In this document: positions 1-64,000 of the stretch, piece after piece
Layout: each line of letters starts with the position of its first letter
Numbering within the stretch: the first letter of the stretch is position 1
Source of the DNA: Octopus vulgaris
Lineage: Eukaryota
Reading direction: 5' to 3'
DNA length: 64,000 nucleotides
NCBI GenBank assembly: GCA_951406725.2
Contig: OX597824.1
Coordinates: 92,132,001 to 92,196,000, forward strand
Made by a program: the position numbers and the translations under genes
The notes under the pieces: model-generated
Seen by the model: the letters and a program-made list of their open reading frames with translations, nothing else
Databases searched by the model: none
What the model was told of the DNA's origin: nothing

Positions 1-166
1 GTTTTTATTTCCAGCGAAATTTGTTCACTGTACTACTTTGGGAGAAAATGCAAGAATGATATTTTATGTTTAAAAATATTTCACTAGTTATATTTTTGCA
101 AATAGAAAATAACTATATTCAAGGTTTAAGAGATAGGGGGATAAAAAATTGGTATGATACATAGAA

Positions 167-187
167 ATACAAACATACATATATGTG

Positions 188-252
<65 letters not shown>

Positions 253-268
253 ATATATATATATATGC

Positions 269-310
<42 letters not shown>

Positions 311-350
311 GTATATATATATACATATGTATATATACATACATATATCA
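167..350. repeat. (TA)n compound microsatellite, representative of dozens in the window
   Basis: Direct reading. Confidence 0.95.
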
Positions 351-612
351 TATAGAAAATTTATTTTGTAAAAAGTATTCACATTTTTGTAAATTATATA
401 CTATCGAGAGGAAATAATAAACATGCGCACAATGAACTTCCGCTGCCGCCCCAGAGTACATACACATCTCCGTTAACATAGATGCGCACACATGACAATT
501 TAGAGATACACAACCACAAGTAAATGTATATCTATAACTATCTATTTATATATGCATGTATATATACATACATAGTATAATATGACATTATATATATTTA
601 TGTATATATATA

Positions 613-687
<75 letters not shown>

Positions 688-690
<3 letters not shown>

Positions 691-770
691 GTTAATCCAA
701 ACAAGAAAACAAAAAGACAAAAACGCAAGGATGTGGAACAAATAAAGTATTATTGGACGCTCAGGAAAGA
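688..770 (-). mobile_element. Fragment related to the 19.7-kb minimal-HHR element (no ribozyme part)
   Basis: caaggatgtggaaca..aaagta..gacgctcag matches 19775-19813; lies between (TA)n tracts. Confidence 0.5.
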
Positions 771-836
771 ATTATATATATATATATATGTATATGTATA
801 AATATATAGAATTATATATATGTATGTATGTATATG

Positions 837-882
<46 letters not shown>

Positions 883-1054
883 GACACATATATATATATA
901 TCTATATATATAGGCCTTGTGCTTAAAACAGAAATGAGATATCTTGAGCCGATTTTCAATCCCGTAATGACCTGTTACGTAATACTATCAACCATGACAT
1001 TTTGTCGAAAGTTCTACATAAAATATTAAAAAGAAACATTGTTTTCGAATTTTA

Positions 1055-1230
1055 GTACAAGGCAAGCAATTTCGAATGGTGGTACTAACCCCAGTACCCT
1101 TCCGGGACATAATTTATCCTCTCCGAAAGGATTGAAAGCAAAGTCAACTTCGGCGGGATTTATACTCAGAATGTGAATAAGGATGAACACCACTACATCA
1201 TTTCACTCGGCTTGCTTACAATTCTGCCGC
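1055..1230 (-). mobile_element. SINE family B, degenerate
   Basis: ccgaaaggattgaaagcaaagtcaacttcggcgggatttatactcagaa. Confidence 0.65.
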
Positions 1231-1241
1231 ATTTAAAATTG

Positions 1242-1303
<62 letters not shown>

Positions 1304-1360
1304 GAAATTTACAGAAAAACTAAAAGGAAGAGAAGTATATAGTATAGTATACAGTATATA

Positions 1361-1531
1361 GGCGCAGGAGTGGCTGTGTGGTAAGTAGCTTGCTAACCAA
1401 CCACATGGTTGCGGGTTCAGTCCCACTGCGTGGCATCTTGGGCAAGTGTCTTCTGCTATAGCCCCGGGCCGACCAATGCCTTGTGAGTGGATTTGGTAGA
1501 CGGAAACTGAAAGAAGCCTGTCGTATATATG

Positions 1532-1562
<31 letters not shown>

Positions 1563-1772
1563 CTGTGTTTGTCCCCCCCCCAACATCGCTTGACAACCGA
1601 TGCTGGTGTGTTTACGTCCCCGTCACTTAGCGGTTCGGCAAAAAAGACCGATAGAATAAGTACTGGGCTTACAAAAACAATAAGTCCCGGGGTCGAGTTG
1701 CTCGATTAAAGGCGGTGCTCCAGCATGGCCGCAGTCAAATGACTGAAACAAGTAAAAGAGTAAAAGAGAGAG
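1361..1772 (+). mobile_element. SINE family A (tRNA head, CORE-like CTTGGGCAAGT, internal (TA)n(TG)n, (GTAAAAGA)n tail), full length
   Basis: A box TGGCTGTGTGG, B-box-like GGTTCAGTCCC; more than 10 similar copies in the window. Resembles the described octopus tRNA-derived SINEs (OK/OR group; exact family not verified). Confidence 0.9.
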
Positions 1773-1794
1773 AGTATATAATCTAGAGAAGGTG

Positions 1795-1877
1795 ATAAAG
1801 TCTTTTACCTTTCGAGTCTACTCTCTTGAACAGAAAGGAACACAGAAATAACAGAGAGAGAAACTAAGAAGGGTTTA

Positions 1878-1885
<8 letters not shown>
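1795..1885 (-). mobile_element. Degenerate copy of the minimal-HHR element
   Basis: gtcttttacctttcgagtctactctcttgaacagaaaggaacacagaaa aligns with 36444-36493. Confidence 0.55.
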
Positions 1886-1920
<35 letters not shown>

Positions 1921-2187
1921 CATGCAAAGCGCATTTTCACTAGCGATGTCAACGCTGTTTAAGAACATCCGATTTATAGCCTCGTGGATCACATGATCAC
2001 GATATATATATACATATATATATATGTGGAGAGAGAGAGAGAGAGAGAGAGAGATTTTGAAGTGATTTACAGATATTGTATATTGAAAATAATAAGATAC
2101 TTTATTATTCTCAATAAATACATACATACATATACTCATATATATGTATATATAAATATATGGAATTTATATAGATTACTAATATAT

Positions 2188-2243
<56 letters not shown>

Positions 2244-3608
2244 ATATATGTATATATATATATATACATCTGTATGTATATAGTATGTTTATATATATGT
2301 ATGTATGTATATATATATATATATGTGTGTGTGTATGTATATGCGTGTGAGTGTAAGTGTGTGGGTGGGTCCATACATAAATATGTTTAGAAAATGAACA
2401 ACTATAGACTATCAGCTTAAATATACAACAATTTGTGCTTAATACCTTAATACATTAACAAAAGAATTATGTCTCCTATTGGCTCAAGGCTAAGTATATC
2501 GAGGATTATTTGGCTGACCACAGAATGATAAATGGCAACTAAATATTGCAATATATTGACAGTTATCAAAGAAATAAATGTTAATCCGGAAACCCCATCT
2601 TGGCTTGATTTTAATTCGGAAAATCTTGCTGGCTTGTAAATTCATTCTCGTATGATACTTAAACATCTGCACTTTACATTTTAACAAATTTACAGTTAAT
2701 TTATTAGTAGTTTGTCATTAGATATTCAGATACACTGCAGCTCCACTCGTATATGCTAGTATGTGACGGACGTGTTGACGATCTGTGGTATGTCACATTG
2801 TTTTCGCTGTGTCCACGGTGAACATGGATTATATTCTTTGACGCATCTAATACAGTTGTATTTTTTACATCATAATACAGAATTCTTAACGTAACATCAT
2901 CAATTTGGCGTGTTTTTAGTGGCTTGTTACTCTAAATTCAACCTCATCGGTATTTATCATCTTTTTAGGAAATCATTCTCCGTTTCAATCAGTGCTACTC
3001 TACAATCTAATAAATACGTGCTCAGCACTAGCTAATCCGCTTTCACGAAGTCACTAAATCTAATATCGCATCTGAATAGGAAGTCAGAATAAATTGTGCA
3101 ATATATATCTCTCTCTCACAAAGCTGGATCAACGCGATATACGCTGCAGCCTTCAACGTTTACATGTAGCTGACCAGTGGAATGGTTTTGTCTTTTCATA
3201 TCACTTTCAATTAAAATTTATCATTTTGGAGATGAAAAAGCTATAAGCTAGAATGTATGTTCGCCTACCTTTACCCGTTTATTGCTATTTGTAAAAAATG
3301 AAGTCCACAAGAAAATCATAAACGGGAGTGTTGTCGAAGACTGTGGGTGTTTCTGGTGTTTTGCAGGCCTCTATGCCATATTGCAGAAGTGATTTGATTC
3401 AAGCTTTAAAGTTAAGCTTGTTGATGATCTGAAAAGCAATTGCTGGGATAGATACTGTCCAAAGAAGCTTGACTCTCATTTGCGGCAAACACTTTTTTAT
3501 CTTGGATTCCTGATATGGCAGGTTATAAAAATGCGTTGAGATAACATGTACACACACACACACGCACACACGCTCACTCTCTCTCACACACACACGCACA
3601 CACGCTCA

Positions 3609-3642
<34 letters not shown>

Positions 3643-3674
3643 TATGCATTTACGCTTCTCAGGTGCAAATCTTC

Positions 3675-3980
3675 CATTTAAATGGAATGGATTTCTTCCT
3701 ACTTTGTGTTGAATTTCCTAGAGTATTACACGATTGTCTTCCATGACTATGCACCCAACCTTCTCGATCGGCTGCTCGTTTCGCCTCCGCGAGAGTGCCT
3801 CGCTGTCCACTGAGGTTCAGCAATGTTTGATGAGGTTTAGCTTAGCCTTATGCATCATCGCCAAATGCCTGCTTAATCTTGTGCAGTTTGAGCCTGGGTA
3901 TCACCAGGCATTTGGTAAACTCTCTGCTCGACACGTTCAGTGAAAATCATACATCAGAGGAGGGCGCGTTCAATATCTAT
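3675..3980 (-). mobile_element. mariner transposase N-terminal (HTH) remnant
   Basis: Broken frames give TERVEQR..GDTQAQT..IKQAFGDDA..TSVDSE..IEKV..IVMEDNR, resembling mariner N-termini. Confidence 0.65.
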
Positions 3981-4074
3981 TTCCTAGAGTAACAGCCGGG
4001 AACTGGCGCAACCTACCGGCGTGAAGACTTTTGTACAAGGTTTTTATTGTATCGTTTTTATTGTATCGTTCTAT

Positions 4075-4195
4075 TTTAACGAACCGCTAAATTATGGTGA
4101 CGCATACACCAGCAACGTTTGTCAAGCGATGATGGTGGTAGAACAAACGTAGAAACACAGACACACAGACATAGACACAAACATACACACACACA
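4075..4195 (-). mobile_element. SINE family A, internal fragment
   Basis: gaaccgctaa..gacgcatacaccagca..tgtcaagcgatg..acaaac matches the family A body. Confidence 0.6.
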
Positions 4196-4217
4196 CATAT
4201 GTATGTATGTATGTATG

Positions 4218-4256
<39 letters not shown>

Positions 4257-4368
4257 GTACATACATACATATTTATATATATATGCTTTTTACCTCCACT
4301 CTTCTATATATGTGTGCGCATGCGTGCATATACGCACATGCACACATGTATGTATGTATGTATGTATG

Positions 4369-4442
<74 letters not shown>

Positions 4443-5075
4443 TATATACACACAGCGATGATGTTTTGAGTTACAATGCAAAGTAGTACCACGCAGCAAT
4501 TTTGGAAAATGAAACGAAATTATTTTCGTTATGTTACCAAGAAAACGCCATTATTATTTCTATTAATTGAAATCAAGTTTTGTAAAGTAAATTGTGCTTT
4601 AATTATGAAAACATGTTTTAAGTGATAGGAAAAAAATGGAATAGTGGTTTTCATTAAGTATTATGACAATTTTTCTGAAATTAGCGATGGTTTACTATTC
4701 ATTAAATTCCTGTATTTTATGATATGTTAGTAGTGTACTTGAAAGACAATGAACCGCATCATTATATTTAAAATGAAGCTGACATGTAGCACCTGAGTAA
4801 AGACACATGATTGAGTTAGCAGATATCTAAATTAAAATCATTAAAATATATCCTGTTGTCATTTGCTTCTTTACAGACGAGAAAAGAAAACTAATAAAAT
4901 TTTTGTTTTACTTTTAATACTCTCATGATGCTTTTTAAACATAATACCTGTTACAATTTACGAGTGTTTTATTAAGCATACTGCAGTAAATATTTCTGCC
5001 AGATATGTACTTTTAACTACAAAGAAATATGACAATTTATATTATTATTCGTGTGTATAGTTTTTGAACAAAGAT

Positions 5076-5232
5076 ATAGATGTTGAATGTTCTCTCCTTT
5101 GATTTATGACTTTCGCTGAACGCATCGAACAGAGATTTTACCAAATGCCTGGTGATACCCAAGCTCAAACCATGCAAAAGATTAAGCAGGCATTTGGCGA
5201 TGATGCATAAAGCTAAGCTAAGATAAAGGAAT
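5076..5232 (+). mobile_element. Inverted duplicate of the mariner N-terminal remnant
   Basis: Matches the reverse complement of 3837-3980 (ccaaatgcctggtgatacccaagctcaaac..aagattaagcaggcatttggcgatgatgcataa). Confidence 0.75.
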
Positions 5233-5593
5233 TATTATGAAATATTTCTAGAAAATTATTTCAAATCTCATTGGCTAATGCCTCAGCTTTCGAGAATATT
5301 TAAGCAGCTCTGGAAAAGTTTATAAGAAAGAGCATACCTTAAATACTATAAATAAATATTTTATGTAAAATAGGTTTTAACTAATGAAACTAAACTTGGT
5401 AAAATATCAGTGTCATATTACAATACGTTACTTGTCAGTAAATATATGTAAACCTATGAAAGTAATTTTATGTAGCACCAGAAGGAAATGAAATAGTATG
5501 GCATATATAAACACTAGAGAGAAAAATAGTAAGTTGTTAATCCAATTTGGATACAAAAATGTTCTGCATTATACTAAATGATACCCACAGTAC

Positions 5594-5727
5594 TTCCAGT
5601 TTCCGTCAACCAAATCCACTCCGAGGCTATAATAGAAGACACTTGTCGAATGTACCCGGCAGTGGGACTGAACTGGTAACCATGTGTTTGGGAAGCAGGC
5701 TTCTTACCACACAGCCACGCCTGCGCC
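5594..5727 (-). mobile_element. SINE family A, 5' part
   Basis: Ends cttaccacacagccacgcctgcgcc. Confidence 0.8.
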
Positions 5728-6981
5728 AGTATATGATTGCAATATGTAACGCTCGACCAGTTGTCTACTTTTTTAAAATTTCTAAGTTGACCTTTTCTCT
5801 GATACCGTAATCCTATTTCTTTATATTTAAGATCTTCCCCTTCGTTTTTCTACTTATTCTCCTCATAGAGCATCTCTTACTTTCATTTTCTCTTCAGAAA
5901 TATAATCAATTCGGTCTATTAGGCCAATTATACTACGTTTAATATAATAATATAAACTTAGTGCCGCATTTCTACAGCATCTGCTAGTTTCACCGATCAG
6001 TATTTTCTCCACCAGATTGCCTAACAACTGTGAATAAATAATGGCAGTTTAGCAAAAATTTATTGCAGAACTTATTTCATTGTAGAATTTAGTGTTGCGA
6101 ATATAAATATAAAACTATACAGGTAAACATTAATCATTGCAACACATATAAAACTTTCTCTTAAAATTATTAATAAAAGGAATAATTTTCGTTTCAGCCT
6201 GTATTTAACGATACCTATTCCCTTATGAAAGTGACATTTGCGTACTTAATACCCTACTCATATATAACAACCATTCTCATTCCTATCATATATCATCCTG
6301 ATATAATATCAAAACGAATAAATTAAATTGATTTTTCTTCCCCGTGTGTAAATATATTCAGTGAGATAGCGATATATATATATGTTATATTTAATTTTCT
6401 AAAATCATAATTCTCTTAGACCTAGATTTTCTTCCTTATCAGGAATTACATGTCACATCTATTTTAGATGTAGAACGCTGCTTAATTGTCTTTGAAATCC
6501 GCCATTAAAATGTCATAATTTAGAGATATCTAATCAATAACCTATCAATAGAAATAAAGCACTTAAAATCCATTCTTTTGTTGGTTGTTAATTTTCCGAT
6601 TAAACCGAAACAAAATCTCCATTCTCTAACTACTTTATCCATCTTGGATTGTCGAGGCGAGTAGAGTCAGGCACCTCCTCTATAGATTCCTGTCAGAAGC
6701 AATCACCGTTATACTTTCTTTCGGGTTTGAAAACATGATCCGGTAAGACTACAGATATTAACCAATCATTTCATTTTTGGTCTAAAATCTACACTAGGTC
6801 CGCTGCCAATTGCTTCGGCCTGAAAGATCCATCTTGTGATTCTTTCCAGCTTCATTCTAATCTCATGTCAATATTATGGAAGCTGTGATCTTTCAATGCA
6901 GAGACTAGCATTTAGACATGGTCACACTCCCTGATCTCCCAGCTTTGTCCCCTGTCATGTAAAGATATTTCAGATACCATA

Positions 6982-7330
6982 GCCGTAGGAGTGGCTGTGT
7001 GGTAAGTAGTTTGCTTACAAACTATATGATTCCGGGTTCAGTCCCACTGCGTGGCACCTTGGGTGAGTGTCTTCTACTATAGCCTCGGGCCGACCAAAGC
7101 CTTGTGAGTGGATTTCGTAGACGGAAGCTATGTGTGTCTGTATATGTTTGTGTGTCTGTGTTTGTCCCCGCAACATCGCTTGACAACCGATTCTGATGTG
7201 TTTACGTCCCGTAACTTAGTGGTTCGGCAAAAGAGACCGATAGAATAAGTACAAGGCGTACAAAGAATAATTCGTGGGGTCGATTTTCTCGACTAAAGAC
7301 AGTGCTTCAGCATGGACACAGTCAAATGAC
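6982..7330 (+). mobile_element. SINE family A, near full length
   Basis: Colinear with 1361-1745. Confidence 0.9.
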
Positions 7331-7333
7331 AGT

Positions 7334-7520
7334 CAAAGGACAGGCAAACGGATTAATTCGATTACATCGACATCAGTGCGTAACTGGTACTTATTTAATC
7401 GACCCCGAAATGGATGAAAGGCAAAGTCGACCTCGGCGGAATTTGAACTCAGAACGTAACGGCTGACGAAATACGGCTACGCATTTCGCCCGGCGTGCTA
7501 ACGTTTCTGCCAGATCGCCG
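7334..7520 (-). mobile_element. SINE family B (tRNA-like head plus Nin/Deu-like domain)
   Basis: Minus strand ..gagttcaaattccgccgaggtcgactttgcctttcatcc..ggggtcgattaaataagtaccag; GCCTTTCATCC..GGTCGATAAA..AGTACC is the conserved Nin/Deu SINE motif. Confidence 0.85.
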
Positions 7521-8297
7521 TAAAAAATTTTCTATTCAACATATCTTAGACCTACGGCATGTATTTTCATTCTCATGTGACGACTCATCACTATATATTT
7601 TAACCTACACTAAAAAGAATCTTTAAGTACCTATCACCATTTTAGCAACAATCCTGCTATACTCATATATCACTTCACCTTTAGCTGAGATAGAGTGTTA
7701 TGAGTGACAGGTTCTTCATACACTGTTATAAGAATCTGACAAATCATCAAGATTCCTGCAAAGAAATTAAATTTGAAAAGCGAAAAATCTAGAAAGAAAA
7801 TCTAAGTTGGATAATGAAATGAAATATATAATATAAACTAAATCAAAATTACAATCCAATGAATCAAATATACTTGTAATATGATAAATATGGAAGCGGA
7901 TATCAAAGTTGAAAAAAACAAACAAAAACTGAATGATGAAATGAAGTCCGAAATTAATGAATCAACGCGGACATATGAAATAAATTAATAAAATTAAAGA
8001 ATTATTACTTTTAAATTAAGAGCAGAATGTAAAATTGGAAATAATATAAATCGTAAAGAAATATTTATGATGAGTTCAAATTCCAGAAAGAAAAAGAAAA
8101 CGAAAAGCTTTATAGATATCAAGAAATAATTCTCCTCATATGATGAAAAAACAGTCACTTTATTAATATAAATGTCCATGAAATTTTATTTAAGTGTAAT
8201 TTTACAAAATTCATATAATTTTTAATTATAAATTTTTATATAATCTTATAGGATTACTACTTAACTATTTGACGAGTGATGAGAAGAATTAACATGA

Positions 8298-8389
<92 letters not shown>

Positions 8390-8390
8390 T
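8298..8390. repeat. (AAT)n microsatellite
   Basis: Direct reading. Confidence 0.95.
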
Positions 8391-8399
8391 AGCAATACC

Positions 8400-8958
8400 A
8401 AATGCCCTGATGCAGTACCAGGCAGTGGCTCTCATGGCTTCTGATCTTAACTGATTGGAAGTGTTATCATGTACATTGTTTTGTCTTGGTATAAAAGATG
8501 GGCTACAGCAAATATTCTGCTCAATACCACAGATTTGCTTGTCAGTTGTTTGACCTTAACCAGTTGAACATGTCCCTTAGTGGATAACGATATGTGCATC
8601 TCTGATCACGAGCAGAGGTAGTGGGGGAGCATCATAGCCATGTGTTGAGAGGGATTCTTTGGGGTTTGAATAATTCACCTCTGGAAACATGGGTGGTTCT
8701 TTCAACATCCTTAAACAACCCTTATTCAGGGACCTTTTGAGCGCGATGGGCTACTCAACCTGAAGAAAATTTCTAACTGGGCCTCACCTGCAAGGTCATG
8801 TGCTGTTTATCTTGATATGAGATCACCATGTCGCGCACATATGGTTGTGATGCATGTGCCTGGTATACCCTTATCAGACGGGTAGTCATGATGGGTATAT
8901 TAGGCTTCGTATATTTTACCCCAGTGTCACTTTGATGGCATGAACTGCTCTCTCACTC
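8400..8958. mobile_element. ~560-bp non-coding island between two (AAT)n arrays; probable non-autonomous retroelement
   Basis: Compositionally distinct, GC-richer segment with sharp ends, (AAT)n on both sides, no ORF; single copy in this window. Confidence 0.5.
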
Positions 8959-8992
8959 AATAATAATGATAATAATAATAATAATAATAATA

Positions 8993-9027
<35 letters not shown>

Positions 9028-9075
9028 TATAATAATAATAATAGTAATAATAATAACAACAACAACAACAACAAC

Positions 9076-9119
<44 letters not shown>

Positions 9120-9136
9120 TAATAATAATAATAATA
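8959..9136. repeat. (AAT)n/(AAC)n microsatellite
   Basis: Direct reading. Confidence 0.95.
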
Positions 9137-9432
9137 GTCGATATATATGACAGGTTAGCTTGGGAGGTTAAGCAGTTGTGGTCGATGAAAATGGTGGTAG
9201 TTGTACCAATAATTGTGGGGACCCTAGGAACAGTGAGTAAAAATCTTGAGGCGTACATGAAACATCTAGGGGCTGCAATAAGGGTAGAGCACTTGCAGAA
9301 AACAGCACTACTTGAAACCGTTCGAATACTCTGCATGATGCTCGAAAAATATGGGTGTGTTACGTCAGTTCACTGGTAGGGAACAGCTGGCACCGTAGTA
9401 CATCTCCAGAGTTAGAAGATGCGCAAATACTA
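9137..9432 (+). mobile_element. 5'-truncated R4/Dong-type non-LTR retrotransposon (restriction-like endonuclease C-terminus plus 3' UTR)
   Basis: YDRLAWEVKQLWSMKMVVVVPIIVGTLGTVSKNLEAYMKHLGAAIRVEHLQKTALLETVRIL fits the RLE tail KYxxLxxEIxxLW...VPIVIGALG...LQKxALLGTARILR; begins directly after (AAT)n. Confidence 0.8.
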
Positions 9433-9837
9433 ATGAATAAATAAATAAATGAATACATAAATAAATAATAATCAGGGATTTGGTTTGAGACTTTTGTTGT
9501 ATTATTTCTTGTATTGTGTGTTGTTTGTGCAGTACAGGTTGTGTTCTTCCGTCGGATATCGGCCTTCTAAGTTATATGTTGTGGGCTTTGTTCATTTTGC
9601 TGGGTGTTTGAGGTATGTGTTTATTCCTGTATGTTTTTGGAGGAATGTTGCATAGCAGCTTGTATAAATCAGAATCTACTATTTCATAGTATTTATGGCT
9701 ATCTGTCCACCGTTCTTTCTCTTTTGGTTGTTTTTATTATGGGTCCTGTGTCCTGGGTCCTATTTTACAGTGTTTACTTTTTAAACTGAAAACTGGCCAT
9801 GGACAAGTGTCGATGTTCCTTTCGTATTTATAATTAG

Positions 9838-10147
9838 AGAGAATTAGAAATAATGATATTTCAATTTTTGAAAACCAGTGGATGTATTCCACTGAATTTA
9901 GCTCAGCACCGAAACGTGCTGGGTTCGGCTACTCCACAATGATAAGAGGCAACCACCTCGAAACTAGTCAGTAGTTGCCAGACCAGCAACGGTAAACTGC
10001 TGACCTCCCCTGTTCGAAGGTTATAATGGACACAGTTTTGTGTGTCCAATAGCTAGCTAGAGGCGATGGTCTCTTGTAGCTAATCAACGGCAGCATTCGT
10101 CCTATTTTTCTAGACTGCCATGTTAGCTTGGCAATAACTATTAATAG
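9838..10147 (+). mobile_element. Retrozyme-like ~310-nt repeat unit, copy 1, with degenerate hammerhead (9934-9974)
   Basis: ATGATAA(9939-45)-GAGG caacca CCTC-GAAA-CTAG-TC(9969); colinear with 12361-12640; downstream hairpin GGACACA/TGTGTCC (10028-47). Confidence 0.75.
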
Positions 10148-10863
10148 TAGTTATAATTATTATTGATGTATCAGTAAAAGACTTGGAACAAGCAGTAATG
10201 TACATATATAGAGGTCTTATATAAATATGGATAGATGTATAAGTAATTAAAATTTTAAATTCAAAATTTTACTCACGGGCTTGCAGTTCTCGTAACGAGA
10301 CACTGCTCTCCATGTGTTTACGTTTACACGTACGTGCCGCGAGGGCGGGGCAACTGGCAGAAGCTATTACTTGTTTAAATATTCTTCAAGAAAATTCTTT
10401 TAGTTTTCCCTAGGTGGTTCACATCAAGACACAGTTTCCTTTCATTTTTTTCATTGCTTTTTGTGAATTCTTGTTGTCGTTGTTATTATTTTTCATCATT
10501 CGGTAGTTTCAGGCAAATTTCTACAACATCACCTGTTACACTTCCGTGTAGTTGGGGGTGAGCGCAGCATTGTGTGTTCTTTTTTGTTGATTGTGAAGCG
10601 CAACTTCTCCTCGGTATCGTATTGCGTCACTTTCTTTTTTTATGGAGTGTTGTACTTGTATTTGCATTTTTGCGTTGTGTGTGTAATGCGTTGGTTACCC
10701 AAGCATTTGCAATATGGAGTGTGTTATGTGTTATTAGATTGTTTTGTTTAGGTTGCATGTGGGTTGTTCTTGTTGTTTTTGTTATTATTATTATTATTAT
10801 TATCATCATCATCATCACTATTATTACTATTATCATTATTATTATTATTATTGTTGTTATTAC

Positions 10864-10953
<90 letters not shown>

Positions 10954-11974
10954 CATTATTATCCATACTTTCATCCAATACTAAACTGTATGGAACACAT
11001 TTAGACAATGGGGTCTGCAATGTACCCACGATACAACAGATAACTAAGTCTTAAACACTTCTACCAGTTGTCCGATGCGACAGATTTGTTTCCTTTAATA
11101 AGTTCACTTACTCAGGACAATACTCACTACAAACAATTACATTCTTTTATTAATTCGCCATCTATCAGTGGCTTACCCTTCTGAGACAAGTTTTCCCTAT
11201 AACACAACTAAACATTTGTACATGTACCAGTTTTTTTTTTAATTGTTTTTTGTGAACTAAGCTTCTTCTTCACTTAATCTCTTTTCGTTTTCCTTCTTTC
11301 CCCGTTTAATTCTTTATATTGTGAGCCATGTTTGGCAGCATAGTGACGCTTAATATTATATTCCTGACATACAGCAGTTTCAGCATTACATATGAGGCAG
11401 GTAATATTATTGCATGCTTCAATTACTAAATATTATTCTGTCCATAGGATATTGAATTTTCTCTTTTCTTTCTGTTGTTTTTCTCTTCTTAGTATCGGAT
11501 GCCATGACCAAATAATTGCGCTATTAAAATTAACAATTGAAATTATTACGTAATCACGCCGATGTAAATATTCCAGAAACCAGAAACAAATACAGAATAA
11601 TTAGTCTCTTCCTCACAAAGCGTTAACATCAGACTAAGCCTAGACGAGAAACACCGAAGTCACTATCACTTCACATTGTAAACAAAGTTTGGGAAATAAC
11701 TCAATCAATATTGATCCGACCGCAAAAGATTTGAAGCTGAAACAATGGCTGTTAATTATGTATCAACACAATGGCTGAATCTACGAAGCAGAGTCAGCCA
11801 ATCTACGTCATAAACCCCAAGCCCCCCCTCATTTTACCTCCCTCTATTGAGGTTTTGGTCCGTCCAAAATAACACTGAGTTCAAAATAACTGTGAGTATA
11901 ATTTTCTCATCGTACATGATCAAAGAAAATGAAAATATAACTAGAAAATAACACGTATAATTAGAATTTGAATC

Positions 11975-12038
11975 GCCAGCGGGCCGCATGCAAATATTAA
12001 TTTGAACCCAAATACGGCCAGCGGCTTGGACATCATTG
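11975..12038 (+). mobile_element. Possible hAT (Charlie/Buster-like) right terminus
   Basis: gcgggccgcat...cggccagcggcttggacatcattg resembles the GCGGGCCG subterminal repeats and terminal TTGGACAnnnCTG of hAT ends; no partner end found. Confidence 0.35.
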
Positions 12039-12126
12039 TTCAAGTGAATGTTTCAGAAGAAAATAGGATTCTTTTAAAATATGATATTCCATAGACAGTA
12101 TTTCACGTGGGATATGGCCAGTTCCC

Positions 12127-12233
12127 AATTCAGTTGAATACATCTACAGGTTTTCAGAAATAGAAATATTATTATTTGTAAGACTCTCTAAAGGAGACTA
12201 CGGCAGCAGTTCTGCATATTAATAGTTATCGCT
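12127..12233 (-). repeat. Inverted partial copy of the 314-nt repeat unit
   Basis: Reverse complement matches 12315-12412 (gtaactattaatat..gctgccgtagtctc..ttagaaatat..tttctatt) and 9855-9898 (gaaaaccagtggatgtattccactgaatt). Confidence 0.8.
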
Positions 12234-12236
12234 AAG

Positions 12237-12640
12237 ATAGCTAGAGGCGATGGTCTCTTGGAGCTAATCAACGGCAGCATTCGTCCTATATTTCTGGCCT
12301 GCCATATTAGCCTGCCGGTAACTATTAATATCCAGTACCGCTGCCGTAGTCTCTTTAAGTGAGACTTAGAAATATTGATATTTCTATTTTTTAAAAGCAG
12401 TGGGTGTATTCCAGACTGGTGGATTCGGCAGCTCTGCATTGATAAGTGGCAAATACCCAGAAGCTAGTCTGCAGGTGCCTGAATACTAAGGGGAAGCGGC
12501 TGGCTTCCTCGTTGAATGTTATAATGGACACAGGTTCCTGTGTCACATAGCGAGCTAGAGGCGATGGTCGCTTGGAGCTAAACAACGGCAGCATTCGTCT
12601 AATATTTCTGGACTGCCATATTAGCTTGGCGATAACTATT
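12237..12640 (+). mobile_element. Retrozyme-like repeat, ~1.3 tandem units (period 314 nt), with degenerate hammerhead (12433-12475)
   Basis: gctagaggcgatgg at 12240 and 12554, gccatattag at 12301 and 12615 (both offsets 314). HHR: TCTGCA-TTGATAA-gtgg caaata ccca-GAAG-CTAG-TC-TGCAGG. Confidence 0.75.
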
Positions 12641-12650
12641 ATTATTATTA

Positions 12651-12734
<84 letters not shown>

Positions 12735-12956
12735 GTTTTAGTAATAGTACTAGTAGTAGCAGTAGTAGTAGTAGTTGTTGTTGTTGTAATACCACTACTA
12801 CTAACCGATAATAACGCCAATAATACTTCTGAGACTACGACAAATATAACAGGAAGAAGAATAACGAACAACGATGATAATGGTGGTGATGATGATGATG
12901 ATGAAGATGATGATGATGATGATAATAATGATAATAATAATAATAATAATAGCACC

Positions 12957-13009
<53 letters not shown>

Positions 13010-13043
13010 TAATAATGACAATAATAATATTAATAATAATAAC

Positions 13044-13097
<54 letters not shown>
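12637..13097. repeat. Compound (ATT)n..(AGT)n..(GAT)n..(AAT)n region; the opposite-strand (ATT)n and (AAT)n arrays form a natural inverted repeat
   Basis: Direct reading. Confidence 0.9.
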
Positions 13098-13310
13098 CCA
13101 CCTCTTTGTTGGTATGTGTGCCTTTCATAAAATATTTACATTATTCCATTAGTTTTGCATTGACGACAGCTGTCAAATCGTCAGAGATGTACTAATTGAG
13201 TACGTTTTCCTTTGAAATCCTGCAGTTATCAACATACACACACACACAAACCCATACATACAGGCATGCTCATCATATGAACATATTTATGAATCCGCCT
13301 AACCATAGAT

Positions 13311-13341
<31 letters not shown>

Positions 13342-13469
13342 CTGATGTATATATACTTATATATATATGTGTGTGTGTATATTTATATATATATATATGT
13401 ATATATATATATGCATACACGTATGTATGTATGTCATTATTCAGTTATTTCACACACACAACACACACA

Positions 13470-13503
<34 letters not shown>

Positions 13504-13523
13504 TACATATATGTATTCATGTC

Positions 13524-13573
<50 letters not shown>

Positions 13574-13692
13574 TACACATATGTATGTATGTCATTATTC
13601 AGTTTATTTCAAGATTTCTTGCCAAAAGAACCGTTTTCTCACCTACTTCCAAGGTTCCTCCATTGGAATTTCAACATGAACAGGCTATTTTT

Positions 13693-13990
13693 GTATGTAT
13701 GTCTGTATGTATTTAATTTTATTAGTATAAAGAGTATGGTTGCTTTCCAAACAATTCTTTTAAATATTATGTTTAAATAAAATATTATATAATTTCGTGT
13801 ATGGGCGTATAAAGTTTTGTTCTTTAAGGAAAACGTATGTATGTATTTCTGTATGTATTTAATTTTACTAGTATAAAGAGTATGGTTGCTTTCTAAACAA
13901 TTCGTTTAAATATTACGTTTAAATAAGATATTATATAATTTCGTGAACGGGCCTATAAAGTTTTGTTCTTTAAGGAAAATGTATGTATGT
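13693..13990. repeat. Tandem duplication, 146-bp unit x2
   Basis: ctgtatgtatttaatttta at 13703 and 13849; the units differ by scattered substitutions. Confidence 0.9.
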
Positions 13991-14007
13991 ATAAATGTAT
14001 GTATGTA

Positions 14008-14047
<40 letters not shown>

Positions 14048-14581
14048 TTGAGTGTGTATGGTATGTATGTAGTGTGCGAGTGAGGAGTGGGAGAAAGCTG
14101 AAGAATGGGAGAATTAGAATCCTAATAAGGAAAGCAGTTTGGAGTGTATAAATATCTAAATTTATAACACAATTTATCTCGGATAGATTTAAGAAGACTT
14201 GTTTGAAATATTGAACGAATGTGAAGCGGAAGATGAAACACACACACACACACACACACAAACACGCATGCAGACACACACACACAAAGAAAACAGTGAC
14301 CACTCTCTGTATGTGAAGTGGTCCATTTTATTCATTTCACTTACGTCAAAAACTCAGGTGTAGAATAAAGACATAATGTCGGAAATACAGAATGACCCGC
14401 CCTCTAGCGCTCTCATGAGAAACTATACAACCAGAAGGGAGATAACTCTATTGCTTGGATGTGGTCTTGCGAGGTCACGCAACCCGGAGAGTCGCCCCAT
14501 GCCTTCAGCGGCTGCTTGATTCGCCAAAATTAAACTGTAATGCAATCCCACTTTTATATAACATATATACCACATTGTCTG

Positions 14582-14830
14582 GTGGAGGCATGGCTTCTTG
14601 GTCAGGAGGTGTTGGGCTCACGATCGAAAGATTACAGTTTCGTTTCCTGGACAGGGCGCCGCGTTAGTGTTCTTGACCGAAAACACTTTGTCTCATGTTG
14701 CCCCTGTCCACTCACCTGGCACGAATGAGTAATCCCACGACGGTCCGTTCAGGAGGGGAATGTAGACGCCACGGAAACTGGGAAACCGGGAACCCTGTCC
14801 CTACGAGTCAGTATAACTCGGAAAGGAAGT
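14582..14830 (+). mobile_element. SINE family C (tRNA head GTGGAGGC.., Meta/V-like middle, RTE-like tail), degenerate
   Basis: gtggaggcatggc..gtgttcttgaccgaaaacacttt..gtccactcacctggc..ggaaactgggaaaccggg. Confidence 0.65.
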
Positions 14831-14834
14831 TAGG

Positions 14835-14880
<46 letters not shown>

Positions 14881-14990
14881 GCTACTGCTACTGCTGCTGC
14901 TGCTGTTAATGCTACTACTACTGCTGCTGCTGTTACTACTACTACTACTACTTCTGCTGATGTTACTACTACTACTACTTCTGCTGCTGT

Positions 14991-15025
<35 letters not shown>

Positions 15026-15067
15026 TTTAATATTACTACTGCTACTACCACTACTACTAAGATGCTG

Positions 15068-15134
<67 letters not shown>

Positions 15135-15170
15135 TAATTCTACCACTACTAATTCTACTACTACTACTGC
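14835..15170. repeat. (ACT)n/(GCT)n trinucleotide region
   Basis: Direct reading. Confidence 0.95.
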
Positions 15171-15747
15171 TTCCTTTACATAATGCTTGCAATTTTATTT
15201 CGACAGTAAATGTGGCTTCTCAAAGTTATTTTCCTCGCTTCGCTCGCAAACTTCTCTTCGCGGTGAATTTGTTTCTCACACCTGTTTCTTAAACAGGAAC
15301 CGGCTGGCAAGTATTCCATGTAATATCGTAGTAGGATGGTGACAGGGGATGCTGTGCTAAGGGAAGAGATGCAAAGCTGAGCAAAGACGAAAGAAAGAGC
15401 AGATTTAGAATGAGAAAACGATACTTGCGGTGCTAGCGGTTTATTGATGGGCAAACCAAGGGCTAAGAATGAAAAATGGCAAAACTGAGAAATGAAGAGA
15501 AAACAGTAATATCTTTATCTATGTAATATTTTTTTAGGCTTGCGTTCCTCATCTTTCATTATATTTCATATAACTTCTAATTTAATTTCCTTAATTTCAT
15601 TTTGTTTTCGTATACTCATTTTTAATCATTTTTTCCCATTAACATTTAATCAGGTACAGTGTTCTTACTACTGCACAATGGTAAACATTGATCAGCACCA
15701 ACATTTCTGGGATGTTGGTCTCCTGTAAATGTCCTCATTCCATTATC

Positions 15748-16149
15748 TACTTTCTCTTTCTCTTTTACTTGTTTCAGTCATTTGACTGCGGCCATGCTGG
15801 AGCACCGCCTTTAGTCGAGCAAATCGACTCCGGGACTTATTCTTTGTAAGCCCAGTACTTATTCTATCGGTCTCTTTTGCCGAACCGCTAAGTGACGGGG
15901 ACGTAAACACACCAGCATCGGTTATCAAGCAATGCTAGGGGCACAAACACAGACACACAAACACACACACATATATATATACATATATACGACAGGCTTC
16001 TTTCAGTTTCCGTCTACCAAATCCACTCACAAGGCATTGGTCGGCCCGGGGCTATAGCAGAAGACACTTGCCCAAGATGCCACGCAGTGGGACTGAACCC
16101 GGAACCTAGTGGTTGGTTAGCAAGCTACTTACCACACAGCCACTCCTAC
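15748..16149 (-). mobile_element. SINE family A, full length
   Basis: Close match to the reverse complement of 1361-1772. Confidence 0.9.
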
Positions 16150-16194
16150 TTGTTTCAAATTCTGATGCAAATCCATCAAATTCGAGGAAGAGAT

Positions 16195-16350
16195 TATTCA
16201 ATAACCTCGACGCAAGTGCTCAACTGGTACTAATTTTACCAACACCAAGAAGATAAAAAACCAACCTCGACCTCGGCGAGATTTGAACTCAGAACGTAAA
16301 AACGGACAAAACGCCGCCAAGCTTTTTTGCCTAACCTGCTAAGTATTCCG
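16195..16350 (-). mobile_element. SINE family B, degenerate
   Basis: caactggtactaatttt..cgacctcggcgagatttgaactcagaacgtaa. Confidence 0.7.
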
Positions 16351-17152
16351 TCTTACCTACTAGTAAATATTGTGCCAGCTTCACCTTTACTTGTACCTAC
16401 TACCCTACTTATTCAAGTAAAGATTCTTCGCCCCTTATGGACAAAAGCCACCAACGAAAATCCATGATACTAGGTTAGCGTGATCCTTGATTTTTACCTT
16501 TCTGCCTAAGTAGAAGTTAATTTTCAATGCATCCGTGATTCGAAACGGATTCACTATTTTGTATTATGAAACATTTTAGCCTGTGATCACTTCAATTAAT
16601 ATTTTGTTAATGTGTATTTCTCGCGTAGTTGTTATCAGTCAATAATTCAAATTGTGTGAAAATCATCGTCAGGATTTTTATGAATTGGGCTAAGCTTGCA
16701 TAAATAAATAATATCGAAGGGAATTGATAATTCTCATAGGGGATGAGTCAAAAGATTGTCGTGACGATACATATGATTAATAAAATTATACTGGATTGGG
16801 TGGAATCTAACTAAATTATGTGAGCACACAAACAGAAAAAAACCCCCACAGTATAAGTAAAAAAAAAGTTAAACATTTGGACGTTTTTGTTGCGTAATGC
16901 AGAAATTCGTGAAGCAACCGTATTAACTTACTCCTGGTTGTATGAAAATATCAATTTATTGCCAACGATGCGAATTCAGTTAATTGCATACTGCGGATAA
17001 TTGCATAGATTTTGCAGCCATCGAGAATATACTGGAAGGAGGATATATTGTTGTATAGAAATAAAGGCTAATGTTCCGCGTTCATATCAGTTTAGGATTT
17101 GAATTCTTCGACCGATTTGTAGAATTCAATACAGGCGCAAGCATGGCTGTGT

Positions 17153-17818
17153 GGATAAAACAGCTTTATGACATCTTCGTGTATATGGGTTCAGTTCTGC
17201 TGTGTAGCACCTTGATGAAGTGTCTTCTGTTGTTTCCTCGTGCTGACCAATGATTTATGATTGAATTTGGTTGACGGAAGCTGTTTTGAAGCCAGTCATA
17301 TAGATAGATACATACATACATATATACATACATACATACATACATACATACATACATACATACATGTCTGGCCCTTCCGTCCGGCTTTGGCCATGATAGA
17401 TCACTAGCCTCTACACACATTTTTTCTCTCCTTGTTTTTTCTGTGTCCCTTTCTGTAGAAGAGCGTATGCTCGAAATATGAAAGACTTTTTCAATCCCCG
17501 AGCGTTATACTAATACATCTGTTTGTTTTCTACACCACCTGTCTTCGTCTCATACATACATTCATACATAGATGCATGGTTATAAATGTGTGTATGTGGG
17601 GCTATGGATGGGTATGTCCTTGTGTCTGTGTTTGCAACATCCACAATCCACTTGAAATCCGGTGTTGGTTTACGTACACTTCAGTAACGTAGCGTTAAAT
17701 TCAGTTCCAGTTTTCGCGAAATATCAAACATTACTACTGGAGTTCATTTGTTAGATTAAAACAGTCCAAAATACTTCTCCAGCTTGGCTGCAGTCTAGTG
17801 ACAGACACAGGTAAAATA
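17153..17818 (+). mobile_element. Old SINE family A copy interrupted by the minimal-HHR element
   Basis: Head ggcgcaagcatggctgtgtgg at 17153; tail ctccagcttggctgcagtctagtgacagacacaggtaaaa near 17810. Confidence 0.65.
17365..17551 (+). mobile_element. Copy of the minimal-HHR element, decayed at the cleavage site, nested in the internal microsatellite of an old SINE
   Basis: ctttCTGTAGAaGAGCgtatGCTCGAAAtatgAAAG at 17449-17484; flanks align to the reverse complement of 36385-36540. Confidence 0.65.
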
Positions 17819-18639
17819 TTAAAGATCCCCACTGTATTCACCCTTTGATTTTCAAAATGTACTCCCCAGCCATCGATCTCCATCGATCACCACAATTTGA
17901 AGGGAAACATATTGTCAGGTAATTACCATTTTTTAAGATTACACCTTAAAATATTTATTGTTATAAATGCTTGATTTTTTTCACCTTCACTAGTTTTGCA
18001 TACATGAATGTTTTATACCTTTAATTTGATATAACAGGTGGTATGATATTCTCATTACATATATATTGAAATATTTCGACGTATAAACTATATCATAAGA
18101 GCGTACGAATTGATATTCTTCTTGTGTAGCCTCCTGTCTTCCAAAGGAGTCAAACCCGAGCTTGAAAAACCGCCATCATTGTAATAATGTCCTATATTAG
18201 CCAATCCACGCAATCTGACATAAAAACATGTAAAGACTATAAGAAATACTTCTTTGCTTACAAAAACAAAAAAAGTGCGGGTTGTCTACCATAGAGAATC
18301 ACCTATCATCCACCACAGAGGGCATCCACCTTACAGTCTCTCCTTTTCTCAAATATATTTAGGGACAAGCAATTCAGTTACCGCTGTGCGCCTTCTTTTG
18401 TTCTCTTATAGATTTCCTTGTTAGGAAGGATATTGTACATTTGTCCATGATTTATATGCGGCTTTATTTTGTTTCCCGAATAATTCTGGTGTTTCCATGA
18501 GGACAGTGTATGATTTCTGGTATTATAAACATGGGTGCATATGTCACGGAATTCATTGAACACGCTTACGCTTCCTCCATCGTTTCTTACATCCACCCTT
18601 CCCATTCATCTACCCAAATATCCAATCTCTGACTCAACC

Positions 18640-18668
18640 TCATACACACACACATACTTACATCCATC

Positions 18669-18700
<32 letters not shown>

Positions 18701-19145
18701 CATACATACATACACACATACATACATACATACATACATACATACATACATACATACATACACACATACATACATACATACATACAAACATACATACATA
18801 CATACATACATACATAATACATACATACAAACATGCATACATACATACATACATACATACATACATACATACATACACACAAACATACATACATACATAC
18901 ATACATACATACATACATACATACATACATACATACAAACATACATACATACAAACATACATACATACATACATACATACACACATACATACATACATAC
19001 ATACAAACATACATACATACATACATACAAACATACATACATACATACATACATACACACATACATGCATACATACATACATACATACATACATACATGC
19101 ATACATACATACATAATACATACACACATACATACACACATACAT
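18640..19145. repeat. (TACA)n tetranucleotide array, ~500 bp
   Basis: Direct reading. Confidence 0.95.
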
Positions 19146-19344
19146 ACTGTCGTAACGCATAACCAATCCAAGCATTGCCATAAAGAAACACACACAATAT
19201 ATTAGTTAATATGTCTGAGGCATAGAGGAGGAAATTAATTAACCTTTAGCTAGCCCTTGATTAATTAACGGGCTGATATCCCACACATAACCCCAACCAG
19301 CATCATTCACCCATTTTTCTCTCTCATTGCCTCATTGCCTTTCT

Positions 19345-19381
<37 letters not shown>

Positions 19382-19419
19382 CTCTCGTTATCTATCTATG
19401 TAGCCATCCCTCCCTCTCT

Positions 19420-19475
<56 letters not shown>

Positions 19476-19675
19476 GTATATATGTATGTATGTATGCATT
19501 TCTGTTGCATGTAAATACGGTAAAATTAATCTTAGTCGAAAGCATACACACGCAAATGCATGCATAAATGAATAAATGTATACGCGCAGAAAAGTATGTA
19601 AATGCATAAAATGTCTATGCGTTTGCATGCGCGCGTGTATATATTATGTAAATAACTACAATAGTTGATAAAAGC

Positions 19676-19729
<54 letters not shown>

Positions 19730-19730
<1 letters not shown>

Positions 19731-19925
19731 TCCCCCCAAAAAGCGATGAACAAACGCAAATGAAAACACCAACCCAAGGATGTGGTACATGTAAAGTAGT
19801 AGCAGACGCTCAGAGAAGGAAAAATTATGGTTTAACGTTTCGAACAAAGCTCTTCTTCAGAAACAGAGGAAAGTGCAATAGAAAAGGAAGACGGAGGAAG
19901 AAAATTGCCAACGATTCACATGTGC
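19730..19925 (-). mobile_element. Short Penelope-type non-autonomous element with canonical minimal hammerhead (19830-19864)
   Basis: Minus strand: GUUU-CUGAAGA-A-GAGC uuu GUUC-GAAA-CG-UU/AAAC; stem I GUUU/AAAC; stem III reduced to the palindrome ACGU; abuts (TA)n. Confidence 0.7.
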
Positions 19926-19931
19926 TTTCAC

Positions 19932-20182
19932 TTTGAATTGGCTAGTGAACTTGGCTACTGAAGATAATGGGGGATCTAATTTGAGCTGAAAAAACAGCTG
20001 TAATTTGAAATGAATTTCCTTGCGCAAGAACGGGTAATGCCCAGTCCAAGAGTTAAACCGACAACCATTAGGATATAGACCTCCTTCGGTCATAAATGAC
20101 CATGGGATTGCACCAAGAAAGTTCTTGTCCGGGACACGATTCCGGACAAGGTTGTTTGTGGAATGCCAAGGAGGGAGGAAGG

Positions 20183-20215
<33 letters not shown>

Positions 20216-20452
20216 AGAATGTATGGGAGGAGAATGAAAGGGAGAATGAGAAAGGAGTCCTGAGGAGCTAGTTGAGAACTTGTTCATTTTTGGTAGAGTT
20301 TACGACGCAAGAGAGTAAAGTTGTCGGTTTGATTCTTCGACTGGGTTTTAAGTGTTCTTGCGCAGGAGAATTCATTTCAAATTACATTTGTTTGCGCAGC
20401 TCAAATGGGATCTTCGTTGCTTTCAGTAGTTACGTTCACTAGCCAATTCAAA
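19932..20452. repeat. Inverted duplication (arms 19932-20065 and 20320-20452)
   Basis: tttgaattggctagtgaac..tgtaatttgaaatgaatt..gcgcaagaac..aaaccgacaac is present in both orientations. Confidence 0.85.
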
Positions 20453-20737
20453 CGAACGATATCCTAGGTAGAATGAGGTGTCTGTGACCACTTGTTGCCA
20501 AGGAAGGGTCTAAAACATATAACAAACATACTACAGATGCTATGAACTTATAGTCTCTCGTGAGAAGAACACCAGCTTTTCAACATTTGTATTGGGATAG
20601 TTGTAACATAGCTATGAATATAAATTTAAATTTATCTTCCGTGTCTGGCATCAGTCGAATTCTGATTACTTCACTAAAGAAAAATGTGAATGTCTCATGG
20701 GAAGGTGATTTCAATAAATTTTAAATTCCAGATTCTA

Positions 20738-21492
20738 GGCGCAGACATGGCTGTATGGTTATGAGGAGAGAAATGTATTGTATGTGTGAATTTTGTACAG
20801 AGTAAAAAAGGCAGAAGCCAGACGCGTACATACATACACATATACACATACTTACATACATACATGCATACATGCATACATACATACATACATACATACA
20901 CACATACACACATGCATACATACATACATACATACATACATACATACATACATGCATACATACATGCATACATACATACATACATATAATACATACGTAC
21001 ATACATACAGACAGACATACATACTATACATTAATACATATATACATACATACATACATACATAAATACATACATACATACATACATACATACATACATA
21101 AATACATACATAAATACATACATACATTCATACATACATACATGCAACGTGTGGAGTAACCCCATACTATTTTCCTCTGTGTGTGTGTGTGTCTGTGTGT
21201 GTGTGTATCTGTGTGTCTGTGTGTGTCTGTGTCTGTGTATGTATGTCTGTGTGTGAGTCTGTGTGAGTGTCTGTGTGCACTTTTGCCATCTCCCGAAGTT
21301 CAGAACCGAAGTTAAAATTTTTTTACGTGTTTGTATTCTGGCGGTTTGGGAGAAGGTTCCGAAAGAAAAACAAAAGTACCAGATATTAAAAAAGGTATAA
21401 CCACTGGATGAGTAGGTTTTATTCCATTCTTGAAGGTGGTGCCCCCTAAATCATCGTAACCCCGTATCGCAATGTGTGAAACAGCTAAAAAA
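20738..21492 (+). mobile_element. Old SINE family A copy with greatly expanded internal (TACA)n/(TG)n
   Basis: Head ggcgcagacatggctgtatgg; tail gaaggtggtgcccc..aatgtgtgaaacagctaaaa. Confidence 0.55.
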
Positions 21493-22337
21493 CCTAAAAT
21501 GTTACTGTGACTACATTTTGTTTTATACTCAAACTTTACTGCGGAATTGGTACGCCAATTCAACCCATGTAGTATTGCAGGTGAGCGTGAATTAGTCATC
21601 TCATATGACGATATACAGGTGATATTCTTTCTAGGAATAGTATTGAGTAAGGTTTTGACGTCCTAATAATCTTTTGAATGTGTTGGCGTCCTTATAATCT
21701 TTGATAGATAATGCGATTGGTTATAGTCTCACAGAGCGTGAATCGATTTAAACGTTTCTATATTTCACTTGAATCTCTATCCCTGTTACTCATACTTAAT
21801 AGCGCCGTTACTTTCTATTCCTTCTTGACAAAATCATATTCTCTGAATGACAGCTAAGATAACGCTTGTTCGTCCGTGTCACTAAAAGCTGTGATGCTTT
21901 CTGAAACACAACCTAAGTATAACCATCAACTGATACGCAGCTTTTGTTGTATAGGTATGCAGTGTGCGTGATGGTGAATCAGCAGCAATCATCCAGGGAA
22001 CACTTACCTTTCAAATAACTTAATCATCTCTGTGTATTATACTTCTTACAAATGAATGTATGTATGTATGTATGTATGTATGTATGTACCAATGTATGTA
22101 TATCCACCTCTGTTCTCAATTATTTGGATGATTCTTGCCTTGCAGATGTTGGTTACAAACACCAATGAATGTATATATATATATATATATATACATGTTT
22201 TTATATAAATGTGTATGTCTATGTGTATATATGTACATATATGAATATATATACATATATATGTATGTTATGTGTATATATGTACATTTATGAATATATA
22301 TATATGTGTGTGTGTATGTATATACATATATATTTAC

Positions 22338-22398
<61 letters not shown>

Positions 22399-22752
22399 TA
22401 CATGTGTGTAGATAGATAGTTAGATAGAAAAGAGAGAGAGAGAGAGAGAGATGTATGCATCTATATATATACATATATACATCTCTCATTGAAGGCGCTT
22501 TTATTGACTACAACATCAGTTGCGAAGCCCAATTTTAGCCTCATGCTATTTGTTCCATGTAGGCAGACATTTTCCATGGACGCATTGGAACGCTTGGTGA
22601 CTAAAAGATAATGTCTAAAGGATCTGATGTGATACTTCCAGACCATCTCTCTCTCTCTCTCTATCCATATCTGTACATCTATGCCTGCACATACACAGAG
22701 ATATATGTGTGTGCGTATTGTATGCATGTATGTGTACATACATACATACATA

Positions 22753-22793
<41 letters not shown>

Positions 22794-23251
22794 TTATGTA
22801 TATACTTCAAATTGGTTCAGATCCTTTACAGAATCGACTTCACATATACTTTTGAGTGTGTGTCTGTATTTGTATGGGTGTATGTATACATGTCTGTCTG
22901 TTTTTGCGTTTGTATGTGTGTATGTGAGTATACTAGTGTAACTATATACACAACAGAACTTTCTATTAAAAAAACCCGCCATACTTATAACGTATATCTC
23001 TGTTATTCCTTTCCTGATTTCAGCAATATTGGGTTGTTATTTCTAGCAATTAACTTTGCCACACAGATATCCTCACATATTTCCCTGTTGTTTTCATTCT
23101 CTATGTTATTGTCGTCACCGATTCCATTATCGTGGTTGTTGTTGCAGTTGTTGATAGTGCTAAGCACATTTTTTCTCCATGATTTTACTGGACATACTAT
23201 TGTTGTTATATTTCGTTTCGAAAAAGAACAGAAACACTGCAGCATGCTATA

Positions 23252-23668
23252 CTCTTTACTCTTTACTCGTTTACTCTTTTACTTGTTTCAGTCATTTGAC
23301 TGCGGCCATGCTGGAGCACCGCCTTTAGTCGATCAAATCGACCCCAGAACTTATTCTTTGTAAGCCCAGTACTTATTCTATCGGTCTCTTTTGCCGAACC
23401 GCTAAGTGGCGGGGACGTAGACACACCAGCATCGGTTGTCAAGCAATGCTAGGGGGACAAACACAGACACACAAACACACACACACACATATATATACAT
23501 ATATACGACAGGCTTCTTTCAGTTTCCGTCTACCAAATCCACTCACAAGGCATTGGTCGGCCCGGGGCTATAGCAGAAGACACTTGCCCAAGATGCCACG
23601 CAGTGGGACTGAACCCGCAACCATGTGGTTGGTTAGCAAGCTACTTACCACACAGCCACTCCTGCGCC
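23252..23668 (-). mobile_element. SINE family A, full length
   Basis: Near-identical to 1361-1772 (reverse). Confidence 0.9.
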
Positions 23669-23784
23669 TACGTTGTGTTTTTGTAGTAATGGCAATGCTT
23701 TTGTTATTATCCTGAAGGCGGCGAGCGGCAGAATGTTTAGCAGGCCTTGCGAAATGCTTATCGGCATTTGGTTCATCTTTACGT

Positions 23785-24240
23785 TCTCTTTTACTCTTTC
23801 ACTCTTTGACATGTTTCAGTCATTTGACTGCGGCCATGCTGGAGTATCGACTTTAGTCGAGTAAATCGACCCCAGGACTTATTCTTTGTAAGCCTAGTAC
23901 TTATTCTATCGCTCTCTTTTTGCCGAACCGGTTAGTTAGGGGTACATAAACACACCATCATCGGTTGTCAAGAGATGTTGGGGGGTGGGGACAAACACAG
24001 ACAAACAGACATACACACACACACACGCACACACACACACAAACACAAACACACACACACACACACATATACATATATACGACGGGATTCTTTCATTTTA
24101 CGTCTACCAAATCCACTCACAAGGCATAGGTCGGCCCGAAGGTGTTGTAGAAGACACTTGTCCAAGGCGGCACGCAGTGGGACTGAACCCGGAAACATGA
24201 AATTCGGTAAGCAAGCAACTTACCACACAGCCACTCCTAC
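23785..24240 (-). mobile_element. SINE family A, full length, abutting a family B head (23715-23785)
   Basis: Colinear with the family A copies. Confidence 0.88.
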
Positions 24241-24284
24241 GTATGTCTTAATTATTACTATTATTATTATTATTACTATTACTA

Positions 24285-24381
<97 letters not shown>

Positions 24382-24411
24382 AATCATCATTATTATTATT
24401 ATTAATAATAA

Positions 24412-24467
<56 letters not shown>

Positions 24468-24747
24468 GTAGTAGTAGTAGTAGTAGTAGTAGTAACAATA
24501 TTTGATTACGTATTTTCCACATGAAATAAAATGGTGGCTTTTCATGTAACTCTGCACCTTTCCCGCAGTAAATTGTTAATGGCGTCGTTGGCCACGACAT
24601 TTTTCATGTATACGAAGTGTTGATACAATATCCTCGCAATGGCGTTGACATTGGGCTATCGCATGGTCAGAGTGTTAACGCTCTTACCTATTGATGTGGT
24701 TAATGTTTAATATGGATGTCGTCATAGCTATGGTAACGTTTACAGTA

Positions 24748-24779
<32 letters not shown>

Positions 24780-25005
24780 AAGAGGAGGGGGGACACAGAG
24801 AACAATGAAATATATTGTGCGTTTTTTAAGGTAGCGATGACAGAGAAAGTTATTACGGAAAGCGATCGACAACGAGGGTTATGGTGTGCGGTTATATTTA
24901 TTATAGACCTGTTGTGATAATAGTGGATAACAGTGGGTTTTATTGAGTAGAACTGCATCGTTACCAAGCAAAGCTTTCAGTAAAGAATGGTGTGCGTATG
25001 CTGTT

Positions 25006-25076
<71 letters not shown>

Positions 25077-25161
25077 AATCTGAGTAAATGCATAAATATA
25101 TATACATACACACACACACACACAAACACACACACATATATATATATATAAATGTATGTAA

Positions 25162-25196
<35 letters not shown>

Positions 25197-25211
25197 TGTA
25201 TGTATGCATGT

Positions 25212-25257
<46 letters not shown>

Positions 25258-25283
25258 AGAGAGAGCGTGAGAGAGACATATAT

Positions 25284-25337
<54 letters not shown>

Positions 25338-25610
25338 GAATACATAAAGATGCATATACATATATGTGTGTGTACATATGTACTCATATATATTGATGTC
25401 CATATTTACGTATATAGGGATAAATGTCTATGCTTATACGTGTGTATATATATATATGTACGCATACACACAATATATACTCACACACACACACCTATAT
25501 ATATATATATATATGTGTGTGTGTATGTGTGTGTGTGTGTGTGTGTGTATGTATATGTATATATATAGATGTATGTATGTATATGAATGTATATATGTAT
25601 GTATATATGA

Positions 25611-25643
<33 letters not shown>

Positions 25644-26601
25644 TATATGTTTTTCTTTCTACATACAAACATACCCCTATATGGGAGATCGCACGTTTTT
25701 ATGCGTAGAGTTTGCATCTCATATATAACAGCCTTTGGTTATTATAGTTATACGCATATACGATAAATTTGAAAATTTGATTTGTGAGACAATAAAAGAA
25801 TGCATATACATACTATACATCTGGGAAAATACACAGATATATATGTATAAACAAATGTATATATAAATATATGTATATATATAAAAATGCGTGTGTGTAA
25901 ATGTTTGTATATATGCATACATTAATAGATATATATGTATACAAAAAGAGTTTGTGTTGATGTGTTTGTATATATGTGTAAATCTTTGCACATGTTCTTG
26001 TAAGTAGGTTGTATAATTTTCTCTGCTCGTGTACATGTATGTATATATTCTAATGCATGTGTACGTTCGTGTGTACACTTGTAAGAGCATGCTTATGTAT
26101 GAAAAGCCTCACCCTTAATATTCTTGTGGACAATTGATAGCATATCCACAGGCAGCTTCAGAAACAATGCATTTAAGGCTGAATCTATAGCTTCAGCAAA
26201 GAAAGAAAATCCAATATTCAAATAAAACATTTATGTAACACAATCACACACACACACACCCACACACACACACACACATACGAATACTCACACGCGCATA
26301 GAGACGAGCAAACACACAGACACAGACCTTAAGCAGCTATAACAAATGGTAATACAAAATCGATAAAGATTACAAAACGTTGAACAAAATGGTGAACACA
26401 TTAGAAAAAGGCCCTATCGCTGCGTTATCATAAATTGTTGAAAAGCTTTGCTTTGTGCGAGCTTTGACACAGATAATCCAATAAGGGCCTCGGTTAGATC
26501 TCGGCATGGGGTTTCAAAACAGTAATTAATTAGATCTAACCATGGGGATCTAGGGGAAGCCGCTCGTTATATATGTATGTAATACATGTACGAGTGATGT
26601 A

Positions 26602-26666
<65 letters not shown>

Positions 26667-26723
26667 GTATGTATATATATATGTGTGTATATATATATGT
26701 ATAAATATGTATGTATAAATATG

Positions 26724-26781
<58 letters not shown>

Positions 26782-27185
26782 CATATATATACATAATATA
26801 TACATACACACATATATGGGTGTGTGTGCGTGCATGTTTTTGCGTTTCTGCGTCGGATGAATGTGTGCATATATATCGAACGTATGCATCTATGTTTCTA
26901 TTCATTTATTTATACACACACGCACACACTCTCACACACATGCACAAACACACACACATATATATATGTGTGTATATACGTGCAGATATGAATATACAAA
27001 TATGCCTATATAAATGCATATATATGTATATGTGCGTGTTTACACATTCATACATATATAGACATACATATGTATATATGCATGGTTGTATATGCATATA
27101 CACGTGGGTGTAAAGACATGCGCATGTATACATACACGCACAAGCACATACACATACACAGATATATATGAATACATATGGGCAA

Positions 27186-27227
<42 letters not shown>

Positions 27228-28719
27228 GCAAACATACGTACATACATACATACATACGTACATACATACATACATACATACATACATACACGTGCATGCA
27301 GGCTCATAAGCGTATAGATAGTGGCAAGCACACACATTACACTTTCGCCCTCACGCACATTTATGTATGTATATAAGAGCATACAGAGATAAATGTATAA
27401 GCGCATTTTATATGTATGTATGTGTGCATGTGTGTGTGTATATATATATATATATTTTATACACACACAGATATATATATATATATAAAACCTGCGTATA
27501 CACATCAGCACAGGATATAACATGTTGCCTGAACCGCATACATATACATATATACACATGTACTTTTTATTATTCAAAAAAAAAATTATTATTGAAATCC
27601 TGTGATGTGAAACGGCCCCCATGAAAATATCTGCAGAAATTTTTTTTTCATATATCTACACAATTTTTGAATTTCAAACGATCTATGCACGATAGCTGTA
27701 CATGCTTATATTAGTTTTCAAGTTTGTTTTGATAATATGGCATTCATTTATTTTTATTTCAATCTCTGCTGCATGTTATATTTTTCGCGTGAATATTAAA
27801 TTTAGTATTTTTTGTTTAATGCTATCCTCATGACACGATCTACAATGGTGACAAAATGTATTTTGTCATTCAGCTTAACTCTTAGTTAGTTTATGATGAC
27901 ATCAATACAATTTGTGACAATATATGATGTTAGCTTTCGTTCAAGAGGGATCGGAAAATCTTGATACAGCAACTCTTCGCTTTTCCTTTCTTTATTGTAT
28001 TGTGTTTATTATATGGGGTTGGTTCCCATCCTATCATTTTTTATCTAATGAATTTTCAGGGTTTTTGATCTATTAGTAAATCGATAATTTGGAGTGCCGG
28101 TTATAGAGCTTCAGTATAGTTAGCGTGCAGAATCCAGTCGCCAAATATTTCATAAAAATTCTTATGCATTTGTTTGAAGTGGAAGCTTTAGGTCAAGTTG
28201 CCTTCAAGAAAGAACCGCAGCGAAATCCAAAGCAGCTTTCTGTGATAATGCATATCTGTGCATCTACACTGCCTTGCTTAATATTCCAGTTTCAATTCCG
28301 AAATTTTTTGAAGAATAGTACAGTTAGATTATTTCTATGGTATTAAAAATGCAATGGGGTGGTCAAAAGTATCTCACATTTTTAATGGTGAAAGTGAATA
28401 TATATGAAGCATCTATAACTTGGAGCAAAATATTTCTCTAGAAAAGCATCCGTTTGTAACCGATTCTTTTCATTTTTCACCGATATACATCATGGAAAGA
28501 TTTTTACATGCACATATTTAGGAATTCAGCATACTTCCATAAAATTCGTGTCTACGAAAATTGCACTCTCAAGGTATTACCCGAGTGAAGATACTTTCTC
28601 CAGCAGCATAGGATCCGCACAACGTTTCTCCGAAGGGAACTCTTAACTGCACACTCGTCCCTGAACTTTTAGAACAGAGGCTTTTCTTGCCTTCACATAA
28701 CAAAAACAAGGTTATATAA

Positions 28720-28787
28720 AACTTAGATAACTTAGATATGTTTCGACCAGAGATTGGTCCAGGCCATGTCTAACTTAATAGCACCAC
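28720..28787 (-). mobile_element. Third, very short copy of the same LINE 3' tail
   Basis: aacttagataacttagatatgtttcgaccagagattggtccaggccatgtctaacttaatagcaccac matches the reverse complement of ~55732-55799. Confidence 0.8.
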
Positions 28788-29455
28788 TCAGGCACTAAAC
28801 ACTAAATTTCCCATTTTATTTGGAGAAAATTTGAACCAGATTTTTAATCACAGGAATATATTAACCCGTTAATAGATTTATGATTAACGGGTTATTTCTT
28901 AATTTTCATTTACCACATTCGGATGGCTATTCATTTATTTGTTAGAACTTCACCTACCCTAGATATAAGCTGAACTGCACCCGGATCCGATCTCAATTGC
29001 CCGTTTTAGAGAGCCGGATATTTGCGATAACAAGCCATGTCTTTATGCTGTGTTAATTGATCATCAAAGAATGACAGAATCGTACAGAAAGCTGCTTCGA
29101 TAATGAAACACAATAAGCACAATATGGATCATGTGGGGAAAATGGTTAATTAAATTGTTAATTAACAAATTTTTATTGATGTTTAGGTTATTTTCGAGAG
29201 TGACGTCATCACTTGTCGCGCAGTTCTGTGATTACAACTATATTTCTACGACCCTGTCTAATTCTAAGACGCAATTTTCTCTCAAAATCTTTTAAAATAT
29301 CTCCCTGTTTCGAAATCAAGGCAGAGTGAGATTTGAACCAGGGTGCTGTATTCAGCGGACCCGATGAACACATTGACCCTTCATTGAAAATAAAAGGGAT
29401 ATAATGATAAATCTCAGAGCGAGTTATATGTCAATCGACACTGGAAAAAGTATAT

Positions 29456-29700
29456 GTATTTGTGAAGGGAGCTGACTTCTCGTCGACAACCATGATTGTC
29501 ACACGCTGACGATAGGTAAACACCTTGAAACTCGAGTCCGTGTGTATCATGAGTTGAAGACGGGGAGGATGACTTCCCTTCACAAATACTGAGAGGGCAC
29601 AGATAGTGTGTCTATAGCCAGCTGGAGGAGATATCTTCCTGGGGCTACAAACTACAGTAGCATCCACCCTTAGGGGTTAGCCATATTCAAATGGCAAATA
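29456..29700 (+). ncRNA. Type I hammerhead ribozyme at the apex of a long rod-like hairpin; retrozyme-like monomer
   Basis: Stem I CACACG(29500-05)/CGTGTG(29539-44); core CTGACGA(29506-12); stem II AGGT-aaac-ACCT closed by U.U; GAAA(29527-30); stem III AC-tcga-GT (palindrome ACTCGAGT); cleavage triplet GUC ending 29538. Stem I extends via CATGAT/ATCATG, CAAC/GTTG, CTTCTCGTC/GACGGGGAG and a perfect 15 bp GTATTTGTGAAGGGA/TCCCTTCACAAATAC. Confidence 0.88.
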
Positions 29701-29832
29701 TGCGTCACAAAAAAGGGATATATATATATATATATATACCTACATAATACTTTTGATTGTAGGTATATATGAATATAAGTAGATGCGGTATATAGTTATA
29801 AATGCATATCTATCAATCAATTAATCAATCTG

Positions 29833-30045
<213 letters not shown>

Positions 30046-30272
30046 TTATTTGTGTGTGTGTTTGTGCGTGTGTGATTCTTTATTATGATAGTGTTCCAGT
30101 TACTTGGAGAGGGGTGTATATACGTACACACAAACATACAGACATATATTCTTTTATTCTTTTATTTAATTTATGTGTTTATATACTGGTGCATCCGTGT
30201 TTGTCCCCTCAACATCGCTTGACAACCGATGCTGGTGTGTTGGTTACGTATATATATATATATGTTTCTCTC

Positions 30273-30329
<57 letters not shown>

Positions 30330-31479
30330 AACAAGGAATAACAAACAAACATATGACGGGCTTCCAACACTCTTACAGTTTCTATCAATCAAATTCCATT
30401 AACATAGATTAGTTAATCTGATGATATATTCGAGGATTCCTGTTATCTGAAGCTATATTCGAGGATTCCTATATTCGTAAATTCCTATATTCAAGGATTC
30501 CTGATACACCTTGCCATCGAGTCGGCGAATACAGAATTGTGAAGCAAAATTCTAAATCGCAGATCTTGCGCGGCACCTAACTAAATGAAGTGTAGGAGAT
30601 AAATTTTTGATGGTGATATCTATTTTCTATTCTCTCCGAGATTAAAAAATGAATGCATTCTGAAAATGGTATTTAAACGAGGTCCAAGACCCTTGTCATA
30701 ATATACTTTAGTAGTTTCTTTCACAATCATACTGCTTCATAAATAGTGAATAATTATTTCCTAATGGACATGAAAACGTTTCAAATTAACAAACTCATTA
30801 TAATGTCAGATAAGGTGTTTTGTAGTATTTATTCAAACTCTCTAGACTCCGAATTCAAATGTGGCCGAGGGAAATCTTCCCTTTTTTATTCAATTCGCAG
30901 GTCGAGAAATAGATAACATTCCTGTGCAGTTGATTCGCCAAATCATTAGAACGTTGGGGCTGGTGCCAACCATTATTTGTTTCGCTTCCTACTTATTTGA
31001 GCTGAAAATTCGCACTGGCTTGCGAGTGCTGTAGACTTATTTCGTATCCTGTGCAACAGTAAGGGCTGGAGTTTGGGTACATTTTATGAGTTGCAGTAAG
31101 ACTCCGTGCTAGCATTTTCAAACATGTTTTAGTTGAAATAACACCGCGAGCCAATATCTTGGCTACAATTATTGGAATATGATATAGAAGCAAGGCTAGT
31201 GCAATACACATTATTGACCACACATACTTAAAGTATAACGCTTTGTGTATTTGTCTGTTGGCTGCGATATGGCGTAGTGGAGATGACTTTCTCAAAGCGC
31301 CGGGTGATAAAACACATGAAAATCATGAATATGCGCCTTTCCATGTCTGCAGAGATTTTAACAATTATTAGAAATCCAACTGCTGGAAGCAGTGGAGCCT
31401 GCTTTCAGTTCTAAAGATCCATTCCAACTCTCACTTGTTTGCGAGGCCTCATTGATACTGTATTTCATCCTGCCTACAA

Positions 31480-31660
31480 AAACCAACAAAAAGCAAACCA
31501 AACTAACGTTATATTGAGTCGTCAAAATGAAAATATATTATCTGCGTAATAGCAAAGCATGTTGGTATACTGGAAGATTTCGAAACGAGTTTATAATTGT
31601 GCATCGTATTTTTGGCATTAATAGTCATCAATAAAATGCAACAACTGCTGTTTCACTCTC
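31480..31660 (+). repeat. Dispersed direct repeat, copy 1
   Basis: aactaacgttatattga.tcgtcaaaatgaaaatatattatctgcgtaatagcaaagcatgttg shared with 34840-35008. Confidence 0.9.
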
Positions 31661-31951
31661 CAATATTGCCTACCAACTGCAGGAAATATGGCTACTTTAA
31701 AGCTTATTAATCCACTTATAAAACACCATTAATGAAATTTTAATTGTACTTACCAAAATGTCGGACAGCTCATCTCATAGTTCCGGTCTTTTGGTTGCTA
31801 TGGAGAATATATTGAAAATATATTGACTTTTCATTAACGTTCTGATTTCCAGACATATTCCCTTTCGCTTTTACCTGTTCGGTTTTAAAGTTGTTTTTAA
31901 TATTTGCTTTCGTGTTGTACGATATTTCAATAACATTATACACATCAATCA

Positions 31952-32020
31952 ACGTATATGTATGTATGTATGTATATATATATATGCGTGTGTGTGTGTG
32001 TGTGTGTATATATATTTATC

Positions 32021-32099
<79 letters not shown>

Positions 32100-32340
32100 C
32101 GTACATGTATATATATACATACATGCATATATATATATATATATACATACATACATATATATATATATATTTATACATATATATATATATTTATATATAC
32201 ATATATAAACATAGTTATATATATATATATATATATTTATATTTATAACTATATTTATATATGTATATATAAATATATTATATATATATATGTATGTATG
32301 TATGTATATATATATATAAATATATATATATATATGTATG

Positions 32341-32417
<77 letters not shown>

Positions 32418-32428
32418 GTGCATATATA
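31952..32428. repeat. Long interrupted (TA)n array
   Basis: Direct reading. Confidence 0.95.
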
Positions 32429-32755
32429 ATACATTCCCTTTGTATCGATCGACGTATATTCATTTGTCGGCCTTTCTTCAACGTTCGTTCTTGTCTGTCT
32501 CTCTAATTACGTCGCTTCCTCTTGTTGCATATTCCATCATTTACATCATTTGATGAAAAATATGTAAAAGTAAAACGAAGGCTAATGCTTTATATCAGTA
32601 ATGCTCACATTGCAAAGACTTAGACAATACATGTGTCTCGTTTAATTCCTTTGATGCTATACGGAGGATAAAACACGAAGAAGAAAATGCTATCCCCTTC
32701 GATAATTACCACTGTAATGCTGTCGTCTTCTGGGCGTGACTACCTGGGTATATTT

Positions 32756-33045
32756 GTGGAGGCACATGGCCTAGTGGTTAGAGCAGCGGACTCGCGGTCG
32801 GGGGATCGCGGGTTCGAATCTCAGACCGGGCGATTTGTGTGTTTATGAGCGAAACACCTAAGCTCCGCGGTAATGGCGAACTTCTGATGACTCTTTCGCC
32901 ACAACTTCCTCTCACTCTTCCCTCCTACATCTTGCAGCTCACCTGTGACGGACCGTCGTCCTGTCCAGGTGGGGAACTTATACGCGAAGGAAACCGGGAA
33001 ACTGGCCCTAAGGAGCCTGGCATGGCTTTAGAAGGAACAAACAAA
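32756..33045 (+). mobile_element. SINE family C
   Basis: A box TGGCCTAGTGG, B box GGTTCGAATC; tail ggaaaccgggaaactggcccta. Confidence 0.85.
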
Positions 33046-33429
33046 ACAACAACCTGGGTATATTTCATATTTCATGCTTTTGGATTACCTCAATGTTATT
33101 TCGCCCTACCATGCCTTCTATTTCCCAGTCTTGTAGTTGTCTTCCCCGATAGAACTTTGTTTCAGACCGTACTCTGCCATTCAGTTTTTATTATGTTACT
33201 TCATATGTAATTTTTGAGAACTACCGGTCCTTACCAGGATATGTTTTGTATATTCTCTTGCCAGTGTTTCTGTAGTAATCTAGAAAAGTTAGAGTATAAG
33301 AGCGCTAACCCTATGCCTAATCCCCTCCTCCTTTCTCAGTCGTATATAGGTCTGCCAATATGTACATGTGCGTATGAGTCTGTGTCTGGATATGGGTGTG
33401 AAGGCATCTCAATTTTCTATATCATATCA

Positions 33430-34125
33430 GTTACAAATTTTTGTATAAGGCCATCAGTTGAGGTGGAAGGGGAAAAACGATTGCATTGACCCCGATGTTC
33501 AACTGGTACTTATTTTATCGACCTCAAAAGCATAATAGGCAACGTCAACCTCGGCGAACTCAGAACGTGAGGATAGACGCAATACCGCCAATATATTTGT
33601 CCGGCGTGCTAACGATTCAGCGAGCACGATGCCCTAATTTTGGTATAATGCCAGGAATTTTGAGTATGGAGGGAAGTAGAATATATTGCTCTCAGTAATT
33701 AATTCGCTCTTATTTTATTATTCAAAGAATTCCTTGGAATTTGAACACAGAACGAAAAGACGGACGAAATGCCACTAAGAATTTTAGAGATTTTGCTTAA
33801 CGATTCTGCCAATTGGTTACCTTAGTTTTCTACATCATAGGGATTTGAAATTTAAGCTCAAGTCTATGAAAAATCCTATGCCTTCCACTTGACCATGTCA
33901 CTTTACTTTTCGTAATTTGTGAATCTCACGGAGTTCAGTAAGTCTTATTTCTTTATTGTTCGGGGCAAACAAGGACAGACAAAGGGATTGAGTCGATTAC
34001 ATCAACTCCAGTGCGTACCTGGTACTTAATTTATCGACTCCGAAAAGATGAAAGGTAAAGTCCAACTCAGAACGTAACGGCAGACGAAATACTGCTAAGC
34101 CTTTCGCCCGGCGCGCTAACGTTTC
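33430..34125 (-). mobile_element. Cluster of three degenerate family B SINEs (about 33430-33630, 33640-33820, 33940-34125)
   Basis: Repeated actggtacttattttatcgac..aactcagaacgt..ccggcgtgctaacg motifs. Confidence 0.7.
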
Positions 34126-34839
34126 TATAGCAAGTGATAGAGAGAGACAGAGGGGGAAGAGAGAAAGAGTGTGTGTGTGTGTGTGTGGTAGTTGGGTACC
34201 CGTGCACTTTGGAGATGAGTGTAAAAGAATATCAATTCACCACAAAATTAAATTTATGCTGGTTGTAACTACACATTTGTAGAACATTTTACAATGCAAT
34301 TTTTGGTATACACATTTATATACTCCGTCGTTTATTTATGCAGTTGCTGTGACGGTGTTTCATTACAGCTAATGATGTTGTTTAAACTCCAGCTCAGCCT
34401 GAATACAATTCGTTTGATATCCATCGCAGTACGGCCATAATAATTTCGCCAACATTTCTGCAGTTTTGTCTCCATAATCGAATCTGCCATTCAAGTTTTT
34501 AATACTGCTATGTGTGATATCATGGAATTTCAATTGCTGTTTTGAACAAGTCACACGTCGACACACGAGAACCTTCATTAGTATAATCAGAACTGACGAA
34601 CCAGCTACTGTTGTGCTTAAATAGAGGCCGGCCGTGATCCACACTATCGACAGTCAAAAGTATTTCAATCATGATAATCCCATATTTTTCTCGTATTTTC
34701 TGGCAAAGGATTATCCTGTTATCACAAGTAATTTTCTTAAGATGATAAGGTGTCAATTGATAACGATTTGGTTGTTATTTCTAACTCAATGAAACACCAA
34801 TGTAGAGAGTTCCTCGTTGACACATTTCAACCTTCCAAG

Positions 34840-35008
34840 AAAAACAACAAAAGCCAAGAAAACTAACGTTATATTGATTCGTCAAAATGAAAATATATTA
34901 TCTGCGTAATAGCAAAGCATGTTGATATACTGGAAGATTTCTGAACGAGTATATAATTGTTCGTCGTATTTTTGGCATTAATAGTCATCAACTGCTGTTT
35001 CTTTCTCA
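34840..35008 (+). repeat. Dispersed direct repeat, copy 2
   Basis: 3360 bp downstream of copy 1, with a short deletion near the 3' end. Confidence 0.9.
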
Positions 35009-35410
35009 AATGTGCTCCCTCTTCGAAATGTGTTGGGGGATTTCGCCTGTCATAGATATCTGATCTCTAGTTATTTTGCAATTCTCTTCAAAGTTAATAT
35101 CGCTATGTGTCAAAGCCATTTTTCGATCCTTGATGTTACAGTTTTAAATGCTACATGGTTGTCATAAATGAAATACTTAATTACTTTGAACGTTTTCTCA
35201 ACAAAATAGCAACAGCAACAACAAAAAACAATTCAATTTCATTGTCTTCCTTTGTGGATTGTTCCGCTCACTGCAATGTTGTCAACAAGGATTCGTTGAT
35301 TTAGCTACAACATAATTCTATGCTGGATACATTGTTTTATTTTATGTCCTGCTTGTTAAAAGGCTGTGTTCTTTATACTTCAGCTGTGTGACACCTCGTT
35401 ATTATTGGTA

Positions 35411-35735
35411 GTGAAGGCACGTAGCTTAATGGTTAGAGCTTTCGACTCACGATCGAAAGGTCGTGAGTTCAATTCCCGGCGAAGCTTTGTGTCCTAGAGC
35501 AAAACACTTTATTTCACATTGTTCCAGTCCACTCAGCTGGAAAAAATGAGTAGTATCTGTATTTCAAATGGCCGGCCTTGTCACACTTTTTATCACGCCG
35601 AATCTACTTGAGAACAACGTTAAGGGTACACGTGTTTTTGGAGTGCTCAGCCAGTTGCACGTTAATTTCACGAGCAAGCTGTTCTGTTGATCGAATCAGC
35701 TGGAACTCTCATCACCGTAACCGACAGAGTGCTCT
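35411..35735 (+). mobile_element. SINE family C (tail variant shared with 52770 and 46497)
   Basis: tRNA head, gtgtcctagagcaaaacactttatttcacattgttccagtccactcagctgg, then gagaacaacgttaagggtacacgtg. Confidence 0.85.
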
Positions 35736-35812
35736 TTCTATTATTGTTCATAACTTACTGATATATTGCTGTTGTTGCTTAGTCGTGGGCCCGCCTTAAT
35801 GTTATAGAATTG

Positions 35813-35881
<69 letters not shown>

Positions 35882-36057
35882 GCCTATCGGGAACAAGCCA
35901 TTAAGCCCTGGAAGGGATCCATATATATATAGCCAAGGGAAACAACCCATTCATTTCCCTAAATTATTTGGTATAAATCAAATTGAGTTTTGCTTATTTA
36001 TTGGTATTTGAACTGTTAGAATTATTTTCTCATTTTATCCAGTACAACATATAAACA

Positions 36058-36292
36058 GGTAAGAGGAAAAGAATCCTATCACATTTAAACGGTGTCTGGA
36101 CAGATTTCTTCAAGGATTACCGGATAAGCCACCCATACCTGGAAACAACTTACTCAATAAGAACTCACTACCTTGAATGGTCCATAAACAAAACTTGACT
36201 TGAACAGGATTTAGATAATCCTATCAGGTGGTGCTATTAAATTAGATATGGTCTGGACCAGTCTTTGGTCGAAACATATCTAAGTTTATCTA

Positions 36293-36298
<6 letters not shown>
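36058..36298 (+). mobile_element. Second copy of the same LINE 3' end
   Basis: Aligns with 55578-55800 including the tail repeat. Confidence 0.8.
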
Positions 36299-36346
<48 letters not shown>

Positions 36347-36354
36347 CATATATA

Positions 36355-36545
36355 GGGGGAGAGTTCACGAAAAAACAAAAGACGAATTCAGGTGGTGTAT
36401 AAAACAATCAGGTGTATTAGTATAACGCTCAGGAATAGAAAAGGTCTTTTACGTTTCGAGCCTACGCTCTTCTACAGAAAGGGACACAGAAAAAAAGCAA
36501 GGAGAGAAACAAGAAGAGAAAAAATGTGTGTAGTGGCTACCGATA
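36355..36545 (-). mobile_element. Short Penelope-type element with minimal hammerhead-like motif (36446-36481), core CUGUAGA
   Basis: Minus strand: CUUU-CUGUAGA-A-GAGC guag GCUC-GAAA-CG-UA/AAAG; homologous to 17365-17551; abuts (TA)n. Confidence 0.65.
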
Positions 36546-36624
36546 ATAATTACATTAATATATATGTATACGTATGTATATGTTGCTATGGTTGGCATTT
36601 CCTATGCTGCTGCTGTTGCTGTTG

Positions 36625-36994
36625 CTGTTGAGCGAACGGTCTTCGTCCCAGAGCTCACAAGATGGGAGAAGTCCGAAACGTGGTCCTTTGCTATTCGTAA
36701 GACCCACAGAAGAGAAAGCAGGTCAACCCCCGACACCTAGAGCCTCGACGGATGGATGAATGCGCATCCAGGCTCAGCGGTTGCGTAGAAAGTCGGGGAC
36801 AAGAAACAGGAAGAAAGAGTGAGAGAAAGTTGGGGCGAAAGAGTACAACAGGTGTCGCCACCACCCCCTGCCGGAGCCTCGTGGCGCTTTTAGGTGGCAC
36901 TCAATAAACACACACAACGCCCGGTCTGGGAATCGAAACTGCGATCCTCCGACTGCGAGTCCGCTGCCCTAACGACTGGGTCATTGCGCCTCCA
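36625..36994 (-). mobile_element. SINE family C with a different 3' extension
   Basis: 36800-36994 matches the reverse complement of the 52770-52965 head; 36625-36795 is a distinct GC-richer segment. Confidence 0.75.
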
Positions 36995-39582
36995 CTGCTG
37001 CTGCTGCTGTTGGTATCATTAGAGGTAGTTTGCAGTTATTACTAATCTGGTTTTTGTTGGTGTTTGTAGTTGATACTAATATAATGTTTGCTTTGTAGTT
37101 TCTCCTGTTGAAGTTAATGTTTATTTTCGTTTTTCTTCCTTGGTATATATCTCGTGTATTATGGTGGTTCTGTTGACGTCCTATGTGCGGTGTTCAATTT
37201 AACGATTGCGGACAGAGTTGAGCTCTGATTGATATAGATTTTTCTTTCTGGACTGTGTTGTTGTTGCTTTTCAATATGTAGTTACTATTGTGGTTGACGT
37301 CATTATTATATTTGTTAGTTTTTGAGGCGTTATTTATGCCGTTCTTCTTGTTGGTGTTGCTTTCTCAAACTTTACAGTTTTCATAAACTGTCAGCCGAAA
37401 CGAGCAACCATATAGTAATCTGATCGTTAAAAATGAAATTATAGAATGAAAGAAAGCATAAACGACCAACACAAACACGTAGGAAAATAAAAATAATAAA
37501 TAAATCAAGACGAAAATGAAAATAATAAAATTAAATAACAAGGAAAGGAAATAACGTTATGCGTTTACTGAAAAAGCAAATTTATAGAGTTTATCGGTTA
37601 TTTTAGTCGCATCTGTATTTATTGTTTTTGTAATTTCTGTTATTTTTTTAAAGATTTTAATTGAATATTTTATATAAATCATATTTCTTCTAAAACTAAA
37701 GTTATGATTTCTTGATAAAATTGTTGTTGAGAATTTTCGTTTCGTGCTTGGCGAACATCAATCTATGTATTCAAACTGCCACCCCCACCCCAGTAAACCT
37801 GGCGACATGATATGCTAGATCGTGCGTAAAATAAATTTCCGGCCGCCATTTTATTCCGTACAAACTATAATGTATTTTCTATACTTTTAAATGTTTTCAT
37901 TTTATATTGTGTAATATTTATTGCTAAATCGACTGTGTTGTCAGAAAGATATATACACACAAACATCCATACATATACATACATCCAGACATATACACAC
38001 ACACATATATATCTATGTATGTATGTTTGTATGTATGTATAAATTTGTATTTCCTCTTTCTCTCTACAAAAATTTCATATCTGCGTGTATATGAATGAAT
38101 TTGTAAATACATATTATTAATATTGTGTGTATATATTAATGTATATGTACCTACCTATAAAGTTTCATATGTGAAAATTGTTATTGATACTTTGGATTTT
38201 TGTTAGAAAGAATAAATGATAATTCTAAGAAAAATCCAATTTTCCACATACATTGAAACTATCGATTTCTTTACGTATGAACATGGTTCCAGATTTTGTG
38301 GTAGTGGAAAATAGATTGATTAAAGTTCACGTTCTTCCCAACTTTAATAAACGATATGGAACTTGCCTGGAATTCATTGCTCTGTATTTGTTTTGCGTGT
38401 TATATTATGCATCTCAGGAAGTCGAGTTATACTTTGAACCCTCGTAAACTTTCTCCAGAGGTTAACACTGATATATGATCATTATTTAAGTGTGCAGTGT
38501 TTTGGCTGCGCCGTAGAATGTAATCATGGCTTAAGTCTATTTTAATATAATGTTGGAATAATTAAATGTTAAATGGTCTCAAAGACGGATAACTGGTGTT
38601 TGGGAGCCATCGATATATTAGAGAGGGCGGGAAAAGTATTATACAATTAGTATTAATGCGAAAATTAATGGTAAAGGCAGAGAAGAGACAAATCTTAAAG
38701 AGAGTTGGTAAATTGCTTTGTGGTATTTGTTTAGATTCTAGTTTTTGAGTTCGAATTTCGCCGAAATCTACGTTATATAGCATTTCTATATAACGTACAA
38801 CAATGCACGAGTCAAGTATTCTGATCAATTATTCTTCTCTATTCAATGTTGTTGACCTCGTGCCTAAATTAGAAACCTTTCATGCTTCACTGAAATCTTT
38901 GCATAAGCATGTCACAGTTGTTATATCTCTCACATCGCGATATAAATACAGTCTTTATTTCGTTATGATGAGATCTGTTGAAATGAAAATGCGATTGACT
39001 CTCTTGCGACCCAGATCCATTGTGCAACTTCGGCTTCGGTAAATAAATCGATGAAAATCAATAAGGATTTCAATAGTGAATAAATACATATGATATGATA
39101 AGAATACTTTTTATGGTTTAGGACTCTATGGATGAATAAGGATAAAGGTTCACTCTTCAGCGTTGACATTTCGGAGTTCTCTCTCATTGTTATTTGACAG
39201 GAATTCTGGTCGTAACAACAGAATTTCTGAACGAAATTCCAATGATGGTAAAGTTTATGAAATACCTCGAACAGGATTTTCACACCTGCATGTATCTGCA
39301 TACCTGTACATATAAATACTCATGCTACCGGAAAACAGACAACAAATTTGTTAACTCTCCTCCCTTTAAAATATGAAGGGGTCGTCTGTGATGAGAAGAA
39401 GAGAATTACTTGATGTAAAACAATATCACTGTTCCTCATTTCTCCATCTCTATATACACATGAAGCCTTGCTTTATTAGCGGAAGATTGAATAAAACAAA
39501 TCACATGTAGGTGGATCTGATGTCTGTAGTAAATAGCAAAGAGGATACTATTCGAAATCAGTGGCGATATCGGCAGATTTAT

Positions 39583-40020
39583 GAAGGTGGCGATCTGGCA
39601 GAACAATTAGCAGCCAGAAAAAATGCTTGGTGGTATTTCATCTGTCTTTACATTCCGCCGAGATCGACTTTCCCTTTCATCCTTTCGGGGTCGATAATAT
39701 ATATTTCTTTACTACCCACAAGGGGCTAAACACAGAGGAGACAAACAAGGACAGATAAAGGGATTAAGTCGATTACATCGACCCCAGTGCGTAACTCGTA
39801 CTTAATTTATCGACCCCGAAAGGATGAAAGGCAAAGTCGACCTCGGCGGAATTTGAACCCAGAACGTAACGGCAGACGAAATACGGCTACGCATTTCGCC
39901 CGGTGTGCTAACGTTTCTGCCAGCACGCTGCCTTCTGCCAGCTCGCAAGTATCAGTTTGAGTAGTAACTGAATTAACCCCACCCTCAAATTTGCTGGTCT
40001 TGGTCCGAAATTTGAAATCA
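39583..40020 (+). mobile_element. Older family B SINE split by an antisense young family B copy
   Basis: 5' part 39583-39697 ends ggggtcgataa; 3' part resumes aagtatcag at ~39947. Confidence 0.7.
39704..39933 (-). mobile_element. SINE family B, young full-length copy
   Basis: Near-identical to 7334-7520, plus tail atttctttactacccacaaggggctaaacacagagg. Confidence 0.9.
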
Positions 40021-40699
40021 GTATAAATTGATTTGACAAAGCAGCTAGCAGGAATTCTCTACATTTTGAGTTCAAATTTCGCCGAGGTTGACTTTGCCTT
40101 TAGTCTTTTATCGACAGACGCAATACCGCTAAGCATCTTTCACAGCATGCGACCGATAAAATAAACGCCATTTGAACAGTAGGGCTCTGGGGGCGGAAGG
40201 TAATATAATCGACTAGCTTCCAATCCGATATTGCTGGTCTTCTGCTAAAATTGGAAACCAATACCGATAAATTTGTTAACTGTTCTGACTATCTGGATAT
40301 CAGCACGCAAACACAGCCATAAATATACCAAAGGAAACAACCAACAAAATAGCAAAGGTGGTGTTACGTAGCCATTCTGAGTTTCTAGCCTTATCAGTTA
40401 TACTTACCTTTACTCACATCATGTCAGTCACATAAACTATATATTCCATCTTGGTAAACCGAGAGATGTAAGGTACAAGGGTAGCATTAGGAATTAAACA
40501 CTTTTAATCTCAAGATTAATCAGCCGAAATTGCGGGGATGATCCGGTTCTTGACTGAGGATATAAAGCTTCGAATGACCCATCCTTGAGATTTTTGTATC
40601 GTCTATCTGGATGTTTTGTTGTCCCTTTTTGTATCACCGTGTTGTCCGGATGTTTTGCGTTCTTGTCCCATTTTGCATTTCATATATATATATATATAA

Positions 40700-40737
<38 letters not shown>

Positions 40738-40839
40738 TTGCATACATACACACATGTATATAAATATATACATTCATGTGTGTATTTATGTACATATGCT
40801 TGCATGTATGAATGAATGAATCTCTATCATTTTTGTACA

Positions 40840-41220
40840 TACATTTATTTTGTCATTAGACCGCGGCCATGATGATAGACTGCCTTGCAGAATTTTTTGT
40901 AGAATGAATCGATCTAATAAATCGTATTTTTAAAGCGCGGTAGATATCCCATTGGTTTCATTTACTGAACTGCTAAGTTACGGCATCACAAATACACTAA
41001 CATTATTTTTCAAACGGTGGCAGGGGATATAAAGCGAATGCAAAACACACACACATATATATACATATATAAATACTACGGGTTTGTTTCCATCAACCAC
41101 ATCCACTCTCTATGTTTTGGTCGGCCCTGTACTACAGTTCCATGACATTCAACGAAGGTGGACTGAACCCGGTACCATGTGGATGAGAAATTAGCTTCTA
41201 ACCACATAGTCACCTCTGCG
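40840..41220 (-). mobile_element. Degenerate SINE family A
   Basis: gtcattagaccgcggccatg..ctgaactgctaagttacgg..ggactgaacccggtaccatgtgg..ccacatagtcacctctgcg. Confidence 0.65.
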
Positions 41221-42270
41221 ACAAGAGATACTGTATGTATATTATGTCTTGTCGCTGGACCGAAATTTTCATTTGAAGAAAGCATAAATAAAATCAACTA
41301 TGGCGTCGAATATGTGTTTGATTCAATTTTGTCACTGTTGGTAAATAATCTTCCCAAAACAATTTATTTTAAAATCTATACTGCATAAGCAACAGAGTAT
41401 TTTTTTAACGAAAAATTTCGTCAATGAACTTCGCCTATAATAATTCAATGATACCATTCCATAAAACTACAAAAATTAAATTAACATATCAATATTTTCT
41501 TTTTCTAATTTATACATTTTGATGCGTTGTGAGTTCATACCAAAAATATGAGAATTCAAACAACCAACAAAAAGTTGAAATATTTGAAAATTCATAATTA
41601 TAAGGAAAATTGATATAAAGCAAATGAAATTGGTTGTGAATTAAAATAGCCTTGATTTTGGAGTGCACGTGTATAATATTAATTATATATCGTCTAATTC
41701 TCACATTCTGAACGTAATTATATTCATAAATATTATATTATTTTCACTTCAAACTAAAAATTGTTTACGTTTCACTTTTCTATTTTTAGGTTTTTTCATA
41801 CCCGAGTAAATTTGATTCGTTTATTTATATTTTAAAGAGTCAATTAATGCTCGGATTTATTTCTATTATATTCTGGTGATAAAAAGAAAATGAAGAAATG
41901 CGAGTAATAACAGATTGAGTAAGTTGTATATATACGTATGTGTATATATATATATATATTATATATATATATACACGCACATTTGTGTACGTCTGTGTGT
42001 TTGTGTTTCTATGTGTTGTATGTGTGTGTCTGTGCATGTCTTTTATATCGACGACTAAATGTTTAATTCTTTAATATTCCTCGGTGGAAAAAATGAATTT
42101 GGAAGATGAAGACAATAAAAGAGTTAAACATAGACAGACTTATTAACACTTATAAACACTATTGCTATTGTGCGTATACACACGTAGGCACGCGCGCGCG
42201 CTCACACACATTTATAAATGTGCATATATGAACACACACACACATATATATATATATATGTATTTATATA

Positions 42271-42394
<124 letters not shown>

Positions 42395-42415
42395 TACATA
42401 TTTGTATATATATAT

Positions 42416-42465
<50 letters not shown>

Positions 42466-42560
42466 CATATATATATATATGGTATGTATGCATACATATG
42501 TTTGTGTTTCTCTGTTCATGCATTTGTGTGTAATTAAACACCCGCAACACAACGACGATC

Positions 42561-42618
<58 letters not shown>

Positions 42619-43205
42619 AGAGAGAGACAGAGAGAGAGAGTGGGAGAGAGAGAGATGAAGTAAGACCGCAAGAGAAGAGATGTTTAAAGACGTTATATTA
42701 AACACATCAATATTTTGGAATAATTACATAACACACAGAACCTCTTGTGAAGTGTGACAGAAAAAAGTAAGGAAAATACGAGAGAGAGATGGAAAGAGAG
42801 AAAGATATTAAAAGAGAGTAAGCTAAAGCGAGTAAGAGAGAGAGAGAGAATGGTTGGTAGCAAATCATTTTAAAATTGCTGCAAAAGACAATGAATAAAA
42901 TTATAATTGGAAGCTGAATTCTAACGAATGGAATAAAATGAATATAGACATAGAGATGGAGTTTGTCGTTTTTCTTAATTATGTTTGGACCTTGGTCAAG
43001 CAGATCTATGGTCAAATGTCTTTCATCAATAATAATGCTGTCTTCTTAGAATTATGTACTACTAATATCGCTAATGTATCGAAATTATGTCCGTCGGTAG
43101 AATGTATGTCGAAAGAGATTTAATTGTTAGTTCAAGGCAGAGATTGATTAGGTTGTGGCTTCCATGTTAAGTCTCTCTCTCTCTCTACTTATTCGTGTGT
43201 GCGTG

Positions 43206-43277
<72 letters not shown>

Positions 43278-43459
43278 CTCCCTCTCTCTCTCTCTCTCTG
43301 TTTATCTATTTATCCGTCCATCTATTTGTCTATCGCTCTGTCACCTTCTGATTATCTCTGTGTATGTAGGAATCTATCTAAACACATGTATATGCATTTA
43401 CATGTACCTAATACTTGTATTGTAATTTTTTCTTGTATTTATTAGAAGTTATGTAGAAG

Positions 43460-43535
43460 TTGCCACGCAGGGGTCTCAACCTGAAACCATGTGGTTGGGA
43501 AGCAAGCTTCTTACCACACCTCCATGCCTGCGCCT
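43460..43535 (-). mobile_element. SINE family A head fragment
   Basis: aaccatgtggttgggaagcaagcttcttaccacacctccatgcctgcgcc. Confidence 0.7.
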
Positions 43536-43538
43536 AAA

Positions 43539-43581
<43 letters not shown>

Positions 43582-43592
43582 GTTTGGATGGA

Positions 43593-43639
<47 letters not shown>

Positions 43640-43650
43640 GTTTGGATGGA

Positions 43651-43702
<52 letters not shown>

Positions 43703-43724
43703 CGCAGGCATCTATGTGTGGTAT

Positions 43725-43966
43725 ATATGAATATAAAAGTTCTAAATCATTTGAAGGAACGCATCACCAACTCCTTTGCACACGTATCACCAGATATGCT
43801 ATTATAAGTTCACAATGAGTTGGGTAAACGCATTGCAATATGTATTCAAAACGATGGTAACCATATAGGACCTGCTAAGTAAAAAAAAAAAAAAACTGTT
43901 CTTATAAACCCATTCTTATAAAATTATAAATTATTCCTATGTATGGCGACTTTTGAATCACCCTGT
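43725..43966 (+). mobile_element. 3' end of a second rosa-type mariner transposon
   Basis: Translates to [41 protein letters not shown]; ends ttttgaatcaccctg-TA, the complement of a CAGGGTG-type TIR. Confidence 0.75.
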
Positions 43967-43979
43967 AGAAACATATGAA

Positions 43980-43983
<4 letters not shown>

Positions 43984-44029
<46 letters not shown>

Positions 44030-44071
44030 GAGCGAGAGAGAGAGAGAGAGTGACAGACAGGCAGGCAGAGT

Positions 44072-44160
<89 letters not shown>

Positions 44161-44164
44161 TTAT

Positions 44165-44218
<54 letters not shown>
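43984..44218. repeat. (GA)n followed by (GATA)n
   Basis: Direct reading. Confidence 0.95.
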
Positions 44219-44589
44219 GTCAGCGCACCTTTGGTTAACTCAATTCAGATGCTGTTATTGATCTAAAAGCGACATCAGATGTTTCATTTTTTTGTTGTTC
44301 TCAGGTCGCCGCTACATCCGGAGAACGCGGTATTCTTTCTATAGCGAAAATATATGTCCGTTGCATTTAATAAATACTATAGATGTTAACTAATTATTGT
44401 TGTGTGTTGGTGGAGGACAGATTTGCGTGGGAGCAAGCAAATTTCGTGATGATGGATTAACAATTTTATAGTTCTTAGAGAGTCAGCATGGTGGAGCTGT
44501 AGATTAAACGTGTGACTGTGTGACACGGGTTATGTGCCGTCCTGGTATGTATGGAGCAGGCAAGCCTAAGGTGGTATATCTGGATTGTT

Positions 44590-44971
44590 TGGTGCCAGGC
44601 ATGCCTTTGGTAGCAAGTATAGGTGCCAGGCATGCCTTTGGTAGCAAGTATAAGATAGTTCACTGAGAGACATAGTTGGCAATTGTGTGCTCCGTTTGAA
44701 TATAGAGGGGCGTTGTCAATGATACGCCATTTGATGTTGGCGAAATCATTCCTATGGTCACGAAGTCTCTGGATAAAACGGGGCTGGAGAGGTAGGTGGA
44801 GTTTTCCCTCGCTCTGCACGTAAAAGGGTGCTTACCCTGCACATAACTTGCCTTGAAGTTTTTGACTGTCATTCTTGTGTAGCGTCTTGTAATGTCATCG
44901 GATGGTGTGAAGGTGGCTCTACAGACCACAACTTTTGTGAGACAGCAGCCTCTCCGTGTGCATTTGGTAGC
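44590..44971 (-). pseudogene. Penelope-like element (PLE) GIY-YIG endonuclease region, frameshifted remnant
   Basis: Two frames give KCTRRGCCLTKVVVCRATF...RRYTRMTVKNFKASY...ENSTYLS and RLRDHRNDFANIKWRIIDNAPLYSNGAHNCQLCLSVNYLI, matching the PLE pattern CPLxGxCLxxxVVY..YIGxT..FKxRY..TxLS..IxWxII..YSN...CxLCLxEK. Confidence 0.75.
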
Positions 44972-45637
44972 ATTTAAGCTACCAAATGCACACGGTTGGG
45001 ATATGTAATGGAGCTGAGGGTAATGTGTGCCTCTGCCTATTTTAATATGAGATTCTAGAAGCGGTGTTCATTAAGTAGAAGTAATTAACTTCAACATTTT
45101 ATGGTTTTAGGAACGTTAATAGCAATGATATCACTTGACAAACAACACAACTACCACCAAACGTAGCGGTGACATTTGCCAACCAACAGCCTGTCCGACC
45201 ACGTGAACCTGACAACAATGATAAGATCTGATATTGCTTCCAAACCAATAATACCAACTCAGTTGTACATAATGATTGATGATAATCAGTGAATCATCGG
45301 TAATTTTTACTTTGCATAAATTATGAATGATTCGCTGACGTCATTGTAAAAATTTACAGGATCTCTAAAATTCTTTTACATCGTCGCAACATTAGAAGAT
45401 ATCAATATTCCGTCAATATTCTGTCCAAGGAAGAGCAACAGCTTATATTACATTTTGGACACTTTCTTGGATTAGCAGATTGGGAATATTTCATATCCAC
45501 TGCTAATTAGGTTATATAAATAAAATAATTCTCCTGAGAACTACTCTCATGTGTCGTTTCTATGGCGTGTAGGTGACAGAGAGATCACAGTGGTCTAACT
45601 GAATACGATGCTACTTCGTCGCAGAATTAAACAACTA

Positions 45638-45770
45638 GACTGAGTCTACTGGAGCAATGTGAAATGAAGTGTTTTGCTCAAGGACGTAACACACTGTCCG
45701 GTCGGGCAAACGATGATACGATCTGCTGATCAGGAGTTCGATAGACTGACCTTTAGGCAACACGTCTTCA
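45638..45770 (-). mobile_element. SINE family C head, degenerate
   Basis: ctgagtctactggagcaatgtgaaatgaagtgttttgctcaagga..acgtcttcac. Confidence 0.7.
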
Positions 45771-46323
45771 CGGGATAGATCAAAATCTATTGTTTTGTAG
45801 GACAAAACACCATAATGCCAGAATCTGACAGCATGCCAGATATTAAGGTGAATCATTGAGCGAACTTTTGTTTATCATGTGGATGAGTATATGTAATGCA
45901 AGTGGATCTTCCTTAGTTTCCAGGATGAGATTTCAGTTCCTTTATCTACTGAATAAAGAAATTATATAATTAGTTGCATATTAATTTATCTCGAATCATC
46001 TTAACGCACGTGTGAGGCATAATCACAGTAATTCGGTGCCACAAGATTAGACTAGTTAATGCGAAAGAGTCGATACAAGCGTAGGTGCGGTGGAGTCAAT
46101 TTTTCAAAGTGTTGTCCCAACAACCATATTGAACACGATTTTAATCCTACCAAAAGGCGTATAGAGGAATTACATTTTAGCCATGGTGTCACGTGGCAAA
46201 AGGGTTGTGAATGCAGTTGGTTAGGCGGAAGGTTATTTAATGGGTAACACATCGAGAAAATAATAATTATTAAATTATCAATAAAGCATGGCTTCATTTT
46301 ATACACACACACGCGCGCGCATG

Positions 46324-46484
<161 letters not shown>

Positions 46485-46496
46485 CATACATATATA

Positions 46497-46852
46497 TGTG
46501 GCACTCCGTCGGCTACGACGACGCGGGTTCCAGTAGATCCGATTAACGTGAAATTAACGTGCAAGACGTTGAGCACTCCACAGACACGTGTACCCTCAGC
46601 GTAGTTCTCGGGGAGATTCAGCGTGGCACAGAGTCTGACATGGTTGGCCCTTTGAAATGCAGGTACAACAGAAACAGGAAGAAAGATGGGAGAGAAATTT
46701 GTGGTGAAAAAATACACAAGGGTTCGCCACCACCCCTTGCCGGATGCTCATGGTGTTTTCGCTCAATAAATACTCACTACGTCCGGTCTGTGTATCGAAA
46801 CCGCGATCCTATGACCGTGAGTCTTAACCACTGGTCCCTAACCTCTAGGCCA
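46497..46852 (-). mobile_element. SINE family C
   Basis: Matches the reverse complement of 52775-53150 with deletions. Confidence 0.85.
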
Positions 46853-46859
46853 TTGTACA

Positions 46860-47090
46860 TACACATATGTGTGTGTGTATTTGTGTCTGTGAATCTTTGT
46901 GCAGTCGGGCATGTGTTTGTGTTCGTGTTCGACCCCAGCACCACAATCTACGGTTCGGCGTAAGAGAGCGATAGAATATTTACCAAACTTTAATAAAATA
47001 TACTGAGATGGATTCGTTTCTCAAAAATTCATCAAGGCGTTTCCCCATCATGACCGCAGTCTAATGACTCAAGCAAATAAACGATAAAGC
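46860..47090 (+). mobile_element. SINE family A 3' half, degenerate
   Basis: cggttcggcgtaagagagcgatagaata..ccatcatgaccgcagtctaatgact. Confidence 0.6.
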
Positions 47091-47742
47091 ATAAAATATT
47101 TTTTAAATCCCACATACAAGGTTTTGGGTGTTTTATTTTTTACGGCACCACTTATCTAACTAAACCATTCGTACCATTGCCTTTAGAGAAGAATCGAACT
47201 GGTGATTAGTTTGTCGGAAACTTTTAAAGAAGCTGGCTCTATTTTGCTATATTTGGGAAATAAAAAAAAAATTTTAATAATATAAGAATAAAGAGAGTAA
47301 AGTCAAATAAAATACAGCATCAACAAGAGAAGAGAAAAAAAAACATCCATAACTACAACTACGATAGTAAAACGAAACGAAAATAAAAACTCAGCAATCA
47401 AGAAGTAGAGGAAGAAGAACATTGGCCCGCAGCAAAGACAGTGCTATGAAGAAAACGACTTGAAGCAGTAAGAGAGTTTCTAGAAGAGACGCCGCAGCAG
47501 CGACAATCGAAACAACAACAAGAACAATGGCAAGAAAAGCAACTACCTAATACTAATACTACTACAACAACAACAAAACATCTATAAAAGAGTCGTTTAG
47601 ATTAATATCTAATTTGCCATAAATCCATTAAAAAATTTATTGTCAGCAGATTTAGTGATTCCTCCAAGAGATTAGTGCTAAATGGAAAACCATTTCTCCT
47701 TCCCCGCACCTCCTGCTCCGCCTCGTCTTTCTTTCCTCTATC

Positions 47743-47839
<97 letters not shown>

Positions 47840-47950
47840 CACTCTTCCCCCCTCCTCCTCCCCTTCATTTTTCTTCTCTGCAAGCATCTTCCTGGGTCGG
47901 AAAGAAAACGCAAATGTATTCCATATGTATGTATATATGTATGTATATAT

Positions 47951-48007
<57 letters not shown>

Positions 48008-48374
48008 CATACATACATACATACATACATACATACATACATACATACATACATGCATACTTACACATGCACGTGGGTGTGTGCTTTTGTATGTGCTGAG
48101 AGGGAGAGAGAGAGATGGAGCGAGTCGGGAAAAAGATTGGATGAGGCAGAATGATTACATGGCATGAATATTTAGAAAATATGGAAAATGTGAGAAGAAT
48201 GATAAAAGCATAAAATATGAACATAAATTAATTGTAATTAAAAGCATTTTAAAGAATTCCTCATGAGATAATGAAGATTATGGCGACAACGACAGAACGC
48301 TTTATGACAATCACAACGTTGTTTATGATGATGATGATGGAGGTGAGGATTATGACGCTAATAATAATAATGGC

Positions 48375-48572
48375 TTCGGATTTTCGCACACGTCCAACAA
48401 TTTGAAGGGACTTGGTTCAATGGACCCTAGTTCTCAACTGGTACTTATCTAATCGACCCCACAAAAATTAAAGGAAAAAAAGCGGTAGACTTACAAATCA
48501 AAACGTAAAGACGGTTTCATTAATGCAAAGCATTTTATCCGGCACGGTGTCGAATCTGTCAGCTCGCTGCCT
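48375..48572 (-). mobile_element. SINE family B, degenerate
   Basis: caactggtacttatctaatcgacccc..ctgtcagctcgctgcctt. Confidence 0.65.
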
Positions 48573-48605
48573 TAATGGTAACAGCAATACCAATCACAAT
48601 AATAA

Positions 48606-48972
48606 CAAGAGCACTCAGAGAGTGCCAACCTCCGCCAAAGCAACACCAACATTCTCTCAATGATTAGCCAGAGATGATTTTTAAAATGAGAATATCTGAA
48701 ATAAACTCGGCTGCTCTCACAAACGAGAATACTAAATATGAACCCGACCGTTCTCAAAAATTAAGTAAAAAAAAAAAAACAGGAAAATAATCTAGAACCT
48801 TATCCGGTAACGGATCGATCTCAAAATCTAATCAGTTCGTGCCAGTCACGAGGCCAAACATCCTTGAAAGTTTCATCCAAATCCATCCAACGGTTATTGA
48901 GATATCTTGTCCACGGACAAGCAATGAAACAAACACGACTTGAAACAATACCTCCGCCTTAGCGAAGGTGGA

Positions 48973-48975
<3 letters not shown>
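48606..48975 (-). mobile_element. Non-autonomous Helentron (HINE / DINE-1-like)
   Basis: SubTIR-plus-IR hairpin ACCTCCGCCTT-agcg-AAGGTGGAGGT (48950-75); matching subTIR ACCTCCGCC (48628-36); terminal stem-loop GCACTC-aga-GAGTGC (48611-25); AA (TT on minus) at both junctions; core aagtttcatccaaatccatcc. Confidence 0.82.
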
Positions 48976-49590
<615 letters not shown>

Positions 49591-49699
49591 TAATCCTTTT
49601 AGCTCTTATTTTTTAGCAATGTAGGTGTTTTTGACACCCTGTTTACATTTAGTGACAATTCCTTTATGGTGAAGCTTTGCAACCTGCTGCTTGCTTTAA

Positions 49700-50972
49700 A
49701 TTTCTTTTAAAACATTTTATTACATTTAAATTTCTATCTTACAATCATTGTTTATGCACATCTTAAACAGGCAATGTTTAATCTCTCAGATGCTCAAAAT
49801 ATCCTCCTTCAACATTGCAACATTCTTCAAACCTCTTGTGAACACTCTGACACACAGTGCAGCAAAAATTCAAATCTCCATCAATTTCAGTGAATGCGTC
49901 AGAAATGTACTCTTTTAATTCATTTACTTTTGGGGAGATTCTTCTCATAAACCTTGTTCTTTGCAACGCCCCACAAAAATAAATCCATTGTTGTCAGGTC
50001 AGGTGAACTTGGTGGACATTGGATGATACTCCATCTTCCAAACCAACGCTGTGGAAAGGCTTGGTTAAAGTAGTCTCTTACTGTGAAGGCATAATGTGAA
50101 GTTCCTCTATCTTGCTGAAAGAACAGATCATTAATATTAGCTTTGGTTCTGAGTTGTGGTACTAGCACCTCACGAAGCATTTACAGTTCTATCAAAGAAA
50201 ACGGGTCCGAACACCTTCGACTGAGAACTCCAAACTGTAACGCTAGGCTGGTTCAGTTGAGATCCTATGGTGAAAAGGGGATTTTCATCAGCGCAGAAAC
50301 ACCCAGTTATACCTGTTTACATCACCGGATAATTTAAAGCAAGCCTCATCTGACCACATCTGGTTAAGATCATCTGCAATTTGCTCACGCGTCATTTCGC
50401 AGAATTGCAGCCGGCGCTCTGGGTCACCCTCCAAAATACCATGCACCAGTCATGGACGAAAGGTTTTGAAATTATATTCTTGGAATAGATAGATCTAGAG
50501 AAACATGTCGTTTGGAATTCTTTGGACTGTTCACAAATGTCATAGCCACTAAGATCTCCTTTTTTAAGTCACAGAAGTCTCAGAGCATCCAGATGGTACA
50601 TTACTCACTGAACTTGTCGTATCAAATTTATTTCTTATCCGATGAATTGTTTCGCGTGAAGGTGGAAGAGTGTGAAAAGGTTATTTGCCATGCTGTTCTC
50701 ACCTGGTCGGCATTTTTAGACTTCTAATACTGCTTTGGTATCCATTTTCCTTGCTCCTCTTCATTTTAATTGTTTTCCATATTTTACACTTTACAGTACC
50801 TGTACAAAAAAAGAAGAAAAGAAAACAATTACAAACTGAAAAGTGACAAAATTAACTAAATTAGCATAGAATAATGGTTTCATATTTTTTTATGATTAAG
50901 GTCTAAACTGTTAATATATGAATGCAAAAGAGGTAGTTGAATAACTGTAAACCTCTTTTGGGCCACCCTGTA
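49700..50972 (-). mobile_element. Decayed Tc1/mariner DNA transposon, DD41D (rosa/Visitor-type)
   Basis: Minus-strand motifs MWSDEACFKLSGDVNRYN, FFQQD-(41 aa)-D ending PPSSPDLTTMDLFLWG..KNKVY, C-terminus LKEYISDAF..RFEECCNVEGGYFEHL; 5' terminus TA-CAGGGTGGCCCAAAAG at 50972; stops and frameshifts present. Confidence 0.88.
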
Positions 50973-50973
50973 T

Positions 50974-51045
<72 letters not shown>

Positions 51046-51059
51046 CATGTTTGGATTAA

Positions 51060-51132
<73 letters not shown>

Positions 51133-51140
51133 TGTGTGTT

Positions 51141-51455
51141 TGTGAAGGTGCATGGCTCAGTGGTTAGAGCGTCGAGCTTACGATCGTGAGTTTGTGAGTT
51201 CGAATCCCGGACCGGGCTGTGTGCTGTGTTTTTGAGCAAGACACTTCATTTCACGTTGCTCCAGTTCACTCAGCTTTAGAAATAAGTTGCCCCTTTGCCT
51301 TTCCCTTGAATGACATCGATGGCGTGGAGAGAGGAGGCCGGTATGTATGGGCGACTGCTGGTCTGCCATAAGCACCATTGCCCGGACTTGTGCCTGGGAG
51401 GGTAACTTTCTAGGTGTAATCCCATGGTCAGTGTCGTGACCGAAGGGGGTCTCAG
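51141..51455 (+). mobile_element. SINE family C head joined to a Ceph-domain/RTE-5'UTR-like segment
   Basis: tRNA head (TGGCTCAGTGG, GAGTTCGAATCCC), then ggagagaggaggccggtatgtatgggcgactgctggtc..ttgcccggacttgtgcct..aactttctaggtgtaatcccatggtc; the same segment occurs at 20078-20170 (minus). Confidence 0.75.
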
Positions 51456-52769
51456 CGCATATATATATATATATACACATCTCATGTGACGTTCACACTC
51501 ACTCGCTCTCAGTGTAGGGTTACAAAACAGTTGTGCCGTTGTCTTCTTCTTAGGGGGTTTGGAACTTATACAAATATATAAAGGGAAATATAATGAACAT
51601 GTGTCTTCTGAATAAATTCGGTAGCCCGACACTAGTATTACGGGAAATACTGTCATCACTGGACATGAAATTCAAACAATATGCATCCATAACAGCCGGG
51701 TAATAATATTAGTAGTATTTAGCCGTATTTATACATAGAGGCTTTGCACATATGTATTTATGTTTATGGAAAAGAAACAGACAGTCAGTGACACATGAAG
51801 AGAGAGTACAGAAGACATTGCGAAAAATATATCTCGATGTTTTTTCTCGATTTATTCTGTAGAGAGACAAACCTGAAAATATAAAGCAACGAATGAAAGT
51901 TGTGTAATTTCGATATGCTTTAGTCGATATGCGCACCAACGCGGCTGTAACTGATGTTAAGCTTCAGAGACGACATCAAAGAATATGTAAGCAGTTCATT
52001 ATGTTACAAACTAAATTTTGGTACCTTTGAAAAAAGTTTTGCCAAAGAGTAATTCATTTGTTTAGTTTTGAGGGGGTTTAAGTTCGTTTATTCAACTTCG
52101 TCACACACTCTCACTTTCTCTCTCTTTCACTCTGTCTCTCCTCCACGTCTCTCTAACACACTGTCACTCCCTCTCTCTCTCTCTCTCTCGAACGTGTCAT
52201 AATGCTACCACTTTCTCGTTAATTGCGTTGGGTGATACGTTGTCGAATCCGACTTGGGTCACTCGATAACATATACTCAGTAAAATAATTAGTCGATGCT
52301 GCCGTTGCCTTCTTCTTCTTCTTCTTCTTCCAATCAGGACTCACTCTCCATTAGCCACAAAGAATAATCTCTGAAGCTTCCGGTTTCTACAATTCATATA
52401 TTAGAATAAAATTGTTAGATTTTGTTATGTCGCACGTTCGGATGCCTTCTACTCAACCCAACTCTTCTCTCAACTCCTGACGTCTAGACTTCTCCCTCTA
52501 TATCTACGTATTGGGCTAGCCTAATTCATCGTCTGGGGGCGTCCACACAACAGATTTGTACGTTGCTTTTTTCCTGGTTGTCAGAAAATGCCACCAGGCT
52601 ACGGTTTATATTCAATATCATACTTGTATTTGATGTTTAGTTGCTGCTTTTGTTGTAATCTTCACTATTTCCTTGTTTTTGTTTTTGGCCTTCCTAATGC
52701 TTTTGCTTCCATTGGTATTAGTATAGAAGTTTCTACTTCTACACTTTCTATTAGAAATTATTCTTATCT

Positions 52770-53150
52770 GTGGAGGCGCAATGGCCCAGTGGTTAGGGCA
52801 GCGGACTCGCGGTCTTAGATCGCAGTTTCGATTCCCAGACCGGGCGTTGTGAGTGTTTATTGAGCGAAAACACCTAAAGCTCCACGAGGCTTCGGCAGGA
52901 ATGGTGGTGATCCCTGCTGTACTCTTTCACCACAACTTTCTCTCGCTCTTACTTCCTGTTTCTGTTGTACCTGTATTTCAAAGGGCCGGCCTTGTCACTC
53001 TCTATGTCACGCTGAATATCCCCGAGAACTACGTTAAGGGTACACGTGTCTGTGGAGTGCTCAGCCACTTATACGTTAATTTCACGAGCAGGCTGTTCCG
53101 TTGATTCGGATCAACCGGAACCCTTGTCGTCGCAACCGACGGAGTGCTTC
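52770..53150 (+). mobile_element. SINE family C, full length
   Basis: gtggaggcgcaatggcccagtggttagggcagcggactcgcgg..; colinear with the 46497 and 35411 copies. Confidence 0.9.
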
Positions 53151-55544
53151 CATTCCCATAGTCTTATCTCCATAGAACGAAGTCAGTTTAGCACAACTGG
53201 TCAATGGCTTCAATGAGGCTGAAGCCAGTAATTGCTGTGACAATAACAGGATTGTCACGAAATCTAAATTTGTTGGAAACATCTTGTCTCTTACCTTCAT
53301 CTGGTTTTACTCCCTCGTGTAAATCAACAGTCAACACTATGATGACACTCTTGTCATCTATCCGTGTTTCTCTTTACTAGAAGATGCGGTATTTGATACT
53401 AATGCACTTATACTTCAAACCTGTCTACACTAAACTGAACACGATGGCGACATAACGATAATAACTTTGTATGTTTCCGGATGACTGTCCGAAATAAACA
53501 CCTCTCTATTATAAGTTAAAAGTATAACAATATAAAGAGACAGAAAGTCGTATGAAACTAACTGTCTATTAAGACACCACAGCGATGAATTATGTACGAA
53601 TAACTATGTTTAGTACGAATTCCGGATTGAAAATATACGTGAAATATTACATTCAGCAACGAAAAGTTTTATAGAAAATGACTATAGAATGATCCAATGT
53701 AATATATCTATGCACACTGCATTTATTACCAGATTATAATATCAGATAGTATTATAATAGCGAAAAAATATATAGTTATGCAGGATAACAGATTAGAGAT
53801 CACAAATCAGAGATCAGAGGTCATTTAAGAGGGGTCACAGTTCAGAGATCACAGAACGCGAATCATTGATCATAGATGAAATATTATATATATTATAGAT
53901 TTTTCTATAGAGAGTGATAGCATAGTTGAAGTTAAAGAAGCAGAATAAGTGTTTAAAATTGGTCTCAGAGAAATGAGAAATCTTGGACATGCGAATAAAT
54001 GTTTTTTTTCCTCTCTCTGTATTGGTAATAGAACTGCATCAAAACAGATACTTAGGCATCTAGGAAACATTGACACAAAGCGATATACCCGTGGGAACTT
54101 GCCCTTCACTGAATCTCAAATGATGGCCCTAATGATTTGAGCAGCAGATTTTATTATTATTAATTTTTTATTATTGATTGATTGATTGATTCTTGTTTCA
54201 GCTCATGAGCTGTGGCCATGCTGGGGCACCGCCATTATTATTATTATTATTATTAATATTATTATAATAATAATGATGATGATAATAATAATAATAATAA
54301 TAATGATGATGGTGATGATAATAATAATACTAATAATAATATTAATGATAATGATAATGATAATAATCTTTCTCCCCCTCAGTCTATCTCTACTTCTCTC
54401 TCCTTCTCTTCCCCTCCCTCTCTTTCTCTCCCCCGCTCTCCCTCTCTCTCGCACATACGCAATTTCTCTCTCACGTAATTGCTCACTCTCTTTGCATTGC
54501 CCTAATACATACACACGCTCATTTCTTCTCCCTCCTCACATGTATCTTTTTCTCTCTCCCTCTCTCTTTCGCATATGCATACATTGTCTTTCTCTCACAT
54601 GTATGCACGTTCTCCCAGCCTCTCCCTCTTTTTTCTCGCACGTATAAACTCTCTTTGTCCCTCCCTCTCTCTCTCTCATACACACACACTCTCCCTCCCT
54701 CTTTCCTACAATATTTCATGATCTTTTTATGACATATGCTTCTTCCTGACAACAGACTTCCTTTGTTTCCGATTCACTATAGTTTTACATAAGGTTATGT
54801 CTCCAACTTCGGTCTCATACTAGAAGGCTGTGCTCCAGCATGGTCTTGACATTGATGGCAACTAAAACAAACATACAGAACTAAAAAAAAATACTATAAT
54901 AAACATGATATCAATCATTTTCAAAATTATGAAAAAAATGTAGCATTTGTTTATCTTTGTTGTATTCAAAATTCACATATCATATAAGTTGAAAAAAAAA
55001 ATAATTTTTACAAATTCAAAATTTTATTTATTTATAAATTCATTTATGTATTTTCATTTCATTATTCCTTTCAAGTGAATAAACACGTGAGTTACTAGAA
55101 GAAGGAAAATTATCTATTGAATTAGTCTCATAAATTCATGTATCTATTTATTTTTCGCTTCTTAATATTCTATGAAAGCTTATATGTGAGTTTTGTTAGA
55201 AAAATTTTGAGTCATGGAATAGCATGAGGATTACAGTGAACAGCAAAGATAGAGGATTAAAACTTGTTCTTATCTTCAGTTCTTTGCAGGCTGAATGCAA
55301 ACATTGGAGTCTGGATCTATATTTATTACAAGAGAAATCTGTTTCTATATTGGTAAGAAATATATGCTTAATGGTCAATGTATTACGAAAGCAGAGGCAG
55401 TAAATATTTTTTATTAAACACTAGTAGCTCTGGCTTATATAAACGCGTGAAAAATTCGTGCATTTTCACCTCAAAGTATTAACTAAATAAATATTTACAT
55501 TCATATACATACATGCGTTTATATATTCATGCAAGTATATGTAA

Positions 55545-55800
55545 TAATATATTTAACATTGTCCCGAGGGAGATCAAAGAGGAAAAGGATCCCATCAACT
55601 TTAAACGGAGTCTGGATAGATTCCTTCAAAGAATATCAGATAAGCCACCCATAATTGGATACAACTCACCCAACAAGAACTCACTACTTGAACAAAACTT
55701 GACTTAAACAGGATTCGAATAATCCTATCAGGTGGTGCTATTAAGTTAGACATGGCCTGGACCAATCTTTGGTCGAAACATATCTAAGTTATCTAAGTTA
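55545..55800 (+). mobile_element. LINE 3' end (CR1/L2-like ORF2 C-terminus, 3' UTR, ATCTAAGTT tail)
   Basis: IFNIVPREIKEEKDPINFKRSLDRFLQRISDKPPIIGYNSPNKNSLL; terminal stem-loop GACCA-atctt-TGGTC; tandem tail atctaagttatctaagtt. Confidence 0.78.
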
Positions 55801-56162
55801 TAATCGATATGATAAATAAGAATGGATGTTGTTTTCACAGCGATAATGCTCTTCTCAGTACATGAGTCGTTCCAGTAAACACGACATTTTGCACTTCCTG
55901 TAGAGATGGTAAGCCTGGTATCATTTTCAAATAGGTTTCAGTAAATTTTTTATCATTCCTAGACATCCTACAATCACTGGTACTCTAGTCGCCTTGAGAT
56001 GCCAGATTTTTTTTTTCAATTTCTATTAGCAAGTCTTTATATTTACTGATCTTGTAAATTTCTTTCACCGCTATATTGTGATCGCAAGGAATACTCATGG
56101 TAATTAATAAATACACATTTTTTCCCTGATCTTTCATAATAATATCCGGTTTATTAGCTTAC

Positions 56163-56226
<64 letters not shown>

Positions 56227-56720
56227 GCATTTTGTTTATCTTCTTTAACGGTTTTTATACTATAAAAACCAACAACGCTGTGGTGTTTGTCTACAGATAG
56301 CATCTCCTACAATGGTAGATTGCACTGAAGTATATCAGTACTAGACGTAAAATGCAGAGCAGCTGCTGAAGATTGGCTAAATCTACTTGTCTGCTTCCTT
56401 GGGCGCCGTCATTTGCCAGTATTCACTCTCAAACGCAGGCTGACAAAATTTTGCTTGTACAGATATAAGAAAGAACAGAAATAATTAACAAATCCGTGTT
56501 GTAAATAGTCGGCAGGTTTGGCTAAAATTTCGTTATTGGCAACGGAAGCAATTGCGTACATTTCGTCTGCTACTCATGCAACAGTGTATTTTTTTGCGCA
56601 ACACATCTTTATGAGATTCTGTCTCGAGACAAATACCGCAGTTTCGCGGTTTTCTCCTAATAATCATTGTTAGGTAAGATATAAAGAATGCTCATATGGA
56701 CTAGCATAATTTCCGTCATC

Positions 56721-56755
<35 letters not shown>

Positions 56756-56797
56756 TAATAATGATAATATATTATTATTATTATTATTATTATTATA

Positions 56798-56886
<89 letters not shown>

Positions 56887-57149
56887 GAGCTGAGAAAATG
56901 GTTAGCGGCATTTCGTCCGTCTTTAGGTTCTGCAGTCACATTCCGCCGATGTCAACTTTGCTTATCATTCTTTGAGGCAAAGCAAGCTCTTCATCTATCA
57001 CAGCTCTGCCTACGTGAATAACCATCTTAATTATATCACCAACAGTTTCTTTTCCGATGATGGTTTGCAGTTATTTTGTTACGTGCTTTGCTTTGACCAC
57101 TGGTGAGCATAAAAAGAGGAGTAGGTGAGGCTAAAGTTTTCTACTATAC

Positions 57150-57557
57150 ACTTTTACTCTTTTACCTGGTTCAGGCATTTGACTGCGGCTATGCTGGAGC
57201 ACCGCCTTTAGTCTAGCAAATCGACACCAGGACTTATTCTTTTGTAAGCCTCGTACTTATTCTATCGGTCTCATTTGCTGAACTGCTAAGCTACGGGGAC
57301 GTAAACACGCCAGCATCGGTTGTCAAGCGATGTTGGGGGCACAAACACAGACACACAAACATATACACACACATACATATATATATATACACATATATAC
57401 GATGGGATTCTTTCAGTTTCCGTCTACCAAATCCACTCACAAAGCTTTGGTCGGCCCGAGGCTATAGTAGAAGACACTTGCACAAGGTGCCATCCAGTGG
57501 GACTGAACCCGGAACCATGTGGTTCGTTAGCAAGCTACTTACTACACAGCCACTCCT
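57150..57557 (-). mobile_element. SINE family A, full length
   Basis: Colinear with the family A copies. Confidence 0.9.
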
Positions 57558-58044
57558 AAACATACATTGAAATATGATGTTTACCTTTAATTATTTGATA
57601 GCCCCGGGACATCCCTGATTGAGCTGTAGTGGGATGAAAATAATATGAAGCGCGAAAATCCCGTCTTTTCAAAACATAGTTTTTCTATGAGTAAATTATA
57701 TATTGGTGATATTTAAGACATCAGGATAGAGTTTCATAGAAATTTGCTTGCTATTTCTCGAACCTCAATCATTCTCAGAGTAAAACATTTGATATTTTAT
57801 CTTCGACTTGCGATTCTTATAATAACTCGTTGCGAATCTCCTCTCTTCTGAGAAGTAGACAAACACCTTCAGTTTCCGCTCCAAATTCTGACAATCAAAA
57901 GTCGCTTTCTACTTCGTTGTAACCGATTTTGTTCAGTTCTTTCGGGAATTATGCAAATACCTTGTGAATTGTCATCTTACATTAATTGTATTGCCTATAT
58001 TTGTTTCACATATTTCTGTCTTTACTATACTATTATTATTATTA

Positions 58045-58091
<47 letters not shown>

Positions 58092-58209
58092 GCAGTATAT
58101 ATCTATATATGTATATATATATATATATGTATGTATGTATGTATATATATGTATATATCTATGTGTGTATATATATGTGTATATATATATATGTATATGT
58201 ATATATGTA

Positions 58210-58376
<167 letters not shown>

Positions 58377-58872
58377 ATTTACTTGCTGAACTGTATGAAT
58401 GTTTAATACTGCTTGCCTTTGAGATAGAGATCAAGAAGTTGTACCTAGAATAGCTATTTTTGATAAGTAGAAAATAGATGACCTGTACTCCAGTCACCAA
58501 TGGAACATCAACTGTTGTCGTTCGCTTGTTTAACATTTGCTTGCAAAATTTAACCCTGGTTTTTGCAATCAGCGAATGTTCTGTTAATATACATGAGTTT
58601 AGAGATATTTTATATTTCCACTGGATTTCTTTTTCTGTTCTTAGTAGATATATATAGTAGTCGTCACAGCTGTGTATTAAGAAAGGTCGTATTGAAATCA
58701 CAATTTCGGGTTCAGTTCTATGTACAGTACCTTTGGCAAGTGTCTTGTTCTATTGCATTAGAAGGATCTGTGCTCTGCCTATATATATACATATATATAC
58801 TGAATCCAAACATATATATCCAGATATATATCTAACGGATATATATTTTCACAAAAACACAAACTCACACAA

Positions 58873-58931
<59 letters not shown>

Positions 58932-59545
58932 ATTCTTTTACCCTTTTACATATTTCACCCACTTGACTGCGGTCATGCTGGAGCACCGCATTAAGTGTCT
59001 TCGTCTAAGAAATCGATCCCAGCACTTAGAATTTCTAAGATTAGTATTTATTCTACGTAAGTTTCATAAAGGTCTTCGTGATTGACTGAAGAAATTATAG
59101 ATGGTCTTGCTATCATGTGACATTCGGCCATGTTCGAAAGTTTGTTGTAGTATTATGAACCCAACTTCTGATGCGTGTTCTACTACTATGAACCCAGCTT
59201 CATCCAGCAAAGGGCCAAGTAATGCTTTAAAGCCTACGCATTAGATTCCTTCTCCAGCTACAGCGAATTCTCTTGAGCGATTTCTAGTTTACGTATCTAG
59301 CTTTAAGTAGCTTGCGATTTTCAGTTTATTACAGATGGAGAAGTCGCCGTTGTGGCACTGAACGATCAGTCCATATTACCTTTGACTTATGTTATTTCTT
59401 TGGAATAATCTTAGTTCTTCGGATGGATTATTTCCAGGTTATATTTTCTATTCCTAAATGTTGTAAATGCACACATTTATAGATGTCAATAATCACCACT
59501 TACTAATAATTACGGTTGATTTAATAATCTGTATTTTTCGACTTT

Positions 59546-59795
59546 GTGGAGGCGCGTGGCTTAGTGATTAGGGTGTCAGCATCATGATCGTAAGATTGTA
59601 GCTTCGATTCCTGGTCCCGGCGACGCGTTGTGTTCTTGAGCAAAACACTTCATTTCACGTTCCTCCAGTCTACTCAGCTGGCAAAAATGAGTAACGCTGC
59701 GATGTACTGGCGTCCCGTCCAGCTGGGGAGCACATACTCCATAGAAGCCGCGAAACGGGGCCCATGATCCTGGCTAGGCTTTAAAAAGGCGCATT
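59546..59795 (+). mobile_element. SINE family C with RTE-like tail
   Basis: Head gtggaggcgcgtggcttagtg; tail ggggcccatgatcctggctaggctttaaaaaggcg. Confidence 0.85.
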
Positions 59796-60879
59796 TATTT
59801 TTATTCATTATTTTATGGCTTTGCCCTCTCTAGCATGATTTTGGAATACATTCTCTGTATTTTAGCTTTAATCACTTTAAGAATTACAAAGATTTTCCTG
59901 TTGTGTATGACTTAGCTTGTGATATAACATCGCCCTTATGCGTAAGAGTGATTTTCATTTCACCGACTACGAAATCACTTTCTTCAGAAGTTTCTGGTGT
60001 GTACAATATGGAAACAGATAAATAAAGCAAAAACAGTGTTTTAGAATCAAATAAAAACTCTGCTATTTTCTTTTTATGCAATTGTGTTCGTTTTTCGGGA
60101 GATTCCCTCGTGCATCGCTGTGTTTATTTCATTGTGTTTTCCCATCTGAGAATGCAGAATTTCTTTAAGCATACAAACACTGCAGATAAACTCATGAATC
60201 TAGGATTTCAATGATCTTGGGATATCCTTTTTTTATAATAACATATGCAAACATTCGTTCATTTTTATAATCTATTATGGCATAAAATAGCTCCTTCTAA
60301 TCTTAGAGATGTATTGCTTTACAAACTAACGATAGAGCGTTACAGTTATATCAACCGTTTTTAATGTAGTCGTTATATTCCAAAAGCCGTACACGCGTAA
60401 CTAGTTGATATATTTTCTTTTACGGAGTCAAAGGCTCTCTGACGGAGTTAATGCCTTGGGCTATAGAACTTAAAACGACTCTTTTCATTTTGAGCCATAT
60501 TCGCGTTGACCTTAACCTTGCCTTTCATTACTACGGAGTCGATAATATAAAGTGCCGCACAAGAAGGGAAGTCGATGTTATCTATTAACGTCTCATCTTG
60601 TTAACTACTGGTCTTGTGTCAAAATTGTGTCAAAATTGTAAAGAATATTTATAAAGGAGTATATATAAATGTACTATTATACTTAAGTGTACAATTTTAT
60701 TTCCATTTTCGCACCAGGATAAGGCGGGTGCGAACTGACAGAGTTGGACAAGCCGGACAAGGGACCCCTTCCGGAAACTTTCAGGTTTTGCGCCCATAGT
60801 ACAACGGATATTAGTTGGTATTACACTTTACTCTTTAAAGAATATCGCGTATACACGAATAAGATGAAGGAATTGTTTT

Positions 60880-61173
60880 TTTCGCCCTTTTCAAGCCTAA
60901 CCAGGATCATGGGCCCGGTTTCCCGGTTTCTGTGGCGTATGCCCTCCCCCCAGCTGAACGGGACGCCAGTTGATCGCAGCGTTACTCAAGAGAGAGTGAG
61001 AGAAAGTTGGGGCGAAAGAGTACAACAGGGGTCACCCCCCCTCCTGCCGGAGCCTCATGGAGCTTTAGGTGTTTTCGCTCAATAAACACACACAACGCCC
61101 GGTCTGGGAATAGAAACCGCGATCCTCCGACTGCGAGTCCGCTGCCCTAACCTCTGGGCCATTACGCCTCCAC
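60880..61173 (-). mobile_element. SINE family C with RTE-like tail
   Basis: Head as 52770, tail as 59760-59792. Confidence 0.85.
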
Positions 61174-61300
61174 AAGATAAAGGAATATTATACACTAATT
61201 ATATTAACACTTAAGTACCTACATGTGGAAAATTGTTTCATGTCTATAATCACTATTCTGTTAGAGTGATAAATGAAGTTGTAATATAGAATACTACGAA

Positions 61301-61469
61301 AGGCACAGGAGTGGTTGTGTGGTAAGTATCTTGCTTAGCAACCACGTGGTGTCAGGTTTAGTCTCACTGCGTGGCACCTTGGGCATTGTCTTCTACTATA
61401 GCCTCGGGCCGATCAAAGCCTTGTGAGTGGATTTGGTAGACGGAAACTGAAAGAACCCCGACGTATATG

Positions 61470-61560
<91 letters not shown>

Positions 61561-61746
61561 TTGTGTATGTATGTGTGTGTGTATGTCTGTGTGTCTATGT
61601 TTGTTCCCCCAATATTGCTTGACAATTATGTTGGTGTATTTACGTCACTGTAACTTAGCGGTTCGGCAAAATACCGATTCGCTCGACTAAAGGCGGTGCT
61701 CCAGTAAGGCCGCAATCAAATGACTGAAACAAGTAAAAGAGTAAAA
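61301..61746 (+). mobile_element. SINE family A with an internal deletion in the 3' half
   Basis: Head ggcacaggagtggttgtgtgg; tail gaaacaagtaaaagagtaaaa. Confidence 0.88.
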
Positions 61747-61960
61747 GGCGGGGTGATGACAGAATGGTTAGCACGCTGGACAAAATGCTTAGCGGCATTT
61801 CGTCCACTTTTACGTCCAGAATTCATACTCCGCCGAGGTTGAAATTTGCTTTAGAACCATTCGGAGTCGATGAAAGAAGTACCAGTTATACACTGGGATA
61901 AGGTGTAATATACTAATCCTCTCTCTTAACAACATTTTTGGCTTTGTGCTTATAACAGAG
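61746..61960 (+). mobile_element. SINE family B directly after a family A tail
   Basis: cagaatggttagcacgctggacaaaatgcttagcggcatttcgtcc..ccgccgaggttga..gtcgatgaaagaagtaccag. Confidence 0.75.
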
Positions 61961-63059
61961 ATGATTATCATTAAGGGAAACTTTAACTTTTGAGCCGCGT
62001 GGTTTTTTCGTAATGTAGGTAAATATTTTCTTCATTCCCTCATAAAATGTAAAGTTTGTCAATGCCACGTGATTTCGTTTCTCTTATAGTTTCCTTCATT
62101 GCCTCTATAACATTTCCTATACTGAACTGTCAAGTGTTTTGATAATGGAAGATTTCGTTATATCTTTGTTCCTGGCATATTTCAGTACGTTTGAATGTAT
62201 ATTTACGTTATTATTTCTACATTCAACATTTCTCCGAAAAAAGCCAAAAAATAAAATAAAATAATAAATGAATAAAAAAAAAAATTAAAATAAACAACAA
62301 AAACTTCTTTGTCTGGGGCAGTTTTCAATTCGATGATTTCATTGTTCAAATGCCTAAAGACTTTTATCTTTTATTTTGCAGAAATTTTTATATTAAGTTT
62401 TCGGCTTTCATCTATTGAATTTTTTTTTCTCTTCTTCGTGTTGTTGTTCGTCCTTAAATATCGGTAACATCGCGTGTTTTCCTCATCTGTTTGTGCTTTT
62501 ATTTTGAAATACACATATTTGGCTCTATTACTTTCTTTACAAGACAGTTTCATTTGTAAGTTTTCTCGGTTTTTTCAAGGACATCGCATTCATTTTAGTT
62601 ATTTTGAACATTTATTAACTCCATTTATACTACTGGCAGCCAATGGGAGCCAAAACTAAGGCGACTGTGATATAACACATACAGTCTAGTAATGTCCTCT
62701 CTGGTACAGACAAAACCCCTGTATTGTTTGATCTTGTTTGTACTTCTTTGTTTGGATTCAGTATATATATATATATATATAATTATTATTTGAGGGAATA
62801 AAATCAAAACTTAATTTTCTAGATGGTGTAATTTAATTGTTCATTTTGAATTGATAATAGGTGTTTTTTTTCTAATTTTATATATATATATATGTACAAC
62901 AGACTAATAGTTTCCCCCTACCAAATTCATTTACACAGAGCATAGGAACGTCTGATGCAATAGAACAAGACACTTGCCCAAGGTGCTGTGCATGGAACTG
63001 AACCTAAATTCGTGTTTAAAAGATGACCTTTTTAAATACGCAGCTGTCACTACCACTAC

Positions 63060-63215
63060 ATCGACCCCTGGGCCTAAGTGGTTCTTATTGTACTCACTCC
63101 AAAAGATTGCAAAGTCAAGTTGACCTCGGCGGTATTTGAACTCAGCGTAAAACCGGAAGAAATGCTGCGAAGCATGTTGTCCGGCGTTCTAACGATTCGG
63201 CTCGGCCAGCTCATC
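63060..63215 (-). mobile_element. SINE family B, degenerate
   Basis: caagttgacctcggcggtatttgaactcag..gtccggcgttctaacgattc. Confidence 0.7.
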
Positions 63216-63524
63216 CAAGTTCTCTCAAGGCATTCATCGCAGACCTTTCCATAATGAAGAAAGAAAAAGAGGGATAGCCCCTGATAGAAAGGTTTTACTG
63301 TACAGCTACATGGTCAGAGTTGACCATGTGTTAAACATCAACATAATATCGCTTATTTCAGCTGCAGAATTACGACGTAACCCTTCTCTGGACTTCTGGA
63401 CCAATCATCATCGTGTTTAAAAGAAATAAAAAGACAGATTTCGTAAGGCAGCCTTAGATAAACCGAGACAAATAGATGAGTGAAATTGTCATGGAAGGAA
63501 TGGTTTTCATAATAAACCTACTAA

Positions 63525-63733
63525 AAGGCAAAATCGTTAGCACACCAGGCGAAATGCTTATCGGTATTTCGTCTGCCGCTAGGTTCTGAGGTCAAATTCC
63601 GCCGAGGTCGACTTTGCGTTTCATCTTTTTGAGGAGTCGATAAATTAAGTACCAGTAAAACACTGGGGTCAATGTAATCGACTAGTCCCCTCCGCATAAA
63701 TCTGAGGCTTTGTAACTCCGGTAGAAAGGATTA
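63525..63733 (+). mobile_element. SINE family B
   Basis: ttccgccgaggtcgactttgcgtttcatc..gtcgataaattaagtaccag..ctggggtcaatgtaatcgact. Confidence 0.8.
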
Positions 63734-64000
63734 TAAACCAACTACGCATTCACGTGTTTTACCTTACCACAAATGGCGCTACAATTTCAGGGTTTTTTTT
63801 ACTATGAAGTAAAAGCATAGCTGATTTAAAAGCTGATAGCATAGTAAAAGCTGATGTGGCATGCGATATGTGACCAGCTCCGGATCTGTTTGTTAGATTC
63901 ATGTCCTGAGAAGCCGTGATGAAGTAAATTTTCGTGATACACCATTGTTTGAACGGAGAGGGACTCATTAAGACGAGTGGTATACGGCAAATGGCGCAAG

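Follow-up and report, generated by a model that had tools for sequence, protein, structure and literature searches.

The 64-kb window of the Octopus vulgaris genome analyzed here contains two copies of a non-coding repeat, each with one hammerhead motif at an equivalent position (cores at 9939 and 12439; Table 1). The earlier note had described a unit at 9838-10147 recurring at 12237-12640 and had taken both as decayed members of a non-coding multicopy family. Both points were borne out: the two copies (9834-10146 and 12235-12643) are homologous, aligning at 75% across 328 columns (E 2e-61), and they belong to a family with a unit of roughly 350 nt and one type I hammerhead each. Copy 1 was nearest to subfamily B (20/301 differences from the B column majority; 85% identity to the natural B unit L059), and copy 2 was nearest to subfamily A (30/250 differences from the A column majority). 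Relative to natural full units, copy 1 is short by 23 nt and copy 2 by 47 nt. The deletion in copy 2 accounts for the 314-nt spacing at which the 3' part of the unit does recur there; this spacing had been taken for the period of the repeat, but the family period is 360-365 nt. An inverted arm, omitted from the earlier description, meets the direct arm of copy 2 5'-to-5' and matches a natural A unit at 92% over 99 nt. The 58-nt tail segment within copy 2 corresponds to an optional 3' extension at other loci, as seen in their 3'-end distribution. No match to the coding sequence of Penelope-like elements (PLEs) was detected anywhere in the 64-kb window.

Table 1 Features of the two repeat copies, in positions of the 64-kb window.
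Feature	Positions	Strand	Description
Copy 1	9834..10146	+	Subfamily B single unit, 5'-truncated; unit positions 35-361 plus end motif; 23-nt internal deletion
Copy 1 hammerhead	9927..9979	+	Core 9939-9945; predicted cut after 9969
Inverted arm of copy 2	12127..12233	-	Unit positions 1-99, tail included, and the end of one unit
Copy 2 partial unit	12235..12321	+	5'-truncated; unit positions about 276-361; 90% to A over 83 nt
Copy 2 full-phase unit	12322..12643	+	Subfamily A; 47-nt deletion; stops at first fixed 3' end
58-nt tail segment in copy 2	12330..12387	+	Unit positions about 9-66; palindromic hairpin at its end
Copy 2 hammerhead	12427..12479	+	U3-A8 core 12439-12445; predicted cut after 12469
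(TTA)n microsatellite	12637..12734		At 3' end of copy 2

The two hammerheads are damaged in different places, as had been proposed. Copy 1 retains a complete stem II, the GAAA and the loop palindrome CUAG, with U3 changed to A and stem I broken; copy 2 retains stem I and the loop palindrome CUAG, with GAAG and two of the four stem-II pairs. Both hammerheads are likely inactive. Two points call for correction. The family core is UUGAYAA (U3-A8) and not CUGAnGA. The copies come from different subfamilies (B and A) whose stems differ by compensatory changes, and a consensus of the two copies is therefore a mixture of the two subfamilies. Given the target bias of the family (described below), the (TTA)n run was likely the insertion target of copy 2. 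Both window copies are likely dead, ordinary insertions.

Genome-wide, the general core pattern of the hammerhead had 1,520 exact matches, compared with 2 in the reversed control, in agreement with the multicopy status that had been proposed. More specific patterns also matched exactly at many sites (A/B 23-mer, n = 406; CAUG core, n = 581; CGCG core, n = 474; young 3' 30-mer, n = 538), and the reversed controls of all exact patterns gave 0-2 matches. Among the first 100 general-core matches listed, 96 were family members and the remaining 4 were without a unit match. Genome DNA searches returned 2,116 to 2,958 first-look candidates each, of which the best 40 were scored per search, and we estimate the copy number at a few thousand. 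The copies are scattered over most chromosomes. The host genome is 2.8 Gb in size and rich in microsatellites. The natural unit is 360-365 nt long with a GC content of 0.41-0.43, and none of the units at 296 loci contained a PLE ORF. The family comprises at least seven subfamilies, of which five were measured (3-17% apart) and two, F and G, are additional. Copies of the five measured subfamilies differ from their own column majority by 2.7-5.9% (medians), and those of subfamily G by only 1.5% (88 segments), which indicates recent activity. The family was also present in assembled sequencing-run contigs of two organisms. A search of published papers found no octopus or cephalopod report of such a family, and the family may already be catalogued in Repbase or Dfam.

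The family motif is predicted to be a self-cleaving type I hammerhead in which U3-A8 replaces C3-G8 of the core. It is arranged in the order 4-bp stem II, GAAA, a four-base loop C-N-N-G, UC and 5-bp stem I, and stem I extends into a long rod. Stems I-III and the core were present in every subfamily. Across 27 natural copies, 96.9% of cells were paired at the 12 named hammerhead pairs, compared with 21-56% in slid controls. Covariation was found, with two-sided changes at 4 of these 12 pairs and, by RNAalifold over the whole unit, at 16 of 71, counts that represent a handful of subfamily-level events and not 27 independent ones. On the evidence of the alignments, these compensatory changes indicate selection on RNA structure. 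Seven natural cut-site-to-cut-site monomers had circular-fold z scores of -4.1 to -7.7 against 40 shuffles. Loop III was palindromic in 98 of the 100 matches listed (CAUG, n = 52; CGCG, n = 26; CUAG, n = 19; CCGG, n = 1; hand count). A switch from one palindrome to another takes two changes each time, which fits a helix III formed between two copies. The U3-A8 core has been described in Schistosoma Cercyon PLEs, together with a short palindromic helix III and dimer dependence (PMC4209133), and the same source reports weak in vitro cleavage for PLE ribozymes of this U3-A8, short-helix-III kind (PMC4209133). Rfam detected the hammerhead neither in the window nor in an intact relative or dimer; we attribute this to the variant U3-A8 core, so that the miss is no evidence against the motif, and such families are probably undercounted.

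Insertion anatomy was profiled at loci picked by a 3' motif so that their 5' ends stay unbiased. An old set was formed from the first 100 of the 406 A/B matches, of which the first 80 distinct loci were kept, and a young set from the first 100 of the 538 young matches, which gave 59 distinct loci. The 3' ends of 122/140 old arms and 99/106 young arms lay at two fixed sites, one close to unit position 8 and the other close to position 66. These sites are AT-rich and 58 nt apart, and the interval between them is equivalent to the PLE 'tail'. Their distances from the predicted cut are about 175 and 233 nt in the downstream direction, and thus the ribozyme does not set them. The 5' ends were typically truncated at variable positions, and partial tandems occurred. 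An inverted arm was found at the 5' end of 44/80 old and 33/59 young loci, and the tail was present on a single arm in 28/44 old and 27/35 young inverted pairs. Runs of (TA)4 or longer occurred within 30 nt of 38/56 young ends and 10/44 old ends, compared with about 6% of control windows. In a small sample of seven inverted insertions outside TA runs, four were flanked by direct repeats of at least 8 nt (12-14 nt in three young ones). This layout is, at the level of sequence, the PLE insertion signature as described in PMC8557442 and PMC3846280; the tail has been shown in vitro to be what lies between a pair of internal RT start sites (PMC11167929). A short 3' motif common to A/B and some PLE ends, GCAGCATT, was dropped as a candidate feature, given that subfamilies C, D, F and G are without it.

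On balance we favor the explanation that these loci are decayed insertions of a non-coding 360-365-nt element, likely mobilized in trans by a Neptune-type PLE RT-endonuclease and likely via a ribozyme-made RNA circle. A locus with at least two units would be transcribed, and two hammerheads are predicted to pair via a palindromic 6-nt helix III and to cut after GUC, freeing a unit-length RNA that a host ligase would close, by analogy with coral, mussel and axolotl retrozymes. The insertion ends show that copying starts not at the cut site but at either of the two fixed AT-rich internal sites 58 nt apart, an arrangement that agrees with the pair of internal RT start sites by which the PLE tail is defined. 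The PLE enzyme would nick (TA)n or other AT-rich DNA and copy the template over varying lengths, in most cases under one unit and at times several, frequently from both strands of the target. The outcome would be the 5'-truncated, partial-tandem and head-to-head inverted insertions observed, with target duplications of 10-14 nt. Throughout successive subfamilies, the fold was kept by compensatory changes.

The nature of the template was addressed from the multimeric loci. Dimer queries recovered dimers and trimers as well as a single locus with about 4.5 units (L247), with almost all loci shorter than two units, and no long array was returned by the two dimer-query searches (best 40 candidates each). 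Tandem loci with at least two intact ribozymes do exist elsewhere in the genome, as the earlier note had expected of active arrays, but not as long satellite-like arrays in these searches. Two ribozymes in one arm were seen at 0/80 old and 5/59 young loci; 48 natural cut-site-to-cut-site monomers were listed, some with cores that are not intact, and the window loci are without tandem ribozymes. The units of L247 differ from one another at 0-6 of about 355 sites and the inverted arm at 1-2 of 286 sites, near-identity from which the locus arose essentially as a single insertion, to which a local duplication was perhaps added later. More generally, common alleles agreed across all segments of a locus in 484/515 site-locus tests, compared with 294 expected (sites are linked), and in the old subfamily A agreement was barely above chance. 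When rarer variants were included, many within-locus pairs disagreed (in G, 99 variants in both and 78 in one only); these are mostly C>T or G>A, and we read them as having arisen after insertion. The cut site was crossed by 53/106 young arms, which we count in favor of the circle. A ligated monomer circle would account both for multimers that are seamless and homogeneous and for the selection acting on the ribozyme, and given non-autonomous mobilization by a PLE, we consider a circular intermediate fairly probable.

A somewhat unlikely alternative retains the same PLE-mobilized non-autonomous element but takes as template a linear transcript that stays uncut and is either tandem or terminally redundant. 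Homologous template jumps would then rebuild the multimers, and the ribozyme fold would have a role besides circle formation, such as RNA processing or protein binding. Such a template explains the DNA equally well as a circle and has an in vitro precedent: in the sole PLE reconstituted in vitro, insertion is reported to be unaffected by ribozyme mutants and independent of ribozyme cleavage, with uncut, unprocessed RNA as the main substrate (PMC11167929). Terminal redundancy (a partial unit plus tail) is present at most loci and would permit seamless jumps. No sharp pile-up of 5' ends was found at the cut site (5/140 old arms at positions 186-202; 7/106 young arms within 5 nt, p 0.07), which is consistent with uncut RNA. 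A linear cut monomer was rejected as template, because the 5'-end pile-up expected at the cut site is absent; two young arms do start 1-2 nt upstream of it, no more than chance. What weighs against a linear uncut template is the retention of the loop III palindrome and catalytic letters across seven or more subfamilies, of which the five measured are as much as 17% apart; this retention speaks for selection on cleavage by dimers. Any family shortened only at its 5' end would further need some means to regrow homogeneous multimers, and circles have been demonstrated for mollusc retrozymes of like size (PMC7229834). The contigs of presumed-RNA runs held many divergent fragments with varied flanks, and ends, strand and circularity are not readable from contigs; a contig spanning the cut site, found in two presumed-RNA runs as well as one large run of unspecified kind, fits a circle, uncut RNA or DNA.

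Under either template the family is very probably non-autonomous and PLE-mobilized. We consider it very unlikely that the copies are instead the pseudo-LTR (pLTR) 3' ends of an autonomous PLE whose coding copies lie outside the sample, a reading to which the PLE-like insertion layout and ribozyme type, and the limit of scoring to the top 40 candidates of each DNA search, lend some weight. The unit start is reached by 144 segments from 296 distinct loci; 121 of them run on into a preceding unit and the other 23 adjoin an inverted arm, a short remnant of the preceding unit or unique flank. Beyond the tail the ribozyme half follows at once, without an intervening ORF, in multimers from dimers up to 4.5-mers and in several subfamilies. 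The unit was the 3' end of its own RT plus GIY-YIG ORF at 0/296 loci, and no coding parent was found at these loci. Among 158 free 5' flanks from the 296 loci, no shared coding sequence was detected upstream; adjacent sequence was common to only five pairs of flanks, with no PLE protein match at those loci. Neither blastn against 30 GIY-YIG loci nor a tblastn search of all loci with 8 PLE proteins or fragments found an autonomous parent. These 30 loci were sampled for homology from GIY-YIG candidates of which 150 of 6,136 were scored, and the best nucleotide matches of the unit to them were 14-24 nt (E 0.34), with none in six longer stretches either. PLE coding matches near 14 records were read as AT-rich targets in common. 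At two loci (L021 and L132) the unit is joined directly to PLE coding fragments, as a pLTR might be, but these junctions are mid-ORF or antisense and thus not of pLTR layout. An EN remnant lies 1,070 nt upstream of the unit at L351, and could be counted on the side of the pLTR reading. At L003 the unit sits after a PLE's own 3' end and TA run.

The idea of satellite DNA spreading by DNA-level duplication, with the ribozyme as a passive relic, is extremely improbable and largely refuted by the insertion signature: it would suit the L241 and L062 dimers, whose near-identical units are far from all other loci, and the two inner L247 units, which look locally duplicated, but not the dispersed copies, fixed 3' ends, variable 5' ends, target duplications, inverted arms, selection on RNA structure seen in the compensatory changes, or lack of a long array from the two dimer-query searches.

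The element was compared with known systems. By the criteria for animal non-LTR retrozymes drawn from Cervera & de la Pena 2020 (PMC7229834) and from the preprint of Li, Clavereau & Pollet 2026 (10.64898/2026.07.22.740005), every DNA-level test places the octopus family among them. As in the elements described there, the unit is non-coding and of similar size (350-390 nt in mussel; the criterion is about 150-450 nt), its GC content (41-43% here) is below the 50% criterion, each unit has one type I hammerhead and a self-paired circular fold (predicted here), target duplications exceed 4 bp (in a small sample here), and copies range from monomers to multimers. The one-pair helix III with palindromic tetraloop resembles that described for axolotl HHR_Amex1. 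Unlike the elements in these accounts, the octopus family has a U3-A8 core and dispersed loci almost all shorter than two units (longest about 4.5 units); animal retrozymes are reported to accumulate as unit-length circular RNA, and for the octopus family such a circle is predicted.

Both retrozyme papers propose PLEs as the mobilizer (PMC7229834; 10.64898/2026.07.22.740005), and the 2026 preprint treats such elements as non-autonomous PLE derivatives from vertebrate co-occurrence and pLTR homology (10.64898/2026.07.22.740005). The link to PLEs in octopus comes from the tail, inverted arm and TA targets instead, with no homologous pLTR in the sampled loci. The hammerheads of PLE pLTRs, as described in PMC4209133, are likewise of U3-A8 core and short palindromic helix III, with predicted dimer activity and nearby opposite-strand copies, and circles as templates for more-than-unit copies were already proposed in that work (Cervera & de la Pena, 2014). 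The octopus unit differs from these in being ORF-free, in its long extended stem I and 4-bp stem II, and in having its own subfamily succession. With EN+ PLEs it shares 5' truncation, partial tandems and an inverted 5'-truncated arm, according to Craig et al. 2021 (PMC8557442) and Arkhipova et al. 2013 (PMC3846280), and, with Frangieh et al. 2024 (PMC11167929) added to these sources, an optional tail at one end, a (TA)n bias and two internal RT start sites; its tail is longer (58 nt, compared with 30-40 nt) and the coding region is absent. MRC1 and other non-autonomous Chlamys PLEs of Chlamydomonas are described as similar in their pLTRs, multicopy insertions in head-to-tail order and non-autonomous derivatives (PMC8557442). 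In the same account, the Chlamys elements differ from the octopus family in that they are mostly without canonical hammerheads and have 3' sequence in common with autonomous partners, of which none was found here.

The published support for the proposed PLE ride of animal retrozymes, in the sources cited, is co-occurrence and pLTR homology. The octopus family shows the footprint of a PLE enzyme on a purely non-coding unit, visible in the two internal starts, the tail on one side only, the arm in inverted orientation and the TA targets. It also offers a dated subfamily series, the least diverged at about 1.5%, in which compensatory changes occur naturally and three loop palindromes are common. 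As a kind of element, the retrozyme was already known; this family is marked by unusually clear PLE insertion footprints and a palindrome-switching ribozyme. Two questions become testable in one system, namely U3-A8 dimer cleavage in vivo and the copying of circles by a PLE RT.

Candidate helpers were found in the genome as intact 781-aa RT+GIY-YIG ORFs with a Cx4CxxC linker. By this linker motif alone, the autonomous PLEs are assigned to the Neptune type, with Nematis as the alternative. A UUGAUAA...GAAA CAUG motif, with the U3-A8 core variant that the octopus unit also has, was present downstream of the ORF in 18/30 GIY-YIG loci. We regard as a speculative and doubtful idea that the palindromic loop III acts as a pairing code, allowing trans dimerization with RNAs of the same palindrome, the CAUG ribozyme of a helper PLE included; if so, the succession CUAG to CAUG to CGCG would be the trace of a conflict at the RNA level that sets a circular-RNA parasite against its retrotransposon helper. 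The tail of the autonomous PLEs is likewise the start of the next unit.

A hammerhead core of the mini-element type also occurs in repeats of other sequence. The ~345-nt family, with 2,251 first-look candidates in the genome, carries the core UUGAUAA...GAAA CGCG UC, identical to that of the mini-element, in a sequence unrelated to it, and includes partial tandems and inverted arms. The best relatives reach ~80%, and the family is older than the mini-element family. A further U3-A8 hammerhead repeat was seen at two loci, L294 and L298, which are 74% alike and have the loop sequences CAUG and CGCG; an internal repeat of 341 nt lies within L294. This third repeat is apparently unrelated.

Within the mini-element family, an old copy (L403) has the loop CCGG, the fourth possible palindrome, and a stem I of the B type. 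Its sequence is 76–80% to subfamilies A and B; the copy may mark one more subfamily. In the young subfamily loci (L330–L402), few 5' ends fall at unit positions 122–190 (7 of 106 arms), with denser ends to either side; this zone is that of the ribozyme rod's 5' strand.

Further core variants were read by eye in the ribozymes of autonomous PLEs, in the 3' UTRs of other PLE families: GCAA replaces GAAA in L103 and L109, L108 has an apparent A3-U8 pair, and the loop is CCGG in all three. The young PLE family (L120) has a 479-aa upstream frame, for which no Pfam match was found, overlapping the 781-aa RT+GIY-YIG frame, and identical pLTRs of 504 nt. Many 781-aa copies are intact, which suggests that this family is currently active. 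A GIY-YIG match in L105 is not PLE-like and looks like an exon of a host nuclease, presumably SLX1-like.

The inverted repeat at L132 (238 nt, 98%) is composite: it joins a 5' fragment of a PLE ORF to part of the mini-element, and is possibly a template-switch chimera of helper and parasite RNAs. A direct repeat in the window (146 nt, 2.1 copies, 92% alike) lies in AT-rich sequence.

Locations of the repeats and related loci
Feature	Locus	Genome position
Old mini-element copy	L403:1530-1765	G000:C1:78534220
~345-nt family	L297:5775-6200; L295; L296	G000:C4:38178574-38178999 and relatives
Further U3-A8 repeat	L294:4800-5030; L298:5860-6085	
Young PLE	L120:1768-5468	
GIY-YIG match	L105:1500-1650	
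Composite	L132:799-1957	
Direct repeat	window:13692-14004

Follow-up and report, generated by a model that had tools for sequence, protein, structure and literature searches.

In the model proposed for animal retrozymes, multimeric transcripts self-cleave, an RtcB-type ligase circularises the products and the reverse transcriptase (RT) of a retroelement copies the circle (PMC7229834). The axolotl ribozyme HHR_Amex2 cleaves 22% in 1 h as a monomer and much better as a dimer (PMC7229834); for Xenopus, one of nine predicted retrozyme dimers is reported to be cleaved in vitro and the other eight not (bioRxiv 10.64898/2026.07.22.740005). Both sources leave open which machinery moves animal retrozymes and whether it works from circles (PMC7229834, 10.64898/2026.07.22.740005). 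Marks of Penelope-like elements are copies in partial tandems, copies that are inverted and truncated, a tail on one side only and insertion at (TA)n, and a CX4CXXC linker is a Neptune-type feature (PMC8557442).

The octopus motif analysed here belongs to a dispersed multi-copy family that forms head-to-tail multimers, covaries as a hammerhead does and has a defined insertion anatomy. We consider it probable that the motif is the hammerhead of a non-LTR retrozyme, a mobile non-coding unit of about 352 nt which would spread by cleavage, circle formation and copying by a Penelope-like enzyme.

The hammerhead motif and its copy in the window

The window, the whole 64-kb stretch of DNA analysed, carries the motif on the plus strand within a rod-like hairpin of 134 nt (29456-29589). 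The core C3-U4-G5-A6-C7-G8-A9, read out directly from the letters, is CUGACGA (29506-29512). The 5' strand of stem I (29492-29505) is made up of a distal helix (29492-29496), a UGU loop (29497-29499) and a proximal helix of 6 bp, in which CACACG (29500-29505) pairs with CGTGTG (29539-29544); in the 3' strand (29539-29550) a single U at 29545 forms the other side of the internal loop. Stem-loop II (29513-29526) has four pairs (29514-29525) and the loop AAAC, with U.U at 10.1/11.1 (U 29513 and U 29526). A GAAA (29527-29530) includes G12-A13-A14, which with the octamer ACUCGAGU (29530-29537) span 29527-29537; stem III has 2 bp in the monomer and 8 bp between two copies. The GUC triplet lies at 29536-29538, and from hammerhead numbering the cut is predicted to fall 3' of C17, at the bond 29538/29539 (unit 110/111). 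The rod holds 36 further pairs, the last 15 of them Watson-Crick.

An earlier note on this DNA had listed a complete core (CUGACGA, GAAA, GUC), six perfect pairs in stem I followed by an asymmetric UGU/U loop, a self-complementary octamer as stem III, and a duplex about 35 bp longer with 15 perfect end pairs; when the letters were read at these positions, everything that it gave as sequence detail proved correct. Its remark that the U.U at the base of stem II is the one deviation stood in part: the mismatch is there, but it is a trait of a whole subfamily.

The positions C3 U4 G5 A6 N7 G8 A9, G12 A13 A14, A15.1-U16.1 and H17 are complete in the window copy, and both letters of the C3/G8 tertiary pair are there. 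The pair 10.1-11.1, usually G-C in type I hammerheads, is left unpaired as U.U. Both U10.1-U11.1 and U4C have been described as natural hammerhead variants with lowered activity, some of it kept (PMC3088659), and the U.U was therefore not taken to exclude membership of type I (PMC3088659, PMC7229834). A type I descriptor matched the 64-kb window at a single place, against 0.02 matches per window in 200 block shuffles, or 0.005 with a 6-bp stem I.

The window copy (29403-29708) is a 5'-inverted, sub-monomer derivative of a 352-nt repeat, with a single hammerhead and a 12-bp target duplication; window position 29429 was numbered as unit position 1. The left copy of the duplication (AAAAGGGATATA, 29392-29403, plus strand) has its last base in common with the element. 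It is followed by an inverted piece of the repeat, unit 301-326 with its 'tail' end outwards (29403-29428, minus strand; 100% identical to locus L004), and by unit 1-280 (29429-29708, plus strand; 98.6% identical to L004:1138-1489), which stops at the first of two fixed 3' ends (280-283). The right copy of the duplication (29711-29722, plus strand) runs on into a (TA)n tract. Because it is 99% identical to copies on other chromosomes, the window copy is a recent insertion. With one hammerhead only, it cannot by itself free a circle of unit length; most likely it is a dead end among the insertions, with slow cleavage at best, and would probably cut a read-through transcript only slowly.

Other motifs were seen in the window. 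Two worn and more distant hammerhead-like motifs (12425-12508 and 9927-9979, both plus strand) score 21.5 and 18.5 bits with the family model and have A at core position 8, a 4-bp stem II and a 6-nt palindromic stem III; a better-kept relative with a U3-A8 core lies at L049:13-99. Minimal hammerhead-like motifs of the Penelope pLTR type, with an extra base before 10.1, G10.1-C11.1 and a short or palindromic helix III, are located at 17453 (plus), 36477 (minus) and 19860 (minus), and in L004 at about 2050-2080 (minus): the core CUGAAGA is intact at 19860, and position 6 is changed in the other three. A tRNA-like stretch with a broken acceptor stem (35415-35487, plus strand; Rfam tRNA 39.3 bits), to which a similar head is found at about 51150, is probably the head of a tRNA-derived SINE. 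A 219-nt interspersed repeat occurs as two copies in opposite orientation (1359-1577 and 23452-23670), 99% alike.

Distribution, covariation and folding of the family

The genome (2.8 Gb, 227 contigs) holds at least 40 other places at 96-99% identity to a 171-nt query (40 of 2,105 candidates scored). The repeat unit, non-coding and without LTR or ORF, is 352 nt long and arranged head-to-tail at L004, and its spacing is 350-354 nt where measured. Dispersed copies are 1- to 9-mers, the multimeric loci ranging from dimers to one 9-mer, and subfamilies are about 70-99% alike. An exact 34-mer from the family occurs 55 times. Three mutually exclusive hammerhead patterns matched 126, 1,981 and 362 times, giving 2,469 cores against 1, 4 and 1 (6) in reversed controls, and a downstream motif of the unit gave 5,250 matches against 0 in the control. 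Three divergent pattern matches (L090-L092) had no homology to the unit.

Several loci depart from the common arrangement. A 9-unit tandem array of a C.A subfamily (L207:800-3950, on C2) is without TA flanks; its units are 0-7 differences apart over 189 nt and at least 11 from other loci, and it may have been amplified locally or be a source locus. At G000:C1:20002354-20004466 a divergent subfamily forms an array of 5-6 units spaced 359 nt apart. In an old 354-nt subfamily (L146, L168, L169) some segments depart from the reference at unit 234 and enter a different shared sequence before the TA run. The insertion at L191:622-1572 has six extra 119-nt tandem repeats of unit 230-325, as if reverse transcription had restarted at the tail end.

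In the sequencing runs examined, the unit was covered and the 352-nt go-back joint was seen in four of four; the family was found under five organism labels, and none of the runs holding it was recorded as RNA. One run (X13, organism C), guessed to be RNA, gave a 383-nt contig that consists of one unit of the G-C variant plus a 31-nt wrap-around, a structure that tandem DNA could give likewise.

Covariation was analysed in 19 copies spanning the subfamilies, the truncated copies L142, L144, L148 and L168 being left out. Of 380 cells, 92.1% were paired, with 28 two-sided changes; none of 500 shuffles was as high, and slid controls gave 17-50% of cells paired. Since relatedness can inflate such counts, single events weigh more: A-U and G-C are swapped in stems I and II across subfamilies, and among the matches listed (100 of 362) an A at core position 8 goes with a U at position 3 in 90 of 100. 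The change from C3-G8 to U3-A8 is a known covariation of the tertiary pair (PMC3088659, PMC4209133). The core is conserved and covaries across subfamilies, in agreement with the conservation among paralogues that the earlier note had named as a check, and the internal loop, where a contact between loop II and stem I would be made, lies 6 bp away from the core in the aligned copies. The covariation also supports an arrangement in three helices of which helix I is the open one.

The stem III octamer occurs as ACUCGAGU, ACUGCAGU, ACUAUAGU and wobble forms, all of which self-pair; ACUAUAGU was found in 9 of the 100 A8 cores among the matches listed. Its four central letters, the loop in the monomer, vary between UCGA, UGCA and UAUA with self-complementarity kept. 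An octamer that stays self-complementary in three versions is what pairing between units would select, which argues for cleavage by a double hammerhead: the family covaries like a hammerhead, and the pattern points to cleavage as a dimer. The proposal of the earlier note, a type I hammerhead of the metazoan retrozyme or Penelope kind that probably acts as a dimer and would cut at 29538/29539, fits a tandem-capable repeat of about 350 nt with palindromy kept in stem III.

Positions 10.1/11.1 read U.U, A-U, G-C, C.A, C.U or U-A across copies and are mismatched in 15 of the 19 aligned ones, and whole subfamilies with U4C in the core have amplified. From these two observations, cleavage may be weak or partly dispensable in the family. 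The U4C subfamilies seen (for example L143, L144, L149 and L165, in G000) often have C.A or C.U at 10.1/11.1.

Folding of the 134-nt strand gave -61.2 kcal/mol (z -7.76), none of 200 shuffles being as good, and the outer helix of the rod is kept, with 9-18 pairs, in 19 of 19 folded subfamily copies. For the monomer, the hammerhead fold lies 5.1 kcal/mol above the minimum-energy fold, which is not a hammerhead. In the ensemble the GAC of the core pairs with the GUC triplet with a probability of 0.71-0.74, and stem III has a probability of 0.0; as modelled, the monomer ensemble of the window copy favours an inactive fold. A natural 352-nt stretch folded as a circle gave -120.3 kcal/mol with 64% of it paired (z -7.3, 60 shuffles). 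Among 13 natural tandem pairs, the double hammerhead was better than two single ones in seven and was the minimum-energy fold in three, all of the G-C subfamily; it was disfavoured in six, in at least three of which the upstream unit is 5'-truncated and lacks the 5' arm.

The earlier note had also named a match to Rfam Hammerhead_1 as a check, and the lack of any match as one of three refuting observations; formally this one applies to the window copy, which returned no hammerhead at the gathering level and none at E<=10. A G10.1-C11.1 sister copy does match the full model (RF00163, 32.2 bits, E 2.2e-4, model positions 1-45 of 45), at a score that falls short of the gathering score of 34. The Hammerhead_1 model can miss members of a family with thousands of cores in one genome.

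Insertion anatomy and the proposed route of movement

Of 109 loci examined, 106 had a match, and the count of ends covers 91 insertions whose likeness to the reference is 84% or more. Their 140 3' ends fall at unit 280-283 (64), at 324-329 (57) or elsewhere (19), and 104 of the 121 fixed ends adjoin TA repeats. The two fixed 3' ends are about 43-46 nt apart. Where 3' ends point outwards on both sides of an insertion (n=50), 35 insertions have one of each kind and 2 have two alike. The free 5' ends lie dispersed over the unit. Target duplications of 10-15 bp were found in 7 of 116 insertions; the others have no readable duplication or pure TA. The family thus shows partial tandems, copies that are inverted and 5'-truncated, a tail on one side and a microsatellite as target, which is the pattern of Penelope-type insertions.

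Among the matches to the tail that were listed, about 43 of 100, counted by eye, continue into the next unit and the others stop; none of the 100 continues into other shared sequence. Since a unit either stops or enters the next one, no unique head exists, and the template would be a circle or a multimer. The predicted cut site is read through in 96 of 100 copies among the matches listed (100 of 1,023), which argues against linear cleaved monomers as the usual template. An enrichment of 5' ends at the cut site was considered and rejected: 4 of the 100 listed copies (of 1,023) have a junction at most 30 nt upstream, and at most one of these fits. L173, L029 and perhaps L176 start at unit 111-112. 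Distances within and between loci, compared for 201 units, showed young copies to be nearly identical everywhere and did not single out a rolling-circle origin.

The route that we propose would start from transcripts of multimeric loci, in which neighbouring units would fold into a double hammerhead through the palindromic octamer. Cuts after GUC would release 352-nt monomers, and a host ligase of the RtcB type could close them into highly paired circles. Priming would then be the work of a Penelope-like element of Neptune type that targets (TA)n: its RT and GIY-YIG endonuclease would start on the circle or multimer at either of the two fixed sites, unit 283 or unit 326-329, and would often do so from both strands of the target. 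This would leave copies, the window copy among them, that are truncated at the 5' end, are inverted in part, span from 0.3 to several units and have target duplications of 10-15 bp.

A more far-reaching reading, which we put forward tentatively and judge somewhat short of probable, is that the family records in DNA how an animal retrozyme moves, a (TA)n-targeting Penelope-type enzyme copying a circular 352-nt RNA with two-strand priming at sites about 43-46 nt apart, and that its subfamilies show selection for dimer-only, deliberately weakened cleavage. The latter part draws on the three versions of the palindrome, on the drift of 10.1/11.1 through G-C, A-U, U.U, C.A and C.U, and on the U4C and U3-A8 cores, each of which has been amplified. 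If this is true, the 'tail' that Penelope elements have on one side would be accounted for as a second priming site.

The hammerhead of the U.U, C.A and U4C subfamilies might instead be a weakened passenger, the spread coming from uncleaved multimeric read-through transcripts without circles. We regard this as unlikely. The mismatches at 10.1/11.1 in 15 of 19 aligned copies, the amplified U4C subfamilies, the inactive monomer fold and the likeness within and between loci, from which no rolling-circle origin was singled out, are all in its favour, as is the read-through of the cut site in 96 of the 100 copies listed; a re-ligated circle, however, predicts that read-through equally. Moreover, core, stems and palindrome still covary across subfamilies 70-90% alike, and the natural variants U10.1-U11.1 and U4C keep some activity (PMC3088659).

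The partner that would mobilise the retrozyme was sought among the top GIY-YIG matches (20 loci and 10 wider stretches, of 6,136 candidates). The genome holds intact 781-aa RT + GIY-YIG frames with the CX4CXXC linker, and in one Neptune-like family the elements likewise stop at (TA)n and have a tail of about 38 nt. In a young Neptune-like family (L051:906-5672, L052, L053), an intact 781-aa frame of this kind is preceded by a frame of 330-380 aa that matched nothing in Pfam; the family's pseudo-LTRs, 456 bp long, are 99.3% alike, and the pLTR carries a minimal hammerhead with a U3-A8 core. No autonomous partner sharing sequence with the unit was found among the Penelope elements sampled. A 681-nt stretch of L004 had only a 19-nt chance match in 20 GIY-YIG loci, and the family covariance model, run on 50 other loci and the window, returned retrozyme fragments and distant hammerheads and no coding element's terminal repeat. 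A bacterial promoter scan of the sequence gave chance-level results, the model being bacterial and the host an animal.

It is quite improbable that the copies, rather than representing an independent non-coding unit, derive as truncated ends (pseudo-LTRs) from an autonomous Penelope-like element. The insertion anatomy is indeed Penelope-like (PMC8557442), Xenopus retrozymes are derived from pLTRs in a preprint (10.64898/2026.07.22.740005), and at L077 the unit comes after a Penelope ORF, both on one strand. Against this, the units join head-to-tail, and tails enter the next unit (about 43 of 100 listed) and no other shared sequence. The unit loci lack the RT + GIY-YIG ORF between pseudo-LTRs by which an autonomous Penelope element is recognised, and in three sets of loci a Penelope ORF is nearby in only 5 of 86, 2 of 30 and 1 of 30, the single case of the third set coinciding with L145. 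L077, tried as an element made of ORF plus unit, was rejected as a nested insertion: the unit sits at an internal (TA)n within an older family, and the other copies of that family are without it; L069, tried likewise, ends in its own TA run before the ORF.

Two further explanations are very improbable. If the 134-nt hairpin were a miniature DNA transposon with 15-bp terminal inverted repeats, or a satellite, with an incidental hammerhead match, the 15 perfect terminal pairs and the one 9-unit array (L207 at C2) would be accounted for, but homology passes both arms in the copies, so that the arms are not element ends, the ends are asymmetric with 5' truncation and inversion, and the core covaries. 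A takeover of the window copy by the host as a regulatory ribozyme, for which no support was found although the core is intact, is opposed by the 99% identity to copies on other chromosomes that marks a recent insertion, and the window's frames of at least 120 aa look by eye like translations of microsatellites and repeats, a host intron being possible.

Comparison with described retrozymes and Penelope-like elements

By every feature examined the family is a non-LTR retrozyme, with cleavage and circular RNA predicted from sequence: it is multi-copy and dispersed, has no LTR or ORF, has target duplications longer than 4 bp and has a highly self-paired monomer. As described in PMC7229834, the non-LTR retrozymes of animals are likewise non-coding, tandem-capable units within 150-450 nt with one type I hammerhead each, and they likewise have GC below 50%, long target duplications and a highly paired predicted circle. 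The closest match, compared by description, is the axolotl HHR_Amex2 / Rtz_353, a 350-nt retrozyme that shares both the U.U at the foot of stem II and the tetraloop-capped 2-bp stem III (PMC7229834); the Mytilus retrozyme, also compared by description, has a similar unit size of 350-390 nt (PMC7229834). The octopus family differs from the retrozymes as described in PMC7229834 in its mostly short dispersed insertions, in its inversions and in its two fixed 3' ends at (TA)n, and its circle and cleavage are putative.

The hammerheads and termini of Penelope-like elements (PMC4209133, PMC8557442, 10.64898/2026.07.22.740005) are likewise of type I, with a palindromic helix III read as a dimer and with the U3-A8 swap, and these elements also form partial tandems, include inverted copies with 5' truncation, carry a tail at just one end and target (TA)n. 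In contrast to them, the octopus unit has no ORF, and its hammerhead is canonical rather than minimal (6-bp helix I with internal loop, 4-bp helix II). Its tail of 43-46 nt compares with 30-40 bp in the Penelope-like elements described, and the termini of those Penelope elements that were sampled in the same genome are not homologous to the unit.

In the literature on hammerheads and retrozymes of cephalopods and octopus no such family was found; paper supplements or repeat databases may list it. The kind of element is already known, and the ribozyme itself is no surprise because its class has been described; what stands out against the known systems is the clear covariation series and the end rule. 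The family's value is that of a test system, in which very young retrozyme copies with a measurable end rule stand beside intact Neptune-like elements, and of a natural mutagenesis series of one hammerhead, with evidence in its letters that argues for cleavage as a dimer.

Follow-up and report, generated by a model that had tools for sequence, protein, structure and literature searches.

Hammerhead Elements at the Locus

The DNA analyzed here was a single 64-kb stretch, referred to below as the window, in which three loci carry a type I hammerhead ribozyme (HHR) followed by a domain of short hairpins (Table 1). We refer to these as elements A, B and C, and to a truncated copy adjoining B as copy D. 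A, B and D represent a 314-nt unit with a GC content of 46%, to which C is a distant relative. No conserved reading frame was present across the copies and the unit is thus non-coding; a coding remnant in the 3' hairpin domain was ruled out, as A/B and C are separated by a frameshift and stops.

The HHR of C is of the canonical form, with helices I, II and III of 6, 4–5 and 2 bp, the last with a palindromic loop, and is not of the minimal type without helix III found in Penelope-like elements (PLEs) (PMC4209133). Canonical metazoan HHRs are expected to cut best as dimers (PMC4209133), and in view of its 2-bp stem III and palindromic loop the ribozyme of C would be expected to be active chiefly in tandem transcripts, in dimeric form; the helix III regions of two molecules were computed to pair at −12.1 kcal/mol. 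The ribozyme-bearing extended stem I of C folds at −61.2 kcal/mol (z −7.76, reached by 0 of 200 shuffles), and is weaker in A (z −2.04) and B (z −1.18). A preliminary description of this DNA had stated that the HHR stems pair despite their entirely different sequences. The core of C is intact, but those of A and B are damaged, and both ribozymes look decayed. The U3-A8 core variant seen in B has been described (PMC4209133).

Table 1. Positions of the hammerhead elements, their parts and other repeats in the window (TSD, target duplication).
Feature	Position	Strand	Remarks
Element C	29399–29708	+	~310-nt monomer, 44% GC; ends set by family contig depth
C, left TSD copy (12 bp)	29392–29403	+	same 12-mer at 29711–29722
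C, right TSD copy	29711–29722	+	continues into (TA)n
C, extended stem I around ribozyme	29456–29589	+	~42 pairs with bulges
C, type I HHR	29500–29544	+	only type I core without a mismatch in the window
C, HHR subparts	29500–05/29539–44; 29506–12; 29513–17/29522–26; 29527–30		stem I; core; stem II; GAAA
C, predicted HHR cut	29538/29539	+	short stem III with palindromic loop
C, hairpin 1 of 3' domain	29595–29613	+	fold z −3.12
C, hairpin 2 of 3' domain	29615–29647	+	outer stem, conserved internal loop, 6-bp inner stem, GAUR loop
C, AC-rich linker	29648–29665	+	110–127 nt past predicted cut; inside family depth peak
C, fourth short hairpin	29666–29677	+	computed fold of C; sequence unlike A/B
C, hairpin 3 of 3' domain	29680–29695	+	13 nt upstream of family 3' end
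Element A	9828–10159	+	monomer 9837–10150 between 9-bp direct repeats (9828–36, 10151–59)
A, apparently decayed HHR	9933–9975	+	A3.A8, stem I mispaired
A, 3' domain	10028–10132	+	
Element B	12358–12640	+	followed by (TAT)n
B, HHR	12433–12475	+	U3-A8 core, G at 15.1, weak stem II
B, 3' domain	12527–12630	+	
Copy D	12235–12357	+	upstream unit, truncated at its 5' end to hairpins 2 to 3, with 26-nt spacer
Inverted copy of unit junction	12127–12237	−	head to head with 5' end of D
SINE-like copies	1359–1776, 6980–7330, 15742–16149, 23257–23670, 23784–24241, 57137–57558		
tRNA-derived SINE heads	35411–35552, 14582–14732, 51139–51275, 59543–59694		

Homology between C and the 314-nt Repeat

The preliminary description had proposed distant homology between C and the 314-nt repeat, to be judged partly against dinucleotide-shuffled controls. 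Local alignment of the C domain (29590–29700) scored 62.5 against A and likewise against B, far above the shuffles (22.2 ± 4.1 and 22.2 ± 3.9), with 0 of 1000 reaching 62.5 in each comparison, and the homology was upheld. When 300-nt tiles of the entire window were compared on both strands, the best tile for B outside the A/B/D copies was C (the next scored 44), and the best for C was A/B. Global alignment found C to be colinear with A and B across the whole ~310-nt unit, and a degenerate hairpin-2 pattern matched four times in the 64 kb, at A, D, B and C, against 0.00 expected from 100 shuffles. The hairpin strings reported earlier were located at their positions in all three loci, and the distance from the cleavage site to the conserved downstream anchor was as had been counted, 83, 85 and 87 nt in C, B and A, respectively (82, 84 and 86 nt lying between).

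Conservation differed between the modules of the unit. The 3' domain of C was identical to A at 66 of 107 positions and to B at 67 of 107 (62–63%), the highest value outside the HHR core. Identity of C to A/B was 53–64% in the ribozyme module, 39% in the head, 23–38% in the last 13 nt and 9–40% in the extended stem I arms (4/44 to 20/50). The earlier proposal that the element is conserved in structure more than in sequence was not supported in that form, as the 3' domain is the best conserved in sequence outside the HHR core. These per-module values indicate that the part of the unit that has kept its structure free of its sequence is the extended stem I and not the hairpin domain. The accompanying views, that several subfamilies exist and that the 3' domain appears constrained to pair, agreed with our results.

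Fold of the 3' Hairpin Domain

The three hairpins previously described were present in the same order in all three loci; a fourth, short one, which lies after hairpin 2 and before hairpin 3, had been overlooked, and in A, B and the loose ends of contigs was recognized by eye. The inner stem of hairpin 2 in C had been given as AGGA/TCCT, and we replaced this by the homologous 6-bp stem, GGAGGA/TCTTCC, with its GAUR tetraloop. The corresponding stem in A and D, AGAGGC/GTCTCT, also closes a GAUR tetraloop, and the AGGCGA/TCGCTT register suggested for B is that used by B's own minimum-energy fold.

Hairpins 1 and 3 comprise 11 pairs; eight of these are invariant across the copies, which leaves the two hairpins uninformative on structure. 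Among the 3' domain hairpins of the four copies, hairpin 2 alone shows compensatory pairs, in a register that differs from the one described earlier; in three pairs both members have changed, a result equaled by 5 of 500 shuffles. The covariation alignment was 94% paired, compared with 32–43% in slid controls. The covariation is drawn from four related copies plus variant tables, and 5–25% of unconstrained alignments reach 5/500 by score or percent paired. Because only four related copies contribute, the compensatory pairing in hairpin 2 is suggestive only as a sign of structural constraint. The fold z-scores of the 3' domain were modest (−2.1 to −2.5).

A covariance model, R1, when searched against the window returned its four training copies (A, B, C and D) only; seven further matches were rejected (E 0.69–4.8), and neither the tiles nor R1 found another repeat in the window that shares the 3' domain. 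A pattern scan of metagenomes gave five loci, all bacterial-looking and without a nearby HHR, which were dismissed as chance matches, and the pattern had 0 matches in each of the genome contig and viral contig collections. Rfam gave 0 matches on the C region (29420–29715) and, on 12120–12640, a single match judged to be chance, with none real on B; in the whole window, nearly all of the matches were microsatellite look-alikes among the 150 of 336 listed. At that sensitivity, a known small RNA or second ribozyme does not explain the domain. Inspection by eye gave no support for HDV-like or twister folds.

The Family in Public Contigs

Parts of C were found in 19 of the 24 runs listed, from seven studies and under four organism labels; the listing named no RNA run with the element. 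The contigs of four runs were mapped onto C at 80% likeness; X15 is possibly the source of the window, and the organism and study labels of X16 and X6 are different from its own. The contigs mapped to the C family numbered 3893 in X15 and 1532 in X16, and 89 and 29 in two other runs that are possibly RNA. The unique flank of C had a depth of 42.4 in X15 and 5.8 in X16. Relative to this flank, summed contig depth, which is not a copy number, was ~2.9e4-fold (X15) and ~3.9e4-fold (X16) in the 3' domain, 4.6e3- and 6.6e3-fold in the HHR, and 250- and 540-fold in the head. The C family is a very high-copy repeat. Its depth jumps at ~29399, climbs through the ribozyme, peaks at 29638–29671 and stops at 29708, a gradient that may partly reflect the recruitment of more subfamilies at 80% identity and not truncation. 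Loose ends with (TA)n occur at both sides of C, the one before 29399 being a single listed loose end.

Within the HHR core the most variable position was N7, and the majority variants form a canonical G10.1–C11.1 pair at 29513/29526. Both sides vary compatibly at 29513/29526, 29514/29525, 29491/29551 and 29628/29635, in counts that come from 40 of 59 variant rows and in which both-side changes are not tied to one molecule. Pairing was preserved by 16 of the 22 stem variants listed (null 12.8 ± 1.3, p 0.02), a test that excludes five rows at the T.T site 29513/29526, with which it is inflated to 20/27 (p 0.0003). When split, the test gave p 0.06 for the 3' domain (6/7) and p 0.18 for the ribozyme side (10/15).

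Of the 331 loose ends, 24 were listed, and among these GTCCT/AGGAC arms at the fourth hairpin, as in A and B, were seen in three of the four runs; one loose end had GCCAC/GTGG arms at hairpin 3, and another was hairpin 2 in inverted orientation, its 6-bp inner stem being perfect. In X15 and in X16 a single contig skips 165–166 nt (29423–29594), so that the whole ribozyme stem is gone and the head and 3' domain are kept; these are possibly ribozyme-less derivatives. Loose ends at 29553 in X1 and X6 join a different ribozyme-side sequence, with an apparently different cleavage triplet, to the shared downstream part, and we report them as putative other subfamilies.

Insertion Anatomy and Proposed Mode of Mobilization

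Matches of at least 12, the length of the TSD of C, occurred in 3 of 5000 random pairs; the 9-bp TSD of A was equaled in 50 of 5000, and at the B/D locus no TSD was found. The 3' ends of A, B and the C family lie 10–18 nt past hairpin 3, and microsatellites flank C and B. D and B form a partial tandem with a period of 314 nt (12239–12331 versus 12553–12645, 90%), and the inverted copy of the unit junction together with D would form a giant hairpin (−131 kcal/mol). The inverted arm at 12127 terminates in the head and not past hairpin 3. PLEs may have an additional tail of 30–40 nt, which reflects two start sites of reverse transcription. Here the 26-nt spacer occurs only at the tandem junction, and one X6 contig departs from C at 29665, 43 nt before its end. 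Within the 64-kb window each locus has at most one HHR, and the D/B tandem holds a single one. Relative to B, element A has a 22-nt insertion (9893–9923) that forms an 8-bp hairpin and carries an A-box-like string.

The unit has a canonical type I HHR, a length within 170–400 nt, a GC content below 50%, no coding capacity, repeated copies and TSDs longer than 4 bp. In these respects, and in occurring as monomers and in a tandem that is partial here, it resembles the non-LTR retrozymes of coral, mussel, axolotl and Xenopus (PMC7229834, bioRxiv 10.64898/2026.07.22.740005). It differs from metazoan retrozymes in that its copies here are mostly dispersed, apparently 5'-truncated monomers and in that a domain is conserved between subfamilies that have diverged by ~40%. 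We lean towards the interpretation that A, B/D and C come from diverged subfamilies of one non-autonomous, non-coding ~310-nt type I HHR retroelement, a metazoan non-LTR retrozyme, copied in trans by a PLE. Mobilization of the family by a PLE is probable. Partial tandems, inverted 5'-truncated copies and a microsatellite bias are hallmarks of PLE insertion (PMC8557442), and the partial tandem, the inverted 5' copy at D/B and the microsatellite flanks are of this kind. Counting against copying by a PLE, TSDs and 3' microsatellites would also suit SINEs driven by a LINE.

A parallel for the 3' domain is provided by the PLE Poseidon (PAc) of Anolis, whose reverse transcriptase (RT) requires RNA just past the HHR (ORF +20 to +172, with the cut at +26) and starts in an AC-rich stem-loop at +111–118, ~85–92 nt past the cut (PMC11167929). 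The Poseidon protein nicks and prefers AT-rich DNA, and HHR cleavage is unnecessary, uncut RNA being used (PMC11167929). From this match, which is one of position, with an AC-rich linker inside the conserved domain and the fixed 3' end adjoining it, we consider the chances to be about equal that the 3' domain is the element that a PLE RT would bind and initiate on. More tentatively, and with somewhat less conviction, we propose that the four-hairpin domain is a cis-acting RT-binding and initiation element that has been kept across subfamilies while the ribozyme arm turns over, that it could be the missing motif that would name a PLE as partner, and that the unit may have spread mainly in the manner of a SINE, from uncut linear RNA with priming at a fixed 3' end and not from circles.

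Under the interpretation of a retrozyme copied by a PLE, the unit would be transcribed, and a Penelope-like RT/GIY-YIG protein supplied from elsewhere would bind the four-hairpin domain, 55–160 nt downstream of the ribozyme, and nick AT-rich or microsatellite DNA. Reverse transcription would begin just 3' of hairpin 3, and priming past this hairpin would give the fixed 3' end, the frequent 5' truncation and the occasional inverted 5' copies. Copies that retain the HHR would have to derive from uncut or more-than-unit RNA, with ribozyme cleavage being mainly that of dimers. We suggest that the 3' domain is kept in both sequence and fold because the protein reads it, and the extended stem I may be retained as a fold only. 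An autonomous partner with the 3' domain was not found within the 64-kb window, and no ORF with RT plus GIY-YIG adjoins A, C or D.

It is unlikely, in our view, that the family is instead a rolling-circle retrozyme, whose tandem arrays would be transcribed, cut and ligated and whose hairpin domain would serve circle folding, stability or transcription. The 314-nt period at D/B, the canonical HHR with its loop 2 and extended stem I, and the circular folds of the unit (−96 and −108 kcal/mol) would be expected of such an element, and abundant circles are formed from the retrozymes of mussel, coral and axolotl (PMC7229834). However, two HHRs at one locus were seen nowhere in the window, the fixed 3' ends and a depth that declines towards the 5' end suit linear templates, and the loose ends past 29708 are (TA)n. 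Moreover, no joint from the end of C back to its start was present among the five joints and one row listed, although short contigs can hide such joints, and for this reason circle stability is a weaker rival to RT recognition as an explanation of the 3' domain. We give less credence still to the copies being solo pseudo-LTRs (pLTRs), 5'-truncated ends of an autonomous PLE of which the domain would be the terminus. PLE insertions are mostly 5'-truncated with one terminal repeat kept, and the retrozymes of Xenopus match pLTRs (bioRxiv 10.64898/2026.07.22.740005), but A and C begin near the same place and are flanked by TSDs, (TA)n precedes 29399 in the one listed loose end, A, C and D lack an adjoining ORF, and the HHR is not of the minimal PLE type.

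It is improbable that the unit is SINE-like and owes its movement to a LINE (RTE or R4/Dong) having the same 3' tail, in which case the HHR would be a passenger or would serve in 5' processing. TSDs of 9–12 bp, 3' simple repeats and 5' truncation fit that explanation, as does the abundance in octopus of RTE (RTE-BovB) and Dong-R4 elements, with which Penelope elements are also abundant (PMC8967140). It is at odds with the absence of a tRNA head (ARAGORN, 0 genes), with A/B boxes not being common to the copies, as the box-like matches in A are missing from B and C, with the confinement of the 3' domain to these elements among the window repeats, and with the inverted and tandem anatomy at D/B. 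That the hairpins are merely inherited sequence whose structure is unselected seems to us the most improbable of the explanations considered. The near invariance of hairpins 1 and 3 in sequence and a domain fold z of only −2.1 to −2.5 could be read in this way, whereas the compensatory pairs in hairpin 2, the compatible variants of other copies, together with their alternative stems, and the sharp contrast with the flanking modules argue for the pairing having been maintained.

Relation to Known Systems

Schistosoma Sm-alpha, newt satellite 2 and cricket pDo500 are repeats of ~300–500 nt with type I HHRs and a weak palindromic stem III, have Pol III or snRNA-type promoters and are largely in tandem. 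In contrast to these, conserved A/B boxes were not found in A, B and C. The unit also resembles the pLTRs of PLEs, especially Poseidon, in which an HHR precedes a structured, AC-rich region close to where the insertion ends on its 3' side (PMC11167929), and which share AT-rich targets and partial tandem and inverted 5' copies. The likeness has limits, as this region of PAc forms the beginning of its ORF and the HHR is minimal, whereas here there is no ORF and the HHR is canonical.

The available text of a 2020 review describes metazoan retrozymes as having no conserved motif that indicates their partner (PMC7761336). The retrozymes of Xenopus have been linked to PLE pLTRs, with monomer shares ranging from 0 to 1, in a study whose available text includes no mollusc (bioRxiv 10.64898/2026.07.22.740005), and the giant squid genome paper, in the part available, reports 235 hammerhead-1 matches without analysis. 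We found neither a cephalopod retrozyme nor a 3' domain of this kind in the literature searched, and Repbase, Dfam or supplements (e.g., the structures of PMC7229834) may already contain the family. PLEs are suspected as the enzymes that copy animal retrozymes from co-occurrence and pLTR similarity, and the literature that we found names no recognition motif. The conserved 3' module makes this question of retrozyme mobilization testable: with a structured module of ~100 nt that is shared by diverged subfamilies and lies beside a fixed 3' end, the partner can be sought by covariance search, and the domain can be put directly into the in vitro assay already established for PLE priming. If the domain were not an RT handle, the elements would be one more retrozyme family, in a lineage without one in the literature searched.

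Other Repeats and Remnants

The repeat content of the window looks octopod, and several remnants of other elements lie in it. On the minus strand, 44560–45070 is a frameshifted remnant that resembles a Neptune/Hydra-type PLE GIY-YIG endonuclease; it lacks the 3' domain and had no informative Pfam or Atlas match. The C-terminal remnant at 9140–9379 (+), similar to an R4/Dong restriction-like endonuclease, directly follows (AAT)n and had 0 Pfam matches. A short frame at 9500–9770 (−), which faces element A head to head at its 5' end, has a stretch that we assume to resemble the N-terminal RT region of Neptune-type PLEs, and 11000–11190 (−) and 11300–11460 (−) are presumably degenerate fragments of hAT/SPIN-like transposases. 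A SINE-like family of ~400 nt with an internal CA/TA repeat is represented by six long copies of 71–96% identity. Rfam matched a tRNA at 35415–35487 (39.3 bits), within one of the tRNA-derived SINE heads, and 13692–14004 is a tandem duplication of 146 nt (2.1 copies, 92% matches).
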